The notes under the pieces were generated by a model. The model saw only the letters and a list, made by a program, of their open reading frames with translations, did no database searches and was not told the origin of the DNA. This document shows, one piece after another, positions 1 through 64,000 of a stretch of DNA of 64,000 nucleotides. Positions within the stretch are counted from its first letter, which is position 1; the number at the start of each line of letters is the position of its first letter. The position numbers and the translations under genes were made by a program. The stretch spans positions 2,369 through 66,368 of the forward strand of contig JBJESD010000005.1 in NCBI GenBank assembly GCA_051882595.1. The letters are read 5' to 3'. This DNA comes from Oscillospiraceae bacterium (GTDB taxonomy: Bacteria > Bacillota > Clostridia > Oscillospirales > Ruminococcaceae).

Positions 1-1
1 G

Positions 2-1036
2 GAAATTATTAAGGTCGGATACATATTCAACGGCGACTGCAGTCTTGACAGCTATTCTGCGCAGGCAAACAGACAGCGCCTCGGAATTTCCGCCTATACC
101 AAAGTAGAATCCTGCTATATCGACAACGTAAGCATCACCGACTTTCCGGCGGCGGTTGACGTGCTTGTCGCAGACGGCTGCACCTATATAATCTCCGGAA
201 GCTGGCTGTACAACAATGCCGTCAGCAATGTCGCAGGCAAAAACATGAATATAAACTTCGTCAGCCACGGCGCGCGCATAAGAACAGTCAACGTCTACGC
301 ATACACCGAGCAGGTATACGAGGGCGCTTATGTAGCAGGTATGGCAGCTGCCTTTAACTCCAAAACGGAAAAGATCGGCATTGTTGTGGATCCCGATATG
401 CTCCATTCAAAGCCGGTGATCAATGCCGCCGCACTGGGAACGCAGCTGGTATTTGAAAACGCACAGACCGTCGTTGCCTTCGCTTCAAGCACTAACGAGA
501 TACACAAAGCGGCAGACGCGCTTGTCGCACAAAACTGCGATGTCATCATAAGCTATACCGAATCCGCCGAAACAGTCGACTACTGCAACTCCAAGGGAAT
601 AAAGGTTATCGGCTGCCTTGATTACAGCGAAAATGCCTCGGATTACGAAAACATGATCATGTACTTCCACGTCGACCACGACAGCTTTTATCTGGCGCAG
701 AGCAAGCTGATACAGCTCGGCACATGGGAGCCGCAGGCATATGTCGGCGACCTTTCAAACGGAGTTGTCTGCGTATCCGACGCACTTGAGGCTGCGGCGG
801 ACGGCACACAGCACATCATAGACAAGCTTGTTCCGAAAATAGCCTCCGGCGAGGCGTATATCTTCTCCGGCGAGCTTAAGAACACCGCCGACAACGTTAT
901 GGTGCAGCGCGGCAGCAGGCTGGAGCCTGCCGAAATATATGCCATGGAATGGTATGTCCGCGGCGTACAAACCCTTGACTCATTCATAGAGCCCAATATC
1001 GAGCTAGAAAACAGCGAAATGGTCATCAAGCGCTGA
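2..1036 (+). CDS. BMP-family (PnrA/Med-like) ABC-transporter substrate-binding protein, 5' end cut by the window edge
   Basis: The frame is open from position 2 (EIIKVGYIFNG...) through ORF 161..1036. The KVGYIF, GAYVAGMAAA and KIGIVV motifs are typical of the BMP/Med family. Confidence 0.75.
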   Translation, partial: EIIKVGYIFNGDCSLDSYSAQANRQRLGISAYTKVESCYIDNVSITDFPAAVDVLVADGCTYIISGSWLYNNAVSNVAGKNMNINFVSHGARIRTVNVYAYTEQVYEGAYVAGMAAAFNSKTEKIGIVVDPDMLHSKPVINAAALGTQLVFENAQTVVAFASSTNEIHKAADALVAQNCDVIISYTESAETVDYCNSKGIKVIGCLDYSENASDYENMIMYFHVDHDSFYLAQSKLIQLGTWEPQAYVGDLSNGVVCVSDALEAAADGTQHIIDKLVPKIASGEAYIFSGELKNTADNVMVQRGSRLEPAEIYAMEWYVRGVQTLDSFIEPNIELENSEMVIKR

Positions 1037-1165
1037 TTCACGGTATACTTGCAAAACTCCGCTTGCCGCAAAGACAGGCGGAGTTAATATATATGCGCAT
1101 TTCCCCGAGCTGACATAATACATATTTAAATATATAGCACAGTATCCGCACACGAAATCTCATGA

Positions 1166-1194
1166 TTGACAGCGAAAAGCTTTTGTGATACAAT
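1166..1194 (+). promoter_or_regulatory. sigma-A type promoter of the Sel1 / Zn-ribbon operon
   Basis: TTGACA (1166-1171), a 17-nt spacer, then TACAAT (1189-1194) preceded by TG (extended -10). Confidence 0.6.
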
Positions 1195-1238
1195 AATAAT
1201 GTATATTTGTACATATTAAATTGTGGGGAGGGCTGCCT

Positions 1239-2516
1239 ATGATATGCGGAAGATGCGAACGCGAATTCGACTATAATAAACAGGATTTTTGCAGCTACTG
1301 CAAAACAGTTCACACCGCCGAGGGCGAGCCCGTGCGCGATATCATCGGCGTAGTAAAGTACATAGCAGACCGCTTCGGCGCAGATGTCCTGCTTGACCGC
1401 AGAAAAACAGATTCCCTTGTCGCAGATATTTTCCCTAAAGAGAACGCTATCCGCAGACAGCTTTATGTCGCCCTCTACGATGGCTGCGCCAAAAAGCTTA
1501 TCGGTGTTCGGGGAAAACCGTTCGAGGTGCGCTGCGCAGCCGCCGCAAGGTGCGTCAAATCCCTGCGCGATGAGGTCGGACTTAAGGGCAAAAGCGCCGC
1601 GGATGCGGTTGAGGCTATCGGTCAGGCTCTCGGCTGCGAAATTGCTTTCAAGCGGCCGGCAGAAACTCCCGTTTCGCAAACCGAGTGCAAAAAGAACATC
1701 ACCGACCCCGCCGAGCAATACAGCCTCGGCAGACATTTCGACAGAATAAAAGCCTACGACAAGGCACTGTACTGGTTCGAGCAGTCCGCCCTGCAGGACT
1801 GCGGCGAGGCGCAATACTATGTCGGCTCGTACCGGCTGGAGGGCAGAGCCTGCAATCAGGATGTCGGGCAGTCGTGGGAATGGTTCCTGCGCGCGGCAGA
1901 AAACGGAGTGCCGGCAGCGCAATACATGACCGCCCAGTTCCTGGCAGAGGGCATCTCCTGCGAGCGGAACGAGGAGCAGGCATTCAAATGGTTCATGGAC
2001 GCAGCGCTTGCAGGCTTCGAGGACGCTATCAACGTCATTGCGCTGTGCTACGAAAACGGCGTGTATGTGTCAAAAAATGCGGAAATCGCCGCGAAATGGC
2101 GCGGCGGCTTCACTCCCGAGCAATACACAGAGGAAGAGGCAGAGCAGCCGCAGCCGCTCGTAAGCGACGGAGAGGAGCTGTATCAGAGCGCAAGGCGCTG
2201 CCTTTCGGAGCAGAACTATGAGGGCGCAGCGATGTTCTATAAGCGCGCTGCCGAAATGGGTCACGCAAGGGCGCAGTGCAGCTACGGCAAATGCCTGTAT
2301 CTCGGCAGCGGAACGGCAAAGAACCCTGCCGCAGCATTTGCATGGTTCGCAAAGGCAGCCGAGCAAAACCTCGATATTGCGCAGTATAACCTTGGCATAA
2401 TGTACCTTAAGGGAGTTTATGTCGAGAAAAACCGCGACGAGGCAAAGCGCTTCTTCGAGCTTGCCGCGCGCAACGGTCACCAAGAGGCTGAAAAAATACT
2501 GGCTAAGCTAAAATAA
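1239..2516 (+). CDS. Zn-ribbon plus Sel1-like (TPR-type) repeat protein
   Basis: The ATG at 1239 follows GGGGAGG. The N-terminus is CGRC...CSYC. Repeated A.Y.LG..Y..G.GV..N...A..WF..AA units are Sel1 repeats. Confidence 0.8.
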   Translation: MICGRCEREFDYNKQDFCSYCKTVHTAEGEPVRDIIGVVKYIADRFGADVLLDRRKTDSLVADIFPKENAIRRQLYVALYDGCAKKLIGVRGKPFEVRCAAAARCVKSLRDEVGLKGKSAADAVEAIGQALGCEIAFKRPAETPVSQTECKKNITDPAEQYSLGRHFDRIKAYDKALYWFEQSALQDCGEAQYYVGSYRLEGRACNQDVGQSWEWFLRAAENGVPAAQYMTAQFLAEGISCERNEEQAFKWFMDAALAGFEDAINVIALCYENGVYVSKNAEIAAKWRGGFTPEQYTEEEAEQPQPLVSDGEELYQSARRCLSEQNYEGAAMFYKRAAEMGHARAQCSYGKCLYLGSGTAKNPAAAFAWFAKAAEQNLDIAQYNLGIMYLKGVYVEKNRDEAKRFFELAARNGHQEAEKILAKLK

Positions 2517-2567
2517 GGCAGCACCGCAGGAATTATGCAGTTTTGCCGAAATACGGAGGAATATGAA

Positions 2568-2921
2568 ATGTTGACAGCAGCAGTTATCTTAACAAAATGC
2601 AGACAGGAGCACAAGCTTTTCGGTATCCGCACCGAGCAGCGCGATGACGGCGCCTGGTACGCAACATGGGCATTCAAAGTATCCGAGGATACCGCACAGC
2701 GTGAAAAGTTCGGCGACACCAAGATAAGCGGAAACATCTATGTTACCACAGAATACCCGACCTGCCCCTACTGCGGCGGCAAGGGCTTCTTCCAGTGCGC
2801 AGACTGCGGCAAAACAACCTGCTGGAACGGTGAAAACGAAACAGTATGCGAATGGTGCGGCAACTCCGCCGAAACCGCCGCAGAGGAAAAGTTCGACTCC
2901 ATCACCGGCGGCGGCTTCTGA
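2568..2921 (+). CDS. Small multi-Cys Zn-ribbon protein (TerY-C-like metal-binding domain, tentative)
   Basis: GGAGG lies 8 nt before the ATG at 2568. The C-terminus is CPYCGGKGFFQCADCGKTTCW...CEWCG. It is co-directional with the Sel1 gene and 51 nt downstream of it. Confidence 0.6.
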   Translation: MLTAAVILTKCRQEHKLFGIRTEQRDDGAWYATWAFKVSEDTAQREKFGDTKISGNIYVTTEYPTCPYCGGKGFFQCADCGKTTCWNGENETVCEWCGNSAETAAEEKFDSITGGGF

Positions 2922-2948
2922 TTTGTTCATATTGTCCAATCATACAAC

Positions 2949-2986
2949 AATAAGCCTGAAGATAATATCTCGGGCTTATTTTTTGT
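2949..2986 (+). terminator. rho-independent terminator
   Basis: AATAAGCCTG...CGGGCTTATT stem followed by TTTTTTG. Confidence 0.6.
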
Positions 2987-3218
2987 GCAATTCATAAGTA
3001 TTTCATTCAAGGTAATCCCTGCAAATCAAATAATATATCCTATGATATGACGAAAAATACTGATTTTGGAAGATGTTAAGTTGAAAACTCCTAGATATGT
3101 TGAATATTTTGTTGAAAGTTTTTTGTTTAATTTAGACAATCCTAATAATAATACTTGATTAATTATTCTGCAAAAAACAGAAAATCATCCCGTATAATCA
3201 CAAAATCCGAAAATTGTG

Positions 3219-3247
3219 TTGACGAAAAAAATGTTTTTGGATATACT
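3219..3247 (+). promoter_or_regulatory. sigma-A type promoter of ptsH
   Basis: TTGACG, a 17-nt spacer, then TATACT. Confidence 0.55.
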
Positions 3248-3359
3248 ATAAGCAAGAGATTAAACAGCGTCCCGCTGTTGTCTTGATGGTATTAGAGACA
3301 GAAGCAAAGAAGTAATTCGGTACAGGCAATAATATTTTATCATACGGAGGATTTTTACC

Positions 3360-3623
3360 ATGTGCATGAAAGACATCGAAGTTAAAAACCAGGTTGGTCT
3401 GCACGCTAGACCCGCAACTTTCTTCATCCAGAAGGCTAATGAATTCAAGTCTTCTATCTGGGTTGAGAAGGAAGAGCGCAGAGTAAACGCAAAGAGCCTT
3501 CTCGGTATCCTTTCTCTCGGCATTGTTGGCGGCGCAAAGATTCGCATCATCGCTGACGGCAGCGACGAGCAGCTTGCTGTTGACGGTCTTGTTAAGCTTG
3601 TTGAGAGCGGTTTTGCTGAGTAA
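3360..3623 (+). CDS. ptsH: Phosphocarrier protein HPr
   Basis: The GLHARPA (His15) and KSLLGILSLG (Ser46) signatures are present, the length is 87 aa, and GGAGG lies upstream. Confidence 0.95.
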   Translation: MCMKDIEVKNQVGLHARPATFFIQKANEFKSSIWVEKEERRVNAKSLLGILSLGIVGGAKIRIIADGSDEQLAVDGLVKLVESGFAE

Positions 3624-3729
3624 TCCGGCACTGATTGGTTTTTTTATGTAATTTTACCGCATAGTGCGGTCGGCAGGGCAGAAATCGGCTTTTGGTCGGG
3701 TTTCTGCCCGTTTGTTTTTCGGAGGGACT

Positions 3730-4428
3730 ATGAGAAAGCTTCTTATCGCAGCTGCCGCCGCAGTTGTGATGCTTATGAGCGGCTGCGCACAGCTGCCGGA
3801 TGGTTATAAGCAGGTAAAAGCCGCCAAGGAGAAATACGAAACGCTGGACAGCGCCACAACAACAATGACCGATCTTGTGACCGGCGAAAAAATAATGGAG
3901 TTCAGCTTCTTCTTCACCCAAAAGGATGAAATGGTGCTGTACTATTACGGCAAGGACGGCGACGATGAGATGTATGCGTACAGCAACGGAGCCGAGTACT
4001 TTTATAAAGAGCCGGACGCAGAAAAATGGAAGGTCATAGGCTCTGACGATGAGAATTATCTGTATAATCTGTACAACAGGAAATACCGCTATCCCTATGC
4101 CGAGGGAGGGATATTCTTCCTCGACGGAACCTCGGTCAATTCGGCGCGCGTGACCGAGAACGGCGACGGCTCGCTCTCTGTCAGCTACGAATACAACGCA
4201 GATAAGCTCAACAAGTCCACAAAGGGCATCCTTGATAATGTCAGCGAGTTTTCATCGCTCGAAACCGTGTTCGAGATAAACCCGGAGGGTTACATCACGG
4301 AGTATACCCAGACCGCTGTTGTCACGGATAATTCCGGAACGCTGCGCGATATCAACGTGCGTATCAATGTAGACAATATGAATAACGTTTTCGACCTCCC
4401 GTATCCCGTGGACGCGCTGGAAAAATAG
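3730..4428 (+). CDS. Lipoprotein of unknown function
   Basis: GGAGGG RBS. The signal peptide MRKLLIAAAAAVVMLMSGC carries a lipobox (LMSGC). Confidence 0.7.
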   Translation: MRKLLIAAAAAVVMLMSGCAQLPDGYKQVKAAKEKYETLDSATTTMTDLVTGEKIMEFSFFFTQKDEMVLYYYGKDGDDEMYAYSNGAEYFYKEPDAEKWKVIGSDDENYLYNLYNRKYRYPYAEGGIFFLDGTSVNSARVTENGDGSLSVSYEYNADKLNKSTKGILDNVSEFSSLETVFEINPEGYITEYTQTAVVTDNSGTLRDINVRINVDNMNNVFDLPYPVDALEK

Positions 4429-4554
4429 CACTCTGCACGTTTTTTCCGAAAATCGGTTTACAGAGTTTACTTTATAAATAGCTTGTCCGATTGTCAAATG
4501 ATACAGTTTTGCAACGGAAAATATGTGAATGTTGTCTGAAAAAATCTCCAAATA

Positions 4555-4592
4555 GTTACAAAACGGTTACAAAAGGTTGCAAAACGGTTACA
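4555..4592 (-). promoter_or_regulatory. Four WalR-type hexamers in direct repeat (TGTAAC-N5-TGCAAC-N4-TGTAAC-N5-TGTAAC on the minus strand)
   Basis: On the top strand the hexamers are GTTACA 4555, GTTACA 4566, GTTGCA 4576 and GTTACA 4587. This matches TGTWAH-N5-TGTWAH and lies upstream of, and overlapping, the -35 of the M23 peptidase promoter. Confidence 0.5.
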
Positions 4593-4605
4593 AAAATGTT
4601 ATACT
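4577..4605 (+). promoter_or_regulatory. sigma-A type promoter of the M23 peptidase gene
   Basis: TTGCAA, a 17-nt spacer, then TATACT with an upstream TG. Confidence 0.55.
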
Positions 4606-4690
4606 TCAATTAATAAGATTAAGGCAACCGTCACAAAATTTGCCTCATTTAATTCGGTTATCAGAAGAAATAAAAATGTTAGGAGGAAAC

Positions 4691-6442
4691 ATGGTTTCCA
4701 ACAAAACAATATCAAATACATCCGCAGAAGCGGCACAAAGCCCGGCAGGCAAGCTATACAACGGCTTATATAGTTTCGGCGAATATATCTTTTCCGTTAT
4801 CCTGAGCTTTTTCTCTGCTGTGAAAAGCGCTTTTCTGGATTTCATGGACCGCAACGAGCACAGACTTGCCGCTGCCGCCAAATGGTTCAGAAAGCTCGGA
4901 AGAAAGCTGATTCATCCGTTCTCGCGCCACCACAAGGCAACCAAAATGAGCCTTGCGGAAATAAAAAAGACGCGAGAGGAACACGGATTTCTCAAGGCTT
5001 TTCTCGAAACACTTGCTATGTTCGGCAGGTTTGTATTCGGAAAGCACGGCATCGCATATTCGCTGTTCAATTACGCGCTGCCCATAATCAGCATGGTAAT
5101 GCTGTTCAATATAGTATCCTACGCAAACAGCATGACATATACGCTAAAGCTTTACGTCAACGATGAGTTTATGGGGTATGTCAGCAGCGAAACGGTATTC
5201 ACCGACGCCGAAAGAATCGTTCAGCAGCGTATCAATTACATGGACAGCAATACCGAACCGGTTTCGTTCGAGGCTACCTATCAGCTCGAAAACGTGGAAA
5301 ACAACTATACCATGACAAAATATCAGCTTGCGGACAAGCTGCTTATTTCTTTGGGTGCCGAAATAGAACGCGCTTACGGAATGTACATCGGCAACTCGTT
5401 CTACGGCGCTCTGGTGGATAAAACCCCGATCGAGAACACGCTTGAGGAACTGCTCGACCAATACCGCACCGGCGCAAGAAACGAAACTGTCGCGTTTGAG
5501 AATATCATCACATACGAGCCGGGAATGTATCTGTCCGAAAGTATAGTAGATCCGGAGTCTATCATCAGTATCATCACATCCAAAAAGTCCGTTGCTGTTA
5601 CGTATACTGCGGTTGAGGGCGATTCTCCGTTAGCCATAGCAGATAAACTTGATATGTCCATCAGCGAGATCGCCGCACTTAATCCCGGCTTTTCCGAGGA
5701 TACTGAAGTATTCATCGGCAGTACGTTCCTCATACAGCAGGAAGAGCCATTCCTTGCAGTCACCGTAACGCGCACCGAGGTATATACCGAGCCGACCGAT
5801 TACGACGTAGAGTACTATGACGACAGCACGAAATATCAGGGCTCATCCGTTATCGTGCAGGACGGCGAATACGGAAAGGACCGAATCACCGCCGATGTAT
5901 CCTACATCAACGGCATTGAGGTCAGAAGAAAGATAATCAGCCGAACAACGATCGAAGCACCCATACCGAAGATAGTGGCAAACGGAACAAAACCGCCGCC
6001 CCCTAACGCAAGCATTTCCACTGTCGAAGTGGGCAAGATGCTCTGGCCTGTCGGCGGCAGCGGAGGACTGATAAGCGAGCTCCCCTACGGCTACGGCGGA
6101 TATTACGCGCATTCGGGCATTGATATCGCGGCAGACTACGGCACTCCGATATATGCCGCAGATAACGGTACCGTTATCCTGGCAAGGTGGTACGGCGACT
6201 ATGGAAACTGCGTAATGATAGAGCACGACAACGGCATTGTAACCGTGTACGCTCATGCAAGCTATCTCCATGTTTACGAGGGACAGCGCGTAACCCAGGG
6301 CGAGGCAATAGCAGATGTCGGCTCGACAGGACGCTCCACCGGCAACCATCTCCATTTCGAGGTGCGTATCAACGGAGTATGTATGTATCCGCTTAATTAC
6401 CTGCCCGAGCACGCATTTGCATCGTGGTGCGTTCGCTGGTAA
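4691..6442 (+). CDS. Membrane-anchored LysM + G5 + M23 peptidoglycan endopeptidase
   Basis: AGGAGG precedes the ATG at 4691. LysM is seen in YTAVEGDSPLAIADKL...ALNP. A G5-like segment follows. The M23 motifs are HSGIDIAA...GNHLHFEV. Confidence 0.9.
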   Translation: MVSNKTISNTSAEAAQSPAGKLYNGLYSFGEYIFSVILSFFSAVKSAFLDFMDRNEHRLAAAAKWFRKLGRKLIHPFSRHHKATKMSLAEIKKTREEHGFLKAFLETLAMFGRFVFGKHGIAYSLFNYALPIISMVMLFNIVSYANSMTYTLKLYVNDEFMGYVSSETVFTDAERIVQQRINYMDSNTEPVSFEATYQLENVENNYTMTKYQLADKLLISLGAEIERAYGMYIGNSFYGALVDKTPIENTLEELLDQYRTGARNETVAFENIITYEPGMYLSESIVDPESIISIITSKKSVAVTYTAVEGDSPLAIADKLDMSISEIAALNPGFSEDTEVFIGSTFLIQQEEPFLAVTVTRTEVYTEPTDYDVEYYDDSTKYQGSSVIVQDGEYGKDRITADVSYINGIEVRRKIISRTTIEAPIPKIVANGTKPPPPNASISTVEVGKMLWPVGGSGGLISELPYGYGGYYAHSGIDIAADYGTPIYAADNGTVILARWYGDYGNCVMIEHDNGIVTVYAHASYLHVYEGQRVTQGEAIADVGSTGRSTGNHLHFEVRINGVCMYPLNYLPEHAFASWCVRW

Positions 6443-6490
6443 TAAGTTCATTATATCATCACATCATCAGCGCTGAAATTATTCAGCGCT

Positions 6491-6618
6491 CAGACTGGCG
6501 ATAAACCGCCATCTGCGGTGTCAGCGCCGCTGCGACAGCCACAAAGGCTAGTCGCAGCGGCGCTTCCTAGCATCTGACGATTTCTCAACAGTCTGATATT
6601 TGACTTTTTCGACAAGCT
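6491..6618 (+). mobile_element. 128-bp TIR element, copy A (MITE-like), flanked by a duplicated terminator hairpin
   Basis: CAGACTGGCGATAAACC...CTTTTTCGACAAGCT. The flanking hairpins are CAGCGCTGAAATTATTCAGCGCT (6468-6490) and CAGTGCTGAAATGATTCAGCGCTG (6619-6642). Confidence 0.8.
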
Positions 6619-6715
6619 CAGTGCTGAAATGATTCAGCGCTGGGCTTGTCGTTTTCTCGACATACGCCAAAAAGCACATATTGCAAAAGAAAAAATTTAT
6701 TTCCTGTATTTGCGC

Positions 6716-6744
6716 TTGACTTATTGCAAATTATCATGTATAAT
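6716..6744 (+). promoter_or_regulatory. sigma-A type promoter of pckG
   Basis: TTGACT, a 17-nt spacer, then TATAAT with an upstream TG. Confidence 0.6.
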
Positions 6745-6848
6745 GTTATATGTGGAGAATGTTACATAACGCGAACATTCGATTGACAGTTTTTTCACAA
6801 GGCGTTATGTACTTCAGATACCAATAAAAACATAAGGAGATAATAATC

Positions 6849-8684
6849 ATGGCTTTAACAAAAAACCCTAACATTATCAAGTGGGTTGACGAAATGATCG
6901 CCCTCACAAAGCCCGATTCCGTAGTTTGGATCGATGGCTCCAAAGAGCAGCTCGACAAGCTGACAGAAGAGGTTTGCTCGCTCCCTGCGGACAGCAAGGA
7001 TATCATGTACCGCCTGAATCAGGAGAAGCTCCCCGGCTGTCTGTACCATAGAACCCTGCCCAACGACGTTGCGCGCGTTGAGGACAGAACCTTTATCTGC
7101 TCCAGAGAAAAGGAAAATGCAGGTCCCACAAACAACTGGATGGATCCCAAGGAGATGTACGCAAAGCTTACTCCCCTTTACGACGGTGTAATGAAGGGCA
7201 GAACAATGTATGTTATCCCCTATTCTATGGGTCCTATCGGCTCCCCTATCGCAAAGGTAGGCGTTGAGATCACAGACTCTATCTACGTTGTACTCAACAT
7301 GAATATCATGACAAGAATGGGCAAGGCTGTTCTCGACAGCTTCGGTGAGGAGTCCAACGACTTCGTTCGCTGCCTGCACTCCAAGGCTGATGTTGATCCC
7401 GAGAAGAGATACATCGTACAGTTCCCCGAGGACAACGCTATCTGGTCCGTTAACTCTGCTTACGGCGGAAACGTTCTGCTGGGCAAAAAGTGCTTCGCAC
7501 TGCGTATAGCTTCCTATCAGGGCTGGAAGGAAGGCTGGATGGCAGAGCATATGCTTATCCTCGGCGTTCAGAAGCCCGACGGTGATGTAAAGTATATCAC
7601 AGCTGCATTCCCCTCTGCCTGCGGCAAGACAAACCTCGCTATGCTTATCCCCCCTGCCTGCTACACAGAAAAAGGCTACAAGGTGTTTACAGTCGGCGAT
7701 GATATCGCATGGATGAAGCCCGGCGAGGACGGCAGACTGTACGCTATCAACCCCGAGAACGGCTTCTTCGGCGTTGCTCCCGGTACAAATGCAAAGTCCA
7801 ACTTCAATGCGCTCGAGTGCACAAAGAAGGACGCTATCTTTACAAACGTAGCTATCAACAACGACGATATGACAGTTTGGTGGGAAGGTCTTGACAAGAA
7901 TCCTCCCGTTAACGCTACCGAGTGGAAGGGCGAAAAGGTCAACGGCGTAGAGTTCACCTCCGTTATCGCTGCCGACGGCAAGCCCCAGAAGCTGGCTCAC
8001 CCCAACTCCAGATTTACTGCACCGGCAAGAAACTGCCCCTGCCTGTCTCCCGAGTTCGACAACCCCAAGGGTGTTCCCGTTTCCGCTATCGTATTCGGCG
8101 GCAGACGTGCTTCCACAACTCCTCTGGTATACCAGTCCTTTGACTGGACGCACGGCACATATATCGGCTCTGCCGTTTCCTCCGAAACAACAGCTGCCGC
8201 AACAGGTGCAGTAGGCGTGCTCCGTCACGATCCTATGGCTATGAAGCCCTTTATCGGCTATAACGTTGGCGATTACTGGGCACACTGGATCGAAATGGGC
8301 AAGAAGCTCGGCGACAAGGCTCCCAAGATCTTCAATGTAAACTGGTTCAAGCAGGACGAGAACGGCAACTTCATCTGGCCCGGCTTCGGCGACAATATGC
8401 GTGTACTCGACTGGATCATCAAGAGATGCGAGGGTACTGTTGACGCAGTAGAAACAGCTATCGGCTACCTCCCCAAGAAGGGAGACATCAACCTCGAGGG
8501 TATCGAGGACCAGATCACTCCCGAGATCGAGGACAAGCTGCTTGCAGTTGACACTGACCTGTGGAAGAAAGAGATCGCTGAAATGCGCCGCTACTACAAG
8601 GATGATATCGCTGCTAACGGCGGTAAGATTCCTGCTGAGCTTTGGGCAGAGCTTGACAAGCTTGAAGCAAGACTCAACAAGTAA
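6849..8684 (+). CDS. pckG: Phosphoenolpyruvate carboxykinase (GTP)
   Basis: 611 aa with a GTP-PEPCK architecture. The kinase-1a motif is FPSACGKTN and the N-terminus is typical (W.D.....KP..V.W.DGS). Confidence 0.95.
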   Translation: MALTKNPNIIKWVDEMIALTKPDSVVWIDGSKEQLDKLTEEVCSLPADSKDIMYRLNQEKLPGCLYHRTLPNDVARVEDRTFICSREKENAGPTNNWMDPKEMYAKLTPLYDGVMKGRTMYVIPYSMGPIGSPIAKVGVEITDSIYVVLNMNIMTRMGKAVLDSFGEESNDFVRCLHSKADVDPEKRYIVQFPEDNAIWSVNSAYGGNVLLGKKCFALRIASYQGWKEGWMAEHMLILGVQKPDGDVKYITAAFPSACGKTNLAMLIPPACYTEKGYKVFTVGDDIAWMKPGEDGRLYAINPENGFFGVAPGTNAKSNFNALECTKKDAIFTNVAINNDDMTVWWEGLDKNPPVNATEWKGEKVNGVEFTSVIAADGKPQKLAHPNSRFTAPARNCPCLSPEFDNPKGVPVSAIVFGGRRASTTPLVYQSFDWTHGTYIGSAVSSETTAAATGAVGVLRHDPMAMKPFIGYNVGDYWAHWIEMGKKLGDKAPKIFNVNWFKQDENGNFIWPGFGDNMRVLDWIIKRCEGTVDAVETAIGYLPKKGDINLEGIEDQITPEIEDKLLAVDTDLWKKEIAEMRRYYKDDIAANGGKIPAELWAELDKLEARLNK

Positions 8685-8713
8685 GCTGACGCTGATTAAT
8701 ACAGCATAATAAC

Positions 8714-8751
8714 AGCCGCCGTACCACGACCCGGTACGGCGGCTTTGTGTT
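8714..8751 (+). terminator. rho-independent terminator of pckG
   Basis: AGCCGCCGTACC / GGTACGGCGGCT 12-bp stem followed by TTGTGTT. Confidence 0.7.
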
Positions 8752-8778
8752 GACAATAACGTTGAGGTGTAGTATAAT
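8750..8778 (+). promoter_or_regulatory. Consensus sigma-A promoter
   Basis: TTGACA, a 17-nt spacer, then TATAAT. A leader of about 180 nt follows before the hemolysin-III gene. Confidence 0.65.
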
Positions 8779-8960
8779 TAATTCATGGCTGAGGCATACC
8801 ATAAATTAATGCCCCGGGTCAGGTTACATAGAAATAACAGTAACACCGTTTTCCGACTTATGTAAGAAATACGGAAATATGGCTGCTGCGCGGCAAATGT
8901 ATCATACGATGATTGTGCAGTGCCGCAATAAGAATACTATCGTAGGAGATGATATATAAT

Positions 8961-9626
8961 ATGACACCCGAGGAAAACAAGCCGATAAAGCGGTATTCTC
9001 TGGGCGAGGAGATATTCAATTCCGTAACGCACGGGGTGGGAAGTCTGCTGTCCATTGCAGGCACGGCAGTGCTTATTGTGCTTGCCGCGATATACTCAAA
9101 CGCATGGGGCGTTGTAAGCTGCGCAATTTACGGCGCCTCGCTGATAATACTATACACCATGTCAACGCTGTATCACGCGATAACTCACCCGAAAGCAAAG
9201 GCGTTTTTCCGCATTATGGATCACAACACAATATTCTTTCTTATCGCCGGAACATATACGCCGATTACGCTTGTTGCACTGCGCGGTGCGCTTGGCTGGG
9301 TGCTTTTCGGAATTGTATGGGGCGCCGCAGCGCTGGGAATTGTGCTTAACTCCATCGATCTTGAGAAATTCCGCAAGCCGTCCGTAGTCTGCTACATCGC
9401 CATGGGCTGGGTGGTTATCATCGCAATAAAGCCTATGCTGGAAAACGTCTCAGCGCTGTCACTGTGGTTCCTGCTTATCGGCGGAATATGCTATACCGGC
9501 GGAATTATTTTCTACGCGATAAAAAGCAAGAAGTATTTCCATTCCGTCTGGCACATCTTCACCGTTGCAGGAAGCGTATTCCATTACTTCTCCATACTGC
9601 TGATGATCATTAACGATAGGGCATAA
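8961..9626 (+). CDS. Hemolysin III / PAQR-family membrane protein
   Basis: YSLGEEIFNSVTHGVG start, 7 predicted TM segments, and HxxxH-type motifs (HIFTVAGSVFHY). The ATG at 8949 abuts the SD, so 8961 is the preferred start. Confidence 0.85.
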   Translation: MTPEENKPIKRYSLGEEIFNSVTHGVGSLLSIAGTAVLIVLAAIYSNAWGVVSCAIYGASLIILYTMSTLYHAITHPKAKAFFRIMDHNTIFFLIAGTYTPITLVALRGALGWVLFGIVWGAAALGIVLNSIDLEKFRKPSVVCYIAMGWVVIIAIKPMLENVSALSLWFLLIGGICYTGGIIFYAIKSKKYFHSVWHIFTVAGSVFHYFSILLMIINDRA

Positions 9627-9682
9627 ATCCCCCTGACGTATATCGCAGCATATGTACGCAGCGAGCCTTTCCGCATAACATA

Positions 9683-9730
9683 AGCCCTCCTGTTGTGAAG
9701 CTTCACAACAGGAGGGCTGCTTTATTATTT
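9683..9730. terminator. Bidirectional terminator between convergent genes
   Basis: Perfect 18-bp palindrome arms AGCCCTCCTGTTGTGAAG / CTTCACAACAGGAGGGCT with T-rich flanks. Confidence 0.7.
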
Positions 9731-9783
9731 CGGTGCAAATTGGATGGGCTGTTTTTCGATACTCTTGTCAAGCGACGGTTGGA

Positions 9784-11700
9784 TTATGCATTGTGCTGTT
9801 CAAGATACTCTATATACGACCGCTCCGGAATTGGTTTGGAGTAGTAGTATCCCTGCAGATAATCCACGCCAAGTTCAATCAGCAGGTCCGCCATCTCACG
9901 GTTCTCAACGCCCTCCACCACGATGCCCTTGTCAAGGCTTTTCAGCATCATTACAGTGTGCTTAAGCACGTTCATCGCCTCTTCATTTTCCATTGCCGGC
10001 CACAGAATGCTCTTGTCTATCTTAACAATGGAGAGCGGCAGGCGGATAAGGTAGTTTGCCGTGGAAAAGCCTGTACCGTAGTCATCCATGGAAAAGGACG
10101 AGCCTGCCCGTACAAGTGCGTCCATGGTATTGATAAGCACCTTGTCATTGATGCTGTGCGCAGTTTCGGTTATCTCAAAATTGATGCGTCCCGGCGCGAT
10201 TTTGAACTCTTTCATTATTGCCAGCAGCGTAGCGGACAGGTTTTCCTGCATACATTGGATGGTGGAGAGATTGACCTCGATGTACTCCACTCCAAGGCGG
10301 AAGATGTCGCTGTGGTGCATAAATTCGCATACCTTGCGGAAGATTATTTCTCCGATCTGAACAATAAGTCCGTTGCGTTCGGCAAGCGGAATAAATTCGT
10401 CGGGCGGAATAAAGCCAAGCTCGGGATCAATAAGCCTTACCAGCGCCTCTGCAGAGGTGAACTTGCCCTTTTCGGTGGAATAAAGCGGCTGGAAATATAC
10501 CCTGAATTCATCGTTCTGAATAGCGCGCTTCATGATGTGAACTATCTGATTTTCGCGGTTCTTCTTTCCAAGCGCTTCCGCGGTAGCCTTGATAACCTCG
10601 TTGCTGTCATCCTGACTTCTTTGCTTGAGGCAGAACTCAAGCGCATCCGTAACATCCTCGGGCTTTTCGGCGAAGTCCGGATAGTCGATACTGCACATAC
10701 GCGGAGAGAGCTGAACCTCTGTGCCGTTGATGATGCACGGCTTTGCAAAGTGTGCTTTGATGCGTATCACGGTGCTTTCAAGGTCGCCGGTGAATTCGCT
10801 TATCATAATGGCGTAGCGACAGCCATACAGGTGATAGACATCGCGCGAACCGAACTCCTTCATAAGATATCGGGAGATAGAGTCGATAAGCTCGTTTGCG
10901 TTCTTGACGCCCAGAATGCAGTTGATATACTGGAAGTCATCCGGAACAAACGAAACAACCGTAAACGGTGTTCCCTTTAGCATATGCTTTTCGATAGTCT
11001 TATTAAAAGCATACTGATTAAAGCAGCCTGTCGTCTTGTCGATATAATCGTCCGGATTCTGAAGCGACACATAAACCACAATAAGGTAAAGCGCGCAGGC
11101 AAAGCTCTGAAGCAGCACATTGCTGAAAACAGCCTGCAAAATTATCGCGGCGATAAGCGAAAGATTGAAGATAATAACCGAAACGGTCTGGTACTTGGTA
11201 AGATTGCGGCGGAACTTCACGCATAGCAGGAAGCAGTGGAACAGCATTAATATTGCCAAAATGTAAAGCACCGACATCAGAGGACCGTGACAATAGTTGT
11301 TGTTTTCGTCGAAATAAATCACCCACTTTGTAATCGGTGTGCTAAAAATCAACAGCGCATCCGCCAGTATTACCGCAACCGCAATCAAGCGGTCTAACAA
11401 AGTGGTACGGTTTTCCTTTGTAATGGCAAGTACATACACATAGTACAACACAGCACATCCATTGAACGCTGCAAGATACACCATGTTTGCGGCATAATTA
11501 AGCCAAACGGGAACAGTATCCGAATGACCAATGGTATAAACCGTGGCAAGATCCATTACTGTGGCGAAAAAGTTAGCGCCAAGCATACCTGCATACAGCT
11601 TGTTTGCGTAAGAGGGAAAGTTGCGCCGTATGGCAAGCAGCAAACCAAAAATAAGAATGATAAAGCACGCGGCTATATCATATTCATAAATATACTCCAT
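9784..11700 (-). CDS. Membrane sensor with degenerate GGDEF and intact EAL domain (c-di-GMP phosphodiesterase)
   Basis: The N-terminus is multi-TM. The GGDEF position reads YGCRYA. The EAL signatures are AEALVRL, EVNLS, EITE, DDYGTG, KIDKS, EGVE and QGYY. Confidence 0.85.
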   Translation of the reverse strand: MEYIYEYDIAACFIILIFGLLLAIRRNFPSYANKLYAGMLGANFFATVMDLATVYTIGHSDTVPVWLNYAANMVYLAAFNGCAVLYYVYVLAITKENRTTLLDRLIAVAVILADALLIFSTPITKWVIYFDENNNYCHGPLMSVLYILAILMLFHCFLLCVKFRRNLTKYQTVSVIIFNLSLIAAIILQAVFSNVLLQSFACALYLIVVYVSLQNPDDYIDKTTGCFNQYAFNKTIEKHMLKGTPFTVVSFVPDDFQYINCILGVKNANELIDSISRYLMKEFGSRDVYHLYGCRYAIMISEFTGDLESTVIRIKAHFAKPCIINGTEVQLSPRMCSIDYPDFAEKPEDVTDALEFCLKQRSQDDSNEVIKATAEALGKKNRENQIVHIMKRAIQNDEFRVYFQPLYSTEKGKFTSAEALVRLIDPELGFIPPDEFIPLAERNGLIVQIGEIIFRKVCEFMHHSDIFRLGVEYIEVNLSTIQCMQENLSATLLAIMKEFKIAPGRINFEITETAHSINDKVLINTMDALVRAGSSFSMDDYGTGFSTANYLIRLPLSIVKIDKSILWPAMENEEAMNVLKHTVMMLKSLDKGIVVEGVENREMADLLIELGVDYLQGYYYSKPIPERSYIEYLEQHNA

Positions 11701-11821
11701 CTTTTACCTTCGCAATCTTCATTATGTTTAAGCGCCAAAGCAAAAAGAAGCATAAACGTCACATAAAGCTACGTCTTCTGTCACGCTTTAGCGCACAGCT
11801 GCACTGATATTGTTACTTTTC

Positions 11822-11850
11822 ATTATAAAGCAATTGTTGCGGTTTGTCAA
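11822..11850 (-). promoter_or_regulatory. Consensus sigma-A promoter of the EAL gene 9784..11700
   Basis: On the minus strand: TTGACA, a 17-nt spacer, then TATAAT. Confidence 0.6.
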
Positions 11851-11943
11851 TCAAAATAGAATGATTTTTTTAAGCTGCGATGTTTTTTCGCGCACGAATT
11901 GACGCTATCATGTGCCGAATGTCAGCGCTTGCTGCATACACGG

Positions 11944-13236
11944 TCAATCGGAGTACTCGGTTATTTCACAGAGAGCCGAGCCGAAATCAATTTTTGTTCC
12001 CAGAAAAATCGGCGCTGCCGAGCCCTGCGGAACTTCCTTTTCTTGTCCGTTGGGAAGCACGCACCTCCATACATCCGAAGTGTGGTTCTTAAGCCCCCAC
12101 AGCGAGGGATTTACCTTGTTGCGTACAACCTCGGCGGTTACTGAAATATCATCGCCGAACAGCTTGGTTCCGTCGGACAGGAGAATGCGGTTCTTTCCTC
12201 CGGCAAGAACAAGAGGCGGTGCAAAGTGAGCTCCGCACGGACAGATGAATTTTCCGTCCTCATCCTTGGCGTATGAGGGCGCAAAGCCCTGAGCGCCGCA
12301 GGTGCAGCAGCAGATATCCGAGCGAAGCCTTACAAGCAGGTCAAGCCACTGCTTTTCAATAAGACGCTTTTCCGGCTGATGAAGCCCTGTGGTGAACGAA
12401 AGTGTGAACGCCTCGCGTATGTACTCGGGCATGATTTTCCAGAACTTGATGATGTTATTGTGCACGCCCCTCACAGGTCGGTTGGAGTCGTCCTCCGGGT
12501 CATAGACGAACATCGGCTCAAAGCCGTAATGGCGGCGCTCGGCGTCCTCTGTCAGGCATACGCTCTTAAGCACCTTGCCGCCCTCAAGCGGATCGCCGCG
12601 CAGCAGCAGCCGGAACAGCAGCACTGCCAGCGAATATCGGTCGGTAAGCTTATCCGGCGCCTTTTCGCCGCGAACTATCTCGGGCGCCATATAGCCGGGC
12701 TTTCCGGCAATTCCCAAGTGCTCGCCATATGGAGCGATGTTATCGCAGTCGCAGATCCTTATATCCCCGTCGGCAGGGCGTATGAAAAAGCCGCCGTCGT
12801 TAAGGTCCTGATAGCTTTTTCCGCTGTTGTGCAGCTCGCGGAACGCAGAAGCAATGCGAATTGCAGCATTGACGATAGCGTACAAGTCCGAGAACCTCAC
12901 ACGGGCATTTAGTATATCGGAAAACGGCGCATATTCGGGCGGGATAAGCTCCATAAGAAAGCCGAATACACCGTCACTGTTCTCGGTAAGTATAAGCGGC
13001 ATCATGAATGCCTCGGATACGCTTGCACCTGACGCAAGCGCACTGAGATTTTCTCTGAAAAGCTCGGGCTGCTTAAGCTTGTTGGTAAAGTACATTTTCA
13101 GCGCGTAGTCCTGTCCGCGGTACGACGCGCGATATACCGCTCCCTGTCCGCCCTGACCCAGAGTCCGGGTTATCTCGGCTTCTCCGCCGAGCTCAAGCGG
13201 TATCCTGTCGCCGACCTTGAATGTTTTTGCACCCAT
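11944..13236 (-). CDS. Atypical Ser/Thr-type protein kinase with a C-terminal Zn-ribbon and beta-rich (possibly FHA-like) domain
   Basis: AAGAGG lies 8 nt before the ATG at 13236. The kinase-like motifs are GQGGQGAVY (Gly loop), YALKMY (Lys), YQDLNDG (catalytic loop variant), CDCD (in place of DFG) and GYMAPE. The Zn-ribbon is CCCTCG...CPCG. Confidence 0.75.
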   Translation of the reverse strand: MGAKTFKVGDRIPLELGGEAEITRTLGQGGQGAVYRASYRGQDYALKMYFTNKLKQPELFRENLSALASGASVSEAFMMPLILTENSDGVFGFLMELIPPEYAPFSDILNARVRFSDLYAIVNAAIRIASAFRELHNSGKSYQDLNDGGFFIRPADGDIRICDCDNIAPYGEHLGIAGKPGYMAPEIVRGEKAPDKLTDRYSLAVLLFRLLLRGDPLEGGKVLKSVCLTEDAERRHYGFEPMFVYDPEDDSNRPVRGVHNNIIKFWKIMPEYIREAFTLSFTTGLHQPEKRLIEKQWLDLLVRLRSDICCCTCGAQGFAPSYAKDEDGKFICPCGAHFAPPLVLAGGKNRILLSDGTKLFGDDISVTAEVVRNKVNPSLWGLKNHTSDVWRCVLPNGQEKEVPQGSAAPIFLGTKIDFGSALCEITEYSD

Positions 13237-13430
13237 GATATTCACCTCTTAATTGATTTGATAAGATGATTATAACATTTTTCTAGCTTTTTTTCAAGTG
13301 GGAGTATTTTTGCACCGTCATTATCCTTTTGGAAAATTATTGATAATGATAGTTGATTTTGCCGAGCTACTATGTTATAATAAATATGTATATTATTTCA
13401 CTAATGTCAAAAATGATCCGGAGGAATAGC

Positions 13431-15401
13431 ATGGATTTGTGTTTCAAGTTTCAGATTCTCGCAATCGGCGTGCTGTTAGTTATAATGACAGATTCTCTGT
13501 TCAGCAAAAGGCTGCCGCTGATTTCTACAAGGGCATTCCACCTGTTCTGGGGCGCCTCTATGGTAAATCTGCTGGGAGATATTGCGTCCTACTACACCCT
13601 GACGCATATGGACAGCGTGCCGGAGTGGGCCAACCGACTGGCTCACCAGATATACATAGGCTCGCTTGACGCAATTGTATTTATACTGTTCATATATGTC
13701 TGCCTGCTGTCAGGCGTTCAGCGGCGCATTCCCAAAATACTGATGCTCGGCTTTTCGCTGCCGTTTCTCGTGGCGCTTGCCTTTGCCTTGTTTGCACCCA
13801 TATACTATGTAGCGAACGAGCACGGCGCATATTCGTACGGCCCGATGGTCACTGTATTCTACCTTTCCATTGCTGTATACATAATATCTATCTTTATTAT
13901 TCTTTTCAGAAAAAACAGTGTTTTCAACAGCGACAGCTCAGTTTCGGATGTTATCGCAGACCTTAAGCGCGCAAGGATATCCATTGCCGTAGGTCTTTGC
14001 ATCTGGATCGTGGTTGCACTCGTTCAGTTCATCACAAAATACTGGCTTATCTCCGGAATGGGCGTAGCTCTTATGGTTATGTATGTTTACATAAGATTTG
14101 AAAATCCGCGCGAATACGCCGATTCCGAAACAGGCACGTTCAACCGCCGTGCATTCCATATAATGGTTCCCGAAATGTACGCCAGAAAAAAACCGTTTTA
14201 TCTCGTCAGCTTCTCCCTTGACAATATCATGAGCATCCAGAAAACCATGGGCTATGACATGACGAAAAAAATACTGCGTCAGGCTGCCGATCAGATAATG
14301 TTCGCCGTTCCGGGAATACAGCTTTATCATTCGCGCTCGCATACCCTTACGGCGTTTATAGAGAACAAGGAGGACCTCGACAAGCTTGCCTCGCGAAGCG
14401 AACTGTGGAATTTCAAATGCACCGCCTCGCTGTCCGACGGAACATTCACACCCAGCTATCACCTTACGATACTGGAATGTCCGAAATATGCCGCCAATAC
14501 CGACGAGCTGTACGATACTCTGGATTACTGCCTTTCACAGCCGTCGCTGCGCGGTGAGGGCAAAATTTACTACATCAACGATGAGATAATCAACAGCAAG
14601 AATTACCGCCTTGCTGTTCTCGATATACTGACAAAGGCAGTAAAGGAAAAGGCTTTCACCGTAGTCTACCAGCCGATATATTCCGCGCACAAAAAGCGCT
14701 TTGCCTCGGCGGAGGCTCTGGTGCGCCTTAAGGATACCGAAACAATCGGCTTTATCTCACCCGAGTACTTCATCCCTCTTGCAGAGGAGCAGGGGCTTAT
14801 CGGCGATATCGGAAACATCGTGTTTGAAAAGGTATGCGAATTTGCCGCACGCGAAAAGCTGTGGCAGCTTGGCATCGAGTATATCGAAGTAAACCTTTCG
14901 GGCGTTCAGAGCGTTGACCTCAGCATAGTCGCGACGCTCACCGGTATAATGAAGCGCTACGGCGTGCACCCGGGATTTTTCAATCTCGAAATAACCGAAA
15001 CCGCCTCAATAGACGGCGGTGATATGCTGGTATACAACATGGAGCAGTTCCGCAGGCTCGGCTGCCACTTCTCCATGGACGATTTCGGCACGGGCTACTC
15101 CAATCTGGCGCAGATGGCAAGAGTACACTTCGAGCTTATCAAGCTGGACAAGAGCCTTATCTGGCCATGCTTCGGGGATAGCGACACCGAAGAACCGCGG
15201 ATCATACTTGACAGCTGCATTGACATGATACTGCGGCTGGGCGCAAATATCGTTGCAGAGGGCGTTGAAACCGCCGAACAGGCAGATTTGCTTATCGGCA
15301 AGGGAGTTGAGTACCTTCAGGGATATTACTTCTGCCGTCCCTCAAACGAAACGGATTTCCTCGCGGCAGTGAAGAAGATGCTTGCACAGTCTAACGCCTG
15401 A
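13431..15401 (+). CDS. Membrane sensor with degenerate GGDEF and intact EAL domain, paralogue of 9784..11700
   Basis: GGAGG precedes the ATG at 13431. It has the same architecture and EAL motifs (AEALVRL, EVNLS, EITE, DDFGTG, KLDKS, EGVE, QGYY). Confidence 0.85.
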   Translation: MDLCFKFQILAIGVLLVIMTDSLFSKRLPLISTRAFHLFWGASMVNLLGDIASYYTLTHMDSVPEWANRLAHQIYIGSLDAIVFILFIYVCLLSGVQRRIPKILMLGFSLPFLVALAFALFAPIYYVANEHGAYSYGPMVTVFYLSIAVYIISIFIILFRKNSVFNSDSSVSDVIADLKRARISIAVGLCIWIVVALVQFITKYWLISGMGVALMVMYVYIRFENPREYADSETGTFNRRAFHIMVPEMYARKKPFYLVSFSLDNIMSIQKTMGYDMTKKILRQAADQIMFAVPGIQLYHSRSHTLTAFIENKEDLDKLASRSELWNFKCTASLSDGTFTPSYHLTILECPKYAANTDELYDTLDYCLSQPSLRGEGKIYYINDEIINSKNYRLAVLDILTKAVKEKAFTVVYQPIYSAHKKRFASAEALVRLKDTETIGFISPEYFIPLAEEQGLIGDIGNIVFEKVCEFAAREKLWQLGIEYIEVNLSGVQSVDLSIVATLTGIMKRYGVHPGFFNLEITETASIDGGDMLVYNMEQFRRLGCHFSMDDFGTGYSNLAQMARVHFELIKLDKSLIWPCFGDSDTEEPRIILDSCIDMILRLGANIVAEGVETAEQADLLIGKGVEYLQGYYFCRPSNETDFLAAVKKMLAQSNA

Positions 15402-15480
15402 AAATCGCGGCAAGCATAGCCGCCATTAATATGTACGCCTAATATATAATGATGCCCCACAGTTCACTGTGGGGCATCAC

Positions 15481-15860
15481 AGGCTGTCGATAAACCGCCA
15501 TCTGCGGCGTCAACCACATAACGGCAGGCACAGATAGGATGTCTGTGCAGTTACCCCAAAAGCCCGACACGACGTCGGGCAACAAAGGGCAACATGGCAC
15601 AAAGCCTAGCCGTTGAGCGCGTTTAGAGTAACACGAAGTGTTATTCGTGCATCTGACGGCTTCTCGCCAGCCTGATAATTTACTTTTTCGACAGGTTCTC
15701 CGCAAAAGCGGAGGTCGGAATGGCTAACGCCATCCCGAGTCGTCCCTCCTGCGCGCAGGTACTTGTCGGGACAGCGGTATTTTTTGCGAGGGAAACCCTC
15801 GCAAAAAATAGATTACAAATGCTCGCTGCGCGAGCATAAACTAAGTTTTTCGACAAGCTG
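15481..15860 (+). mobile_element. Composite, decayed copy B of the TIR element with nested insertions and two right ends
   Basis: The left end CAGGCTGTCGATAAACC is intact. There is a 69-bp insertion in the apical loop, a degenerate right end at about 15685-15697, and a second right end TTTTTCGACAAGCT at 15847-15860. Flanking hairpins lie at 15452-15479 and 15862-15895. Confidence 0.7.
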
Positions 15861-15924
15861 AATGGTGCCCCACAGTGAACTGTGGGGCACCATTGGTATT
15901 ATGGTTTTATCATGAAATTTTCAA

Positions 15925-17433
15925 TTACATCTTCTCGATATAAGTGTTGATCTCATCAATAGCTGCCTGAATTGCAGGCTCGTGCTCTGCACGCAGCTGA
16001 GTGTATGACTGGTCGCCTGTCAGGTAAACAAGGTTTGTCAGAGACTGTACGGGATTCTGGCAAGCAGAGCCGTCGGAAACTTCACCAAGACCGCCCTTGA
16101 AGTCGAAGATAGGAGTCAGGGGGCTGCTGCCGTCGAGTGCTGTCCATGCATAGATAGCGTCGAGGTTTCTGTCAGACCAGCCATAGTTGTTCTTCTGCTG
16201 CTGCTTTGCTGCTGCTCTTACTTCGGGATCCTGAGATACTGTTACACAGCAGTCGAGCCATGCAGCAGCGCCGTTGGGATTATCCGAACCCTTAACCCAC
16301 ATCAGAGAATCCTGCTTAGCAGTAACGTAGTGAGCGTCTGCCTGAGGATCCTTGGGGAAAGGAACTACCTGGATCTCATCATCCGACCAGCCGAATGCAG
16401 TGACGAAATTCTTAAGTCCGCTCTTGTCCTCAAATACCCATGTACCGCCGTCAGCATAGAACAGAATCATGTCATTTGCCCATGCCTTCATGTTTACAGA
16501 CCAGCCGTTAAGCTCGTGTCTGGGGTAACGCAGATTTTCCTTCTGAAGTGTAGCAAGCAGCTCCTCAGCACGCTCAACAGAAGGATCGTGCAGGTTGTTT
16601 ACAAGCTTTGTGCCGTCGTTGCCAACCATAGGAACACCGGTGGAAATAACAAAGTCGTTCTCGGGGTTGTAGCCGTCGATGCAGTACTTGTTGTCGCCGC
16701 TCTCCTGCCAGCTGCGGGAGATATCAAGGAATGTATCCCATGTCCAGTTGCCGCTCTCAAACAGCTCTCTGGGGTCGTCAGCACCGATAGCGTCGATGTT
16801 GCTCTTCTTATAGTACATGATGTTGTTGAAGGAGATCTCATAGAATGCGCAGTAGTAATCCTCGCCGAATCTGAACTGCTCCATCATGCTTCTTGCAGCG
16901 TCCCACTTGGGACCCTCAACGTCGATGATATCGCTTACTGCATTGTATCTGCCCTTAAGTACACCGTAGGGGAAGTCAAGAGCCTCGAACGGGAAGAAAT
17001 CGGGAGAGTCGCCGGAAGCAATAGCAGTAGCCAGCTTGTCATAACGCTCACCATAACTTACATTCGTGTAGTCGAAAATTCTGCCGTCGCGTTCAGCATA
17101 CTTACCTGTTGTGGGTACGCCGTAAACATCCTTGAAGAGAATAGCAGCAGGAGCGGTTTCGTCGATATCCCACCAAGCCATCCACTCGATACGCTGTGAA
17201 ACCTCGAGATCGGGATTGTCAAGCTTTGTAACGTCCATGTTGTGAACAGCCTCATTTACAGCGGAATCCTCTGCAAATGTTGTGGTGGTGGCAGATGTTG
17301 TGGGCTCTGTGCTGTTAGCGCCGCCGCTTGTCTTGTTGTCGGATGTATTGTTGCCGCCATCGCTGCACGCTGTGATTGACATAACGCAGGCAGCCGCAAG
17401 CATACCCGACATGAGTGCCTTGAATTTTTTCAT
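15925..17433 (-). CDS. Extracellular solute-binding lipoprotein (sugar ABC-type), orphan
   Basis: GGAGG RBS. The signal and lipobox are MKKFKALMSGMLAAACVMSITAC, followed by a Ser/Thr-rich linker. No permease or ATPase gene is adjacent. Confidence 0.8.
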   Translation of the reverse strand: MKKFKALMSGMLAAACVMSITACSDGGNNTSDNKTSGGANSTEPTTSATTTTFAEDSAVNEAVHNMDVTKLDNPDLEVSQRIEWMAWWDIDETAPAAILFKDVYGVPTTGKYAERDGRIFDYTNVSYGERYDKLATAIASGDSPDFFPFEALDFPYGVLKGRYNAVSDIIDVEGPKWDAARSMMEQFRFGEDYYCAFYEISFNNIMYYKKSNIDAIGADDPRELFESGNWTWDTFLDISRSWQESGDNKYCIDGYNPENDFVISTGVPMVGNDGTKLVNNLHDPSVERAEELLATLQKENLRYPRHELNGWSVNMKAWANDMILFYADGGTWVFEDKSGLKNFVTAFGWSDDEIQVVPFPKDPQADAHYVTAKQDSLMWVKGSDNPNGAAAWLDCCVTVSQDPEVRAAAKQQQKNNYGWSDRNLDAIYAWTALDGSSPLTPIFDFKGGLGEVSDGSACQNPVQSLTNLVYLTGDQSYTQLRAEHEPAIQAAIDEINTYIEKM

Positions 17434-17732
17434 GATGTACCTCCATTAATATAATTTTAAGTAAACAAATGAAAATTCTGCTTTGTTATTTTTATTATAC
17501 CGCAAATCGGCACCGATTGCAATATTTATTTCATACAATATTACAGTGTGATTTTATGTAATATCGCACATAAATAAGCCGCATTATTAAGTAAATTAAG
17601 CAACATTATTAGCAAAATTTACTTACCGGCAGCTATCTGCAAATATCATTGAAATACCACTTGCAAAAAAAGCAGAAAAGTGGTAGAATTAATATGTATT
17701 TATTTTTTTCATAAAAAGAGAGGTTGTTAACA

Positions 17733-18827
17733 ATGAAACTAGGCATGGTAGGACTTCCTAATGTCGGTAAGAGTACGCTTTTCAATGCATTGACCAACGC
17801 AGGCGCAGAGTCTGCCAATTATCCGTTCTGCACAATAGAGCCGAATGTCGGCATAGTATCCGTCCCCGATGAGCGGCTTGATGTTCTGGCAGAGATGTAT
17901 AAGCCCGAAAAATTCACTCCCGCCACGCTGGAGTTCGTTGATATCGCAGGTCTTGTAAAGGGCGCTTCAAAGGGCGAGGGACTTGGCAACAAATTCCTCT
18001 CCAACATCCGCGAGGTGGACGCTATCGTCCATGTTGTCCGCTGCTTCAACGATGACAACATCATCCATGTTGACGGAAGCATCGGCGCGGCAAGAGATAT
18101 CGAAACCATCAATCTGGAGCTTATCTTCTCGGATATCGAGATACTTGAGCGCCGCCTTGACCGCACAAAAAAGCTGATGAAGGGCGACAAGAGCCTTCAG
18201 AAAGAGGTGGATTTCCTCGAGTCGCTTATCGCACACCTCAGCGACGGCAAGACCGCACGAAGCTACGACTTCTCCGACGACGAGCGCGAGATGATAAAAA
18301 CCTGCCCCCTGCTGTCGAACAAGCCCGTCATCTATGCGGCAAACCTGTCCGAGGCGGATTTCACCGGCGACATCAACAACAACGAGGAATACAGGGCTGT
18401 CTGCGCTATCGCTCAGGAGGAGCACGCCGAGGTTCTCCCCATATGCGCGCAGATAGAAGCGGAGATATCCGATATGAGCGACGAGGATAAGGCAATGTTC
18501 CTTGCAGACCTGAACCTTGAGCAGTCGGGTCTTGCCCGTATCATCAAGACGGGCTACCGTCTGCTGGGACTTATCTCCTACCTGACCGCAGGACCTCAGG
18601 AGGTGCGCGCATGGACTATCACAAACGGCACCAAGGCTCCCCAGGCGGCAGGAAAGATCCATACCGATTTTGAAAAGGGCTTCATCCGAGCAGAAATAGT
18701 TGCCTTTGACGACCTCGTTGCCTGCGGCAGTATGGCAGCAGCAAAGGAAAAGGGTCTTGTCCGCCTAGAGGGCAAGGAGTATGTTATGAAAGACGGAGAT
18801 GTAACGCTGTTCAGATTTAACGTATAA
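17733..18827 (+). CDS. ychF: Redox-regulated ATPase YchF
   Basis: MKLGMVGLPNVGKSTLFNALT P-loop, a TGS-like C-terminus, and typical length. Confidence 0.95.
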   Translation: MKLGMVGLPNVGKSTLFNALTNAGAESANYPFCTIEPNVGIVSVPDERLDVLAEMYKPEKFTPATLEFVDIAGLVKGASKGEGLGNKFLSNIREVDAIVHVVRCFNDDNIIHVDGSIGAARDIETINLELIFSDIEILERRLDRTKKLMKGDKSLQKEVDFLESLIAHLSDGKTARSYDFSDDEREMIKTCPLLSNKPVIYAANLSEADFTGDINNNEEYRAVCAIAQEEHAEVLPICAQIEAEISDMSDEDKAMFLADLNLEQSGLARIIKTGYRLLGLISYLTAGPQEVRAWTITNGTKAPQAAGKIHTDFEKGFIRAEIVAFDDLVACGSMAAAKEKGLVRLEGKEYVMKDGDVTLFRFNV

Positions 18828-18832
18828 TTACC

Positions 18833-19567
18833 ATGAATAAAGTCATAAGCAACAAAAACAGCAACAACAAAAAAGCGATGGCACTGTTTCTGGCACAGGT
18901 CTTTACCGGTGTTATGCCCGTGCTGCTGCTGGTCTTTTTTGTGTCCTTTAAGCTGTATGAGAAAAAGGAAACGGCGATCGTTTTCATCCTGCTTATCTTC
19001 TTTTGCAATATCCTTTATGTGGTGCTTGCGCGCAGATATAACGTCCTCTACTCCGGGCTTAAGGGTGAAAAGCGGCTGTACCGTGCCGTAAAAAGGCTCA
19101 GCGGAAACAATATTATCTTCCGCAATCTGCCGGTGAGATACAAAAGAGGCCGCTCCGAGCTTGACCTTCTGATAATATCCCACAGCGGTATTATTATTGT
19201 GGAGGTCAAAAATCACTCCGGCACAATAATCGGCGGCTGGAAATCCGACAAGTGGGTTCAGAAGAAGTACTACCGCGACGGCAAGCACTCTCAGCAGGAA
19301 ATCGACAACCCGATAAAGCAGATGCGCCGTCAGCGCGACATTGTGAAAAGCATACTCAGCGCCGCAGGCGAAAACATATGGATAGACACCGTGCTGTACT
19401 TCTCCTCGCCAAACGCAAAGCTAAGGCTCACCCTGCGCGAAAACGACTACGTCTGCTCAAGCGAGGAGGAGCTGCTGGAATTCCTTGAGGAATACCACGG
19501 CACAGAAACACTGTCGATGTCCCATATGCAAAAAATAGCCGGCATACTAAAGGCGCCGCGAAACTGA
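18833..19567 (+). CDS. Membrane-anchored NERD (nuclease-related) domain protein
   Basis: Two N-terminal TM segments. The NERD core is LDLLIISHSGIIIVEVKNHSG...NPIKQ. Confidence 0.7.
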   Translation: MNKVISNKNSNNKKAMALFLAQVFTGVMPVLLLVFFVSFKLYEKKETAIVFILLIFFCNILYVVLARRYNVLYSGLKGEKRLYRAVKRLSGNNIIFRNLPVRYKRGRSELDLLIISHSGIIIVEVKNHSGTIIGGWKSDKWVQKKYYRDGKHSQQEIDNPIKQMRRQRDIVKSILSAAGENIWIDTVLYFSSPNAKLRLTLRENDYVCSSEEELLEFLEEYHGTETLSMSHMQKIAGILKAPRN

Positions 19568-19866
19568 TTAAGCAGCTGCTTTGGTGCCGAGGCGCGCTGC
19601 ACGAAAAAGTCATGATATTCTCACCAAATTGATTTTTGGGGATTTGGTCAATTTTAATGAATTTTGTTAAATAGCCGATAGAATTATGTCAGATGTGTTT
19701 ACATATCTAAAAATATATGATATAATCAAAGTGTAGCGTTTACTATGCCATTTTAAGGCAATTATTCGCCGTAATTTATGTTCCGGGTAATTTATGCCGC
19801 AGAATATTAACATTTATATATTTGTTTATCCGCCCGGCGCGGATGGAAACGGGGGAGTATACACAC

Positions 19867-21786
19867 ATGAAAATCAAAACAATACTTGTTATTGCAGCGA
19901 TGTGCTTCGCTATCATTCCGATGATCATTTATGTTACTTGCGCAAATATCCTTTCAAGCAAGAACGGCGACGCGGAGTTCAATCGGCAGATATCAGAGCT
20001 TGTGCAGAATCAGGTGTACACAATAAATGCGTACCTTGACACCGTTCATGCGCAGACTGCTGCAATTGCAAATATGGCAGAGATAAAGGAAGCTGCTAAA
20101 GGAAAAGCCAACAATGCGGCAGGCAACATCCTTGTTACGCTTGCCGAAACCAACAAGGATATCAACAGCGCAGTGCTGGTGGATTCCAAGGGCGGTCTTA
20201 TCCTCGGCAGAGCACCAACCAATTCGCAGATAGACTTTGAAAAGCTGATTAAGTGCGAGGATGATGTGCTTTATGCTGTCGATACCTCGACAAAACTGAT
20301 GTTCGTCAAAACAAAGGTAGGATCCTCCTCACTGGTGGTGTTCTATAATGTCGCAGCCGATACCTTCCTCTGCAAGGTTCCCGCAAACAGCACCTTCTAC
20401 ACAGAGGGAAGCATCAGAGTAATCGTGCCTGCGCTTAATTCGGAATACATACTCATCAACGCAAGCGACCCCGGCGGAAGTTTTTCCAGATTCTCCGAGG
20501 ATGTCCAGACTCGCATAGCACAGCTTGGCGAGGGTCAGCTTTCCGAGCCCATTCTTTATGATGTAAAGGAAAACAACTTCACCGAAAAGAACATGGAGAT
20601 AATCCAGCGCGTCGGCGGTGCAAACGATCCGGTTATCATCGCAAGCTGCGCAGTCAAGTATGCCGGCGTATACGCCAACAAGGCAGTATCCACTGTAATA
20701 GTAGCTCTTGTTATCCTTGCAATACTCGCAATTGCAGGTGCTGTTACAACCTCCATAATGGTTACCAGACCTCTCGCTACCATTGAGGAAACGCTTATCA
20801 AGATCCATCGCGGCGACCACGAGGCTCGTATTACAACCGTAAGCAACAACGAGTATGGTCAGATCTCCCGTGCTTTCAATAACCTTGTGGACGAAATCGT
20901 AGTTTCCGAGGACAGATACAGAACTATCATAGAGATGTCCGACAATATCATCTTCGAGTGGAACTTCAAGTCCAACGAGGTATTCTTCTCCAATAACTTC
21001 AATAAGAAATTCAGCTATCGTGCTCCGTCCGACCACTTCGCGGACAGCTTCCTGCTTAAAGCAAAGCTCCACAGCGACGATTCAGAGCGCTACAAGGAGG
21101 ACCTTGAAAAGCTCGGCAACGGCGAGGAGTTCAAGGGCAACGAGTACCGTATGAAGAACATCTACGGCGACTTCATCTGGGTTCTTATGAGAACCGCTAC
21201 GCTGCGCGACAAGGAAGGCAACCCCTCCAAGATTGTCGGCGTTATCGTAGATATCGACCGTGCCAAGAAGAGCGAGCAGCAGCTCACAGCCCGTGCAAGC
21301 TATGATTCGCTTACATCCCTTTATAACAGAGAAACCGTTGAGAGCCAGATCAATAACGAGATCGCACTCTCCGAAGCGAGAAAATCCGAAATGGCGGTTC
21401 TGTTTGTTGACGTTGACGACTTCAAGCACTATAACGACCAGTACAGCCATGCGACAGGCGACCAGGTTCTCAAGTTTGTTGCCAGAACAGTCAACAGCGT
21501 TGTCGGCGAATACGGTTTCGCAGGCAGATACGGCGGCGATGAATTCATCGCCTGCATACGCAATGCAGAGCTTAACGACCCTGCACGCGCAGCACAGGAG
21601 ATCATTGCAAGACTTAACGAGGGCTTCAACTGCGACGGCGCTGAGCACCTTAAAATCAGCGTAAGTATCGGTATCGCAGTTATCAAGGATGACTACAACA
21701 CTCAGGTTGAGTTCCTTATCGGTAAAGCGGATGACGCGATGTACTCCGTTAAGAAGAGCGGTAAATCCAATTACGCTTTCATCTGA
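19867..21786 (+). CDS. Sensor diguanylate cyclase (Cache-like periplasmic domain, HAMP, PAS, GGDEF)
   Basis: GGGGGAG RBS. There is a TM-flanked extracytoplasmic domain, a HAMP segment, and an intact RYGGDEF active site. Confidence 0.9.
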   Translation: MKIKTILVIAAMCFAIIPMIIYVTCANILSSKNGDAEFNRQISELVQNQVYTINAYLDTVHAQTAAIANMAEIKEAAKGKANNAAGNILVTLAETNKDINSAVLVDSKGGLILGRAPTNSQIDFEKLIKCEDDVLYAVDTSTKLMFVKTKVGSSSLVVFYNVAADTFLCKVPANSTFYTEGSIRVIVPALNSEYILINASDPGGSFSRFSEDVQTRIAQLGEGQLSEPILYDVKENNFTEKNMEIIQRVGGANDPVIIASCAVKYAGVYANKAVSTVIVALVILAILAIAGAVTTSIMVTRPLATIEETLIKIHRGDHEARITTVSNNEYGQISRAFNNLVDEIVVSEDRYRTIIEMSDNIIFEWNFKSNEVFFSNNFNKKFSYRAPSDHFADSFLLKAKLHSDDSERYKEDLEKLGNGEEFKGNEYRMKNIYGDFIWVLMRTATLRDKEGNPSKIVGVIVDIDRAKKSEQQLTARASYDSLTSLYNRETVESQINNEIALSEARKSEMAVLFVDVDDFKHYNDQYSHATGDQVLKFVARTVNSVVGEYGFAGRYGGDEFIACIRNAELNDPARAAQEIIARLNEGFNCDGAEHLKISVSIGIAVIKDDYNTQVEFLIGKADDAMYSVKKSGKSNYAFI

Positions 21787-21810
21787 TGATGCTAATCGCA
21801 TAGTAAATCA

Positions 21811-21848
21811 AAAGGCACTTTTGAAGCAATTCAAAAGTGCCTTTTTTG
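21811..21848 (+). terminator. rho-independent terminator
   Basis: AAAGGCACTTTTGAA / TTCAAAAGTGCCTTT stem, GCAA loop, then TTTT. Confidence 0.8.
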
Positions 21849-21950
21849 TATGTGAGTTGCATTTTATAGCTGTTGTTATTCTCGAATTCCTTTAGCTCCG
21901 AAACACTGAGGCACTCTGCTACGCCATGCAGCGCCGTCGCACATCGGTCT

Positions 21951-22532
21951 TCACTTATACATAATGTTATCCGTATTCAGCTTGTCGTTGTAACCACAGT
22001 AGTAACCCAGCTGTGTGACGGCAGGGATAAGCATATAATATACCATCATAAACACCGGAAACAATATCGACATATTATCTATCTGCCTTAGCGAGGTAGG
22101 CACCCATACTTCATTTTCGGTGATAACAGCAGGAATGAATGTATTGACAAAGGGATAAGCGCTGCCGCTTACAAAGCGATACAGAAAAAGCGTATCCGCC
22201 GCCGGGAAAAACAGCTTGTTAAGCAGAAGCACCGCTGTCGGTAATGCCGCTACGGCAAACATGACCATTCCGATAAATACCCAGCGGAATTTCAGCGGCT
22301 TGTCCACTCTTTTGTTTTTGACAAGGCTGCGCTCCGCGGTGCCGTCCTTCCATGCAACGGTAAATACCAGCAGGTAAAACACAGCAGTACAGCAGAATAT
22401 GGAAATCGCATTTGTAAACAGGCTTACTCCGAACATGGCAAGCGCCATTGTCATTACCAGACACATTATATTGCCAAGAATGATATATCCTATTCCTGAT
22501 AGGGTAAGCGAGAAAAAGGATCTTCTTTTCAT
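21951..22532 (-). CDS. Polytopic membrane protein, unknown function
   Basis: AAAGGAG RBS and about 5 hydrophobic helices. No recognisable motif. Confidence 0.6.
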   Translation of the reverse strand: MKRRSFFSLTLSGIGYIILGNIMCLVMTMALAMFGVSLFTNAISIFCCTAVFYLLVFTVAWKDGTAERSLVKNKRVDKPLKFRWVFIGMVMFAVAALPTAVLLLNKLFFPAADTLFLYRFVSGSAYPFVNTFIPAVITENEVWVPTSLRQIDNMSILFPVFMMVYYMLIPAVTQLGYYCGYNDKLNTDNIMYK

Positions 22533-22653
22533 TTATGCTCCTTTCAATGATAATTTATCAGGCAGCACTGCAATGATGTTTTATTGCACTCATGAATAAT
22601 TGGTGCGAGCCTGAACAGAATACTTATATACTGAACGAAATGAGGTTTTCAAT

Positions 22654-23085
22654 ATGAACAGACAAAGCAACGAGATACTGAGAAGCGTATACCGTAATGC
22701 TGATATGGCATATGAAGCCAGTGGAGATGTGCTTAAGCACTGCAATAATGCGCGCCTCAGAGAAGAGATTTCCGCGGAGCGCAGCCGCTATAAAAGCGTA
22801 GCCTCGCAGGCACGCAGCGAGCTTTTGCGGCGCGGCAGCACGCCAAAGCCATACCCTGCACATATTAAAATGATGTCGAAAATGGGAATTGAGATGAAAA
22901 CCATGAAAGACAGCGATCCCCCGAAGCTGGCTGAGCTTATGGTGCGCGGCACGACAATGGGTATCATTGATATGCAGCACGCAGTCAACCGCTCAACAAA
23001 GGCTGATGAGCGCATTATCAGGGAGGCTGACGAGCTGCTTAAGTGCGAGCAGCAATTCTGCGACCGTCTGAAAAAGTATCTGTGA
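22654..23085 (+). CDS. Hypothetical helical protein (four-helix-bundle-like)
   Basis: GAGG RBS. The composition is coding-like. No diagnostic motif was recognised. Confidence 0.55.
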   Translation: MNRQSNEILRSVYRNADMAYEASGDVLKHCNNARLREEISAERSRYKSVASQARSELLRRGSTPKPYPAHIKMMSKMGIEMKTMKDSDPPKLAELMVRGTTMGIIDMQHAVNRSTKADERIIREADELLKCEQQFCDRLKKYL

Positions 23086-23222
23086 GCCGCGAGCCCTGCA
23101 CCGATTTCACCGTGTATGACATCGCTGTTAAGAACGGGATATCGGATGACGGATGCTCTGCGCAGCTTCTTCCCCGAAACACCACGCCTATCGTTGAGCT
23201 GGTAGCCGAAACAGGAGTATGA

Positions 23223-24020
23223 TCAATCCTTTTTCGCAGGATTAACGATGTTTCCGTTAACGATGTTGTCAAATACTATTTTAGCACGGCTGCGCTGTTC
23301 GGCGATGTTATTCTTATTGCCCGTCATATCCACAAAATCTCCGCGGATATACAGCCCCACGATATCGGGGCAGTCTGTCCAGCGCGCCTGCTCTGCAAAG
23401 CCTGTGGTGTTAAGCTGAAGTCCCTGTCCCTCATATAGAACAGCGTCGGGATACTCCTCCGAAAGATCAAGAAAGAACTGTATATCGTCGCTTTTGGCGA
23501 TCTCAGCGATTTTTTCTAGCATTCCGGTGTCGGTAATGTACATCTGACTGTCGCCGGTGTGCAGCTCTGCGGTGAATTTCATTCCCTCGGTGTTCGCATA
23601 GTCCGTCATAGGGTTTTCGTCCGAAATATTGATAAAGTTTATGCCGACATGGACATAGCCGTTTCCGTCAAAATCGGGGCAGTACCGCTCCAGCGCCTCT
23701 TCGATATCCACCTGTTTGGTATAGATCCTTGAAGCGTTCGTTGTGGATATCGCCAGAATATATAGGTCCTCTTTCTCCTTTGTGATCGTGTCGATCACCA
23801 TAAAGCCTACAAAAAACGCAATTACCGCAGCAGCGATAACATGCCATTTGTAGTGGTAGAAGAAGTTCTCTATTCCCTTTTTGCCGACCGGCTTTTCATA
23901 GTCGTGAGATATCTCGTAGTCCTCTACGACATCGCTCTCTTCGATGAGCCCCTGCTTAAGCTTAAGAAGCTCGCGCTTTTCGCGAAGCTTTTCTTGTTCA
24001 TCCTGATATTTACTTGCCAT
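23223..24020 (-). CDS. Single-pass membrane protein, unknown function
   Basis: GGGAGG precedes the ATG at 24020. It has a charged coiled N-terminus, one TM segment, and an extracytoplasmic domain. Confidence 0.6.
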   Translation of the reverse strand: MASKYQDEQEKLREKRELLKLKQGLIEESDVVEDYEISHDYEKPVGKKGIENFFYHYKWHVIAAAVIAFFVGFMVIDTITKEKEDLYILAISTTNASRIYTKQVDIEEALERYCPDFDGNGYVHVGINFINISDENPMTDYANTEGMKFTAELHTGDSQMYITDTGMLEKIAEIAKSDDIQFFLDLSEEYPDAVLYEGQGLQLNTTGFAEQARWTDCPDIVGLYIRGDFVDMTGNKNNIAEQRSRAKIVFDNIVNGNIVNPAKKD

Positions 24021-24114
24021 TAAAACCTCCCGTGGATAGCTGTTGAATAACCACTTGCCGCAGTTTGTAATCATACAGCCGCCGCATTGAATTGCGGCGG
24101 CTGCAATAAATTAA

Positions 24115-25617
24115 TCAAATAGGTCTCATTGTCGGGAACAGCAGGACATCCCTTATGCTTGCGGAATTTGTAAGCAGCATAACAAGTCTGTCGAAGCCGA
24201 AGCCAAGTCCGCCCGTCGGGGGCAGACCGTATTCCAGAGCGGTGATGAAATCCTCGTCAACCTGTGCGTCGTTTCCGCCCTGTGCTCTCTTTGCTGCAAC
24301 CTGCTTTACGAAACGGTCGCGCTGGTCAAGAGGATCGTTTAGCTCAGAGAACGCATTGCCGAACTCCGTTCCGTTGATGAAGTACTCGAAGCGCTCGGTG
24401 AATGCAGGGAAATCCGGCTTTCTCTTTGCGAGCGGAGAATTCTCCACCGGATAATCGTAGATGATAGTCGGCTGAATAAGCTTGTCCTCTACAAAAGCCT
24501 CGAAGAATGCGATAAGTACATGACCCTTTGTTGAGTTCTCATCAAGCTCGTCCTCGATGTGGTGCTCCTTTGCGCAGGCTCTTGCCGCAGCGTCGTCTGC
24601 CCAGTCGTAGTAGTCAACGCCTGCATACTTCTTAACGGCGTCGATCATTGTAAGGCGTTCCCACGGCTTGCCCACAGCGATATCGTGTCCCATGTAGGGA
24701 ACGGTGTCTGTGCCGCAGACCTTAAGCGTAACCGTTCTGTAAAGATCCTCGATAAGGTCCATCATTCCGAAGTAGTCGGTGTACGCCTGATACATCTCGA
24801 TGGAGGTGAACTCGGGGTTATGGGTAGCGTCCATGCCCTCGTTGCGGAAGATGCGTCCTACCTCGTAGACCTTATCAAATCCGCCGACGATAAGGCGCTT
24901 GAGGTACAGCTCGGTTTCAATGCGCATATACATATCAATATCGAGTGCGTTGTGATGCGTCTTGAAAGGACGCGCAGCAGCGCCTATCTCAAGCGTATGC
25001 AGCACGGGAGTATCCACCTCGAGATATCCGTGAGAGTCAAGGAAGCTTCTTATCTCGCGCAGGATAAGCGAGCGCTTTACAAAGGTATCCTTGTTCTCGG
25101 GGTTTGCAATAAGGTCAAGATAGCGCTTTCTGTAACGCTCCTCCTTATCCTTAAGACCGTGCCACTTCTCGGGCAGCGGAAGCAGGGACTTGGACAGCAG
25201 CGTGATCTCCTCTGCATGAACGGAGATCTCACCCATCTTTGTGCGGAATACCTTGCCCTTTACGCCAACGATATCGCCAAGATCCCACTTCTTGAACTCG
25301 GCATAGGTCTCCTCGCCGACATCGTCCTTTCGTACATATACCTGCATTCTGTCAGAGCCGTCGCGCACATCAATGAAGCTTGCCTTGCCCATGATACGGC
25401 GGGACATCATTCTGCCCGCAATAGCCACCTCGGTATTTTCAAGCTCGTCAAAGCGGTCGCGTATCTCGTTATTCATGATGGATACATCATATTTTGTAAT
25501 GGTATAGGGATCCTTGCCGGCATCCTTCAGGGCAGCAAGCTTTTCAAGCCTTACGCGGTGCTGTTCGTCAAGCTCCTCCGCGGTAAGCTCTGTCATCTCT
25601 GTCTGTTCTTCTGCCAT
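24115..25617 (-). CDS. lysS: Lysine--tRNA ligase (class II)
   Basis: 500 aa with an OB anticodon-binding N-domain and class II motifs (FRNEG, GGLGFGFDRLVM). Confidence 0.97.
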   Translation of the reverse strand: MAEEQTEMTELTAEELDEQHRVRLEKLAALKDAGKDPYTITKYDVSIMNNEIRDRFDELENTEVAIAGRMMSRRIMGKASFIDVRDGSDRMQVYVRKDDVGEETYAEFKKWDLGDIVGVKGKVFRTKMGEISVHAEEITLLSKSLLPLPEKWHGLKDKEERYRKRYLDLIANPENKDTFVKRSLILREIRSFLDSHGYLEVDTPVLHTLEIGAAARPFKTHHNALDIDMYMRIETELYLKRLIVGGFDKVYEVGRIFRNEGMDATHNPEFTSIEMYQAYTDYFGMMDLIEDLYRTVTLKVCGTDTVPYMGHDIAVGKPWERLTMIDAVKKYAGVDYYDWADDAAARACAKEHHIEDELDENSTKGHVLIAFFEAFVEDKLIQPTIIYDYPVENSPLAKRKPDFPAFTERFEYFINGTEFGNAFSELNDPLDQRDRFVKQVAAKRAQGGNDAQVDEDFITALEYGLPPTGGLGFGFDRLVMLLTNSASIRDVLLFPTMRPI

Positions 25618-26108
25618 TATTCTTCGTCCTCCTTCTTGCTTATCTCGAGTATCTCAAACTGGATCACGCCCGAGGGAGTTTCAACGTCAACTACCTCGCC
25701 GATTTTGTGACCGATAAGAGCGGCGCCGATAGGCGACTCGTCGGACATCTGACCCTTGTCGATGTTTGCTTCGCTTGTACCGACGATCTGGAACTCCATC
25801 CTCTCATCCATCTCAATATCGAGGATGGTGACAACCGTACCGATACCAACCTTTTCTGTCGTGATATCGTCTGCATCAATAACCTGAGCGTGCGCAAGCG
25901 TTGCTTCGATCTCCGCAATTCGGGACTCTACCAGACCCTGTTCGTTTTTCGCCTCGTCGTACTCGCTGTTCTCGGAAAGGTCGCCGAACGAGAGCGCAAC
26001 CTTGATTTTCTCGGCTACCTCACGGCGCTTTACGGTTTTGAGCTGTTCGAGCTCGGCTTCAAGCTTGGCTACTCCATCTTTTGTCAATACAGTAATGGGT
26101 TTGTTCAT
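25617..26108 (-). CDS. greA: Transcription elongation factor GreA
   Basis: 163 aa with a coiled-coil N-terminus. The SFGDLSENSEYDEAK motif is present. TAATG overlap with lysS. Confidence 0.95.
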   Translation of the reverse strand: MNKPITVLTKDGVAKLEAELEQLKTVKRREVAEKIKVALSFGDLSENSEYDEAKNEQGLVESRIAEIEATLAHAQVIDADDITTEKVGIGTVVTILDIEMDERMEFQIVGTSEANIDKGQMSDESPIGAALIGHKIGEVVDVETPSGVIQFEILEISKKEDEE

Positions 26109-26174
26109 ATTGTGTTGTCCTCCAATGATGTTTTTAATCTTAATATACGGTTTTTAGCCGATAAATCTGCTGTA

Positions 26175-27368
26175 TTATGAAGAAGACGCAGAAAGTATTT
26201 CTATCGCCTTCTGAAGCTGAGAGTCTATCTCATAAGTGAGGTTTTCGGGAAGTGCGTCGACATTAAGCTCCGCGATATAGTTCGGCTTTATTCCGGTTCC
26301 CTCCCATGTGCCCGACTTTGAAAGGTAGACTCTGGCAGTCGAGATGGTCAGTGCACTGCCGTCGGAAAACTCATAAGTGTTTTGCAGCAGGGCTTTGCCC
26401 ATGGTCTGCGTTCCTACGATAACCGCGCCGTATTCGTCGCGAAGCGCCCCGGCAAAAAGCTCGGCGGCAGAGGCAGTGCCGCTGTCAACCAAAACAGCGG
26501 TTGGCAGATCAACTACCGTTCCGGCTTCGGTTTCTACAATTGCCTTGCGGCTGCCATCCGCGTATTCCGCAGTAGCAATTATGGCAGAAGACACAAAACG
26601 GTTAAGCATCGGCTTAAGTGCGGATGTTACGCCGCCTGCGTTGCGCCTGAGGTCGATAACCAGCGATTTTGCTCCCACCGCTGTCATAGAATTAAGAACG
26701 TTACCGAATTGCTCTGCCGTTTTTGCATTGAACGAAGTGATACGAATATAGGCGATATCGTTGTCGAGTATCTGACCTGTTACGGATTCTATCTCCAGCT
26801 GCTGACGTATAAGGTTTACCGCCACAGCTTCTCCCTCGCGCAGTATCTTTAGAGAAATACGCGTGCCTACCTCGCCGGAAAGCTTGTCGGCGGCGGTACC
26901 CGGCTCCATAGAAAGCAGGCTTTTTCCGTCGATATCCGTGATGATGTCCCCGACCTTTACTCCTGCTATGTCAGCAGAGCTTCCGCTGTAAACGGTGGTT
27001 ACTTTAAGATAGCCGCTGCCGTCGTCCTCTGCTTCAAAGCCTGCGCCCAGAATAACGCCGTTGTTGGTCTGCTGTATCTCATAGTATGCAGAGCCGGTCA
27101 TATAGCTGGCGTATTTATCTCCGAGACCTGCGATATATCCGTTTATCGCCGACGCCTCTACGGCATCCTCGCTGAAGCTGCCAATGTAATTGGTTCTGAC
27201 CGCCGCGTCTATCTCGCGCAGCTTTGCATACATACCCTCGTATTTCTCGGCTGTTCCGATTTTCGAATTATACACCTTGAGCGAAACCGCCCATGTCAGA
27301 ACAAAGGTTATGGCACAGCCGATAGCAACAAGGCTTATCGCCACACCCAGTGAAATCTTCTTGTTCAA
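26175..27368 (-). CDS. S41-family C-terminal processing peptidase with PDZ domain
   Basis: N-terminal TM anchor, a PDZ domain (GVKVGDIITDIDG), and S41 core motifs (GGVTSA...GTASAAE). Confidence 0.9.
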   Translation of the reverse strand: MNKKISLGVAISLVAIGCAITFVLTWAVSLKVYNSKIGTAEKYEGMYAKLREIDAAVRTNYIGSFSEDAVEASAINGYIAGLGDKYASYMTGSAYYEIQQTNNGVILGAGFEAEDDGSGYLKVTTVYSGSSADIAGVKVGDIITDIDGKSLLSMEPGTAADKLSGEVGTRISLKILREGEAVAVNLIRQQLEIESVTGQILDNDIAYIRITSFNAKTAEQFGNVLNSMTAVGAKSLVIDLRRNAGGVTSALKPMLNRFVSSAIIATAEYADGSRKAIVETEAGTVVDLPTAVLVDSGTASAAELFAGALRDEYGAVIVGTQTMGKALLQNTYEFSDGSALTISTARVYLSKSGTWEGTGIKPNYIAELNVDALPENLTYEIDSQLQKAIEILSASSS

Positions 27369-27468
27369 ATATACTTATCCTCTCTTAGCTGCAAATAAGT
27401 CTGTACCGCAAAGCCGGATGCCTGCGGAATAATATACGGCACCGACCTTATCCCGGCTGTCCGTGTTT

Positions 27469-28374
27469 TTATACCTTCACATATTTTCCCATGCTGATAA
27501 CAGTACCGGTTGCGCCAAGCAGGGCGCCCGCAGCACAGTTTATTGCAAGCACGATCCACCTGATATCCTCAAACGGGATAAGGTTGAAAAAGCCGAACAT
27601 CTGCCAGAGGGTTATATCTCCCTCGCTGAAAAGCTTGAAAACCGAGTTGTAGAAGAACCATGTTATTCCCCACGAAGCCACACCGGAAATCATGCCGATA
27701 AACATTCCCTCCACAAAGAACGGCGCCTTGATAAAGCCGTTTGTAGCGCCGACATAGCGCATTATGCTTATCTCGTTGCGCCTTGCATACACGCTGGAGC
27801 GTATGGTGTTGTTGACAATTACAATGCTGACGCCGATAAGCACCAGAAGCACCACAAGGGCGATAAGTGAGAATGTATTGCGTATATTTACAAGCACGCC
27901 TGCGAAATTATAGGGCGCTTTTACCTTTTCGACTCCGTCTATTTCAGATAATACATTAACAATGTGACGAATTCTTGTCAGATCTGTGACGCGCACCATA
28001 AAAGTTTCCGGCATCGGATTTTCCGCAAGGCTGTCAAGCAGCTCGGAGTACTCCGCCATGTCCTCTCTGAAGGACTCCAGCGCCTCTTCTTTCGTGATGT
28101 GACGAACCTCGGTAAGCTCGTCGTTGTTCTCCAGGGTGTTTCTGATATTGGTCACCTGCGCGTCCGAAACGTCCTCCTTGAGATACACCGCGATCTCGTT
28201 GGTGTTTTCGATGTTGCCCATGATGATATTTACATTTACCATCAGAAGCGCTGTGCAGCTTATCAGCAGCAGGCTTACAGTGAGAATACTGAAGCTCGCA
28301 AGCGACATGATGAAATTCTTCCATACCGAAGATATACCTTTTTTTACAAGGTATGTGACATTACTCGTCCTCAT
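27469..28374 (-). CDS. ftsX: Cell-division ABC transporter permease FtsX
   Basis: The GGAGG-ATG at 28374 overlaps the end of ftsE. It has 4 TM segments with a large extracellular loop, and the C-terminus is typical. Confidence 0.9.
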   Translation of the reverse strand: MRTSNVTYLVKKGISSVWKNFIMSLASFSILTVSLLLISCTALLMVNVNIIMGNIENTNEIAVYLKEDVSDAQVTNIRNTLENNDELTEVRHITKEEALESFREDMAEYSELLDSLAENPMPETFMVRVTDLTRIRHIVNVLSEIDGVEKVKAPYNFAGVLVNIRNTFSLIALVVLLVLIGVSIVIVNNTIRSSVYARRNEISIMRYVGATNGFIKAPFFVEGMFIGMISGVASWGITWFFYNSVFKLFSEGDITLWQMFGFFNLIPFEDIRWIVLAINCAAGALLGATGTVISMGKYVKV

Positions 28375-29047
28375 TCTGACCTCCGATATTCTCATCAAAT
28401 GTAATGTTGCCGCCGTCAAGATTGATTATTCTTCCGCCGAAGTATTTTACAAGGTCGTGCTCGTGAGTTACCATTATGACCGTAGTACCACAGCGGTTTA
28501 TCTCCTTAAGCAGCTCAACTATCTCGTAGGACAGCTTTGGGTCGATATTTCCCGTGGGCTCGTCTGCGATGATAAGCCCCGGATCGTTTGCAAGAGCGCG
28601 CGCTATCGCAACACGCTGCTGCTCGCCGCCCGAAAGCTCCTTGGGACGGCTTTTAGCCTTGTGCGCAAGCTCGACTAGATTAAGCACATAAGGTACGCGC
28701 TGCTTTATCATCTTCATAGGCTGGTCTGCGATACGCAAAACAAAAGCCACATTTTCGTATACGTTAAGCTCGGGAATAAGACGGAAATCCTGAAATACCA
28801 TTCCTATCGAACGGCGGAATTTTGCTATCTTGTTGCCCTTGATCTTTGCAAGGTTGTAGCCGTTGACGAAAACTCTGCCGGTCGTTGGCACGACCTCTCT
28901 CATCATAAGCTTCATAAGCGTGGATTTTCCCGCGCCGCTTTCGCCTACGATAAAAACAAATTCGCCGTCGTTTATCCTGAGATTTATATTCTGAAGTGCG
29001 TCAACGCCGCTGGAATAGTGCACGCTGACGTTCTTGAACTCTACCAT
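28361..29047 (-). CDS. ftsE: Cell-division ABC transporter ATP-binding protein FtsE
   Basis: Walker [10 protein letters not shown], signature LSGGEQQR, Walker [10 protein letters not shown]. Confidence 0.95.
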
Positions 29048-29258
29048 TTATAACTCCTGAAATAAAAATTCCCCTTGCCGGCTGCTGCCGGACGTCTTTC
29101 TCTGAAACAATGCCGCACTGCCGCCCTGCACAAGCCGCAAAGCGCCGAATATGCGCGGCACAGGCGTCATCCGCCGATTCTGCGCAGACGCCGCTGATAT
29201 ATTACATTTCAACGGCTGTCCCGAGTTGTTTCGGGGCAGCCGAGGTTTGTTGTAGCGA

Positions 29259-30344
29259 TCAGAACTTTGTCGGATTTGCCGCAAGATACTTCTTTACCAT
29301 AAGCGCGATCTTGAAGATGATAGCGTGGTCAAATTCGCGCAGATCCAGTCCCGTAAGCTTCTTTATCTTATCAAGGCGGTATACAAGCGTATTTCTGTGA
29401 ACAAACAGCTTTCTGGAGGTCTCCGAAACGTTAAGGCTGTTCTCGAAGAACTTCTGGATGGTGAACAGCGTTTCGTGGTCAAGCGACTCGATGGAGTTCT
29501 TCTTGAACACCTCTCTAAGGAAGGTCTCGCACAGCGTCGTGGGCAGGTGATAGATAAGCCTTGCAATACCGAGATTGTCGTAGCTTACAATGTTCTTGTC
29601 GGTGTCGAATACCTTTCCTACCTCGAGCGCGGTCTGCGCCTCCTTGAACGAGCGCGCAAGATCCTTTACTCCGACAACGGGAGTGCCGATGCCGACATTG
29701 ACCTTTGTGAAGAACTCGCTTGAAAGCGTATCGGAGATGGAGCGTGCCAGCTTTTCGAGGTCGCGCACATCAATGTTGTTCTTGACCTCCTTTACAAGCA
29801 CGATATCCGTTTCTGTGATGTTGAATACAAAGTCCTTGTTCTTGTCCGGGAAGAGATTCTGGATAACATCATATGCCGAAACATCGTTTGAGCTGATAAC
29901 GCTGATGAGGAATACAACTCTGCTGATATCCGCGTTGAAGTGCAGCTCGCGTGCCTTAAGGCTGATATCGCCGGGAAGCACGTTGTCCAGAATGATATTC
30001 TTGACAAAATTGTTTCTGTCATACTTTTCGTCATAGTACTGCTTTATGCCGGAAAGCGAGATGGCAATAACGCTTGCATACTTTGCAGCAGGCTCGTCCG
30101 TGCCCTCCACAAACACAGCATAGTCGGGCTTAACGTGAACGCCGAAGGGCTTGTATGTATAGCCGTCGCGGATAAACACCTCGTGGGAATCTCCAAGCTC
30201 AATAGGGAAGAAGTCGTTGCCGCCGCCTACTCTCGTAAGGTCGCTGCAAGCGATGATTGTGCCGTTTTCATCGATAACGCCGATAACCCTGTTCACAGCG
30301 TCTTTCATCTGGTGAACAATACCTTGGAACAATCTGTTGGACAT
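29259..30344 (-). CDS. PucR/CdaR-family transcriptional regulator (sugar-diacid-regulator-like)
   Basis: AAGAGG precedes the ATG at 30344. The N-terminus is a diacid-recognition-like domain. The C-terminal HTH reads SRKLFVHRNTLVYRLDKI. Confidence 0.8.
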   Translation of the reverse strand: MSNRLFQGIVHQMKDAVNRVIGVIDENGTIIACSDLTRVGGGNDFFPIELGDSHEVFIRDGYTYKPFGVHVKPDYAVFVEGTDEPAAKYASVIAISLSGIKQYYDEKYDRNNFVKNIILDNVLPGDISLKARELHFNADISRVVFLISVISSNDVSAYDVIQNLFPDKNKDFVFNITETDIVLVKEVKNNIDVRDLEKLARSISDTLSSEFFTKVNVGIGTPVVGVKDLARSFKEAQTALEVGKVFDTDKNIVSYDNLGIARLIYHLPTTLCETFLREVFKKNSIESLDHETLFTIQKFFENSLNVSETSRKLFVHRNTLVYRLDKIKKLTGLDLREFDHAIIFKIALMVKKYLAANPTKF

Positions 30345-30619
30345 TTGTTTATACCTCTTTCTTAAAATCGCGGAATGCTGCGCTATCCTCCCCAAGCCAT
30401 TGGACAGACCCCTCTGGGTCGGCAGGTCGGACGCAGACAGCCTCCTGTGTCTGTATGTAATTACGCAGCTTTGTGCATTCTTCACATTGGACTTTCCGAA
30501 AAAAGACATAGCTGACGCAAGGAGCACATACTCTTATTCTATATTGTACTAAAAAACTCAAAAAAAATCAAGTCTTTTTTATGTAATATGTAAAAGTTTC
30601 TTGTTTTTTTTTGCCGCAC

Positions 30620-30648
30620 TTGAAAAACACATCAAAAAGTAATATAAT
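30620..30648 (+). promoter_or_regulatory. sigma-A promoter of metG
   Basis: TTGAAA, a 17-nt spacer, then TATAAT. A 9-bp hairpin TTCGGCATA/TATGCCGAA lies in the short leader. Confidence 0.6.
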
Positions 30649-30728
30649 AAAATGGAATATATGTGTATCATTCGGCATATCGCTATGCCGAAATATTAAA
30701 AATCGTAGAAAACGAGGTAATTTATACT

Positions 30729-32672
30729 ATGGGTAATCACGAAGAAAAAAGGTTCTATATTACCACCCCGATATATTATCCGTCGGGACAGCCGCACATC
30801 GGTCACTGCTACACCACGGTAGCCTGCGATACCATCGCACGCTTCAAAAGAATGCAGGGCTATGACGTGATGTTCCTCACCGGCACGGACGAGCACGGAC
30901 AGAAAATCGAGCTTAAGGCAAAGGAGCAGGGCGTTACTCCCAAGGAGTACGTTGACCCGATAGTTGCCAACTTCAAGCGCCTGTGGGAGACAATGGGCAT
31001 AAGCTATGACAGATATATCCGCACCACCGACGACTATCATGTCAAGTCGGTGCAGAAAATATTCAAGAAGCTGTACGACAAGGGCTACATCTACAAGGGC
31101 GAATACTCCGGAAAGTACTGTACCCCCTGCGAGAGCTTCTGGACAGAAAGTCAGCTTAAGGACGGCAAGTGCCCCGACTGCGGCAGAGATGTTGTGGACG
31201 CGCACGAGGAGGCATACTTCCTGCGCCTTTCCGACTTCGCAGACAAGGTTGAGAAGTTCCTTACCGAAACCGACTACCTCCAGCCGAAAAGCCGCGTAAA
31301 CGAGATGGTAAACAACTTCATCAAGCCGGGACTTGAGGATCTGTGCGTTTCCAGAACCAGCTTCACATGGGGCGTCCCTGTGGACTTCGACCCCGGTCAT
31401 GTCGTTTATGTTTGGGTGGACGCGCTTTCCAACTATATCAGCGCGCTCGGCTACGAGAATGACGAGTACAGCGATTTCGACAAATACTGGCCTGCGGATA
31501 TGCATATGACCGCAAAGGAGATCGTCCGCTTCCACTCCATCGTATGGCCTATCATCCTTATGATGCTCGACCTGCCGCTTCCCAAGCGCCTTTACGGTCA
31601 CGGCTGGATAAACTTCAACGGACAGAAGATGTCCAAATCCCTCGGCAACGTTATCGACCCGTTTGTTCTCGCAGAGCGCTACGGCGTTGACGCAGTGCGT
31701 TATCAGATACTGCGCGATATGCCCTACGGCAGCGACTGCAACTTCTCCAACGAGATAATGATAGGCAGAATAAACACCGACCTTGCAAACGACCTGGGCA
31801 ACCTTGTTTCCCGTACAGTTGCAATGGCAGACAAGTATTTCGGCGGCACTCTTCCTGCGGACAGACAGGCAGACGCGCTTGACGATGAGCTTAAGGGAAT
31901 GGCTTCCTCGCTTCTGGGCAAGGTAGCTCCGCTTATCGAGGATGCGCAGCTTTCCAAGGCGCTTGAGGAGATATTCAAGGTGGTTTCCCGCGCCAACAAG
32001 TATATCGACGAGACCGCTCCGTGGATACTCGCAAAGGACGAGGCAAACAAGGCAAGGCTTGCAACAGTCCTCTACAACCTGCTTGAAACGGTCAGAATAT
32101 GCTCGGGTCTGCTGTTCCCGTTCATGCCGCAGACAATGCCAAAGGTATGGGAGCAGATAGGCGCCTGCGAAAAGTGCACCGCTTACGATACTCTCGGCAC
32201 ATTCGGCGGACTTTGCGATACCGTTACCGTTAAAAAGGGCGAGGTGCTGTTCCCGAGAATTGACATAGACAAGGAGATAGACGAGCTTAACTCCATGCTT
32301 AAGCCTGCAAAGACCTTCCGCGAGGACGAGGACCTTGACAAGGCGAATGTCATCACCATCGAGGACTTTGCAAACGTAAAGCTGCGCAGCGGCGAGATAA
32401 CCGCCTGCGAAAAGGTGAAGAAGTCCAAGAAGCTGCTTAAGCTCACCGTTGACGACGGCAGAAACGGCAGACAGATAGTATCCGGCATCGCTGAGTGGTA
32501 TAAGCCCGAGGAGCTTGTCGGAAAGAAGATCGTGTTCGTTGCGAACCTTGCTCCGGCAAAGCTGTGCGGCGAACTGAGCGAGGGTATGATACTCGCCTGC
32601 GACGCAGGAGAAAAGGACGTAAGGGTGCTGTTCCTTGACAAGGACGTTCCAAACGGCAGCACCATCCGCTGA
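30729..32672 (+). CDS. metG: Methionine--tRNA ligase with C-terminal tRNA-binding (EMAP/Trbp111-like) domain
   Basis: HIGH motif (PHIGH), KMSKS motif present, a Zn knuckle CTPC...CPDC, and a C-terminal OB domain. Confidence 0.97.
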   Translation: MGNHEEKRFYITTPIYYPSGQPHIGHCYTTVACDTIARFKRMQGYDVMFLTGTDEHGQKIELKAKEQGVTPKEYVDPIVANFKRLWETMGISYDRYIRTTDDYHVKSVQKIFKKLYDKGYIYKGEYSGKYCTPCESFWTESQLKDGKCPDCGRDVVDAHEEAYFLRLSDFADKVEKFLTETDYLQPKSRVNEMVNNFIKPGLEDLCVSRTSFTWGVPVDFDPGHVVYVWVDALSNYISALGYENDEYSDFDKYWPADMHMTAKEIVRFHSIVWPIILMMLDLPLPKRLYGHGWINFNGQKMSKSLGNVIDPFVLAERYGVDAVRYQILRDMPYGSDCNFSNEIMIGRINTDLANDLGNLVSRTVAMADKYFGGTLPADRQADALDDELKGMASSLLGKVAPLIEDAQLSKALEEIFKVVSRANKYIDETAPWILAKDEANKARLATVLYNLLETVRICSGLLFPFMPQTMPKVWEQIGACEKCTAYDTLGTFGGLCDTVTVKKGEVLFPRIDIDKEIDELNSMLKPAKTFREDEDLDKANVITIEDFANVKLRSGEITACEKVKKSKKLLKLTVDDGRNGRQIVSGIAEWYKPEELVGKKIVFVANLAPAKLCGELSEGMILACDAGEKDVRVLFLDKDVPNGSTIR

Positions 32673-32735
32673 TAAGCAAATAAGCCCCGATGCCCTGCGC
32701 ATCGGCACTATCGACAACAAGGGGGGCAAGACAGT

Positions 32736-33380
32736 ATGGATATCTCAAGAATGGCGAACATCGCCTCGGTCAACCAGACTACGCTGACGAAATCCTCGGA
32801 GCACAGGACCATGACAAAGGACTCCACGCTTGCCTCCGAGCATACGGACAGTTTTATCAAGTCGCAGCAGGCATACACTCCTGCCTACACCAGAAGCTCC
32901 GCAAAAAAGCAGAACAGCGACAACAATCTGCTCCAGCGCGAAAACTCCGAGGATAAGGTGGGCGCAATAAAACAGGGCGAGGGCAAAACCAAAGCAGAGC
33001 TTGTGACAGAGGGCGTACAGCATATCATCCGCGCCATTTTTGTAAAGCAGGGCGAGGTGCTGTCAGGCAATGTGCCCAGCGTTGGTGCAAAGCTGTATGC
33101 CGAGGAGCTGCTTACTCAGCTTCGGCAGCTGTACGGCAGCAATTCCGCACAGGAGAACTCTCCCGAATACTGGGCGGCAGAGCCGACCGCAGAAAGACTG
33201 ATGCTGTTTTTCGAGTGCGTTTCAATAGAGGATGACAAGTCCGCCATGATTGAGCGCTCGTTTAACGGCGCATTCAACGAAACAGAAGCGCTTTTCGGCG
33301 GCAGGGGCAGACTTCCTCTGGAAAGCTACGAAACACGCGAGATAATACGGCAGCAATACTTCAACGCAAAGGCTTTGTAA
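32736..33380 (+). CDS. Hypothetical protein
   Basis: GGGGGG RBS. The N-terminal half is low-complexity and the C-terminus is helical (SPEYWAAEPTAERL). The family was not confidently recognised. Confidence 0.55.
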   Translation: MDISRMANIASVNQTTLTKSSEHRTMTKDSTLASEHTDSFIKSQQAYTPAYTRSSAKKQNSDNNLLQRENSEDKVGAIKQGEGKTKAELVTEGVQHIIRAIFVKQGEVLSGNVPSVGAKLYAEELLTQLRQLYGSNSAQENSPEYWAAEPTAERLMLFFECVSIEDDKSAMIERSFNGAFNETEALFGGRGRLPLESYETREIIRQQYFNAKAL

Positions 33381-33384
33381 TACT

Positions 33385-34143
33385 ATGGGACTTATTGATA
33401 CACATTCGCACTACCTGCGCGAGGATTTCGGAGATGAGCTGTATCCGCTTATAGACAGTATGCCGTCATTCGGTGTAGAAAAGCTTATCGCCGTCGGATA
33501 CGACCTTAATTCAAGCGAAGAGGAGATCGCGCTTGCTCACAGGTACAGCTACGTTTTCGCCGCCGCAGGCATCCATCCCGAAAACTGCTATGACCTGCCG
33601 GAAAACTGGCTTAACAGGATAGAACAGCTTGTCTCGGACGAAAAGGTCTGTGCCCTCGGCGAGATAGGTCTTGATTACCACTATGATAACACCGACAAGG
33701 TCTTGCAGGCTGAGGTGTTTATAAAGCAGCTCATGCTTGCGCAAAAGCTCGGAAAACCCGTAATAATCCACTCGCGCGACGCGTGCGAGGACACCATGAA
33801 AATATTGAGAGAACACAAGCCCAACGGCGTGCTGCACTGCTTTTCCGGCAGCGCCGAAACCGCCGCAGAGGTAGTAAAGCTCGGTATGTATGTAGGCTTC
33901 ACCGGAGTGCTTACGTTCAAAAACGCCAAAAAAGCGCTGGCCGCGTGCGAGGCTGTGCCGCTTGACAGGCTTCTGCTGGAAACGGACTGCCCGTACATGG
34001 CGCCCGTGCCGCACAGAGGCAAGCGCTGTGACAGCACCATGCTGCGCTTTACCGCAGAAAAAATGGCTGAGATAAAAGGCGTTTCTACCGAGGAAATGAT
34101 AGATATAGCCAAACAGAACGCGCAAAGACTGTTTGGCATCTGA
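33385..34143 (+). CDS. tatD: TatD-family metal-dependent hydrolase
   Basis: The start is IDTHSH. The GEIGLDYH, IHSRDA, HCFSG and ETDCPY motifs are present. Confidence 0.93.
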   Translation: MGLIDTHSHYLREDFGDELYPLIDSMPSFGVEKLIAVGYDLNSSEEEIALAHRYSYVFAAAGIHPENCYDLPENWLNRIEQLVSDEKVCALGEIGLDYHYDNTDKVLQAEVFIKQLMLAQKLGKPVIIHSRDACEDTMKILREHKPNGVLHCFSGSAETAAEVVKLGMYVGFTGVLTFKNAKKALAACEAVPLDRLLLETDCPYMAPVPHRGKRCDSTMLRFTAEKMAEIKGVSTEEMIDIAKQNAQRLFGI

Positions 34144-34181
34144 GCCGATATAGCCGTATCGAATAACAATAAGGAGTAAAT

Positions 34182-35156
34182 ATGGACGCAGACAGTCGAA
34201 GTACAAACACAACAGAAAATGCAGACAGACCCAAACGCCGCAAGCTGCGCAGATTTATGCTGGGCTGGCTTATTGCGCTTAACAACGGCGTAACCAAGTT
34301 CTTAAAATGGGCACTGGGCAATGATTACCGCGATTTCACCGAGGACGAGGTGCTTGATATGGTGGACGCCTTGTCGAAAACTCCCGGAGATGACGGCGAC
34401 GACAGCGTTATCGAGGAAACCTCGGCTCAGATGATAAACAATATCTTCGAGTTCAACGACCTCACCGCCGCAGATGTAATGACCCACCGCACCTCTATTA
34501 TCGGCGTGGAAAAGGGCGTTTCGCTGGACGATATCATCTATATTGCGCTTGACAGGGGCTTTTCCAGACTGCCCGTCTATGACGGAAGCATCGACAGGAT
34601 AATCGGCATCATCATCGTAAAGGATCTGCTGTGTCTTGTCGGAGAAAAGGATCTCAGCTCGTTTGATATCAACGATTTTCTGCGAGATGTTATATTTATT
34701 CCCGAGGCGTGCCCGTGTTCGGATACGTTCCAGTCGCTGACCTCGCTCAAGTCCGGCATGGCGGTGGTGGTGGATGAGTACGGCGGAACCGCAGGCATCG
34801 TCACCCTAGAGGATATCATCGAGGCGGTAATGGGCAATATTCAGGACGAGTACGACGACGAAAAAAGCGAGATAGTGAAGATAGGCGACGACCAGTATGA
34901 TGTCACCGGCGAGGCGGACCCGGAGGATGTTCTGGCGCTGTTTGACGCACATCTCCCCGAGGAGCACGAGTACCGCACGATTGCAGGCTTTATCACGGAT
35001 AAGCTCGGTTATATCCCCGAGGGCGACGAGATAGTACCGCCCTATGTCGATTACGAGGGAGTTCACCTCGTTGCACTGCAAATCGAGGACAGGTGCATAG
35101 TCAAGGTGAGAGCGTCAAGGACAGAGCCCTGCGCGGAAAACGAGAATATGGAATAA
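34182..35156 (+). CDS. CBS-pair + CorC/HlyC C-terminal domain protein (CorC-like, no full DUF21 membrane domain)
   Basis: AAGGAG RBS. It has tandem CBS motifs and a CorC_HlyC-type C-terminus (IAGFITDKLGYIPEGDE). Confidence 0.85.
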   Translation: MDADSRSTNTTENADRPKRRKLRRFMLGWLIALNNGVTKFLKWALGNDYRDFTEDEVLDMVDALSKTPGDDGDDSVIEETSAQMINNIFEFNDLTAADVMTHRTSIIGVEKGVSLDDIIYIALDRGFSRLPVYDGSIDRIIGIIIVKDLLCLVGEKDLSSFDINDFLRDVIFIPEACPCSDTFQSLTSLKSGMAVVVDEYGGTAGIVTLEDIIEAVMGNIQDEYDDEKSEIVKIGDDQYDVTGEADPEDVLALFDAHLPEEHEYRTIAGFITDKLGYIPEGDEIVPPYVDYEGVHLVALQIEDRCIVKVRASRTEPCAENENME

Positions 35157-35187
35157 TTAATAAAGCCGTTCCCATACAGGAACGGCT

Positions 35188-35315
35188 CAGACTGTCGATA
35201 AACCGCCATCTGCGGCGTCAACCACATAACGGCAGGCACAAAGCCTAGCCGTTATGCGGTTTCCTAGCATATGACGGCTTCTCGCCAGCCTGATAATTTA
35301 CTTTTTCGACAAGCT
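35188..35315 (+). mobile_element. 128-bp TIR element, copy C, flanked by a 25-bp duplicated terminator hairpin
   Basis: CAGACTGTCGATAAACC...CTTTTTCGACAAGCT. The flanks are AAGCCGTTCCCATACAGGAACGGCT (35163-35187) and AAGCCGTTCCCACACAGGAACGGCT (35316-35340), followed by TTTGTTT. Confidence 0.85.
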
Positions 35316-35439
35316 AAGCCGTTCCCACACAGGAACGGCTTTTGTTTCGCTATCGAAGATTGACTTTTATTGTCCGCGCTGATATAATATTTATGTGGGC
35401 TTGTAATACATTGCCCGTCATTATTGCGGAGGTACAGAT

Positions 35440-35835
35440 ATGACAGACAGAGAACTGATCATGAATGCAGGAATACAAAAAAAGTCGTTCGAGCTGTTCT
35501 ATAACGGCGGCTCTATCTGGTGCGAGCACCTCGACGCAATGGGGTGCTGTGCTGACGAGGTAAAAGACAAATTCCTCAACGACTATAAAACATTCAGCAA
35601 GCCATCCATGACATCATTTATGATAATCAATCTTGATAATACAGAGCTTTTTGACGATGTAATATCATGCATTACAGATACAATAATCCACTCTGCAAAA
35701 AGGTATGTAAAAATTGCCTTTGTCGGAATAAAGAAATCAAAGCGCTCTGCATTCCGTACAATTCAGCGGCTGAAAGGCTGTGCAGTGAATTTTTTCGATG
35801 ACTACGAAAAAGCAAAGCAATGGATTTTGCCGTAA
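35440..35835 (+). CDS. Hypothetical small protein
   Basis: GGAGG RBS, 131 aa, coding-like composition. No motif recognised. Confidence 0.55.
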   Translation: MTDRELIMNAGIQKKSFELFYNGGSIWCEHLDAMGCCADEVKDKFLNDYKTFSKPSMTSFMIINLDNTELFDDVISCITDTIIHSAKRYVKIAFVGIKKSKRSAFRTIQRLKGCAVNFFDDYEKAKQWILP

Positions 35836-35867
35836 AATCCTATCTTATCCGATAAAGGAGGAACGTT

Positions 35868-36503
35868 ATGCGACGTGACAGAAAAAAAGCAAGCGCCGAG
35901 ATAATCCGGCTTCTTGCACTGGAATATCCCGACGTAAAGTGCGCACTTATATATACACAGCCGCATGAGCTTCTGATAGCAACGCGGCTTTCCGCCCAAT
36001 GCACCGATAAGCGTGTGAATATGGTTACCCCGGAACTGTTCCGCCGTTTCAACAGCATAGAGGCTTTCGCACAGGCGGATGTCGCCGAGGTAGAGGAGCT
36101 TATCCGAACCTGCGGACTGTTCAAGACAAAGGCGCAGGATATCGTGTCGATGTGCGTAATGCTGCGCGACATCTACGGCAGCAGAGTGCCCGACAGCATA
36201 GAGGAGCTTACAAAGCTTCCCGGTGTGGGCAGAAAAACGGCAAACCTTATCGTCGGCGACCTGTACGGTCAGCCTGCCTATGTGTGCGACACTCATGTTA
36301 TACGCCTCACAAACAGGCTCGGTCTGTCCGACACAAAGGACGCAGGAAAGGTCGAAAAACAGCTTCGCGAGGTAATTCCGCCGGAAGAAAGCCTTAAATT
36401 CTGTCACAGGCTTGTTCACCACGGCAGAGGGGTATGCAGCGCACAGTCCCCAAAATGCGCGGACTGCGTGCTTAAGGACATTTGCAGGTATAAGCACAAC
36501 TGA
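35868..36503 (+). CDS. nth: Endonuclease III
   Basis: HhH-GPD motif LPGVGRKTANLIV...D. The C-terminus has a 4Fe-4S cluster ligand pattern, C-x6-C-x2-C-x5-C. Confidence 0.95.
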   Translation: MRRDRKKASAEIIRLLALEYPDVKCALIYTQPHELLIATRLSAQCTDKRVNMVTPELFRRFNSIEAFAQADVAEVEELIRTCGLFKTKAQDIVSMCVMLRDIYGSRVPDSIEELTKLPGVGRKTANLIVGDLYGQPAYVCDTHVIRLTNRLGLSDTKDAGKVEKQLREVIPPEESLKFCHRLVHHGRGVCSAQSPKCADCVLKDICRYKHN

Positions 36504-36533
36504 CAGCGCCATACAGCGTTTGCGACGGAAAAG

Positions 36534-38360
36534 CTATTCAGCCATGCAGTCCAGTATCAGCGATATCTCTTCCATATAGTCCGGTATGACCTCGCCGTTT
36601 TCTATAAGGCAGTCGCCGATGTGCTCCAGCGCGGCAGAATTAAGCTCCTCGTAAGCCGTTTCGGGGAGAACTCCGCGCTCGCGGCAAAGGCTTTCCGCAC
36701 TGCCGTGCATAAGCGCATTAAGCAGCTCCAGCTGCGGCACATCAAGCGACCGGGCAAGTTGCCGCCAGCCCTCGGGCAGCCCGGAAAAATCATAGCCCGA
36801 TCCGACCTGTGCACAGGCGTTTTCGGTCTGCTCGTCAAACACCTCGTCAACTATCCTTGCGGTTATCTGCTCTATCTCCTCGGTGGGGATGGAGTCCTCG
36901 TATTCCTCGATTATAAGCTTTCTTGCGGTCTGCTCCGCTTCTTCGCGTATCGCCGCAAGGCTTTCTACATTGATCTCAATTTTCGGCGGAGTCTGCGGCG
37001 CAGCCTGCCTTATATCATCTGCGGCAAAATGGTTGCCGCTTTTCTTTTTGCTCTCCTTTTTCGGCGGCATTATGCCGTGGCGGTCGCACCATTCGTTTAC
37101 AGCGTCCGGGATAATGCAGGAAAACGCCTCTTCGCTTGCCGCCTTGTGCAGCTTGCTTCGGTTGGTGAAGTCATCCAGCACAGGCGAAAGATTTGCCGAA
37201 ATGCTGTATCGGAAGCCCATCCGCTTTCTCAGCACCGCCTCTGTGGATTTCAGGATATACCCGATAAGACTGCGGTACGGCGCACACTCAAATCTTTCAA
37301 GGCACGGCTCTCCGCGCTTGGTGCAGTACTGCCCGTATGAGTTGATACGGCAGGCATGAAATCCGTCCATTCTGTCAAGGTCAACAAACGCTCCGCAGAA
37401 CGGCGTCCAGAAATGGTCCTTTCTCGGCTTGCCGCAGATAAGCTCAAACAGCGATATTCCGCGCTCCTTGAAATACTCGTTCATCGAGCGAAGCACATCG
37501 CTAAGCACAGCCTCGAATACAGGCGCGGTTTCCTCGGAGAAGAATATGCTGCCCTTGAGATTATAGGACGAGCAGCCCATAAGATACTCCAGCTTGTTTT
37601 CGTAGTTGCCTGCTTCAAGCTCGCAGATGTCCTTGCCGCAGCTTTCATCCTGCACGGGGAACGCTGCCGCGATATCCGTAAACTCGCCCTCTATCTCGTT
37701 GAACGCGTAAAAATCGCCGAGCCACTGCGGCATGGTTTCGTCAAGCGACGGGCAGAAGCTGCGGCAGTTTTCCCACACGGCGATAAGACGGTCAAACGCG
37801 TCCTGCGACGACAGTACCCCTATTTTGTTCAGCAGCTCGTAGCAATACAGCGTGATGTACGCCTTGTCGGTACGGGCAAACACTCCGCGCCGCACGTCCG
37901 TCCTCCATGTAAAATAGGTGCGCAGCTGCTCGAACGAGAGAGCGCCGTAAACAGGTCTTTCAATGCCGCAGTAAACGCTTCGGTTGAAATCGTCAGCAAC
38001 ATCGCACATATATTCGCCCTGCTTAACGATGCTTACCTCTGCGCACTGCCGGATTGTGAAGCCGCGATAAAGCGTCTGACCCAGCTTTCGCATCTCGCGT
38101 ATCCTATCGGCAATTGGGGCAGTTTCGTCCGGCAGCTCGGGAGCATAAGCAAGCTCCGTTGCTTCGGGCGCAGCGCTGCTGTGACGGGGCGCGTCATAGC
38201 GTATATTGTCACGGGGCGGTATTTTTTCGCCGCGGCTCTCGGCGTCTGCGTTTTCCGTGATATTTTCTATCTTTACGCGGATAATTCTCTGAATTTCTTC
38301 TTGTATTTCTTTTTTCGTCTTCGCTTTGCTGCTTATCAGCAGCTTGAAAAAATCTGACAT
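36534..38360 (-). CDS. TerB-N / TerB-C domain protein
   Basis: GGAGG RBS. The TerB-N-like signature is YGALSFEQLRTYFTWRTDVRRG. After an acidic linker, the TerB-C-like tail reads INVESLAAIREEAEQT...LDVPQLELLNAL...GVLPETAYEELNSAALEHIGDCLIE. Confidence 0.7.
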   Translation of the reverse strand: MSDFFKLLISSKAKTKKEIQEEIQRIIRVKIENITENADAESRGEKIPPRDNIRYDAPRHSSAAPEATELAYAPELPDETAPIADRIREMRKLGQTLYRGFTIRQCAEVSIVKQGEYMCDVADDFNRSVYCGIERPVYGALSFEQLRTYFTWRTDVRRGVFARTDKAYITLYCYELLNKIGVLSSQDAFDRLIAVWENCRSFCPSLDETMPQWLGDFYAFNEIEGEFTDIAAAFPVQDESCGKDICELEAGNYENKLEYLMGCSSYNLKGSIFFSEETAPVFEAVLSDVLRSMNEYFKERGISLFELICGKPRKDHFWTPFCGAFVDLDRMDGFHACRINSYGQYCTKRGEPCLERFECAPYRSLIGYILKSTEAVLRKRMGFRYSISANLSPVLDDFTNRSKLHKAASEEAFSCIIPDAVNEWCDRHGIMPPKKESKKKSGNHFAADDIRQAAPQTPPKIEINVESLAAIREEAEQTARKLIIEEYEDSIPTEEIEQITARIVDEVFDEQTENACAQVGSGYDFSGLPEGWRQLARSLDVPQLELLNALMHGSAESLCRERGVLPETAYEELNSAALEHIGDCLIENGEVIPDYMEEISLILDCMAE

Positions 38361-38389
38361 CTGTTCACCTCCGCAGGTGACGAAACGGA

Positions 38390-39256
38390 TTAGTTAAAGG
38401 TTATCAGCTCTTCCCAGTTTTCGGGCATTCCCAGATGCTCGCGCCTTATAACATCGGCATTTTTGTGAATAAGCCTTGCAAGCGGTGTAACCACCTGAAG
38501 ATTCCAGTTGTTGTGGTCGTGATAAACCTGCTTCATAACGATTATGTAGCCGAAAACGTTGGGAAGCAGCTCGATATCCATTGTGCGCGGAGCTTTCGGC
38601 TCTACGGGGAATGTATTGCCATACAGCCTGTTGTAGTGGGCGCAGTAGTTGCGCAGCTCGTTAAGGCAGAATATCCAGTTATCCAGCTCGGAGCTTGAGC
38701 AGCCGTAGAATTGTTCCGCAAGCTCCTTTTTGTCGGCGTTCTGCATATCCTTGAAGAAGAATGCAAGCGTGCCGAAGCTGAACAGCTCCATTATTACCCA
38801 AAGCGGAAAGTCGCCGCGGTACTTGTTGTTGTAGTGACGCACAAACTCGCGATCCTCGTTCACCTCGACAAGATGCCGTATCTTGGACATAAACGCGTTG
38901 TGGTTATGCCTGAAATCAAAGCTTGAGCTGTTGAGATATCCCAGTGCGCCGTATTTCAGCGAGTGGTAGTTAGATATCGCGGCGCGCAGTGCTATCTCTA
39001 TCTCCTCAAGCGCTGCGATAAGGATGCTTCGCAGCTTTCTGTCGAACTCGTATACCCTGAGGATGTTTTCAAAGGTGGTGCCCTCTTCGTACCTATCCTT
39101 GCTGACGCAGAACGGCTTGAAGTAGTTGGAAAGGCGGAAATAGTTGATGTATTTCAGCGTTTCCTTTGCACGTTCCTCGTCCTCGATGATACAGCCGCGC
39201 TCGCGCAGCTTGTCGATCTGCTGTTGAAGTGTTGCAGGCAGCTTTTTCTTTGCCAT
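38390..39256 (-). CDS. Abi_2 (AbiD/AbiF-like) HEPN-superfamily abortive-infection protein
   Basis: GGAGG precedes the ATG at 39256. The N-terminus YINYFRLSNYFKPF and the LRNYCAHYNRL (R-x4-H) motif are characteristic of Abi_2. Confidence 0.8.
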   Translation of the reverse strand: MAKKKLPATLQQQIDKLRERGCIIEDEERAKETLKYINYFRLSNYFKPFCVSKDRYEEGTTFENILRVYEFDRKLRSILIAALEEIEIALRAAISNYHSLKYGALGYLNSSSFDFRHNHNAFMSKIRHLVEVNEDREFVRHYNNKYRGDFPLWVIMELFSFGTLAFFFKDMQNADKKELAEQFYGCSSSELDNWIFCLNELRNYCAHYNRLYGNTFPVEPKAPRTMDIELLPNVFGYIIVMKQVYHDHNNWNLQVVTPLARLIHKNADVIRREHLGMPENWEELITFN

Positions 39257-39293
39257 GTTGTCCTCCGATCCGGGCGGCACCGCATTGTGCTCA

Positions 39294-40295
39294 TCAATCC
39301 ATCCAGAATACTTCTCGCTCATGTCTGCTTTCTCTTGTCATCAGTGAAGAAATGCTGTGCTTCGGATTTGCGCCATTGTAGCATACATTTACTATCTCTT
39401 CAATTATCGGTGTGTCAATGCTGCGCTCTACAGCAAGGCGGTATGCTATCTTGCTGCTGGTGTAGCCCTCAACCGTGCCCACCTGTGCGACCGCCTCCGC
39501 CGCAGGTGTTCCGCTGCCGATAAGAAAACCTGCGCGGTAGTTCCTGCTGTGCTGCGATGTGCAGGTAACGATAAGGTCGCCTATTCCTGCCATTCCCGTA
39601 AAGGTCTTCCAGTTTGCGCCCAGCGCAACGCCAAGGCGCGTTATCTCGGTCATGCCTCTTGTCATCAGCGCTGCTACGGTATTATCGCCAAGATTCATGC
39701 CTCTGGCGATGCCGCATCCCAGTGCGATAGGATTTTTAAGCACGCCGCCCAGCTCGCAGCCTGCAACGTCATCATTAAGATATATTCTGTATCTCTCGTT
39801 TGAAAGCGTTTGCTGTATATATTTCGCTGTTTCCGTATCATATGCGGCGCACACCTCGGTCGTGGGCACAAGCCTTGCTATTTCCTCTGCATGGCACGGA
39901 CCGGTGATAACTCCTATCTGATTGTCGGGAAGCTCCTCGGCAAGTATCTGCGACAGGCGGTTGCCCGTGTCTGCCTCAAGGCCCTTGCTTACATTGATAA
40001 CAACGGTGCTTTTGTCGATGTGAGCCTTTGCAAGCCTTACAGTATCGCGGTAAAACGGCGAGGGAATAGCCACCACCACCATATCCGCGCCGCTTACGCA
40101 GCTTATGTCCGTGGTAACTCCGAGCGCGTCGGGAAGCTTTACCCCGGGAAGCAGCCTTTTATGCTCGCGCTGAGTGCGCAGCTGCTCTGCCTCCTCCTCG
40201 AACTTTGTCCATGTTATTACCTCGTGTCCGTAGGTGCTGTACAGCACGCCGAGAGCTGTGCCGTATCCGCAGCCGAGTATTGCTATCTTTGCCAT
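39294..40295 (-). CDS. gpsA: NAD(P)H-dependent glycerol-3-phosphate dehydrogenase
   Basis: MAKIAILGCGYGTA Rossmann start and typical GpsA motifs (GVLKNPIALGCG, GDLIVTCTS). Confidence 0.95.
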   Translation of the reverse strand: MAKIAILGCGYGTALGVLYSTYGHEVITWTKFEEEAEQLRTQREHKRLLPGVKLPDALGVTTDISCVSGADMVVVAIPSPFYRDTVRLAKAHIDKSTVVINVSKGLEADTGNRLSQILAEELPDNQIGVITGPCHAEEIARLVPTTEVCAAYDTETAKYIQQTLSNERYRIYLNDDVAGCELGGVLKNPIALGCGIARGMNLGDNTVAALMTRGMTEITRLGVALGANWKTFTGMAGIGDLIVTCTSQHSRNYRAGFLIGSGTPAAEAVAQVGTVEGYTSSKIAYRLAVERSIDTPIIEEIVNVCYNGANPKHSISSLMTRESRHEREVFWMD

Positions 40296-40309
40296 TGCGC
40301 GACCTCCTG

Positions 40310-40972
40310 TTACTTTGATTTTTCGCCCAGCTTCTTTTCAGTGTGGTTAAGAAGCCTCTGTATATTTCCGCGGTGCATATAGATGATGATACCGCCGGTA
40401 AAGCCGGCAACTATCGCATTTGCAATGCCTGCGGCGTCCTTGTCGATGAAGTAAGAGAACATAAGCGCAGTAAACACAAACAATGAGGAAGCAACGCACG
40501 AGCCAAGCGAAACATATCGCGTAATAGCCACAAGAATAATGAATACTCCAAGCAGTATCACAGCACTTCTCCAGTCAAGGGTGAATATCGCAGAGATGGC
40601 AGCAAGCACTCCCTTGCCGCCCTTGAAGCCGTAGTAAACCGGATAGATATGTCCCAAAACCGTCATTAGTACCGACATATAGCCGACCCAGCTCATTCCG
40701 CCTGCCGCGTCGGTGATATCAACGCCGCCGATAAGCAGAAACGAAAACCTTACAGCAAGCACCGCAAGCACCGCCTTAGCAACATCCCCAAGCAGCACAA
40801 TTCCTGCGATTGCCTTTCCCTGCGTGCGCAGCGTGTTTGTAAGTCCGGCGTTTCCGCTGCCCATTGTGCGTATGTCCTTGCCCGTTTTTATCCTTGTGAT
40901 GATTATAGAGGTGTTAATGCCGCCGAGAAGATACGGCACAACAAGCATGATGATATAACAGATCCATTCCAT
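40310..40972 (-). CDS. plsY: Glycerol-3-phosphate acyltransferase PlsY
   Basis: The YLLGGINTS, GSGNAGLTN and FKGGKGV motifs are present, with about 5-6 TM segments. Confidence 0.95.
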   Translation of the reverse strand: MEWICYIIMLVVPYLLGGINTSIIITRIKTGKDIRTMGSGNAGLTNTLRTQGKAIAGIVLLGDVAKAVLAVLAVRFSFLLIGGVDITDAAGGMSWVGYMSVLMTVLGHIYPVYYGFKGGKGVLAAISAIFTLDWRSAVILLGVFIILVAITRYVSLGSCVASSLFVFTALMFSYFIDKDAAGIANAIVAGFTGGIIIYMHRGNIQRLLNHTEKKLGEKSK

Positions 40973-40978
40973 GGTCGT

Positions 40979-41518
40979 TTATTCTGTCCTTTCGGGTGAA
41001 ATGATTTTTATTCCGGGGTTTTTGCCGCGCAGGAATGCCAGCGCGACAGCATTTGTGCCGTAGTCTGTAAACGGCATGGTTATCGGCTTTTTGTATCCGT
41101 TTACCGTAAGCCTGAGACGCGCGCCGTATTTTTCTATCGCCAGTACATCGGAATATCGCAGAAGATAAAGCTTTTCAACACTGTAAAAAACGAAATGGTT
41201 CTCCATGTACCGATGACCGTCAACACATTTTGCGTTAGGGTATTCCGCAAGTATCTCGTTTCGTTCTTCCTCGCGCATTTCATTCAGATGCTTTTTCAGC
41301 TTACGAGGAGTGAAAACGAAGATATCAGCGATCGTCAGCAGCACCATTATTTCAGCAAATACAGCCAGTATGACCAGCAGCCTGCCAAGCGCGGAATCCC
41401 ATCTGCCTGCGTTGATAATGTTTAATACGCAGTGTGTCGGCAGCAGCACTGCCAGACCGACGCTTGAAACGATCATTCCACGGCACTGCCTGCGATGATC
41501 GGATAATATCTGCTTCAT
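40979..41518 (-). CDS. Membrane protein of unknown function inserted between der and plsY
   Basis: The start overlaps the der stop (GTGATG). It has two TM helices and then a soluble beta-rich domain. Confidence 0.6.
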   Translation of the reverse strand: MKQILSDHRRQCRGMIVSSVGLAVLLPTHCVLNIINAGRWDSALGRLLVILAVFAEIMVLLTIADIFVFTPRKLKKHLNEMREEERNEILAEYPNAKCVDGHRYMENHFVFYSVEKLYLLRYSDVLAIEKYGARLRLTVNGYKKPITMPFTDYGTNAVALAFLRGKNPGIKIISPERTE

Positions 41519-42834
41519 CACTCGCCTCTTTCGCGCACCGTTATCTTGATGGGCGTAGCCTCAAGCCCGAATGTATCGCGTATCTGATTTTCTATATATC
41601 TCTGGTAGGAGTAGTGGAAAAGCTCCTTGCTGTTGCAGAAAACCACAAAATTCGGGGGATTTGTGCTCGCCTGAGTCATATAGTAAAGCTTAAGCCGCTT
41701 GCCTTTATCGGAGGGCGGCTGTACCCTTGATGTGGCATAACTCAGCATATCGTTAAGCACACCCGTAGAAATGCGTATGCAGTGCTGCTCGTGCACATAC
41801 TTTATCATATCGAACAGCTTATCCACGCGCTGACCCGTCTTTGCCGAGATGAAAACAAACGGCGCATAGGACATAAAGGAGAAGTCCACCTCAAGCTTTT
41901 TCCTGAACTCGTTCATGGTCTTGTCGGTCTTGTCCTCAACGGCGTCCCACTTGTTGACCGCGATAACGCACGCCTTGCCCTTGTCGTGAGCATAGCCTGC
42001 TACCTTGCTGTCCTGCTCGGTGAAGCCTACGGTCGCGTCGATAACGATTACGCAGACATCCGCCCTGTCCACCGCCATAAGCGCACGCAGCACGCTGAAA
42101 TGCTCGATGTTTTCCGTTACCTTTGCCTTGCGGCGCATACCGGCGGTATCAATGAAGATGAATTTCTCGCCGTTTCTTTCTACCGTTGAGTCGATAGCGT
42201 CGCGTGTAGTGCCTGCTATATCGGATACGATAGAGCGCTCCTCGCCTGCGATGTAGTTGATAAGCGAGGATTTTCCCACATTCGGCTTGCCTATAACGGC
42301 AACCTTTATTGCGTCCTCTTCATAGTCGTCGCCCTCGTCGGGGGGAAGCTGGTCAAACACCGCCTCAAGCAGGTCGCCCGTGCCGTGTCCGTGCACCGAG
42401 GATACCGCGATAGGATCGCCCAGACCGAGGTTGTAGAACTCGTATATCTCGGGCGGCGGCTCGCCGATACCGTCCACCTTGTTTACGGCAAGCACGACAG
42501 GCTTGCCGCTTTTCATAAGCATAGCCGCTACATCGCTGTCGTTCGCCGTTACGCCTGTTGTGATATCCGTGACAAAGATGATAGCGTCCGCACGCTCTAT
42601 CGCAAGCATTGCCTGCTCTCTCATCTGGGCAAGGATAACATCGTCCGTCTTTGGCTCGATGCCTCCCGTGTCTATCAGCATGAACTCCTTGTCCAGCCAT
42701 TCGCACCTGCTGTATATTCTGTCGCGCGTAACGCCCGGCTTGTCATCCACTATGGACAGGCGCTTGCCGACAAGCTTGTTGAATAGTGTGGATTTGCCGA
42801 CATTGGGGCGTCCCACGATTGCTACTACCTGCAT
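41518..42834 (-). CDS. der: Ribosome-biogenesis GTPase Der (EngA)
   Basis: Two tandem G domains (GRPNVGKST and GKPNVGKSS) and a KH-like C-terminus. Confidence 0.97.
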   Translation of the reverse strand: MQVVAIVGRPNVGKSTLFNKLVGKRLSIVDDKPGVTRDRIYSRCEWLDKEFMLIDTGGIEPKTDDVILAQMREQAMLAIERADAIIFVTDITTGVTANDSDVAAMLMKSGKPVVLAVNKVDGIGEPPPEIYEFYNLGLGDPIAVSSVHGHGTGDLLEAVFDQLPPDEGDDYEEDAIKVAVIGKPNVGKSSLINYIAGEERSIVSDIAGTTRDAIDSTVERNGEKFIFIDTAGMRRKAKVTENIEHFSVLRALMAVDRADVCVIVIDATVGFTEQDSKVAGYAHDKGKACVIAVNKWDAVEDKTDKTMNEFRKKLEVDFSFMSYAPFVFISAKTGQRVDKLFDMIKYVHEQHCIRISTGVLNDMLSYATSRVQPPSDKGKRLKLYYMTQASTNPPNFVVFCNSKELFHYSYQRYIENQIRDTFGLEATPIKITVRERGE

Positions 42835-43503
42835 ATATTACATCCTTTCGTTCTTCGTTCAAAATAACCCAAACATAATTATACTATTATAGTATATCAC
42901 GGCAAAGCTATTTTTTCAAGCCAAAACCGCATTTTTCATAAAAAAAGAGAAGAAAACATCACGATGTCAAAAAACCTATAAATATAGCGCGTAGCGAGTA
43001 GAAGTTTTCGCTCAGGTCTTTTGAAAAAGACGGCAGGGTGTGGGGGAAAAACAAGAGTTTTTCCCCCACAAGCAGCTTTATAGTATGTTTCGACTTTTCC
43101 AACTGAACATCCCGACTGCACAGCGAGGGCACAAGACTATATCGCCATATTGTGAATGCTTCCATCGGATTTGCGGGAAAACGGATTGCGTTACAAGCCA
43201 AACGACCCGGGAGTGCAGATTCCCGGGTCGTCCAGCAGTATTGCGCCGCAGTGAAAAATAGGAGGAAAACACTGCGGCAGTGATGTACGCGGAAGTCTTT
43301 GCCTTTCCGCTGCAAAAGGGGCGGCGGAAAACGCGCGATACTGTCCGATCCGGCAGCCGCGTTCTGTCATCGCAGCCGCCGATGATATATGTAAACCGCC
43401 TTAGCGGATGTCTTGTTATGATATTACACCACAATTGTGAAACAACTATATATTTTGTGTGAAAAATAAGCGAAGTTTTAGCGAATAACTGTGAATTCAG
43501 CGC

Positions 43504-43532
43504 TTTACAACAGCCCGGGTTTGTGGTATAAT
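43504..43532 (+). promoter_or_regulatory. sigma-A promoter of the aminotransferase-trpS operon
   Basis: TTTACA, a 17-nt spacer, then TATAAT with TGG (extended -10). Confidence 0.55.
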
Positions 43533-43651
43533 CAATATTGGACAACACCGTAAATTCCGGGCTGCCGACTTTTTGCGCCCGTAATTATGCGGTATCGCCG
43601 CCAGAATTCAGGCGGCTTGTGCTGTAACTACATCAGACAGGAGAATATATT

Positions 43652-44839
43652 ATGTACAAACAGTTTTCAGATAAGGTTTTATCCTTACAGCCATCGGCTA
43701 TCCGTGAGATATTAAAGTTCACCGCCGACCCTACCGTAATCAGCTTTGCGGCAGGCAACCCCGCTCCCGAGGCGTTCCCCACCGATATCATCGCAAAGCT
43801 CTCCGCAGATATCTTAGCCGAGGAGCCTATCAACGCCCTCCAGTATTCCATCACCGAGGGCTATCCCAAGCTTATCGAGTGGCTTAAGAACGACCTCTCC
43901 AAAAAAGGATTTTTCAAGGAGGGCGACAATCTTGTTATAACCTCCGGTGCGCAGCAGGCTATCGAAACCACCGCCAAGATACTCTGCAACGAGGGCGATG
44001 TGATCATCTGCGAGGATCCTGCTTTCATCGGTTCGCTCAACGCGTTCCGCTCCTACGGTGTAAAGCTTGTCGGAATACCCATGGACAGCGACGGAATGAT
44101 AATGGACGAGCTTGAGGCTGCCCTCAAGGCTAACCCCACCACAAAATTCATCTACACCATCCCCAACTTCCAGAACCCCACCGGCAAGACCTCCACTCTT
44201 GAGCGCAGAAAGCAGATGCTGGAGCTCGCAAAGAAGTACGGAGTTTATATCGTAGAGGACAATCCCTACGGCGCTCTGCGCTTCGCAGGCGAAGACGTAA
44301 CAAATATCAAGGAGATAGACGACAGCAAGCACGTTATTTACTGCGGAAGCTTTTCCAAGACCCTCGCACCCGGTCTGCGCGTAGGCTATCTGCTTGGCGA
44401 CGCAGAGATCATCGCAAAGGCTACCGTTGGCTTGCAGACAAGCACAGTGCACACCAACATCTGGGCACAGATGCTGACCTATCGCTTCCTTACCACCGTT
44501 GACTTTGACCAGCACCTTGCAAGACTTCGCAGCATTTACCGCAGCAAGTGCAAGCTGATGCTGGACGGTCTTAAAGCGGAGCTTCCCGACTTCATCGAGC
44601 TGACAAATCCCGAGGGCGGACTTTTCATCTGGGGAACTCTTCCCGAAAAGTACAACATGAACGAGTTCTGCACCGAGGTGGTTCACCGCAAGGTCGCACT
44701 CGTTCCCGGAAACGCATTCACCGCCGACCAGAATGCAGTATCCCACAGCTTCCGCATGAACTTCTCGACGCCTACCGACGAGCAGATCATCAAGGGCGTA
44801 CAGATACTCGGTCAGGCTGCAAGAGAGATACTGCGGTAA
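43652..44839 (+). CDS. PLP-dependent aminotransferase, class I/II
   Basis: AGGAG RBS, 395 aa. The SFSKTLAPGLRVGY motif carries the PLP lysine, and the fold-type I layout is typical. Confidence 0.88.
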   Translation: MYKQFSDKVLSLQPSAIREILKFTADPTVISFAAGNPAPEAFPTDIIAKLSADILAEEPINALQYSITEGYPKLIEWLKNDLSKKGFFKEGDNLVITSGAQQAIETTAKILCNEGDVIICEDPAFIGSLNAFRSYGVKLVGIPMDSDGMIMDELEAALKANPTTKFIYTIPNFQNPTGKTSTLERRKQMLELAKKYGVYIVEDNPYGALRFAGEDVTNIKEIDDSKHVIYCGSFSKTLAPGLRVGYLLGDAEIIAKATVGLQTSTVHTNIWAQMLTYRFLTTVDFDQHLARLRSIYRSKCKLMLDGLKAELPDFIELTNPEGGLFIWGTLPEKYNMNEFCTEVVHRKVALVPGNAFTADQNAVSHSFRMNFSTPTDEQIIKGVQILGQAAREILR

Positions 44840-44884
44840 TAAATTCATATAGGTGACAGCACCGCACCTATGAAAGGAAATACA

Positions 44885-45883
44885 ATGCAAGAACAGAAAA
44901 AAAAGATATTCAGCGGCATTCAGCCGACTAACACTCCTCATCTCGGAAATTATCTCGGAGCAATGGTAAACTGGGTAAAGCTTCAGGATGAGTACGACTG
45001 CACATACAGTATCGTAGACCTGCACTCCATCACCGTAAGACAGGACCCCGTAAAGCTTCGCGCACAGATAAAGGAAAGCTACGCGCTGCTTATCGCAATG
45101 GGTCTCGATCCGGAGAAATCCACGCTTTTCGTTCAGAGCCACAACCCTCAGCACGCAGAGCTCAGCTGGATACTCTCCTGCTACACGCAGTTCGGCGAGC
45201 TGTCCAGAATGACCCAGTTCAAGGATAAGTCCGCAAAGTATGCCGACAACATCAACGCAGGACTGTTTACATATCCCGTGCTTATGGCGGCGGATATCCT
45301 GCTTTATCAGGCTGACCTTGTTCCGGTCGGCATAGACCAGAAGCAGCACCTTGAGCTTGCCAGAAATATCGCCCAGCGCTTTAACGGCGTATACGGAGAG
45401 ACCTTTACCATGCCCGAGCCGTACATCACCCAGACAACAGCAAAGGTAATGTCGCTTCAGGAGCCCACCAAAAAGATGTCAAAATCCGACGAGAACCCCA
45501 ACGCCTCGGTATGGGTGCTGGATGACAGGGATACCATCATCCGCAAGTTCAAGCGCGCAGTCACCGACAGCGAAGCCGAGGTGTGCGCAAGAGAGGGCAA
45601 GGACGGCATAATCAACCTGATGTCCATCTACTCCGCCGTTACCGGCAAGAGCTTTGAGGAAATCGAGTCGGAGTTCAGCGGAAAGGGCTACGGCGAGTTC
45701 AAGCTTGCAGTAGGCGAGGCGACCGCAGATATGCTCGCCCCCATGCAGTCGGAGTTCAAGCGCATTTCCGGCGACAAGGCTTATCTCGAGACCTGCATGA
45801 AGCAGGGCGCCGAAAAGGCATACAAGTCCACAAGAAAGACCCTGCAAAAAGCGCAGAAAAAGGTTGGATTTATGGTTCTGTAA
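44885..45883 (+). CDS. trpS: Tryptophan--tRNA ligase
   Basis: FSGIQPT..PHLGNYLGA (HIGH-type) and KMSKS motifs. The ATG at 44870 is an alternative start. Confidence 0.95.
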   Translation: MQEQKKKIFSGIQPTNTPHLGNYLGAMVNWVKLQDEYDCTYSIVDLHSITVRQDPVKLRAQIKESYALLIAMGLDPEKSTLFVQSHNPQHAELSWILSCYTQFGELSRMTQFKDKSAKYADNINAGLFTYPVLMAADILLYQADLVPVGIDQKQHLELARNIAQRFNGVYGETFTMPEPYITQTTAKVMSLQEPTKKMSKSDENPNASVWVLDDRDTIIRKFKRAVTDSEAEVCAREGKDGIINLMSIYSAVTGKSFEEIESEFSGKGYGEFKLAVGEATADMLAPMQSEFKRISGDKAYLETCMKQGAEKAYKSTRKTLQKAQKKVGFMVL

Positions 45884-46092
45884 AATCTAGCCGGCTTCTG
45901 CAGCGGCAAGATATATCCGACATATTCTGATTTAGTCATATTACACGAAATTGCGCATACTCATTGAAGAAATAGCTGTGAATATTTACAAAAATTCAGG
46001 TTATTCAAAATTTACTATTGCATTTTCGTGTGATTTCTGCTAAAATAATATACGTTACTGAAAAAAACACACTAGAGAGGTAGGTGCTTCAA

Positions 46093-46281
46093 ATGGCAAA
46101 GTGCGAAATCTGCGGCAAGGGCGTAGTATTCGGCATCAAGATGTCTCACTCCCACAGACGCAGCAACAGAACATTCAAGCCCAACGTTAAGAAGGTTAAG
46201 GCTATCGTTAACGGTACTCCTTGCAGAGTAAATGCCTGCACACGCTGCCTGCGTTCCGGTCTTGTACAGAGAGCTATCTAA
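46093..46281 (+). CDS. rpmB: 50S ribosomal protein L28
   Basis: MAKCEICGKG..FG..SHSHRRSNRTFKPN is the canonical L28 sequence. GAGAGG RBS. Confidence 0.95.
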   Translation: MAKCEICGKGVVFGIKMSHSHRRSNRTFKPNVKKVKAIVNGTPCRVNACTRCLRSGLVQRAI

Positions 46282-46616
46282 TAACTTGTAACAGAAGTTA
46301 TACTTTTTTACAAAATTTATTACCCCTGTCCGCAATAGTGGATGGGGGCTTTCTGTTGCCGCACATTTACCCCTTGACAAATCGTGCGAATAGGAGTAAA
46401 CTTTATCATAAGATGACTTATAGGAACCTCTAAAAACCTCCTTCACGGCTGATTTGCTATGACAGCCGCCATCTACTTCGTTGCAAAACCTTGAAATACA
46501 TCCAGTATTACTGCGGTTTGTGCGCCTCGTATCCGGCAACTGTCATGTACTCAAATCCGCTCGTGTCCCGGTTTTTAGAGAACCCCGACTATATTATACG
46601 AAAGTGAGGTCATATC

Positions 46617-47504
46617 TTGGTAAGTATACGCAATTTAACAAAAAGATACGACGCGGTGTCCGTCCTGCGCGGACTTAACATGAACATAAACCGCGGAGAT
46701 GTCTATGGCTTCCTCGGCCGCAACGGAAGCGGCAAGACAACTACCATGAACATAATCACCAACATCATCCCCAAGGACAGCGGCGAGATAATTCTCGGGG
46801 AAGGTCAGCCCGTTACCGTGGGATATCTGCCCGAAAGCCCGGTTATCTACGGCTATATGACAGCTAAGGAGTATCTGGAGTATATCGCATACTGCTGCAG
46901 ATACAGCGGTAATATTGATAAGCGCGTTGATCAGGTGCTTGATATTATCGGTCTGTCGGCTTCGCGCAATATGCGCGCCAAGACCTTTTCGCGCGGAATG
47001 ACCCAGAGATTGGGCATGGGCGCGGCAATCATCGGAAACCCCGAGCTGCTGCTGTTTGACGAGCCTACCTCCGCGCTTGACCCTCAGGGCAGAACAGAGG
47101 TAATCGAAATAATCAACAACCTTAAAAGCACCGGCGCAACCATTATCCTCTCCACTCATATTCTGCATGATGTAGAGCGCGTTGCAAACAGGATCGGAAT
47201 AATGAACAACGGCATTATCGCCGAAGAGGGCGATATCGCCGACCTGCTGAAAAAATACGGCGCTTCCCGTATAACAATGCACATCCGCGACCTTACTCAC
47301 GAGAACAAGCTCAAGCTTCTCGGCGTGGATTTTGCCGCCGCTGCGTTCGACTCGAACAGCGCTGCCTTTACCTTCAGTGCACAGGATATTGACGACTGCA
47401 CTCAGCGCCTGCTTCGCCTGCTGGCAGATGAGCAGATCATTCCGCTGGATATCTCCGTAGGCGCAGCGTCGCTTGAAGAAGTTTACAGAAAGGTGGTGGG
47501 CTGA
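46617..47504 (+). CDS. ABC transporter ATP-binding protein (ABC-2 / bacitracin-type exporter class)
   Basis: TTG start after GAGG. Walker A GRNGSGKTT, signature FSRGMTQRL, Walker B LLLFDEPTSALD. Confidence 0.9.
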   Translation: MVSIRNLTKRYDAVSVLRGLNMNINRGDVYGFLGRNGSGKTTTMNIITNIIPKDSGEIILGEGQPVTVGYLPESPVIYGYMTAKEYLEYIAYCCRYSGNIDKRVDQVLDIIGLSASRNMRAKTFSRGMTQRLGMGAAIIGNPELLLFDEPTSALDPQGRTEVIEIINNLKSTGATIILSTHILHDVERVANRIGIMNNGIIAEEGDIADLLKKYGASRITMHIRDLTHENKLKLLGVDFAAAAFDSNSAAFTFSAQDIDDCTQRLLRLLADEQIIPLDISVGAASLEEVYRKVVG

Positions 47505-48346
47505 TGGGCGCGTTTAAATTCGGATTCAAGAAAGAATGGTATCATTTTTCCCGAACCTTCCGTTTCGGCGGAATTCTCATCGCGCTTATTTCGGTAGCGC
47601 TTGTAAATCCGCTTATGATAAAGTCCTTGTCGTATATGATGGACACTATGATGTCTATGGCAGAACCGATGCTGTCCGAGCTTTCGGGTGAGGAAATCGC
47701 CGAGCTTTCGACAGAGTATACAAGTCCTATCGTTTTCAGCGCCGCATTGTCTGACTTTTGCAACACAGCTCTGCTTGTATTGCTGCTTGTGCTTATGTCG
47801 CCGTTCGGCGGAGAGCAGAAAAAGCGCGCAACGCTCATCCCCTCATGCAGCGGCCTTGATAATGAGTATTACCTTATCCCAAAGTTTGTGCTGTACCCTG
47901 CCGTGATATTTGCCGCAACGATCGTATCCGGAATGATTGCAGGCGGTCTTTCCAACGCGCTTTTCCCCGAGCCGATAGGCTTCGGCACTATCCTGCTCGG
48001 CTCCTTGCTGTGCGCGATATACCTCACATTCATAATGACGATATATATGGCGCTGGGACTCTGCACAAGCCGCCCCGGAATTATGACCATCGCGGTATAC
48101 TTCGGTCACTCGCTCGTCTCCGCAATACTGCTTGCCATGAATCTTGAAAAGTTCAACCCCTTTACCCTGTACTATATTTTCTCGCATGGCATGAACGAAA
48201 AGGACTTCTCCCTTGCAAAAGAAGTCCCCAGCATTATCGTAGGCGCTCTGCTTGCTGTGGTTATCTCAGTGATGATGTATTTCCTCACGCTTGCCGTTCT
48301 TCGCACCAAGCGGATAAATAACCAAGAGGATAAACCCGAGTTTTAA
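47504..48346 (+). CDS. ABC-2-type transporter permease
   Basis: TGATG overlap with the ATPase gene and 6 predicted TM helices. Confidence 0.75.
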   Translation: MGAFKFGFKKEWYHFSRTFRFGGILIALISVALVNPLMIKSLSYMMDTMMSMAEPMLSELSGEEIAELSTEYTSPIVFSAALSDFCNTALLVLLLVLMSPFGGEQKKRATLIPSCSGLDNEYYLIPKFVLYPAVIFAATIVSGMIAGGLSNALFPEPIGFGTILLGSLLCAIYLTFIMTIYMALGLCTSRPGIMTIAVYFGHSLVSAILLAMNLEKFNPFTLYYIFSHGMNEKDFSLAKEVPSIIVGALLAVVISVMMYFLTLAVLRTKRINNQEDKPEF

Positions 48347-48436
48347 TTACAAGCAGTAAATCTCCGAGCCTAATCTTGAACAAATAATCCCGTCAAAGCT
48401 GTAAAAGGCTTTGACGGGATTTTGTTATATGTCAGC

Positions 48437-49990
48437 TCACATCACAAATATGTTAGCCGAACAGGGTGAAGCAACCAGCTTACCGCCCTTTTGCTCTGCT
48501 TGTCCGCCGAAAGAATAGATATTGCTTTTCAGCTCGCCGACAAAAGCAAATCCAACCTCGCTATCCGATGGATTTAGCACAACAAGAAGCCGTTCGTTGC
48601 CGTCGGTTCTGGTGTACGCAAGGGGATATTCGTCCTTTTCGGCATATACAAACTCTATCTCGCCTTTGCTCTGTAAAGCCTTGTGCGACTGTCTTATCTC
48701 TATAAGACGTTTTATCTCATTGATGAGAGAATGGGGATCATTAAGCTGATTTTCCGCGGTTGGTCTGTCAGCGCTTTCGTCCTGCGGTATATAGAGGGAA
48801 TGCTTTGGCGCGCTGCTGAAGCCTGCATTGACCGAATCATCCCACTGCATAGGCGAGCGAGAGCCGGTTCTGCCATAGCCGCCCTCCACCGAAACAAGAC
48901 CCTCAACATAACGCATACCTATTTCGTCGCCGTAATAGATAAACGGTGCGCCGGGCATCGTAAGCAGGAATGCAAAAGCAATTTTCAGCTTCTCCCCCTT
49001 GATATAGCGCGAAAGCCTGTCCATATCGTGATTGCCGGATGGAATACAGATAAGTCCCCTGCGCTGCGTCTTTTCATAGCTTTCCTTGTATCTTGCCACA
49101 AACTCTGAAGCATCACCGCAGCCTGCGAAGAAAGGTCTTTCGCAGCGGAAAAGATCATTGTAATGCGAAGGGCCGAAGTGCAGCAGAAAGTCCATGTGAA
49201 AACCGCCCATAAGGCTCTTGTCGGGTTCACCCCACTCGGATATCATTGCCGCATTGGGAAACTCCGCATCGAGAAAGGCTCTGATATTCTGCCACAACCT
49301 TATTGTGCCCTTGCCGTCTTCGTCGCACTTCACCAAAGAGCCTGCCATATCCACCCTGAAACCGTCACAGCCCATCCTAAGCCAGAAACGCATGATGTCC
49401 TTTAACGCCTCGATAGTAGCCCGAGGACCCGGGTCATCCATACTTTGCTGCCACTTTTTTTGCGGATCGGGTTTATAGTACCCGTAGTTCAGCGCGGGCT
49501 GATGACTGAAGAAATTTACCGCACAGCTTCCGTCGCGTGTGGATATTCCTCTTATCGAAGCGCAGCCTGTCGGTTCCTCCCAAATGCTGTCGGTCCAGAT
49601 GTAGCGATCCGTATACTCATTTTTTTCGGCGCGCATAGACTGCCTGAACCATTCGTGCTGCACAGAGGTGTGCCCCGGTACAAGGTCAAGCAGAATGTGC
49701 ATACCGCGCTTATGCACCTCATCAAACAGCATTTTCAGATCCTCGTTTGTGCCGTATCTGGCAGCCGTCCTGTAATAGTCCGATACATCATAGCCTGCAT
49801 CCCCAAAGGGCGATTCAAAGCAGGGGTTCATCCAGATCGCCGTACATCCAAGCCCTCTGATATAGTCCAGCTTTTCTGCTATGCCCTTAAAATCACCTAT
49901 GCCGTCTGCATTGGTATCCCTGAAGGACTGGGGATATATTTCATAGAACACCGCATTTTCAAGCCATTCGGGATAATTGATACCGCTCAT
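48437..49990 (-). CDS. GH13 alpha-glucosidase / oligo-1,6-glucosidase-like enzyme
   Basis: FYEIYPQSFRD..ADGIGD start with GH13 regions DLVPGHTS, GFRVDMA and EWGE. Confidence 0.9.
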   Translation of the reverse strand: MSGINYPEWLENAVFYEIYPQSFRDTNADGIGDFKGIAEKLDYIRGLGCTAIWMNPCFESPFGDAGYDVSDYYRTAARYGTNEDLKMLFDEVHKRGMHILLDLVPGHTSVQHEWFRQSMRAEKNEYTDRYIWTDSIWEEPTGCASIRGISTRDGSCAVNFFSHQPALNYGYYKPDPQKKWQQSMDDPGPRATIEALKDIMRFWLRMGCDGFRVDMAGSLVKCDEDGKGTIRLWQNIRAFLDAEFPNAAMISEWGEPDKSLMGGFHMDFLLHFGPSHYNDLFRCERPFFAGCGDASEFVARYKESYEKTQRRGLICIPSGNHDMDRLSRYIKGEKLKIAFAFLLTMPGAPFIYYGDEIGMRYVEGLVSVEGGYGRTGSRSPMQWDDSVNAGFSSAPKHSLYIPQDESADRPTAENQLNDPHSLINEIKRLIEIRQSHKALQSKGEIEFVYAEKDEYPLAYTRTDGNERLLVVLNPSDSEVGFAFVGELKSNIYSFGGQAEQKGGKLVASPCSANIFVM

Positions 49991-50111
49991 TACATTTCTC
50001 TCCTTATGTGTTGATTTTGTTTTCTATATATGATATAATACTATAAAAAAATAAATGTTTCTACCGATAAACTATCAATTTCTGATACTATACTATTTTC
50101 AGGAGTCTGTC

Positions 50112-51002
50112 ATGCCTAACACATATCACAGGGAGAACCGCGAGCACAGCAGCCGTCTTATTCCTTTCAGCTACTACAAATCCCGAATACCCGATTATTT
50201 CCCCAACGTGCCGCTGCACTGCCATAAGGAGTTTGAGATAAATCTCGTTTTATCGGGATGCGGCGAATTTGCCGTCGGCGATGACAGATTTATAGCAGAC
50301 GAGGGAGATATTATAATCATACAGCCCAATATACCGCACTCAGTCCACCAATGCGGCAACACCGTGCTGATATACGACACTTTGGTTTTCAGCAGCGATA
50401 TGCTGTTAAGCAGGAACGACGACCGAAGTTCCCTGCAATACATTATCCCGTTATCAAATCACGCTGTCAGTATAGCTGCGCATATCACTGCCGAACACAA
50501 ATGCTATCGGGAGCTGCTCTCATATGCAAAGGGATTTATCGCCGCTTCAAAGAAAAACTCCGCCCTTGACGATGTTATACTTAAGGGCAAGCTTTTCTGC
50601 TTCTTCGCAGCCATATTCAAAAACGCCGAGCTGACTTCCGCTTCGGATAGTCAGGTAAAGTACAGCGAGCTTATCAGACCGTCTATCGAATATATAAACG
50701 AGCACTTCGCTGAAAAGCTTACCATTAACCGCCTTGCCGATATATCTCATCTGAGTGAAAGCTATTTCATGAAAGCGTTCAAGCAATGCGCAGGTATGGG
50801 AGCGGCTCAATACATCAACCAGATAAGAATTAAAGCCGCCTGCGAGTGTTTAAGGGAGAATAACTGCAATATATCCCAAATTGCATTTTCCTGCGGCTTT
50901 ACCAATCTCTCCAACTTCAACAGGCAGTTTCGCAGGCAAGTCGGTATTTCGCCTAGGGAATACTCAAGAAAAATATGTAACAAAACCGCGCCAAACGATT
51001 AA
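50112..51002 (+). CDS. AraC-family transcriptional regulator (cupin + HTH)
   Basis: The AraC C-terminal HTH reads FSCGFTNLSNFNRQFRRQVGISPREY. It is divergent from the GH13 gene. Confidence 0.88.
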   Translation: MPNTYHRENREHSSRLIPFSYYKSRIPDYFPNVPLHCHKEFEINLVLSGCGEFAVGDDRFIADEGDIIIIQPNIPHSVHQCGNTVLIYDTLVFSSDMLLSRNDDRSSLQYIIPLSNHAVSIAAHITAEHKCYRELLSYAKGFIAASKKNSALDDVILKGKLFCFFAAIFKNAELTSASDSQVKYSELIRPSIEYINEHFAEKLTINRLADISHLSESYFMKAFKQCAGMGAAQYINQIRIKAACECLRENNCNISQIAFSCGFTNLSNFNRQFRRQVGISPREYSRKICNKTAPND

Positions 51003-51173
51003 GGCAAGCCGTAAAATACATCAAGCGCCGCCGCTTCGTTTTCGCAGCCGTACAATGCACAGCAGAGCTGCACAACACCACAAATCTGGTGCCGTGCAGC
51101 TCTGCTTATTCATATGCGTATGGATTTCATGCCTGCTTCGCTGCCGACAGACGGAGTTCCCGACAAGCCGGAG

Positions 51174-52811
51174 TTATTCTGCCGAAAGGTCTATTCTTCT
51201 TACAGCGTCCCTTAGCGGAAGTACAAACGAGGGCGAAACCGAAAGCTCATCCACCCCCATGCGCAGAAATGTTTCTGTAAGGGAGGTGTCCGCCGCCAGC
51301 TCGCCGCAGATCCCTATCCACGCGCCATGCCTGTGTGCATTCTCGGCGCTCATACGTATAAGCCGAAGTACAGCCTCGTGGTGAGTGTCGCAGAACTGCT
51401 CTACTTGTGGATTCTGCCTGTCGCAGGCAAGAGTGTACTGCGTAAGGTCGTTTGTGCCCACGCTGAAAAAATCCACCATCGGCGCAAGCATATCGCTTAT
51501 CAGCGCCGCCGCAGGGGTTTCTATCATAATGCCGATTTCGATTTTGTCGGAGTACTCAATGCCGTCGCTCTTAAGCTCTGCCTTTACCTTATCGCATATC
51601 TCAAGGGACTTTTTGACCTCCGAAACGCTTGTTATCATCGGGAACATTATGCCGAGATTGCCGTAAACGGACGCTCTGAACAGCGCACGCAGCTGCGTTA
51701 TGAATATCTCGGGACGGGTCAGGCAGATTCGTATTGCCCGATAACCCATTGCCGGATTTTCCTCCTTTTTAAGGTTGAAGTAGTCCGCCTGCTTGTCCGC
51801 ACCGATATCCATGGTGCGGATGATCACCTTTTTTCCGCCCATGCTTTCGAGAACGCGCTTGTATGCTGCAAACTGCTGCTCCTCGGTGGGATAATCGCTG
51901 TTCCCGAGATACAGGAACTCGCTGCGGAACAGACCCACTCCGTCTGCGTCATTAAGCAGTACTGCGCCGATGTTGTCGATACTTCCGATGTTGGTGTAGA
52001 TGTTGATTTTCGTTCCGTCAAGGGTGATGTTTTCCTTGCCCTTAAGCTCCTGCAAAAGGCGCTTTTTGTTAAGGTCGTCTGTCTGCTTTTTCAGCAGGCG
52101 CTCCCTCGCTGCCTCGTCCGGAGAGATGAACACCTCGCCGGTAAAGCCGTCAACAATCGCCTCATCCCCCTCCCTCAGCGAGGAGAGGAACTCGTCGCCC
52201 ACTCCGATTACCGCAGGGATATTCATGCTGCGCGCAAGTATGGCGGTATGCGAATTGGAAGAACCGTGAGCGGTGACAAACGCAAGCACCTTTTCCTTGT
52301 CAAGCGATACCGTTTCGCTTGGGGCAAGGTCATCCGCACAAATTATCATCCTCTCGTCGGCGTGGATAGCGTCCGCGCCGTTTCCGCTGAGGTTGGCGAT
52401 AATGCGGTTGGAGATATCCCTTACATCTGCGGCGCGTGCCTGCATATAGGAGTCATCCATAGCTGAGAACATCTCCGCGAAATTATCCGAAGTTACCGCG
52501 ACAGCATACTCCGCATTGACCTGCTGCGTTTTGATTATATTGCAGATAGATTCGTTATAGTCCTCATCCTCAAGCATCATCCGATGTATACCGAATATCG
52601 CGGCGTTTGTTTCGCCCACCTCTCTTAGAGCCTTTTCGTATATCTCGCCCAGCTGCCGGGACGCGGCGGACTTTGCAGCCTCTACCCTTTCGATTTCCGC
52701 CTTTATATCTTCTATATGGATGCGCGAAACTGCTGCGTCGTTTTTGCGGAATACAGATATCCTGCCTATCGCCACAGCGCCGTATACACCCTTGCCAACA
52801 TACCTCGTCAT
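51174..52811 (-). CDS. ptsI: PEP--protein phosphotransferase (PTS Enzyme I)
   Basis: 545 aa with the active-site region GSSNSHTAILARS and a C-terminal PEP-utilising TIM-barrel domain. Confidence 0.95.
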   Translation of the reverse strand: MTRYVGKGVYGAVAIGRISVFRKNDAAVSRIHIEDIKAEIERVEAAKSAASRQLGEIYEKALREVGETNAAIFGIHRMMLEDEDYNESICNIIKTQQVNAEYAVAVTSDNFAEMFSAMDDSYMQARAADVRDISNRIIANLSGNGADAIHADERMIICADDLAPSETVSLDKEKVLAFVTAHGSSNSHTAILARSMNIPAVIGVGDEFLSSLREGDEAIVDGFTGEVFISPDEAARERLLKKQTDDLNKKRLLQELKGKENITLDGTKINIYTNIGSIDNIGAVLLNDADGVGLFRSEFLYLGNSDYPTEEQQFAAYKRVLESMGGKKVIIRTMDIGADKQADYFNLKKEENPAMGYRAIRICLTRPEIFITQLRALFRASVYGNLGIMFPMITSVSEVKKSLEICDKVKAELKSDGIEYSDKIEIGIMIETPAAALISDMLAPMVDFFSVGTNDLTQYTLACDRQNPQVEQFCDTHHEAVLRLIRMSAENAHRHGAWIGICGELAADTSLTETFLRMGVDELSVSPSFVLPLRDAVRRIDLSAE

Positions 52812-53062
52812 ACTTGTCCTCCCCTTGTTTATCAGAGACTTTTGGAGAAGAAGCTCTCCTGCTCTGCCGAGGCGCTCCTGCCGCCTCTTTCATATGTATG
52901 ATGTGCCGTCTGATGTGAACTATCCGCAAATTATCAAAAACCGCCGCGTTCTCTCCGCCATTTTACGGGATCATCCGCATACTATTTTGCGGCATTTGTT
53001 TAAGCATATTCTCCCGATTTGATAATTTCTGCCGAAAACGAGGCACACATCCGTATTATTTG

Positions 53063-53111
53063 CAAAAAAATGCCCGGAGATTTATGCAGGCAGGTGCTGC
53101 AAATCTCCGGG
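53063..53111 (-). terminator. rho-independent terminator of the 54153..53198 operon
   Basis: Long stem CCCGGAGATTT..GCAG / CTGCAAATCTCCGGG followed, on the minus strand, by CATTTTTTTG. Confidence 0.75.
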
Positions 53112-53197
53112 TATTGCTCCACTATAACGGGAAAACCGCTATTCTCTTGTAAGCCTTTCGATGTGTATGTTTTCCGTTCGGCTATGTTTCGGAAGAA

Positions 53198-53890
53198 TTA
53201 CTCGAGTATTCTTCCATCGGTGGATACTATCACAACGCGCCACGGGATGAACTTTCCGCTTGCCTTAAGAGCCGTCTTTACAGCGTTTTCGATTCCTCCG
53301 CAGCAGGGCACCTCCATGCGCACGACGGTCACGCTTTTTATGTCGTTTCCTGAGATGATAGCGGTGAGCTTTTCTGCATAATCCCCCTCGTCAAGCTTCG
53401 GACAGCCGATAAGAGTGATGTGGTTTCGTATGAATTCGTTGTGGAAATCCCCGTAAGCATACGCTGTGCAGTCCGCCGCGATAAGCAGATTTGCATTGTC
53501 GAAATACGGCGCGTTTACCGGAACAAGCTTTATCTGCACCGGCCACTGTGAAAGCATACTTGCCGCAGGCGCAGCCGACGGCGCCGCATTCTCACGGGAT
53601 ATCGCCTTTGAGTGCGTCCCGGGGCAGCCGCACGCAAGCGCCTCTGCCGATTTTTTCTGCTTCGCCGCAAGCACTGCCGCCTCGTTATAGGCAGGCGCCT
53701 CGCGCTGCTCAAAGGTTATTGCGTTTGTCGGGCAAGCCGGCAAGCAGTCGCCCAGTCCGTCGCAGTAGTCCTCACGGGTGAGCTTTGCCTTGCCGTCTAT
53801 CATCTCAATCGCGCCCTCGTGGCAGGCTTTGGCACAAAGTCCGCAGCCGTTGCACAGCTCCTCATCTATCTTGATAATCTTTCTTATCAT
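53198..53890 (-). CDS. 4Fe-4S dicluster domain protein
   Basis: The N-terminus carries CNGCGLCAKAC and CDGLGDCLPACP ferredoxin motifs. Confidence 0.8.
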   Translation of the reverse strand: MIRKIIKIDEELCNGCGLCAKACHEGAIEMIDGKAKLTREDYCDGLGDCLPACPTNAITFEQREAPAYNEAAVLAAKQKKSAEALACGCPGTHSKAISRENAAPSAAPAASMLSQWPVQIKLVPVNAPYFDNANLLIAADCTAYAYGDFHNEFIRNHITLIGCPKLDEGDYAEKLTAIISGNDIKSVTVVRMEVPCCGGIENAVKTALKASGKFIPWRVVIVSTDGRILE

Positions 53891-54153
53891 TATAATTCCT
53901 CCTTTTCAATCCTGAAAACGTTGATTACATCACAGTCGGGACAGCAAAAGCGCACATCCCCCTGCCTTGACAGCGGCGGCGTACCGCCGTATCGCAGAAT
54001 GTCTATATAGGGAAAAGCCACGTGCATTGCCATAGGGCACAGCTTTCCGCGCTCGGTGTCATAGTCGAACGAATCACCGACTTTATGCCCTCTGTGGCAG
54101 CTGCATTCGCCTTTTTTCTCTACAAGCGTTATCGTAATTCTTGGTTTCATCAT
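53890..54153 (-). CDS. Small Cys-rich protein (TIGR04076-like)
   Basis: 87 aa with CSCHRGHKVGD...CP...CCPDC. Translationally coupled to the 4Fe-4S gene. Confidence 0.6.
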   Translation of the reverse strand: MMKPRITITLVEKKGECSCHRGHKVGDSFDYDTERGKLCPMAMHVAFPYIDILRYGGTPPLSRQGDVRFCCPDCDVINVFRIEKEEL

Positions 54154-54245
54154 TTAAAATCAAAATCCTTTCTTGACTTTATGCCTAAATTATAATATAA
54201 TTTTTTTAAAAAGTCGGTTGTATTTACAACAGAAACGGAGTTTCT

Positions 54246-54905
54246 ATGAAGAAATATATCCCTGTTTTGCTGCACACGCAGCTTTTTTCGGGAGTTAATG
54301 AGGATGAGCTGTTTACCATGCTGTCCTGCCTGCAGGCAAGGGTCCGCACATACAAAAAGGGCGAGTATGTGCTGCGGCAGGGCGAGCGCCACGCAAGCAT
54401 AACTGTACTTGTGCAGGGCAAGCTGCATATCCAGTGCGACGACTACTGGGGCAGCCGAAGCATCATCAATATCGTGGACGTGGGCGAAATGTTCGGCGAA
54501 GCCTATGCAGCACCCGACAGCGGCGCACTGCTGAATGACGTTCTCGCGGTTGAGGACAGCGCGGTGGTTTTCCTTGATTTGGAGTGGGTTCTTTCGGGCT
54601 GCCCGACAGCCTGCAAATTCCACGCCGCAGTCGCGCAGAACCTGTTTTTTGCAATATCCGAAAAAAACAGAAAGCTCGTGCAGAAGCTGGGATATATGTC
54701 AAAGCGTACAACGCGCGAAAAGCTGATGGCATACCTCTCGGATGAAGCAAAGCGGCAGGGCAGCGGAACATTCTCAATCCCATTCAACCGACAGCAGCTT
54801 GCCGATTTCCTTTCCGTTGACCGCAGCGCAATGTCGGGCGAGCTGTCAAGAATGAGCCGCGACGGGCTGCTGAGGTATGAAAAAAACAGGTTTACATTGC
54901 TGTAA
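54246..54905 (+). CDS. Crp/Fnr-family transcriptional regulator
   Basis: A cNMP-binding-like beta-roll and a C-terminal HTH (REKLMAYL...QQLADFLSVDRSAMSGELSRM). Confidence 0.9.
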   Translation: MKKYIPVLLHTQLFSGVNEDELFTMLSCLQARVRTYKKGEYVLRQGERHASITVLVQGKLHIQCDDYWGSRSIINIVDVGEMFGEAYAAPDSGALLNDVLAVEDSAVVFLDLEWVLSGCPTACKFHAAVAQNLFFAISEKNRKLVQKLGYMSKRTTREKLMAYLSDEAKRQGSGTFSIPFNRQQLADFLSVDRSAMSGELSRMSRDGLLRYEKNRFTLL

Positions 54906-54971
54906 CCTCAACACAAGCAGATATGAACCACCAATAAATACAACAATTTGCAAAAACTTCTCATACAAATC

Positions 54972-55000
54972 TTGACAAATCCCGTTCGAGGTGCTATACT
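54972..55000 (+). promoter_or_regulatory. Consensus-like sigma-A promoter of the ABC exporter operon
   Basis: TTGACA, a 17-nt spacer, then TATACT. Confidence 0.65.
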
Positions 55001-55034
55001 ATACTAACGATTATCAAGAAAGGAGGCAGACAAT

Positions 55035-55190
55035 ATGTTATATCGCAATCACCCCACACCAAATATATTATACAAAATGTACTCTTGTCTGTCGCCGAGC
55101 ATTTGCCGCAACGAAAAGGTTAAGGCAAAATTACTCTTATCTGAATTTAAAGCGTGCATTTTCTATCAATGCGCGCTTTTTAATTTTTAA
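55035..55190 (+). CDS. 51-codon Cys-rich leader ORF (bmrB-like candidate), absent from the supplied ORF track
   Basis: AAAGGAGG lies 8 nt before the ATG. The translation is MLYRNHPTPNILYKMYSCLSPSICRNEKVKAKLLLSEFKACIFYQCALFNF. Its 3' end overlaps a terminator hairpin. Confidence 0.5.
   Translation: MLYRNHPTPNILYKMYSCLSPSICRNEKVKAKLLLSEFKACIFYQCALFNF
55151..55187 (+). terminator. Intrinsic terminator / attenuator immediately upstream of the ABC exporter RBS
   Basis: AGCGTGCATT / AATGCGCGCT 10-bp stem (one G.U), TTCTATC loop, then TTTTTAATTTTT. Confidence 0.6.
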
Positions 55191-55199
55191 GGAGGAAGA

Positions 55200-57008
55200 A
55201 TGAAAATCAAAGAAAAACCAAAGTATTCCGCCCTGTCTAACGTTATGTATATGCTGAAAACCCTTTGGCACGGCAGCAAGGGATATGTCATCTACACTTT
55301 CGTCAAGGAATTCAACGAAAACGTGTTCTGGACGATATTTTCAGTGTATCTGACAGAGTGGATTTATGTCGCAATTGAAAACAAAACGCCATTTACCGCG
55401 CTTGCCTCCTTCGTTGGGGCAATGTGCATCGGGCATATCTGCATACATATCACTGCGGCTATTCATCAGCTGTGCGAAAAGCAGTTTCTGCCGAAAATGT
55501 ACCGGGATTTCTACAAGCGCGTTATACGCAAATCCATTTCAATGGATTACACCGAGTTTGAGCGCCCCGATTTCTACGACAAATACACCCGTGCGCTGAA
55601 TGAGTGCCAATGGCGAGGCAGTACAATTCTGTACTTCTCCGCATATCTCGTTGCAGGTATAGCTTCGGTAATTGCGGCGACGATTATTGTCGCTGACGTT
55701 GACCCGTGGCTGCTTATATTCATCCTGCCCATGGTTGCGGTTTCGATGCTTTTCGGCAAGAAGGAGGGCGACCTCTACTACTCCCTCGATATGTCCAACA
55801 CCCGTGACGGACGTATCGGCAGCTACGCAAAGCGCGTGTTCTATGAAAAGAAATACGCAGGAGAATTGCGCCTTTTCGGTATCGGCAAGCTGTTATTATC
55901 ACGTCACGAAAAGGCATATGAGGAAATGGAGGAGCGCACCCGTAAAATACGCAGAAAGCTGTGCGTCATCGAGCCTGCAAAGTGGATAATCTACAACCTT
56001 TTGTCAACAATTCTCCCCTATCTCTACATAGCATTCGTGCTTAACAAGGGCGAGGTTCAGACTGCCGCTTATGTGGCAATGATACCTGCTCTTTCCACCC
56101 TTTCGTGGCGCACCTCCGACGCTGTTGAGCTTATCGTTTCTCTTGCAAAAGAGAGCGCATTTGTAAGCAATCTCCGCGAGTTCCTCTCCTATGAGCCTAA
56201 AGTCAACGCTGACGAGCTTATCAAGGCGAAAAAGCTTTCCGACATCGAAATCAAGGACATGAGCTTCACCTACGAAGGAGCGGATAGCGCCACGCTCCAT
56301 GATGTAAACATCAGTATCCGCGAGGGCGAGAAGATTGCCATTGTGGGTCACAACGGCGCAGGCAAAACCACCCTTGTAAAGCTGATAATGGGGCTCTACA
56401 ACCCTACCGAGGGCAATATAAAAATCAGCGGCGAGGATATCACAAGGTACGAGCCGAAATCGCTTCACAGCCGTTTCGGTACGGTGTTTCAGGACTTGCA
56501 GGTGTTCGCCCTGCCGCTTTCCCACAACGTATTGATGCGCAAGCCGAAGAACGACGAGGAGCGAGCGCTTGTCGAGGAGTCACTGCGCAAAGCGCAGTTC
56601 GGCGACAAGCTGGACAGCCTTGAAAACGGCATTGACACAATGGTTACCAAGGAGTTTGACGAGAACGGCATGGGGCTTTCGGGCGGCGAGGCGCAAAAGA
56701 TCGCCATCGCACGAGTTTTCGCCCGAAAGCCGGATATCGTGATACTTGACGAGCCAAGCTCCGCCCTTGACCCTATTGCAGAGTACAATATGTATAAGAA
56801 TATGCTTACCGCAACGGACGGCGAAACTGTAATATTCATCTCGCACCGACTTTCCGCGACCCGTGACGCCGACCGCATATATATGTTCGAGCAGGGCACG
56901 GTCGTTGAACAGGGAACTCACGCCGAATTAATGGCGCTGAACGGAAAATATGCGGAAATGTGGAAATTACAGGCGCAGAACTATCTTGCAGAGGAGGTGA
57001 CGGCATGA
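55200..57008 (+). CDS. ABC exporter, fused permease/ATPase subunit 1
   Basis: 6 TM segments plus an NBD. Walker A GHNGAGKTT, LSGGEAQK, ILDEPSSALD. Confidence 0.92.
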   Translation: MKIKEKPKYSALSNVMYMLKTLWHGSKGYVIYTFVKEFNENVFWTIFSVYLTEWIYVAIENKTPFTALASFVGAMCIGHICIHITAAIHQLCEKQFLPKMYRDFYKRVIRKSISMDYTEFERPDFYDKYTRALNECQWRGSTILYFSAYLVAGIASVIAATIIVADVDPWLLIFILPMVAVSMLFGKKEGDLYYSLDMSNTRDGRIGSYAKRVFYEKKYAGELRLFGIGKLLLSRHEKAYEEMEERTRKIRRKLCVIEPAKWIIYNLLSTILPYLYIAFVLNKGEVQTAAYVAMIPALSTLSWRTSDAVELIVSLAKESAFVSNLREFLSYEPKVNADELIKAKKLSDIEIKDMSFTYEGADSATLHDVNISIREGEKIAIVGHNGAGKTTLVKLIMGLYNPTEGNIKISGEDITRYEPKSLHSRFGTVFQDLQVFALPLSHNVLMRKPKNDEERALVEESLRKAQFGDKLDSLENGIDTMVTKEFDENGMGLSGGEAQKIAIARVFARKPDIVILDEPSSALDPIAEYNMYKNMLTATDGETVIFISHRLSATRDADRIYMFEQGTVVEQGTHAELMALNGKYAEMWKLQAQNYLAEEVTA

Positions 57009-58828
57009 GCGAGAAGAAAAAAGACAAAATCAAGATGAAAAGGCTTGTTTCAAACGTTTGGTACGTAGTGAAATACGCTCTGCGTCACGATAAAAAGCTG
57101 CCCCTTTCCTATATCGTAAGCCAATGCGTTTTCAGAGGCGCCCATGCATTTATGGACACCTTTCTCCTTATGGAGATCATCAACATTTTCACCACAACGG
57201 CAGATATTTTAAGCGTTGTTAAAGTGCTTGCTGTAATGTTTGCTCTTCAGGTTGTCAGCATGATAGTTTTCAGATACCTCGAAAACTATTTCTGGACGAA
57301 GATGATAGGCTTTACAGGTAAGGTCCAGCGTGAGCTTATGGCTAAGGCTCAGCTCATGGACTTGAAATATTACGATATCCCCGAATACTTCGACGACTTC
57401 GTTATTGCCGCCTCACAGTCCGAGGAAATGTGCAAAAAGGCTATAATGAGCGCCGCAAGCATTATTTCCACCGTGGTTGCAATGATTATTTCGGGAACAA
57501 TGATTATTACAATCAATCCCACTGTGGCAATTTTCCCTGTAATCGGCTTTGTTGTCAACATCATAACCCGTTTCATCATCACAAAGCTTGAGTACGAATA
57601 CAACCTTGAAAAGCAGCGTATCGGCAGAAAGGCAGACTACTCAAAGAGAGTGTTCTACCAGCCCGAATACGCAAAGGAGATAAAGCTCACGGGCATTGAA
57701 GAGGCGCTTATGGAGCAGTATGACGAGGCAATAGCCGAGGAGCGTAAAATGGCACTCGGCTACTCGCTGAAAATCCTTGCGCCTACCCTTATAAACTGGA
57801 TAACCGTGTTTACGCTGTGCCAGTTCTATGCCGTGCCTGTGTATCTTGCATATCTTGCCATTGAGAAAAAGACCATTCAGCTTGGCGAGGTCGCATCGCT
57901 GAAAAATGCAACAAACTTAATCAAGAGCCAGCTTGACCAGATGAACTATGCGCTGGTTGATTTCCAGACCGTGGGGCAGTATGCCGAAAAGTTCCGCCGC
58001 TTTATGGATTACGAAATCAATATTGAGGGCTGCGAGGGTGAAGCTCCTGTTCCCGAAAACGACTGCACGCTTGAACTGCGCAATGTCAGCTTCAGATACA
58101 AGGACAGCGAAAAATATGTCCTTAAAAACGTCAGCATGACCATACGAAAGGGCGAGAAGCTTGCGCTTGTTGGCGAAAACGGCGCAGGAAAAACAACTCT
58201 TATAAAGCTCATTATGCGGCTTTACGATGTGACAGAGGGCGAGATCCTCTTCGGCGGAGTGGATATCCGAAAGCTTAACACAAGGGCGTACCGCAAAAAA
58301 ATAGGTGCGGTTTTTCAGGATTTCCAGATTTATGGCGCTACTCTTGCAGAAAACGTAAATATGAGCTTTGTCGATGACCCCGACCGCGAAAAGATAACCA
58401 AAGCGCTGGAGAGAGCCGACTTTGGCGGCAAGCTGAGCCGTCTTGACAGCGGAATCGACACCGAGCTTACCAAGGAGTTTTCCGATAGCGGAACAATGCT
58501 TTCGGGCGGCGAAGGACAGAAAGCGGCTATCGCAAGGATATTCGTCAGCAACTCACCCGTTGCAATTCTCGATGAGCCAAGCTCTGCCCTCGACCCTATC
58601 GCAGAGTACAGGCTGAACAAGAGTATGCTGGAAAACGCAGAAAATCAGGCGGTCATACTCATCTCCCACCGCCTTTCCACCACCAAGGATGCCGACCGCA
58701 TTATTCTCCTCGAAAACGGCAGTATCGCAGAGAGCGGAACACATGCGGAGCTTCTCCAAAACGGAGGAACTTACGCCAGAATGTGGAACGTTCAGGCAGA
58801 GAAGTACTGCACCTCGATTTATGCGTGA
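57005..58828 (+). CDS. ABC exporter, fused permease/ATPase subunit 2
   Basis: ATGA overlap with subunit 1. Walker A GENGAGKTT, LSGGEGQK, ILDEPSSALD. Confidence 0.92.
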   Translation: MSEKKKDKIKMKRLVSNVWYVVKYALRHDKKLPLSYIVSQCVFRGAHAFMDTFLLMEIINIFTTTADILSVVKVLAVMFALQVVSMIVFRYLENYFWTKMIGFTGKVQRELMAKAQLMDLKYYDIPEYFDDFVIAASQSEEMCKKAIMSAASIISTVVAMIISGTMIITINPTVAIFPVIGFVVNIITRFIITKLEYEYNLEKQRIGRKADYSKRVFYQPEYAKEIKLTGIEEALMEQYDEAIAEERKMALGYSLKILAPTLINWITVFTLCQFYAVPVYLAYLAIEKKTIQLGEVASLKNATNLIKSQLDQMNYALVDFQTVGQYAEKFRRFMDYEINIEGCEGEAPVPENDCTLELRNVSFRYKDSEKYVLKNVSMTIRKGEKLALVGENGAGKTTLIKLIMRLYDVTEGEILFGGVDIRKLNTRAYRKKIGAVFQDFQIYGATLAENVNMSFVDDPDREKITKALERADFGGKLSRLDSGIDTELTKEFSDSGTMLSGGEGQKAAIARIFVSNSPVAILDEPSSALDPIAEYRLNKSMLENAENQAVILISHRLSTTKDADRIILLENGSIAESGTHAELLQNGGTYARMWNVQAEKYCTSIYA

Positions 58829-58886
58829 TCAGCGTAAGGTCGTTATTGACAGCAAAGAAAAATCCCCCGACCAAGTTCGGTGGACC

Positions 58887-59013
58887 AGCTTGTCGAAAAA
58901 GTCAATAACAGGCTGGCGAGAAATCGTCAGATGCTAGGAAGCGCCACTACGACTAGCCTTTGTGGCTGTCGTAGCGGCGCTGACGCCGCAGATGGCGGTT
59001 TATCGACAGCCTG
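58887..59013 (-). mobile_element. TIR element copy D1 (inverted orientation)
   Basis: AGCTTGTCGAAAAAG...GGTTTATCGACAGCCTG, lying between hairpins 58862-58884 and 59014-59039. Confidence 0.85.
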
Positions 59014-59040
59014 AAATCCCCCGACCAAATTCGGGGGATC

Positions 59041-59168
59041 AGTTTGTCGAAAAAGTCAAATAACAGGCTGGCGAGAAATCGTCAGATGCTAGGAAGCGCC
59101 ACTACGACTAGCCTTTGTGGCTGTCGTAGCGGCGCTGACGCCGCAGATGGCGGTTTATCGACAGCCTG
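59041..59168 (-). mobile_element. TIR element copy D2 (inverted orientation), tandem to D1
   Basis: Nearly identical to D1 (AGTTTG versus AGCTTG, plus one extra A), lying between hairpins 59014-59039 and 59169-59196. Confidence 0.85.
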
Positions 59169-59200
59169 AAATCCCCCGAACCGAGTTCGGGGGATTATGT

Positions 59201-59458
59201 TTACCATTTTTTCGCGCGCAAGGGACAGTGCGCATCCTTTCGCGCGGCTCTCAGCTCGGAATAGCAGCCGCACTTCATGCAGGTGCCGCCCAGCAGATGC
59301 TCACAGTTGCGGCACAGTTCAAGACGTCTGCTGTACTCGGCTACTTCGGTGCGCTTGTCCGCAGGGATTTTTGCCGCTGCCGCGCGCACTGCCTGCGCAA
59401 CATCCGCCCTGCCTGCCTCCTCAAGAAGACAGCGCGTACACGGCTTTTTTGTCATCAT
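59201..59458 (-). CDS. Small Cys-rich protein (DUF6171-like, tentative)
   Basis: The start ATGATGA overlaps the abfA stop. The Cys pattern is CTRC...CRNC...CMKCGC...HCP. Confidence 0.55.
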
Positions 59459-60939
59459 ACTATTTTCAGCGTGACAGCCGCAACACTGCACGCAGGCATC
59501 ACCACGCTCGCCCTGCCGTTGTGTACCTTTACTTCAAGGGGCGTTATCACAACATTGTCGCAGTTGTCGAATGTGTTGCAGGCGTGCGCGTCGCCTGTCA
59601 GCATACGCGCTTCGCCGGACTTCACCTCGCCGAATGCAGAGCCGAGGTCTATCTCGTACTCCCTGTCAAGCGCACAGTTGGATAGCGTAACAAGTATATC
59701 TCCGCTGTCCGAAACAGAAGCCGAATGGCTTATGCAGGGCACCTGCTTTGTGCAGCCGACATCCTCATTCTCAATATGGCTGTAGATAAGCGTTGCGTCC
59801 TGATGCTCCTTGAACAGGTCAAACACATGGAATGTCGGCGTCTTTACCGTAACCTCTCCCTCGGTAAGCAGAATTGCCTGAAGCACATTCACCGCCTGCG
59901 CGATGTTCGCCATGGTAACGCGGTCGGAATGCCTGTTGAATATATTGAGGTTTATCGCCGCTACAACAGCGTCGCGCATAGTGTTCTGCTGATACAAAAA
60001 GCCGGGGTTGGTTCCCTCCTCGACATCATACCAGCAGCCCCACTCGTCAACGATAAGTCCTACCTTTTTCTCCGGATCATATCGGTTCATTATCTCGGAG
60101 TGACGTGTTACAAGCGTTTCCATGAAAAGCGTTGAAGCAATGGTATCATAGTACTCCTCGTTAGAGAACACCGTTGCGCTGCCCTTGTGCTCCCAGTTGC
60201 CGGTCGGCACGGTATAATAGTGCAGCGACAGACCCTTCATGTGCCACGCAGTGATGTTTCGCATTGCAACCTCTGTCCAGTTGTAGTCGGCGGCATTCGG
60301 TCCGCAGGCGATCTTGTACAGCTTGCTTTCGCCGAAATCACGGCAGAATGTCTGATATCTGCGGTAGGTGTCGCAGTAATACTCGGGAGTCATGTTTCCG
60401 CCGCAGCCCCAGTTTTCGTTGCCTATGCCGAGGTATTTCAGCTTCCACGGCTGTTCTCTTCCGTTCTTTCTGCGCAGCTCTGCCATGGGCGAAACTCCGT
60501 CAAAGGTCATGTACTCTATCCACTCTGCCATTTCTTCCACTGTTCCGCTGCCTACATTTCCGGCGATGTACGGCTCGCAGCCCACAAGCTCGCACAGGCG
60601 CATAAACTCGTGCGTGCCGAAGCTGTTGTCCTCAACAACGCCGCCCCAATGCACGTTTATCAGCTTTTTGCGGCTCTCCTTGTCGCCTATGCCGTCTTTC
60701 CAGTGATATGTGTCTGCAAAGCAGCCGCCCGGCCAGCGCAGTACGGGAAGCTTTATCTGCCTGAACGCTTCAACAACGTCCTTGCGGAAGCCCTCGATAT
60801 TCGGTATGTCGCTGTTCTCTCCGACATATATTCCGTCATATACGCAGCGTCCGAGGTGCTCCGAAAAATTTCCGTATATCTCGCGGTTGATGTGACTTTT
60901 TTTGTCAAGGGGATTGAGTGTCAAATTCAGCTTTTTCAT
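59455..60939 (-). CDS. abfA: GH51 alpha-L-arabinofuranosidase
   Basis: 494 aa with [13 protein letters not shown] and [11 protein letters not shown] (acid/base Glu), typical of GH51. Confidence 0.93.
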
Positions 60940-61056
60940 AATGCAAAGTCCTTTCGGTCAAAATATTATATTACAATTATATACCTCTTGACAATCTTTT
61001 TTCAATGATGTATCATATTATTACAACTGATATATCCTGCGACAGGAGGTATAGCT

Positions 61057-61833
61057 ATGAAGCTTCATGTTCTCGGTATAGGCTACCGCCACGACAGTGA
61101 TTTCCTCATTGACCGCCCATGCGGCTCGGGGGATAACCTTATACTTATCTTTAAAACCGCCGCGATGATAAAGCTGAACAATAATGTTATCCACGCGCCG
61201 CCGAACACTGCAGTGGTATACTCACCGGAGTTCTGCCAGCATTACGGCGCAGACGGCGGCGAATATATCGACCACTGGGTGCATTTCGACGCCGGAAATG
61301 ATACAAGGTTTTTCCGCAGTATCGGGCTGAACCTGAACACGCTGTTGTATCCTGCGGATATTTCCGCGGCAGAGCACGTTCTCGACCTGCTTAGCCTTGA
61401 ATCCGTCAGCGGAGGACGAAACTCAGCCGAATGCATCGACCTGCTGTTACGGCTTCTGCTGACAAAGCTTGCGGACGGCGCAGAGCAAGGAGCCGAGGCG
61501 ACCTCCCAACACAGCGGCGCGCTTAAGGAGCTTCGCGCGTCGATATACCGCAGCCCTGCGGAGTTCCTCAGCATTGATATGCTGGCGCAGCGGCTTTCGC
61601 TAAGCCCGTCCCATTTTCAGCACCTCTACAAGCAGGAATTCGGAGTCAGCTGCTACGAGGACATCCTCTCCGCTCGCCACTCGATGGCGAAGTACTATCT
61701 TAGGAGCACCACCCTGCCGATAGCGCGTATTGCGGAGCTTTGCGGCTACGAGAACGATGTTCACTTCATCCGCCAGTTCAAAAAGCGCGCAGGAATGACC
61801 GCAGGGGAATACAGACATTCATCGCACAGCTGA
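61057..61833 (+). CDS. AraC-family transcriptional regulator
   Basis: AGGAGG RBS. The C-terminal HTH reads IAELCGYENDVHFIRQFKKRAGMTAGEY. It is divergent from abfA. Confidence 0.88.
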   Translation: MKLHVLGIGYRHDSDFLIDRPCGSGDNLILIFKTAAMIKLNNNVIHAPPNTAVVYSPEFCQHYGADGGEYIDHWVHFDAGNDTRFFRSIGLNLNTLLYPADISAAEHVLDLLSLESVSGGRNSAECIDLLLRLLLTKLADGAEQGAEATSQHSGALKELRASIYRSPAEFLSIDMLAQRLSLSPSHFQHLYKQEFGVSCYEDILSARHSMAKYYLRSTTLPIARIAELCGYENDVHFIRQFKKRAGMTAGEYRHSSHS

Positions 61834-61919
61834 CTGCGCACAACGGATATTTTTGCAGCATTGCCATGATACCGCCCGTTTTTATCCGAAACTTTTTATC
61901 GCAAAATGTCATAAAACAC

Positions 61920-61948
61920 TTGCATTTTCAGAAAAAGTATGCTATACT
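61920..61948 (+). promoter_or_regulatory. sigma-A promoter of queT
   Basis: TTGCAT, a 17-nt spacer, then TATACT. Confidence 0.55.
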
Positions 61949-61998
61949 GGTGAGGTCGCAGCAAATACCGCTTGTATGCGCTGCAATAAAAATTGAAT

Positions 61999-62040
61999 AC
62001 GGTGTTTTCTTTGCCTAACCACCGTAAAAAAACAAGGAGA
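61999..62040 (+). promoter_or_regulatory. Candidate preQ1 riboswitch (H-type pseudoknot sequestering the SD)
   Basis: The P1 stem is ACGGTG/CACCGT, the loop is TTTTCTTTGCCTAAC, and the A-rich tail is AAAAAAACAAGGAG. Loop TCTTTG can pair with tail CAAGGA. The downstream gene is queT. Confidence 0.5.
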
Positions 62041-62047
62041 TTTTTTT

Positions 62048-62617
62048 ATGCAAAAAAACAAATTCAACATCAACACCATTACTCGTATCGCCGTTGTTGC
62101 GGCACTGTATGCAGCGCTTACCCTTGCGCTTCAGCCGATTTCATTCGGTCTTGTGCAGCTGCGTGTTTCAGAGGTGCTTGTGCTGCTGTGCTTCTACCGC
62201 AGGGAGTACTGCCCGGCGCTTATCCTCGGCTGCTTTATCGCTAACTGCTTCAGCCCTATGGCGCTGATGGATATGGTGTTCGGAACGCTTGCGACCGCTG
62301 TCGCAGTTATCCCGATGTACAACATCAAGAACATCTGGGTTGCATCGCTGCTGCCCGTTGTCAGCAACGCAATTATAATCGCACTGGAACTGTATGTCGC
62401 TTTCGATGAGCCCATTTGGCTGGGTATGCTGACCGTCGGCGCAGGAGAGCTTATCGCCGTTACAGTTATCGGCTGCACGCTGTTCAAGCTTGTTATCGAG
62501 CGCAGCAAGCCGGTAATGAACATAATAGTCGGCAAAAGCCCGAAAACCTGCCGCTCCGATAATTCACCCGAAGCAAAAAAGGCAAAAAAAGAGATTACAT
62601 TTGACATCTTCCACTAA
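62048..62617 (+). CDS. queT: QueT queuosine-precursor transporter (ECF S-component-like)
   Basis: TRIAVVAALYAALTL...LRVSEVL is typical of the QueT family. About 5 TM segments. Confidence 0.85.
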   Translation: MQKNKFNINTITRIAVVAALYAALTLALQPISFGLVQLRVSEVLVLLCFYRREYCPALILGCFIANCFSPMALMDMVFGTLATAVAVIPMYNIKNIWVASLLPVVSNAIIIALELYVAFDEPIWLGMLTVGAGELIAVTVIGCTLFKLVIERSKPVMNIIVGKSPKTCRSDNSPEAKKAKKEITFDIFH

Positions 62618-62637
62618 GCCGAGGCTTTTGGAGGTCT

Positions 62638-62668
62638 GCCCAATCGGAAAAACCGGTTGGGCTTTTTT
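62638..62668 (+). terminator. rho-independent terminator of queT
   Basis: GCCCAATCGG / CCGGTTGGGC stem, AAAAA loop, then TTTTTT. Confidence 0.8.
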
Positions 62669-62810
62669 GCACTGTGAAACCCAATAATATCATCACTTTG
62701 GCTCCACATAATAGCGTGCAAATCTTTTTATGCTAACACGCCGCATTTGTATGGACTTTTTGCGCATTATATGATACAATATAGAAAAATCCACCGAAAG
62801 GAATTATCAG

Positions 62811-63923
62811 ATGACAAAATACAGATATATGGCACCCTGCCATTTCGGTCTGGAAAAAACCCTATCTTTTGAGGTAAAGAAAATCGGCGGCGAGGATATC
62901 GCTGTCAGCGACGGACGCGTTATGTTCAGCGGCGACGCTTCCGTCTGCGCGAAAGCAAACCTCTGCCTCTCCACGGCTGAGCGCGTGGGAATAGTGCTGG
63001 GTCAGTTCAGGGCAAAAACCTTCGACGAGCTGTTTGAGGGCGTCAAAAAGCTTCCCCTGTCCGAGTATATCGGAAAATATGACGCATTCCCCAATACGGG
63101 ACACTCCCTCAACTCCGTACTGAAAAGCATCCCCGCCTGCCAGAAGATAATCAAAAAGGCAATGGCGGTAAACCTCTGCAAGGCTTACGGAGTCAATACA
63201 ATGCCCGAAAGCGGCGCGGTATGCCAGATACGCTTCTCCATAATGAAGGACGAGGTCATTCTCGCTCTGGACAGCAGCGGCGCCGGACTGCACAAGCGCG
63301 GCTACCGCCGTGACAGCAACGCCGCGCCCATCAAGGAAACGCTTGCGGCAGGAATTGTCGATATAGCGCGCGTAGGCGAAAACGACATCATCTGCGACCC
63401 GTTCTGCGGAAGCGGTACGCTGCTTATCGAGGCGGCGCTGAAAGCACTTAACATCGCGCCGGGACTTCGCCGCAGCTTTGCAGCGGAAAAATTCGGCTTT
63501 ATCCCCGAAACGGTATGGCGCACAGCGCGCAATGAGTGCGCGGAGCAGATAAAGCGCGGAGCAGAATTCAAGGCATTCGGCTTTGATATAGACGGCGCCT
63601 GCGTAGAGCTTACCGCAGCCAACTCAAAAAAAGCAGGAGTTAAGATAACCTGCGAGCGCAGGGATATCAGGGATTTTTCTCCCCCTGCCGAGCCGCTTAA
63701 GATAATCACTAATCCGCCCTATGGCGAGCGAATGCTCGAGGTTTCGCAAGCGCGCGAAATCTATCGCATCATGGGGGAAAAGCTGCTTCCGCTTAACAAA
63801 AACCGTCTTTACCTGATAACTCCGGACGAGGAATTCGAGGACACCTTCGGTCAAAAGGCAGACAAAAACCGAAAGCTTTACAACGGTATGCTGCTCTGCC
63901 GACTTTATTCTTATTACAAATGA
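62811..63923 (+). CDS. THUMP-domain class I SAM-dependent RNA methyltransferase (RlmL/YpsC-like)
   Basis: N-terminal THUMP domain, SAM-binding DPFCGSGT, and catalytic NPPYG. Confidence 0.88.
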   Translation: MTKYRYMAPCHFGLEKTLSFEVKKIGGEDIAVSDGRVMFSGDASVCAKANLCLSTAERVGIVLGQFRAKTFDELFEGVKKLPLSEYIGKYDAFPNTGHSLNSVLKSIPACQKIIKKAMAVNLCKAYGVNTMPESGAVCQIRFSIMKDEVILALDSSGAGLHKRGYRRDSNAAPIKETLAAGIVDIARVGENDIICDPFCGSGTLLIEAALKALNIAPGLRRSFAAEKFGFIPETVWRTARNECAEQIKRGAEFKAFGFDIDGACVELTAANSKKAGVKITCERRDIRDFSPPAEPLKIITNPPYGERMLEVSQAREIYRIMGEKLLPLNKNRLYLITPDEEFEDTFGQKADKNRKLYNGMLLCRLYSYYK

Positions 63924-64000
63924 TGAAGAAACGACAAAAAATACGATTCGGCGGCGCCAACCCGATAACCGGTATACTGTATGCCTGCGTAATAAGCTTT
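63920..64000 (+). CDS. Start of an unidentified ORF running off the window
   Basis: ATGATG overlaps the preceding stop. 27 codons stay open to the window edge (MMKKRQKIRFGGANPITGILYACVISF). Confidence 0.3.
   Translation, partial: MMKKRQKIRFGGANPITGILYACVISF

Follow-up and report, generated by a model that had tools for sequence, protein, structure and literature searches.

The 128-nt repeat analysed here is apparently an undescribed kind of small non-coding bacterial mobile element, MITE-like, with a structural target, duplication of a whole hairpin and a strongly covarying core. The element is mobile, and its insertion is polymorphic within the species. It inserts at the 3′ base of the stem–loop of an intrinsic terminator, in one orientation, and the whole hairpin is found duplicated around it. 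Its interior is one long imperfect hairpin in which the sequence of the central stem is free and pairing is kept by compensation.

Five copies of the repeat (A, B, C, D1 and D2) lie within the window, that is, the whole 64,000-nt stretch of DNA that was analysed. Each has a core of 106 nt that extends from CAGRCTG to CAGYCTG and a tail of 22 nt (..TTGACTTTTTCGACAAGCT) after it, and the 20-mer arm occurs five times in the window against an expectation of zero. Single-sequence folding gave z-scores of −5.8 for the + strand and −9.5 for the − strand. The core of copy A has an outer helix, an arm helix interrupted by the internal loop CATCTG/CATCTG, a variable central stem of 13 bp and, at the apex, a helix of 4 bp that closes an ACAAA loop. 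The right end of this copy also bounds unrelated elements in four other loci (L199, L219, L139 and L184). Copy B has a long form with an extra apical domain, common to the copy in L006, and a degenerate 3′ half of the central stem; the 162-nt second unit that follows it is probably another member of the superfamily described below. The features in the window are as follows.

6467..6490, + strand: upstream terminator hairpin of copy A, TCAGCGCTGAAATTATTCAGCGCT, without a T-tract after it; 92% identical to the downstream copy (6618-6641)
6491-6618, + strand: copy A, 128 nt
6491..6596, + strand: core of copy A, a 106-nt long imperfect hairpin identified by folding, covariation and a covariance-model score of 117.9 bits
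6597..6618, + strand: tail of copy A, the right terminal inverted repeat TATTTGACTTTTTCGACAAGCT, conserved in the window copies and in L083, L091, L077 and L008
6619..6642, + strand: downstream terminator hairpin of copy A, TCAGTGCTGAAATGATTCAGCGCT, then a T-rich tract
15448..15479, + strand: upstream hairpin of copy B, 88% identical to 15861-15892, with its loop reverse-complemented relative to the downstream copy
15480-15859, + strand: copy B, composite, expanded and partly degenerate
15480..15697, + strand: long form of the element in copy B, tail at 15676-15697; weak covariance-model match
15698..15859, + strand: second unit of locus B, 162 nt of small hairpins with the same tail, GTTTTTCGACAAGCT, at its end
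15861..15892, + strand: downstream hairpin of copy B, a repeat of 15448..15479
35163..35187, + strand: upstream hairpin of copy C, AAGCCGTTCCCATACAGGAACGGCT, single in the empty-site contig L012
35188-35315, + strand: copy C, core 35188-35293 and tail 35294-35315; covariance-model match
35316..35340, + strand: downstream hairpin of copy C, then TTTTGTTT, a functional-looking terminator
46421..46591, + strand: family 2 element with a structured core at 46454-46555; covariance-model score 30 bits, E=1.6e-5
58860..59196, − strand: tandem locus D, hairpin-element-hairpin-element-hairpin
59041-59168, − strand: copy D1, in tandem with D2
58887-59013, − strand: copy D2, in tandem with D1
− strand, first part of locus D: hairpin 59196-59169, core of D1 59168-59063, tail 59062-59041
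− strand, second part of locus D: hairpin 59040-59014, core of D2 59013-58908, tail 58907-58887
58886-58860, − strand: last hairpin of locus D, then a T-tract

Evidence for movement comes from a contig of the same species (L012; ENA ERZ13405075) that encodes an identical CorC protein and in which the copy C site is present without the element, as one hairpin followed by the T-tract. This is the single fully clean empty site. Site A also lacks the element in a locus from the same sample (L074), but the terminator allele there has diverged. Relatives of the D site were non-syntenic or lay on contigs that end at the element and yielded no further empty site, and patterns designed for the empty sites of L199 and L219 were not found. 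Short-read assemblies break inside the element (L013-15 and L222), as expected of a repeat.

Every window copy is flanked by two copies of a locus-specific stem–loop, for example AAGCCGTTCCCAYACAGGAACGGCT twice at copy C and a 32-nt hairpin twice at copy B. The flanking hairpins are 24-32 nt long and their copies are mostly 92-100% identical (88% at locus B). The same arrangement is found in L083/L090, where the hairpin ATCCCCGGAACGYAAGTTCCGGGGAT occurs twice, and in L087, where the two copies of a 30-nt hairpin agree at 30 of 30 positions. In all, the hairpin is duplicated at 12 loci (A, B, C and D of the window; L083, L087 and L091b; L199, L219 and L139; L224 and L239); at four older-looking copies (L002, L006, L010 and L077) the duplication has been lost or was never present. 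All junctions fall at hairpin bases, with the insertion between the hairpin and its T-tract. Relative to the + strand of the element, the T-tract follows the second hairpin in 12 of the 12 duplicated loci, a fixed orientation with a two-sided binomial p of ~0.0005. Replication direction was considered as the cause of this orientation and rejected: copies A to C and locus D lie on opposite strands while the sign of the GC skew is constant across the window, so orientation follows terminator polarity. A role of the central stem as a guide to the target hairpin was also rejected, because only copy C has a motif in common with its flanking hairpin, AACGGC/GCCGTT, and this motif is family-wide. At locus B and at L091b, the paired hairpin copies have reverse-complemented loops and arm-compensated differences.

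The element is bounded by imperfect terminal inverted repeats, CAGRCTGTCGAAAAA ... TTTTTCGACAAGCT; its left end, 5'-CAGRCTGTCGAWAAA, matches the reverse complement of the right end, (G)AGCTTGTCGAAAAAG, at about 13 of 17 positions. Its 128 nt contain stops in all frames. Scans of viral contigs with the tail and the left end uncovered ORF-less elements of 150-450 nt with unrelated interiors (L199, L219, L139, L184/L232, L224, L239, L233 and L240), which share the ends 5'-CAGRCTGTCRAAAAAYC ... CTTTTTCGACAAGCT-3' and again lie between perfectly duplicated terminator hairpins, here of 24-31 nt. The 128-nt repeat is one family of this larger ORF-less superfamily. The L087 copy has a perfect 30-bp duplication, yet a different tail and right end; since it has moved recently with that different tail, the right terminal repeat may be dispensable. 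No inverted-end partners, and no hairpin-repeat partners within 5 kb, were detected, and a phmmer search with an IS5 transposase returned nothing in the fetched loci.

PEPCK homologues place the source of the window near Huintestinicola / Ruminococcus sp. CAG:353 within the Oscillospiraceae. Exact-pattern scans recovered true copies in Oscillospiraceae, Ruminococcus and Clostridia MAGs (L002, L005, L006, L008, L009 and L010) and in gut and other metagenome contigs (L075-L077, L080/81/88, L083/85/90, L087 and L091). L078 is a distant GC-rich relative. Two further GC-rich loci that carry the 3′ arm motif, L089 and L084, were rejected as members; the fold of L089 is not significant (z=−1.4). The gene contexts of the copies are mutually unrelated, with peptidase M23, EAL, CorC and DUF6171 genes among those upstream. 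An Rfam scan, which the original prediction had proposed as a check for a known RNA family, gave no match over the whole window at the gathering threshold; at the 6491-6618 locus, relaxing the cut-off to E<=10 gave only chance miRNA-like hairpins (E>0.1). The repeat had no blastn match in plasmid records or deposited phage genomes, the arm sequences had only chance matches in viral contigs, a gapped-pattern metagenome scan gave no matches, and a literature search with arm and tail sequence strings led only to unrelated primer sequences.

To analyse the fold we used 13-17 distinct copies from the window and at least nine other genomes or metagenomes, in three alignments: A4 (13 distinct copies, + strand), A5 (14 copies, − strand) and A7, which adds three family 2 sequences. 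On either strand RNAalifold predicts a single long, irregular hairpin, formed by pairing of the 5' arm, GATAAACCGCCA..TGC, to the 3' arm, GCA..TGACGATTTCTC; between the two arms lies a symmetric internal loop with CATCTG on both arms (+ strand). In the central and apical stem, 14-15 of 17-19 pairs have changes on both sides, with 93-94% paired, and the same holds for five of the seven pairs of the outer helix. Over the whole fold, double changes affect 24 of 41 pairs in A5. On the − strand 95.8% of cells are paired. None of 500 shuffles equalled the observed values, and sliding the partners by 1-3 columns lowered pairing to 25-50% (~30%); these controls do not model the kinship of the copies. 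At least ten different central-stem sequences were seen, and all retain pairing. These data support selection for intrastrand pairing, and not for sequence, in the central stem, the apical helix and the outer helix.

The original prediction, which rested on the window copies, thus holds in its main point in a larger alignment. The arms of the central stem of copy A (6524-6536 / 6551-6563) and the quoted variants in copies C and D are present as described, and the claim that this stem is unrelated in sequence yet paired is borne out by the covariation above. The number of central-stem sequences that keep pairing also speaks against two unrelated sub-families, the finding named beforehand as a refutation. 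The flip of the apical helix between AGCC/GGCT and AGGC/GCCT was confirmed, and this helix covaries; its ACAAA loop, described as invariant, reads AGTCA, ACTAA or AGAAA elsewhere. The alternation of the outer helix between CAGACTG/CAGTCTG and CAGGCTG/CAGCCTG is likewise present and covaries, but copy C has an A.C mismatch there. Other parts of the proposed structure had to be given up. CGTCA/TGACG shows no double change as a helix, the small CCGC-CATCT-GCGG hairpin is paired in 77% of cases and lost in L075, L076b, L078 and L091b, and in place of a multi-helix topology the comparative data give a single long hairpin whose arms pair with each other. The multi-helix fold was a reasonable reading of single sequences, because it is the minimum-energy fold of the + strand of copies A and C under DNA parameters.

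Arm-to-arm compensation is seen in individual lineages: G-C to C-G and G-C to U-A in L091b, C-G to G-C in L076b, and A33:T75 to G:C in L087 and L078. In the second, divergent family the arm helix is fully compensated. The 3′ arm (..GATTTCTCGCCAGCCTG) repeats the left terminal repeat internally, in inverted orientation, so arm covariation could in part be co-evolution of protein-binding repeats. Extended to the whole interior, this would mean that no fold is selected at all: inverted transposase-binding repeats would co-evolve, and the arms of the palindrome would be homogenised by fold-back or template-switch repair. When the 3′ arm is read in reverse, CAGGCTGGCGAGAAATCG, it does resemble the consensus of the left terminal repeat, CAGACTGTCGAAAAACC; mismatches of both types, G.T and A.C, are seen, as transient DNA-level states would produce; and the flanking hairpins of locus B themselves show arm-to-arm compensated differences. 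We nevertheless regard it as improbable that the fold is unselected. Co-evolving repeats cannot explain the hypervariable central stem, whose at least ten unrelated versions keep their pairing and so are not a co-evolving protein-binding site. The apical helix covaries at constant loop size, the mismatches are concentrated at fixed positions and biased to one strand, and the arms of family 2 are internal rather than terminal and fully complementary with a different sequence.

Family 2 came to light through a covariance model built from A5, which gave weaker matches at 46454-46555 in the window, at 3815-3923 in L090 and at 11049-11152 in L087. The three cores keep the same architecture and the invariant loop motifs (5′ side, CATCTGC..CGT.GTC; 3′ side, CCTAGCATCTGA), and their arms and apical parts differ in sequence with complementarity kept. 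When the three sequences were added to the alignment (A7), 30 of 38 predicted pairs covaried. Family 2 elements are ~170 nt long, have the terminal repeats TAGGWAACCTCTAAAAACC and show no hairpin duplication; in the window element the terminal inverted repeats, of IS5 type, read TAGGAACCTCTAAAAACC...GGTTTTTAGAG. An IS5-family IS in L094, with a transposase that matches NF033581 (E=2e-80), has an end that agrees with this family 2 terminal repeat. Conservation of the core across two families with different ends argues for a function of the fold itself; the different ends and different insertion mode of the second family further argue that its role is not tied to one transposase.

The strand on which the fold acts had been considered impossible to call from the window. 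That caution was reasonable, and the larger alignment now gives a lean towards the − strand, which is antisense to the gene upstream. On the + strand the long hairpin pairs 88.3% of cells, against 95.8% on the − strand, the consensus energies are −68.4 (−) and −53.0 kcal/mol (+), and single sequences fold better on the − strand under RNA and DNA parameters alike. Where the arm helix of the + strand has two fixed C.A mismatches, the − strand has U.G pairs, which alternate with C-G and U-A in other lineages. In the central stem, read on the + strand, A.C mismatches outnumber G.T only by 12 to 5, so the call is a lean and not proof. The invariant loop on the − strand places 5'-CAGAUG-3' opposite 3'-GUAGAC-5', and judging from these bases the CAGAUG/CAGAUG loop could form tandem G.A pairs.

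These features raise the question of whether the conserved hairpin works as RNA, either as cargo of the element or as a structure exapted by the host, in a + strand 3′ UTR or as a − strand antisense RNA. In the + strand variant it would be a transcript stabiliser, a processing site or a portable terminator that acts after read-through of the first hairpin, which is without Ts. The element is always co-oriented with an upstream gene and its terminator; insertion strips the first hairpin copy of its T-tract, and transcription would be expected to continue into the element; and many copies have a U-rich stretch after the core hairpin. In L077, where the element is part of a 5′ UTR, a promoter close to the consensus (TTGCAA-17-TATAGT) points directly into its + strand. 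The same core rides on two transposon chassis, and the − strand changes from U.G to C-G and U-A, together with the possible tandem G.A motif, are RNA-like. However, the strand that is predictably transcribed, the + strand, is the weaker in pairing (88% as against 96%), the window copies show no promoter-like site for the − strand, no Rfam family matched, the gene contexts are unrelated, and DNA also tolerates G.T wobble and tandem G.A pairs. On balance we consider an RNA function a serious rival, if a somewhat unlikely one.

We favour another explanation, to which we give an even chance: that the element is a non-autonomous, MITE-kind DNA transposon which depends on a trans-acting transposase and needs its fold in cis. 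The transposase supplied in trans would recognise the terminal repeats and a stem–loop or cruciform target and would join the ends of the element to the hairpin bases, one on each strand; gap repair would then duplicate the hairpin. The closest precedent is IS1272, of the IS1182 family, which targets 22-30 bp inverted-repeat or terminator stem–loops with no primary-sequence specificity, breaks the DNA on both sides of the hairpin, and deletes or replaces it (PMC4923244; PMC5678879). As in IS1272, the target here is a stem–loop or terminator, with all junctions at the hairpin bases (cf. PMC5678879), and the IS1182 family is related to IS5, an IS5-type terminal repeat being what bounds the family 2 element. 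Because IS1272 cuts both sides of terminator hairpins of that size, a DDE enzyme of the IS1182/IS5 superfamily is our best guess for the transposase, a tentative one. IS1272 differs in producing no duplication and in inserting in both orientations, whereas here the hairpin is duplicated and the orientation is single; a stagger of opposite polarity would give duplication in place of deletion. Neither an IS1182-type transposase nor a terminal repeat to match turned up in the fetched loci. Propagation would require the fold in cis: as single-stranded or cruciform DNA, the folded element would imitate the hairpin that it targets. We favour this role because the element resembles its target, a hairpin followed by a T-rich tract.

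Several observations weigh against the MITE-kind explanation. The fetched loci contained neither an autonomous copy nor a transposase, so that the enzyme class can only be guessed at; in the IS1272 precedent the hairpin is deleted or replaced, not duplicated; a second family carries this core between IS5-type ends and inserts in another way; and L087 combines a perfect duplication with a different tail. Strict orientation, moreover, is not what one would expect of a DDE enzyme at a symmetric cruciform and could point to an RNA- or transcription-linked process. It is conceivable, though we think it unlikely, that a shape-reading transposition system integrates at terminator hairpins that are extruded or exposed by transcription, with the T-tract setting polarity, and that the core is a cis-acting folded DNA or RNA cofactor, such as a structure-specific recruitment or guide module, rather than a passive palindrome.

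Compared with bacterial MITEs, the element is short and without coding capacity, has terminal inverted repeats, and shows target duplication and an empty site; the length and nature of the duplication, a 24-32 bp hairpin, are atypical. The remaining hallmark of a MITE, a related autonomous IS with the same ends, did not turn up in searches of the window, ~330 kb of related loci and the ~140 viral-contig loci recovered with the end motifs. Correia/NEMIS, RUP and ERIC elements are similar in being small (~130 nt), non-coding, multicopy and intergenic, with terminal inverted repeats, target-site duplication, a long hairpin and polymorphic insertions, and in often being co-transcribed with their neighbours. 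They differ in that the target here is a terminator stem–loop and not a short sequence such as TA, that a hairpin of variable length (24-32 bp) is duplicated and not 2-10 bp, that the orientation is fixed with respect to the terminator, and that no parent IS was found. A 2024 review of MITEs lists nothing like this element (PMC10969869).

Other systems share parts of its architecture. Tandem locus D resembles the repeat-insert-repeat layout of CRISPR arrays, and, as in spacer integration by Cas1-Cas2 and in casposons, joining at both borders of a ~30-bp, often palindromic, sequence leads to its duplication. Here, by contrast, the duplicated sequence differs from locus to locus, the insert is defined and there are no cas genes, so that the analogy is one of geometry only.

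REPINs and attC sites follow the same logic of inverted conserved arms in an imperfect hairpin. The element could accordingly move as single-stranded DNA in a REPIN-like or IS200/IS605-like manner, by an HUH enzyme (Y1, RAYT-type), or be an attC-like site for a tyrosine recombinase. In favour of this, two inverted conserved arms with a free spacer between them form a long imperfect hairpin, the element is multicopy and lies between genes, its pairing favours one strand, and no autonomous IS that depends on the terminal repeats was found. With REPINs and REP-BIMEs it shares the two inverted arms in a ~100-nt hairpin, compensatory stem changes, an intergenic position often beside terminators, and the lack of an autonomous copy nearby. 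With attC sites it shares conservation of structure rather than sequence, an imperfect palindrome, fixed mismatches that may mark a strand, and a variable terminal stem. To our knowledge, however, neither HUH nor tyrosine-recombinase insertion involves duplication of a whole hairpin target or terminal inverted repeats, both of which the element shows. REPINs have no terminal repeat with tail, target duplication or fixed hairpin target and carry a GTAG and a link to RAYT, whereas here GTAG is absent from the arm feet in the alignment and the flanking genes inspected included no Y1 gene. Of the attC-like logic that had been proposed, the principle of structure over sequence survives, and no attC features accompany it. 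The alignment contains none of the R″/L″/L′/R′ boxes (RYYYAAC/GTTRRRY); the copies are not set in an integron or cassette array, and the flanking genes inspected included no integrase; the conserved arms are far longer than those of attC; and the copies are dispersed at terminators after ordinary chromosomal genes. Single-stranded mobility of either kind is therefore very improbable.

If confirmed, the element represents a small mobile-element family in gut Clostridia and their phages that lands on, and copies, gene terminators. The 3′ ends of many genes would then be rewired: transcription would run past the first hairpin, and the genes would acquire a new structured 3′ UTR and tandem terminators. 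Hairpin targeting of the IS1272 type is extended to a case of duplication, which constrains the geometry of strand transfer at a stem–loop. In practical terms, the element breaks short-read assemblies and could be used as a strain marker. The covarying core common to two families is a candidate for a new cis-acting DNA or RNA structure.

Locus B of the window (15480-15859, + strand) contains a second unit beside its copy of the element:

15698-15859: second unit in locus B, 162 nt, directly after the tail of copy B

This unit comprises about five small hairpins and terminates in the same GTTTTTCGACAAGCT tail as copy B, immediately upstream of the downstream copy of the terminator stem-loop that flanks copy B on both sides; at its left end it lacks a match to the left terminal repeat of the superfamily. 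Copy B (here 15528-15610) also shares with a copy on L006, a contig from another genome (4983-5209), an extra apical domain of the form GTTRCCCC.AAGCCCG-hairpin-CGGGCAAYMAAGGGCAAC, which replaces the ACAAA loop. This long version of the element is conserved, being present in two different genomes.

At locus B (15448-15479 versus 15861-15892), and likewise at the related locus L091 (around 700-830), the two hairpins that flank the element differ from each other by reverse-complementation of the loop (TTCA versus TGAA), with a stem difference compensated arm-to-arm (A-T versus G-C). At every other locus, the flanking hairpins are direct copies. The inverted loops might hint at hairpin-capped intermediates. 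At copy A, CGACAAGC in the tail is complementary to GCTTGTCG, located just 3′ of the second hairpin, and this pairing yields a terminator-like stem of 19 pairs followed by TTTTCTCG (6610-6651). In inverted orientation, the downstream GCTTGTCG resembles part of another tail.

The window also carries a divergent sister of the element, and an insertion sequence with similar ends lies on L094, an AT-rich viral contig:

46421-46591: family 2 element, a MITE of roughly 170 nt with IS5-type terminal repeats TAGGAACCTCTAAAAACC...GGTTTTTAGAG
L094 6330-7620: complete IS5-family insertion sequence encoding a 345-aa transposase (NF033581)

The family 2 element retains the structured core, with loop motifs of the CATCTG / CCTAGCAT type; its flanks are TA-like, and no hairpin duplication surrounds it. 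The ends of the L094 insertion sequence, AGGGAACCTCTAAA, are similar to the family 2 terminal repeats.

Element copies are themselves found interrupted, truncated or enclosed. On L085 (5580-5670; the same locus as L083 and L090), the element is interrupted exactly at its CCTAG by a small inverted-repeat element of another kind, GGGATACGCTGATTAAA...TTTAATCAGCGTTTCC, and this CCTAG appears to be duplicated. Partial copies, truncated or inverted, adjoin full ones: a short 3′ arm fused to a 5′ arm (L005 4378-4437) and a solo 5′ arm in the opposite orientation (L076 300-370). A distant GC-rich relative (L078 2600-2880) is enclosed by a pair of perfect inverted repeats of 35 nt each (CTAGTGTACTGCATCGTAATTAATGGYACTTTCAG), so that it forms the interior of a larger palindrome.

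Four same-species Logan contigs (L013, L014, L015 and L222), assembled from short reads, terminate inside the element or at its edge; the repeat fragments assemblies of this species. On L077 (4425-4600), the element begins 7 nt after the end of a sigma-70 promoter close to consensus (TTGCAA-17-TATAGT). There the downstream gene would have a 5′ UTR that starts with the + strand of the element.

Follow-up and report, generated by a model that had tools for sequence, protein, structure and literature searches.

The 128-bp element located downstream of a CBS/CorC_HlyC gene in a 64-kb stretch of DNA from a gut Oscillospiraceae bacterium (this whole stretch is referred to below as the window) is very probably a MITE derived from an insertion sequence (IS) of the IS1182 family, presumably mobilised in trans. 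Its insertion duplicated a complete stem-loop of the target, and full-length ISs with the same termini make the same kind of duplication. The original prediction could not assign this behaviour to a known element family; the termini are those of IS1182-family ISs. Mobile elements that duplicate terminator hairpins are a sparsely documented but already known kind, of which the 128-bp element is a new member. The features of the four loci in the window and the duplications flanking the full-length relatives are shown in Table 1.

Table 1. Element copies, their parts and flanking hairpins in the window, and hairpin duplications at complete ISs on other contigs.
Feature	Position in window	Strand	Sequence or remark
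Locus A hairpin copy 1	6468..6490		CAGCGCTGAAATTATTCAGCGCT
Locus A MITE copy	6491..6618	- (+ in copy list)	subfamily with variable helix GCGCCGCTGCGAC
Locus A hairpin copy 2	6619..6641		CAGTGCTGAAATGATTCAGCGCT
Locus B hairpin copy 1	15450..15479		TGATGCCCCACAGTTCACTGTGGGGCATCA
Locus B composite copy	15480..15859	- (+ in copy list)	long-form rod and two IRL-type ends
Locus B hairpin copy 2	15861..15894		AATGGTGCCCCACAGTGAACTGTGGGGCACCATT
35-kb locus, H1 (gene-proximal target hairpin copy)	35163..35187		AAGCCGTTCCCATACAGGAACGGCT
35-kb locus, 128-bp MITE	35188..35315	-	starts CAGACTGTCGATAAACC, ends CTTTTTCGACAAGCT on + strand
35-kb locus, rod-like hairpin core, 105 nt	35188..35292	-	outer ~20 nt (35188-35207 on +) = IS right end (IRR)
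35-kb locus, IRL-type terminus	35298..35315	-	AGCTTGTCGAAAAAGTAA on - strand; matches left end of IS1182-family ISs
35-kb locus, H2 (distal hairpin copy)	35316..35340		AAGCCGTTCCCACACAGGAACGGCT, loop CACACA; terminator-like on +
Locus D hairpin copy a	58860..58885		AAATCCCCCGACCAAGTTCGGTGGAC
Locus D MITE copy A	58886..59013	+	end-motif match
Locus D hairpin copy b	59014..59039		between MITE copies A and B
Locus D MITE copy B	59040..59168	+	96% identical to copy A
Locus D hairpin copy c	59169..59196		AAATCCCCCGAACCGAGTTCGGGGGATT
L104, perfect hairpin duplication, 40 bp			AAATCTGCCATTATCCTAAAAATTAGGAAATGGCAGATTT
L105, perfect hairpin duplication, 25 bp, read directly			GCCGCCAGTCATGCATACTGGCGGC
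L106, perfect hairpin duplication, 25-26 bp			GGGCGGTAGGTGTTATTCTACCGCC
L107, perfect hairpin duplication, 22 bp			GGAGCGTCTCGAAAGACGCTCC

The sequence at 35163-35340 was re-read and consists, as originally described, of three blocks: a hairpin, the 128-bp element and a second hairpin. The stop codon of the CBS/CorC_HlyC gene (324 aa) lies at 35156, upstream of H1. H1 has a stem of 9-10 bp and the loop CATACA, and is not followed by a T-tract on the + strand. H2 is followed by TTTTGTTT at 35341-35348, and 20 nt beyond these the next gene has a strong promoter-like site. The two hairpins are 25 bp long each and identical in 24 of 25 positions, the single difference being a loop base. According to the ORF lists the 128-bp element contains no gene. 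Its - strand runs collinear with the IS, with IRL first, then a 7-nt linker and the rod ending in IRR. The imperfect terminal inverted repeats that had been described were found again, with about 11 of 14 positions matching between CAGACTGTCGATAAAC and the reverse complement AGCTTGTCGAAAAAGT.

Genes for an identical CorC protein are present on three other public contigs (L012, L013 and L014). The alleles of L013 and L014 have the arrangement of the window, hairpin-element-hairpin, whereas the conspecific contig L012 (ENA ERZ13405075) reads TAGAGCCGTTCCCATACAGGAACGGCTTTCGTATCGC / GGAATAATTTATAGAGCCGTTCCCATACAGGAACGGCTTTCGTATCGC, which is one hairpin without the element. The inserted 153 bp are thus the element plus a single copy of the hairpin, which makes the 25-bp repeat a target duplication extending from foot to foot of the stem-loop. 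The empty allele of L012 bears out the view that the flanking repeat is target-derived and a complete stem-loop; an empty allele already provided with two tandem hairpins was not seen, the L012 allele having a single one. Two Logan contigs end within the element, as contigs do at repeats, and short-read contigs break there. At Locus A the strain of L012 (contig L023) also lacks the element and has a single hairpin, followed by T6; the spacer is otherwise strongly diverged, and the 35-kb locus provides the only clean empty site. A sister species, the PEPCK of which is 91% identical, has only one terminator hairpin after its CorC ortholog, differing from that of the window, and the element is absent from the 21.8 kb compared. 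Empty alleles of loci B and D were not obtained, the exact proteins being unrecorded or the contigs ending in the element, and synteny at these loci is lost in the nearest relatives (L025 and L026).

The window contains five copies of the element at four loci, each copy lying between locus-specific hairpins. These hairpins are unrelated in sequence from locus to locus at all four loci, in agreement with the original prediction. The 17-mer of the left end has six matches in the window (0.06 expected), and 7 of the only 16 perfect hairpins with a stem of at least 9 bp in the 64 kb abut an element end, so that chance is excluded as the origin of the pattern. That only the distal hairpin retains a U-tract holds true for the 35-kb and 59-kb loci and fails at the 6.5-kb locus, the sequence past H2 being GGGCTTGTCG there. 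Directly past the distal hairpin of this locus, at 6643-6662, the sequence GGCTTGTCGTTTTCTCGACA resembles two facing element ends and may be what an earlier insertion or excision left behind.

The copy at 15.5 kb has two right ends, and the different right flank originally described for it had been read after the first of these. Next to the outer end (15844-15859) stands GGTGCCCCACAGTGAACTGTGGGGCACC, a match to the left hairpin GATGCCCCACAGTTCACTGTGGGGCATC. The rod of this composite copy is of a long form with an apical insertion of about 90 nt, and its two IRL-type ends, 15682-15697 and 15844-15859, enclose 146 unrelated bp. This segment (15698-15843) is unique in the window and carries a perfect, bidirectional terminator-like hairpin with a 15-bp stem at 15778-15810; it may be captured spacer DNA, or may stem from a second event into the element end (compare the doubled end IS1272L). 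Between the hairpin copies at 15450-15479 and 15861-15894 the loop is flipped (TTCA versus TGAA) and one stem pair is changed from A-T to G-C with compensation; these differences look as if template switching had corrected a quasi-palindrome once the duplication had formed. At Locus D, two copies form a tandem pair in the order hairpin-element-hairpin-element-hairpin, with the sense strand on +.

No further copies were detected in the window with the covariance model R1, besides a weak match at 46451-46557 (26.6 bits, E about 2e-4), which overlaps an ORF start, has no recognisable end motif and is probably due to chance. A transposase was not found among the 30 ORFs scanned in the 64 kb, and the gene content is ordinary chromosomal. 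Possible defence or stress genes of the window encode a TerB_N/TerB_C protein adjoining an Abi_2 protein (36534-39322), a TerY_C domain protein after a Sel1-repeat protein (2535-2921) and a Ser/Thr kinase (11944-13245). The repeat families D3 and D6 (72-82% identity) correspond to two adjoining paralogous ABC exporter genes at 55200-58828.

Autonomous ISs with the same termini, for which a search had been proposed, exist on a plasmid of another species and on viral contigs, as described below; in the 64 kb scanned of this genome no IS1182 copy was found. Viral contigs were scanned with the 17-nt right end, which gave 54 matches, most of them coincidental and inside phage genes; real relatives are present in L054, L062, L057, L066, L071, L080 and L089. 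The contigs L054 and L062 stop 60-105 nt inside an element; past the flanking hairpin, its end runs from CAGCTTGTCGAAAAAGTCC through a terminator-like hairpin and an extended -10 box to a start codon. A BLAST search with the L062 end led to a site directly in front of an annotated IS1182 family transposase gene on pTVN, a plasmid of Thermocaproicibacter melissae (Oscillospiraceae). The pTVN IS is 1527 bp long, with the left end CAGCCTGTCGAAAAAGTCC and a right end terminating in GGATGGGTTCTTCGACAATCTG. Its transposase contains the domains DUF772, DDE_Tnp_1 and DDE_Tnp_1_6 and scores 400 bits with the NCBIfam model transpos_IS1182 (NF033551, cut-off 270). On the left side, the element terminus CAGCTTGTCGAAAAAGTC matches the left ends of the pTVN IS, L054 and L062 in 17-18 of 19 positions; on the right side, about 13-14 of 17 positions agree between the IS end GGTTCTTCGACAATCTG and the MITE end GGTTTATCGACAGTCTG. 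A partner IS of the element would carry the ends CAGCTTGTCGAAAAAG / CGACARYCTG.

Six relatives of the pTVN transposase, 57-94% identical, were found on viral contigs. Four of them belong to complete ISs (L104-L107) of 1501-1525 bp with the termini of the pTVN IS. All four complete relatives are flanked by a perfectly duplicated hairpin (Table 1), and duplication of a whole hairpin is therefore normal in this IS1182 subgroup. The pTVN copy itself lies between two different hairpins and shows no duplication. Its flanks (L102 3965-4000 and the record end of L103) are GGCTGATAACATTATGTTATCAGCC on the left and AGAGAAGAATTCTTTGGAATTCTTCTCT followed by T8 on the right, a pattern suggesting that copies have recombined or that the stretch between two hairpins was replaced. 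The pTVN IS adjoins a type III-A csm operon.

Non-autonomous relatives with the same ends are also present among the viral contigs. L057 contains an unrelated 287-bp element with a duplicated terminator hairpin on both flanks, and L066, L071, L080 and L089 contain a MITE family of 172 bp. In L066, L071 and L089 the 172-bp MITE occurs in three flank combinations, the hairpin GCAAGGGAAAGGGGGAACCCTTTCCCTTGC being on the left in L089 and on the right in L066; these swaps indicate recombination between copies in phage-like contigs. The 17-mer matches in L064 and L088 were rejected, being located inside an ORF, and the neighbouring IS21-like istA/istB genes are unrelated. In L064 this gene pair occupies 11348-13614, with istB apparently frameshifted and the 17-mer match in the neighbouring ORF.

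The length of the duplication follows that of the hairpin, from 23 to about 30 bp in the window and from 22 to 40 bp in the full-length relatives. Nine unrelated hairpins, four in the window and five in L057 and L104-L107, were targeted regardless of their sequence. That the duplication length follows the hairpin implies that structure and not sequence positions both strand transfers at the stem feet. The proposal of hairpin- or cruciform-directed integration thus stands as far as the insertion at the stem feet and the length of the duplication are concerned; from these we infer that the cruciform or hairpin is itself recognised.

A pathway consistent with these data would be as follows. The sense strand of the element retains the IS left end CAGCTTGTCGAAAAAGT, followed by the 7-nt linker and the 105-nt rod, with the IS right end GGTTTATCGACAGYCTG closing the 3' arm of the rod. 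These ends would be bound by a DDE transposase of the IS1182 family acting in trans, and their 3' OH groups would be joined to both strands of the palindrome where the stems of the extruded target hairpin or cruciform have their 5' feet. The stagger would then equal the whole stem-loop, and gap repair would leave one complete hairpin on each side. [quoted passage not shown] 13). Since rho-independent terminators are the commonest stable intergenic palindromes, copies would accumulate just after genes. The gene-proximal hairpin would lose its T-tract on the gene strand, while the distal hairpin would keep it. Each insertion would regenerate two targets, making tandem arrays of the type hairpin-element-hairpin-element-hairpin possible; repeated insertion into doubled targets can explain the array at 59 kb, for which unequal crossing-over is an alternative.

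The core of the element is a rod of constant length (105 nt) that forms one long imperfect hairpin, with a conserved base, a hypervariable 9-bp helix showing full covariation and a conserved apical hairpin. By exact-word scans the rod core was found in six other Oscillospiraceae/Clostridia genomes, with different flanking genes in each; these rod-only copies have neither an IRL end nor a flanking duplication. The exact 19-mer scan of genome contigs gave the six real rod copies and five chance matches, the JGI metagenomes gave seven chance matches only, and IMG/VR gave none. A BLAST search of the 128-bp element against plasmids and phages gave no match, and model R1 found no copies in L023-L026 or in 75 viral loci. 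No mention of the core sequence was found in the literature. Fifteen base pairs of the rod are compensated, and 0 of 500 shuffles reached any of the observed measures. The rod folds better on the strand opposite to the orientation first described (-73.9 versus -56.3 kcal/mol, RNAalifold consensus), and the same asymmetry is obtained for the 35-kb copy with DNA parameters (-35.5 versus -24.5 kcal/mol). Paired cells amount to 99.0% on the better strand and about 92% on the other, the latter counted from the pair table, and of two conserved G.U pairs one is present in 7/7 and the other in 6/7 sequences. The read-through from CorC suggested originally, with its extension of the 3' UTR, would transcribe the less well folding strand. 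The long form of the rod, with its conserved apical insertion, is shared by the 15.5-kb copy of the window and L006. On L005 (4384-4548), from a Ruminococcus MAG, a clpB-like ORF stops at a TAA inside the rod (CGATAAACC), and a 49-nt mini-copy without the apical hairpin (27 bits with R1) adjoins the full rod. On L010 (5540-5664) a 164-aa ORF on the better-folding strand has its start codon 19 nt past the end of the rod, which would therefore belong to the 5' UTR of this ORF.

Such conservation could also be expected if the rod were primarily a structured RNA gene or 3'-UTR element, serving mRNA stabilisation, RNase processing or as an sRNA, with mobility being secondary. The constant length, the unpaired positions conserved to about 90% in the six other genomes, the compensated pairs, the preference for one strand and the conservation of the optional apical domain are in line with this reading, which is nonetheless improbable. 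At the gathering score Rfam 15 has 0 matches in the window, relaxed E-values giving sub-threshold noise only, and no promoter-like site was found on the better-folding strand. The orientation of the rod to neighbouring genes is mixed; by our own reading of the flanking ORFs, there are 4 copies among 11 at which the genes on both sides run opposite to the better-folding strand. Together with the different flanking genes in every genome, these points argue against the RNA reading, as does the outer arm of the rod, which is homologous to the IS end, full ISs having a smaller hairpin at the same place. Owing to this homology and the smaller hairpin, a requirement at the DNA level can explain the pairing of the rod. 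Judged by sequence, the rod of the MITE resembles an enlarged form of the small hairpin that overlaps the right end of each full IS.

The covariation and strand asymmetry of the rod are not predicted by ordinary binding of double-stranded terminal inverted repeats, and suggest either that a folded donor end is required or that the rod has a secondary RNA role. It is thus conceivable, if rather unlikely, that the rod is a selected single-stranded or cruciform structure which the transposase sees at the donor end, mirroring the target hairpin, or else an RNA element co-opted in 3' UTRs. If true, a DDE transposase would read DNA shape at donor and target alike, and the compensated changes that the rod has accumulated in different genera would amount to a natural mutational scan of the donor-structure requirement.

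For the IS1182 family, direct repeats of 0-60 bp are given in ISfinder. The best studied elements for comparison are IS1272 and TnSha1 of staphylococci, members of this family, which target hairpins and terminators without sequence specificity and insert at the stem foot, often just downstream of genes (PMC5678879, PMC4923244). They share with the ISs whose termini match the element the transposase family, and with the element the choice of variable inverted repeats, hairpins or terminators as targets. They also have extra terminal-repeat copies (IS1272L and the IRL' of TnSha1), comparable to the three end-like motifs and the doubled end at 15682/15844 found here. IS1272 and TnSha1, however, delete or replace the target hairpin and leave no duplication (PMC5678879, PMC4923244), whereas the hairpin is duplicated by the window element and the four full-length relatives; the window element, moreover, is non-autonomous and only 128 bp long. 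Other palindrome-targeting IS1182 members appear in these two papers by way of a citation of Siguier et al. 2015.

Mobilisation by an IS30-family transposase related to that of IS1630 from Mycoplasma fermentans would likewise account for variable, long duplications of inverted repeats taken from the target. IS1630 is reportedly autonomous and 1.4 kb long, and the inverted repeats that it duplicates are said in its original study to derive from terminators of neighbouring genes. In the passages on IS1630 in two published papers, the duplicated inverted repeats are given as 19-26 bp (PMC2853133) or 16, 23, 25 and 26 bp (PMC3317919) in length. This likeness is drawn from the duplications and not from the termini, and IS1630 has a transposase of a different family. 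An IS30-type gene or end was not found, and both termini of the element match IS1182-family ISs that are themselves duplicators of whole hairpins, which makes an IS1630-like origin very improbable.

Movement as single-stranded DNA by an HUH Y1 transposase, as in REPIN/RAYT or IS200/IS605 elements, would agree with the REPIN-like size of the rod hairpin and with its strand-asymmetric folding as DNA. The ends match a DDE IS family, though, and no Y1 transposase was seen. To our knowledge, REPIN/RAYT and IS200/IS605 systems make no target duplication, and such an origin is exceedingly improbable. The absence of any transposition, with twin hairpins older than the element, local tandem duplication or chance in its place, has a negligible probability: the tandem hairpin-element units at 59 kb could have arisen by unequal crossing-over, but the empty allele with a single hairpin refutes this view for the 35-kb locus, and four unrelated hairpins at four loci, with the same pattern in unrelated contigs, speak against it elsewhere.

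A group IIC intron was rejected as a candidate, the best group-II match having 13 bits at a cut-off of 49 bits, the element only 128 bp and a duplication being present. Integron attC sites, Xer/dif modules, a Cas1-type integrase and REPIN/RAYT were excluded by sequence features or by the duplication. Integration of CRISPR spacers or casposons by Cas1 resembles the present case in that staggered attack duplicates a palindromic repeat and gives repeat-insert-repeat arrays; it differs in that here there is no Cas1, the insert has DDE-type IS termini and the hairpins vary by locus. With ERIC, Correia/NEMIS and RPE the element shares the form of an imperfect palindrome of about 100-150 bp, the intergenic and dispersed location, the occurrence across species and the existence of long and short forms. 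Those repeats are unrelated to it in sequence and are known to make short duplications (TA for Correia) or none, and for the present element the parent IS family is identified. A terminator-duplicating MITE is not mentioned in two reviews of prokaryotic MITEs.

The assignment of the 128-bp element to an IS1182-type parent provides an IS family for a repeat that is abundant in a gut Oscillospiraceae genome and had no label before. Together with its relatives the element offers clean natural examples of structure-directed transposition, comprising an empty site and duplications of 22-40 bp at nine different hairpins. Such elements separate terminators from their U-tracts, yield twin hairpins and tandem arrays, break short-read assemblies, and could pass for structured RNAs or CRISPR-like arrays. 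With its covarying rod, the MITE is a convenient minimal substrate for hairpin recognition by IS1182-family transposases.

Follow-up and report, generated by a model that had tools for sequence, protein, structure and literature searches.

Shango consists of the TerB_N/TerB_C protein SngA, the BrxC/D-like ATPase SngB and the DEAD/DEAH helicase SngC (Millman et al. 2022; Johnson et al. 2023). Other TerB-family proteins, found in Bunzi (BnzA) and Dionysus (DinB), have been proposed as sensors or as components of membrane surveillance. The toxicity of AbiF proteins is neutralised by a non-coding RNA (ncRNA) that carries abiF motifs and is encoded upstream (PMC12373285); the AbiF-ncRNA pair is a type III-like toxin-antitoxin, of which AbiFCd/RCd22 of C. 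difficile and PbAbiF (PDB 8vz6) are examples. In HEPN-MNT (type VII toxin-antitoxin) and RnlA-RnlB, a HEPN RNase is checked by the protein of the adjacent gene (PMC3710099 and general knowledge).

In the 64-kb stretch of DNA analysed here, hereafter the window, a gene for an Abi_2 protein of the AbiD/F type is followed by a gene for a SngA-like TerB_N/TerB_C protein. The pair is a new combination of known anti-phage-type parts, inherited throughout a clade of gut Oscillospiraceae, and is not a recent insertion. No paper or PADLOC model describing an AbiD/Abi_2 and TerB_N/SngA-like pair was found. The earlier note on this DNA could name no system for the two genes; this stands for the pair, but not for its larger protein, which sequence comparison assigns to the SngA family.

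Genomic organization of the locus

On the minus strand, the genes follow the order der, a gene for a 180-aa membrane protein, plsY, gpsA, Abi_2 and the TerB_N/TerB_C gene. The first gene of this conserved string, der (engA; 41518..42834), encodes a GTPase with two MMR_HSR1 matches and a KH_dom-like match in Pfam, and is 84–98% identical among related loci. The 180-aa ORF (40979..41521, minus strand) has hydrophobic N-terminal stretches and no matches in Pfam or NCBIfam; it keeps its position in relatives, but its sequence evolves fast, with an identity of just 24–50%. Also on the minus strand, plsY (40310..40972; Pfam G3P_acyltransf, E 5.9e-45) encodes glycerol-3-phosphate acyltransferase, and gpsA (39294..40295; Pfam NAD_Gly3P_dh_N and NAD_Gly3P_dh_C) encodes the NAD(P)H-dependent glycerol-3-phosphate dehydrogenase. 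In many Clostridia, spoIVA comes after gpsA; a tblastn search with an approximate SpoIVA sequence gave no matches in 2.2 Mb of loci and is uninformative.

The Abi_2 gene (38390..39256) and the SngA-like gene (36534..38360) complete the series on the same strand. The spacer between gpsA and Abi_2 (39257..39293, 37 nt) carries the ribosome-binding site GGAGG before the Abi_2 ATG, and that between Abi_2 and the SngA-like gene (38361..38389, 29 nt) carries GGAGGTG before the ATG of the TerB protein, as read in the raw sequence. Over orthologous loci the median gaps are 27 nt and 52 nt, respectively. Because these gaps are short and neither of the two in the window holds an intrinsic-terminator-like site, both genes are probably co-transcribed with der-plsY-gpsA. 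A longer alternative Abi_2 ORF starts at 39322 and overlaps gpsA; orthologues share the Met of the 39256 start, so the upstream start is unlikely to be used.

The 3′ boundary is formed by the convergent nth gene (35868..36503, plus strand; Pfam HhH-GPD and EndIII_4Fe-2S), which encodes endonuclease III. This neighbour is not kept in relatives, and the downstream genes vary between related loci. The layout agrees with the earlier note in its ORFs, the 37-nt and 29-nt gaps, the separate GGAGG and the convergent nth. That note had seen no flanking repeats or integrase, and an integrase is likewise absent from the annotated neighbour genes.

The Abi_2 and SngA-like proteins

The 288-aa Abi_2 protein is a predicted HEPN RNase of the AbiD/F type. 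It matches Pfam Abi_2 (E 1.2e-50, model positions 1–183 of 184), PADLOC AbiD (E 3.5e-92), PHROG 2158 (E 5.9e-63) and PDB 8vz6 (E 2e-28); no NCBIfam model matched either this protein or the SngA-like one. Its AF2 model (pLDDT 91.5) was aligned by Foldseek to 8vz6, "PbAbiF dimer bound to ncRNA", with a TM of 0.83 (E 8e-13), and the protein is 32.8% identical to phiC2/CD2301 AbiF. The HEPN catalytic motif R202-N-Y-C-A-H207 (R-x4-H) lies in LRNYCAHYNRL (38636..38653, minus strand), with the R202 codon at 38651-38653 and the H207 codon at 38636-38638. All 77 orthologues keep its R, N, C, A and H, and 93 of the 288 residues of the protein are near-invariant. The window protein thus shares with AbiD/AbiF the full-length Abi_2/AbiD profile matches, the PbAbiF-like predicted fold and the R-x4-H motif. 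It differs from them in that its gene constantly adjoins that of the 608-aa protein and lies outside prophages, plasmids and defence islands.

Another difference from the AbiF-ncRNA systems is the missing RNA. In positions 35500-43500, the abiF RNA (Rfam RF03085) gave nothing even at an E cutoff of 10; no match reached gathering score across the whole window, and the RNA was not detected in 7 diverse orthologous loci. As a positive control, the same search found the abiF motif upstream of phiC2 abiF with 37.6 bits. The spacer between gpsA and Abi_2 matched neither abiF RNA nor any other Rfam family and, at 37 nt, is too short to hold an ncRNA gene.

The second gene of the pair encodes a 608-aa protein with a TerB_N core at residues 133-243 (37632..37964, minus strand; Pfam E 4.5e-22) and a TerB_C region at residues 448-598 (36567..37019, minus strand; Pfam E 2.5e-12). 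These matches bear out the TerB-N and TerB-C regions that the earlier note had read in the sequence, as do the full-model Pfam match and the invariant R202 and H207 for the Abi_2 domain and HEPN motif read in the other protein. The TerB_N core, RPxYGAxSxxQLRTYFTWRT...LYCYELxN, is the most conserved part, with invariant columns over 63 sequences and a peak of site conservation at residues 140-180. The TerB_C region comprises an acidic linker, a helical C-terminal domain and a winged-helix-like end; the AF2 secondary structure of residues 530-607 is H-H-H-H-beta-beta-H, and about 70 residues of the end have weak Foldseek matches to the wHTH domains of ModE and LysR (probability 0.4-0.7).

The PADLOC SngA model matched the protein with E 4.2e-57 over model positions 63-526 of 528, and hhalign against a plasmid Shango SngA gave a probability of 99.6% (E 8e-25) over residues 137-602. 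On these alignments, it is a full-length homologue of Shango SngA. The first ~65 residues are outside the alignments to SngA models and relatives and form a helix followed by a disordered stretch, in which the motifs EKIPPR and ELAYxPE are conserved. No fold match of the AF2 model (pLDDT 81.9) reached E 0.001, the best values being 0.14 for PDB and 0.26 for BFVD, and the predicted fold offers no mechanistic lead. A weak profile match of the TerB_N core to the reverse transcriptase of DRT9 (9ioa/9nlv; E 0.022; motif RYMYGGLSKSQIKDY) was treated as chance, since DRT9 did not come back when the full model was compared with PDB by Foldseek.

The TerB_N and TerB_C architecture of the protein in Pfam is that of plasmid SngA proteins, and its nearest relative outside the clade (34% identity) is part of a canonical Shango operon with a BrxC/D-type ATPase and a DEAD helicase. 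Canonical Shango operons carry SngB beside SngA. Unlike these, the SngA-like gene of the window adjoins an Abi_2 HEPN gene, without SngB or SngC, and is core and vertically inherited, outside defence hotspots and plasmids. Searches by tblastn for SngB (two query proteins) and SngC gave no matches in the window or in 87 related loci, and no helicase was found among the ten largest ORFs of the window. No helicase or ATPase partner is annotated among the neighbours either, which confirms what had been noted from the sequence. With Bunzi, Dionysus and the ter cluster, the protein has a Ter-associated domain vocabulary in common; unlike them, it has no canonical TerB (PF05099) match, and its AF2 model has no membrane-spanning segment. 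Pfam gives TerB_N and TerB_C only, and no TerC, TerD, TerZ or pore-forming partners occur among the annotated neighbours. The likeness to HEPN-MNT and RnlA-RnlB is in the proposed logic, but the partner is a SngA-type multidomain protein and not a nucleotidyltransferase or a small antitoxin; no homology to MNT or RnlB was found in Pfam.

Distribution, linkage and selection

The SngA-like protein is encoded in at least 383 species genomes, and the loci of the best 80 of these were inspected. In all those with upstream DNA (76/76) Abi_2 adjoins the SngA-like gene, and der-plsY-gpsA is almost always upstream of the pair. When contigs were anchored on gpsA instead, both genes were found in 31/31 with a gpsA identity of at least 73%, and the pair in none of those at 59% or below. 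The earlier note had asked if the pairing is kept across genomes and would have abandoned its two-gene module had it been confined to this one; the pairing is kept well beyond this genome, so the proposal stands on this point. The clade consists of gut Oscillospiraceae, some of them highly prevalent in the human gut. In the sequence collection, 1059 blocks index one and the same Abi_2 sequence, which is also present on a 2.9-Mb contig.

The SngA-like protein is 37-65% identical in relatives that have the same gene string, where the flanking genes differ. More than 80 species have its ORF undamaged and at full length, with dozens of invariant residues. The catalytic motif of Abi_2 stays intact even in distant relatives, in which the SngA-like protein has fallen to 33-35% identity. 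The genes remain neighbours when the context changes: in L082 the pair has moved away from gpsA together, and in L085, L090, L092 and L177 the SngA-like gene is inverted and still neighbours Abi_2. In one inverted subclade an ApbE gene separates the two, which are read from opposite strands. The pair is single-copy, without a paralogue in the window. Among ten long SngA-like relatives (857-1251 aa), which have two to three TerB_N domains in tandem plus TerB_C, none carries an Abi_2 domain. Two unusually long ORFs are artefacts: an 877-aa Abi_2/SngA-like "fusion" in L077 and an Abi_2 of 353 aa in L065 both arise where the reading frame continues through N-filled scaffold gaps.

Both genes are under purifying selection, and the constraint on Abi_2 equals that on plsY. 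The dN/dS values are ~0.10 for Abi_2, 0.11 for plsY and 0.24 for the SngA-like gene, and the mean pairwise identity is 0.70 for Abi_2 and 0.71 for plsY. Between loci, the pair diverges in step with der, plsY and gpsA, as their pairwise distances are correlated; the mirror-tree partial r is 0.33 between Abi_2 and the SngA-like protein, 0.51 for gpsA-plsY and 0.46 for the SngA-like protein and der. Abi_2 is 62-83% conserved over the clade; none of the mobile Abi_2 genes is more than 39% identical to it. For the SngA-like gene, the phage search gave no match and the plasmid matches are distant Shango operons only; no close relative was found on phages or plasmids. The patchiness, variable locus and mobile-element link of a mobile or accessory defence island are missing, and the neighbours are housekeeping genes.

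Proposed module and alternative readings

We propose that the two genes form one module, in which a SngA-like regulator controls a HEPN RNase; we put the probability of this reading at about 45%. It is favoured because the pair is linked in every inspected locus with upstream DNA, through translocation and inversion, while SngB and SngC are absent. The Abi_2 protein would be an AbiD/F-type HEPN RNase, probably a homodimer like PbAbiF. It would need a partner, since characterised AbiF proteins are toxic and neutralised by RNA, and the abiF motif is absent here. The 608-aa protein, a putative descendant of Shango SngA, would be the protein partner that interacts physically with the RNase and replaces the upstream ncRNA in keeping it inactive. 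It may also sense, as SngA is thought to do for the SngB/SngC ATPase-helicase pair. The trigger read by the TerB_N/TerB_C protein would most plausibly be an infecting phage or some disturbance of the nucleic acids or the envelope; it would free or activate the RNase, which would cut cellular or phage RNA and lead to growth arrest, with a possible anti-phage effect. Such a module would have arisen a single time, at the 3′ end of der-plsY-gpsA in the common ancestor of a large clade of Oscillospiraceae, and would have been inherited vertically since then, probably within the same transcript.

Some observations count against this reading. The evolutionary pattern is unlike that of most defence systems: there is no turnover, no association with mobile elements, and a constraint on Abi_2 equal to that on plsY. 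The mirror-tree r of the pair is no higher than that of unrelated operon pairs, and the test does not discriminate; none of the ten long relatives is an Abi_2/TerB_N fusion.

The main rival is a domesticated housekeeping module, namely the same two-protein RNase, out of the service of immunity and with a physiological trigger, in routine RNA processing or turnover, e.g., in ribosome assembly (Der) or membrane lipid synthesis (PlsY/GpsA). HEPN RNases of this sort exist, such as Las1, Ire1 and Swt1. The last of these has been grouped with Abi2 (PMC3710099). In every sampled genome of the clade, but not outside it, the pair is a syntenic single-copy part of the core, Abi_2 behaves as plsY does in identity and dN/dS, and co-transcription with the operon is probable; the lack of a close mobile copy of either gene and the exact Abi_2 sequence repeated over so many blocks of the collection fit this rival as well. 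However, both families are experimentally known solely from defence or toxin contexts, the nearest SngA-like outgroup belongs to a genuine Shango system, the pair can do without the der operon, as in L082 and in the inverted subclade, and the data point to no specific substrate or pathway. We consider this rival less likely than the proposed module. A slightly less probable form of domestication is that an immune-type module became a core regulator embedded in the operon. Its Shango-derived, SngA-like sensor and its HEPN RNase of the AbiF type would couple the cutting of RNA to the assembly of ribosomes or the biogenesis of membranes, the protein having replaced the RNA antitoxin of the ancestral AbiF; SngA would then be a portable sensor or regulator for unrelated effectors, an ATPase-helicase in Shango and a HEPN RNase here. 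The earlier note had seen the footprint of an accessory insertion, a conflict module wedged between der-plsY-gpsA and nth, and a recent acquisition of this kind is a further reading. In its favour, both domain families are associated with defence, the GC content dips slightly to 0.46 around 38250-38749, and the 3′ part of the operon takes accessory genes in relatives (ANT(6), GNAT, nitroreductase). Against this stand the same gene string in relatives with different flanks, in which der is only 84-98% and the SngA-like protein only 37-65% identical, the pair distances that track those of der, plsY and gpsA, the presence of the pair in all 31 gpsA-anchored contigs of the clade, and the lack of repeats or integrase in the earlier note and among the annotated neighbours. 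The supposed accessory insertion is a syntenic, single-copy and clade-wide part of the der operon under purifying selection; a recent insertion is refuted for this genome and has next to no probability. An ancient insertion in the clade ancestor is possible and is part of the best explanation.

The genes could also be independent neighbours by descent, a stand-alone AbiD abortive-infection gene beside an orphan, possibly functionless Shango remnant. AbiD is a family of its own in PADLOC, the SngA model is met here without SngB and SngC, and a shared transcript is impossible in the subclade with ApbE between the genes. Yet a remnant would decay, while this ORF is intact in more than 80 species with a dN/dS of 0.24; the adjacency survives translocation and inversion, and the Abi_2 gene has no RNA antitoxin motif of the characterised AbiF, all of which makes independence improbable. 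We give similarly little credence to a selfish addiction module of a HEPN toxin and a SngA-like antitoxin, fixed by chance in the der operon and kept, without benefit to the host, since its loss is lethal. AbiF does act as a toxin neutralised by a cognate antitoxin, and the genes are tightly coupled, have their own ribosome-binding sites and are kept without exception (76/76 and 31/31 loci). Chromosomal toxin-antitoxin modules, however, are normally patchy, multi-copy and mobile, whereas this pair is single-copy and syntenic over hundreds of species with its motif intact over deep divergence, and a 608-aa multidomain antitoxin with a conserved core would be atypical.

Detached from the ATPase and helicase and locked to a different, well-understood effector, the SngA-like protein would offer a simpler two-protein system to probe SngA sensing and signalling. 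That a clade lacks abiF RNA but always has the same protein encoded next to the RNase points to a second way of controlling AbiF-type RNases, which are proposed ancestors of Cas13. Defence-type genes that behave as core housekeeping genes are rare; these are syntenic and single-copy, with a dN/dS of ~0.1, over hundreds of species, and the pair would be either an unusually stable innate immune module of abundant gut commensals or an example of domestication. Automated defence annotation will call the locus "AbiD" in every genome of the clade, and the counts of defence systems will be inflated. The very prevalent species with the 2.9-Mb contig is L174, with a GC content of 56.5%.

Gene organization at the der operon

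In the window, the pair occupies the 3′ end of a minus-strand gene string that begins with der (41518-42834), followed by an ORF of 180 aa without Pfam or NCBIfam match and without an assigned function (40979-41521), plsY (40310-40972) and gpsA (39294-40295). The Abi_2 gene (38390-39256, minus) encodes a 288-aa protein matching the whole Pfam Abi_2 model (E 1.2e-50), and the SngA-like gene (36534-38360, minus) encodes a 608-aa protein with Pfam TerB_N (residues 133-243, E 4.5e-22) and TerB_C (residues 448-598, E 2.5e-12) domains. The plus-strand gene nth (35868-36503), assigned by Pfam as were der, plsY and gpsA, converges on the end of the SngA-like gene, with 30 nt between them. The gene positions, gaps and domain calls of the earlier note hold against the ORFs, the sequence read and Pfam, and the three profiles it had proposed for checking (TerB_N, TerB_C and Abi_2) all matched.

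GGAGG precedes the Abi_2 ATG within the 37-nt gap after gpsA, and GGAGGTG precedes the SngA-like ATG within the 29-nt gap after Abi_2; neither gap holds a terminator-like site. Judged from gene spacing only, the pair would be co-transcribed with the der operon, and a sigma-70-like site at 39375-39418, inside gpsA near its 3′ end, is a putative internal promoter.

The 180-aa ORF has hydrophobic N-terminal stretches and keeps its position across the clade with merely 24-50% identity; two related loci (L090 and L092) carry two tandem ORFs there. Elsewhere in the window, three large c-di-GMP signalling proteins are encoded in a cluster spanning less than 12 kb (9784-11700, minus; 13353-15401, plus; 19822-21786, plus), two having EAL domains and one HAMP-PAS-GGDEF.

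The two proteins and the systems they resemble

PADLOC assigned the 288-aa protein to AbiD (E 3.5e-92). Its sequence matched PDB 8vz6, the 'PbAbiF dimer bound to ncRNA' (E 2e-28), and its AlphaFold model (pLDDT 91.5) resembled the same structure with a TM-score of 0.83 (E 8e-13). The R202-N-Y-C-A-H207 motif is unchanged in 77 orthologues, among which 93 of the 288 positions are near-invariant. Domain, motif and fold all place the protein in the AbiD/F family. The AbiF proteins characterised so far are HEPN RNases with toxic activity, which an upstream ncRNA with abiF motifs keeps inactive; PbAbiF loses its activity in the R210A+H215A variant, and these two residues align structurally with R202 and H207 of the C. 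difficile homologue AbiFCd (PMC12373285). The Rfam abiF model detected the RNA ahead of phiC2 abiF, used as positive control (37.6 bits), and had no match in the window or in seven diverse orthologous loci; moreover, the gap between gpsA and the Abi_2 gene is too short for an RNA gene. The upstream RNA motif that marks the AbiF-ncRNA toxin-antitoxin systems is therefore absent here, and the locus is not such a system. The Abi_2 protein is predicted to be an AbiF-type RNase with an intact catalytic motif, devoid of the usual RNA antidote and accompanied by a constant protein neighbour.

That neighbour was identified by PADLOC as SngA, the TerB-domain component of the Shango defence system (E 4.2e-57, aligned to positions 63-526 of the 528-position model). 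Its sole plasmid relatives are 22-31% identical, and the two inspected are both in textbook Shango operons (TerB_N protein, BrxC/D-type ATPase and DEAD helicase); profile-profile alignment to one of these two covered residues 137-602 with 99.6% probability. HMMER, run exhaustively against 1.84 billion representative proteins, returned 2143 relatives; about 19 of the representatives, those at or above 39% identity, make up the orthogroup of the 608-aa protein. The next relative (35% identity) is still paired with Abi_2, and it is followed by a canonical Shango SngA (34%) that has its ATPase and helicase. By the PADLOC match, the relatives in Shango operons, the profile alignment and this series of neighbours, the 608-aa protein is a derivative of Shango SngA.

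The model of the SngA-like protein (pLDDT 81.9) is folded at residues 80-440 and 465-607. No fold neighbour below E 0.001 was found in PDB (best 0.14) or BFVD (best 0.26), and no sequence relative in PDB beyond one weak, probably chance match. A weak profile match of the TerB_N core (residues 44-163, window about 37872-38231) to the antiviral reverse transcriptase DRT9 (PDB 9ioa/9nlv, E 0.022), with a shared R-x-Y-G-x-L-S-x-x-Q motif, was unsupported by the fold search and is probably due to chance. Some distant relatives (857-1251 aa, 25-31% identity) present two or three tandem TerB_N domains and then a single TerB_C (P0419, P0423, P0424, P0425, P0431, P0435, P0440, P0442, P0444 and P0454).

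The pair shares SngA with Shango, but homologues of SngB (ATPase) and SngC (helicase) are absent from the 64-kb window and from 87 related loci, which agrees with the lack of an ATPase or helicase partner seen earlier and separates the pair from that system. Neither is it a ter cluster: a PF05099 domain is absent, and none of the neighbouring genes is a Ter gene. The earlier note could not name the system. We found an Abi_2 + SngA/TerB_N pair described neither in the HEPN survey (PMC3710099), the Shango papers and a 2025 study of TerB-containing systems nor by full-text literature searches; the 608-aa component does have a name, SngA. The pair is best filed as known parts in a new partnership, with unusual evolutionary behaviour.

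Conservation and evolution of the pair

When GTDB was scanned with one genome per species, the SngA-like protein was encoded in 383 genomes, of which the best 80 were fetched and inspected. Excluding four loci that begin inside the SngA-like gene, the Abi_2 gene adjoins it in 76/76, and der, the small ORF, plsY and gpsA are directly upstream of the pair in nearly all of these. The genes outside both ends of this string vary. As an independent anchor, gpsA was used in metagenome contigs, many of them from the same few abundant species: both genes were present in all 31 contigs that have a gpsA identity of at least 73% and extend 2.3 kb or more downstream. Two shorter contigs end in Abi_2, and two others (L122 and L137) are too short to be scored for the pair. 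These two samples confirm that the pairing is conserved beyond this genome. No contig with gpsA identity of 59% or less had either gene, even those having der-plsY-gpsA. The clade is bounded by sequence (gpsA ≥73% vs ≤59%) and not by a named taxon, because MAGs whose NCBI names are vague make up most of the genomes.

One exact Abi_2 sequence, 74% identical to that of the window (L174-L176, locus GC 56.5%), is indexed in 1059 collection blocks and occurs on a 2.9-Mb contig; therefore the clade includes a species very prevalent in the human gut, possibly cultured. A 2.9-kb contig with an Oscillospiraceae-type SngA-like gene (L045, CAVIFG010000290.1) is filed in an 'Escherichia coli' bin, almost certainly by contamination.

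Identities of related loci to the window were 84-98% for der, 73-88% for gpsA, 63-84% for plsY, 62-83% for Abi_2 and 37-65% for the SngA-like protein, and mean pairwise identities over 64 loci were 0.885, 0.803, 0.706, 0.704 and 0.475, respectively. Approximate dN/dS values, reliable as a ranking only since dS is near saturation, were 0.06 for der, 0.09 for gpsA, 0.11 for plsY, 0.10 for Abi_2 and 0.24 for the SngA-like gene.

The locus has also been rearranged. In L082 an AI-2E permease gene precedes the pair, and no gpsA is nearby. An inversion has turned the SngA-like gene of one subclade (L085, 1026-5081; L090, 7001-10888; L092, 1546-5460; L177) so that it converges with a string of gpsA, a 61-aa ORF, Abi_2 and ApbE, the 3′ ends of the SngA-like and ApbE genes overlapping by about 10 nt. 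In relatives (L029, 7425-8330; L048, 5806-8861; L056, 6272-7819; L057, 6345-9100; L137, 553-1023), accessory genes have entered the der operon in its 3′ half and do not displace the pair. Between gpsA and Abi_2 there is, for instance, a gene for the streptomycin adenylyltransferase ANT(6) (Pfam E 1e-99); the space between plsY and gpsA has taken up GNAT plus nitroreductase or an FAD oxidoreductase, and a bPH_2 protein is encoded after gpsA.

Possible function and alternatives

An AbiF-type RNase that lacks its RNA antidote, beside a constant neighbour that lacks its own ATPase and helicase, is most simply read as one module, in which the SngA-like protein controls the Abi_2 RNase; we give this a probability of about 0.45. 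The SngA-like protein, of the Shango sensor/scaffold type, would bind the RNase and control it until a signal led it to free or activate the enzyme, and the resulting RNA cleavage would arrest growth. The same two-protein RNase might instead serve a physiological rather than an immune task, as the operon context and the core-gene behaviour of the pair suggest, but the pedigree of both families is purely that of defence and toxin genes; we consider this role the main rival, less likely than the first reading.

That a stand-alone AbiD merely lies beside an orphan SngA is less probable still, given that the 608-aa ORF is intact and constrained and that the linkage outlasts rearrangement. A selfish addiction module is equally improbable, for the pair is single-copy, syntenic and clade-wide. 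Recent acquisition, and with it the earlier reading of an accessory insertion, is refuted for this genome by the clade-wide presence of the pair at the der operon, the independent gpsA anchoring, the evolutionary rates and the search for phage copies of the SngA-like gene, which found none; no Abi_2 gene of a mobile element exceeds 39% identity. Acquisition occurred at most once, anciently, in the ancestor of the clade.

In one relative (L091, 9616-15823), a prophage abuts the module, with phage terminase, portal, scaffold and tail genes starting some 500 nt downstream of the SngA-like gene.
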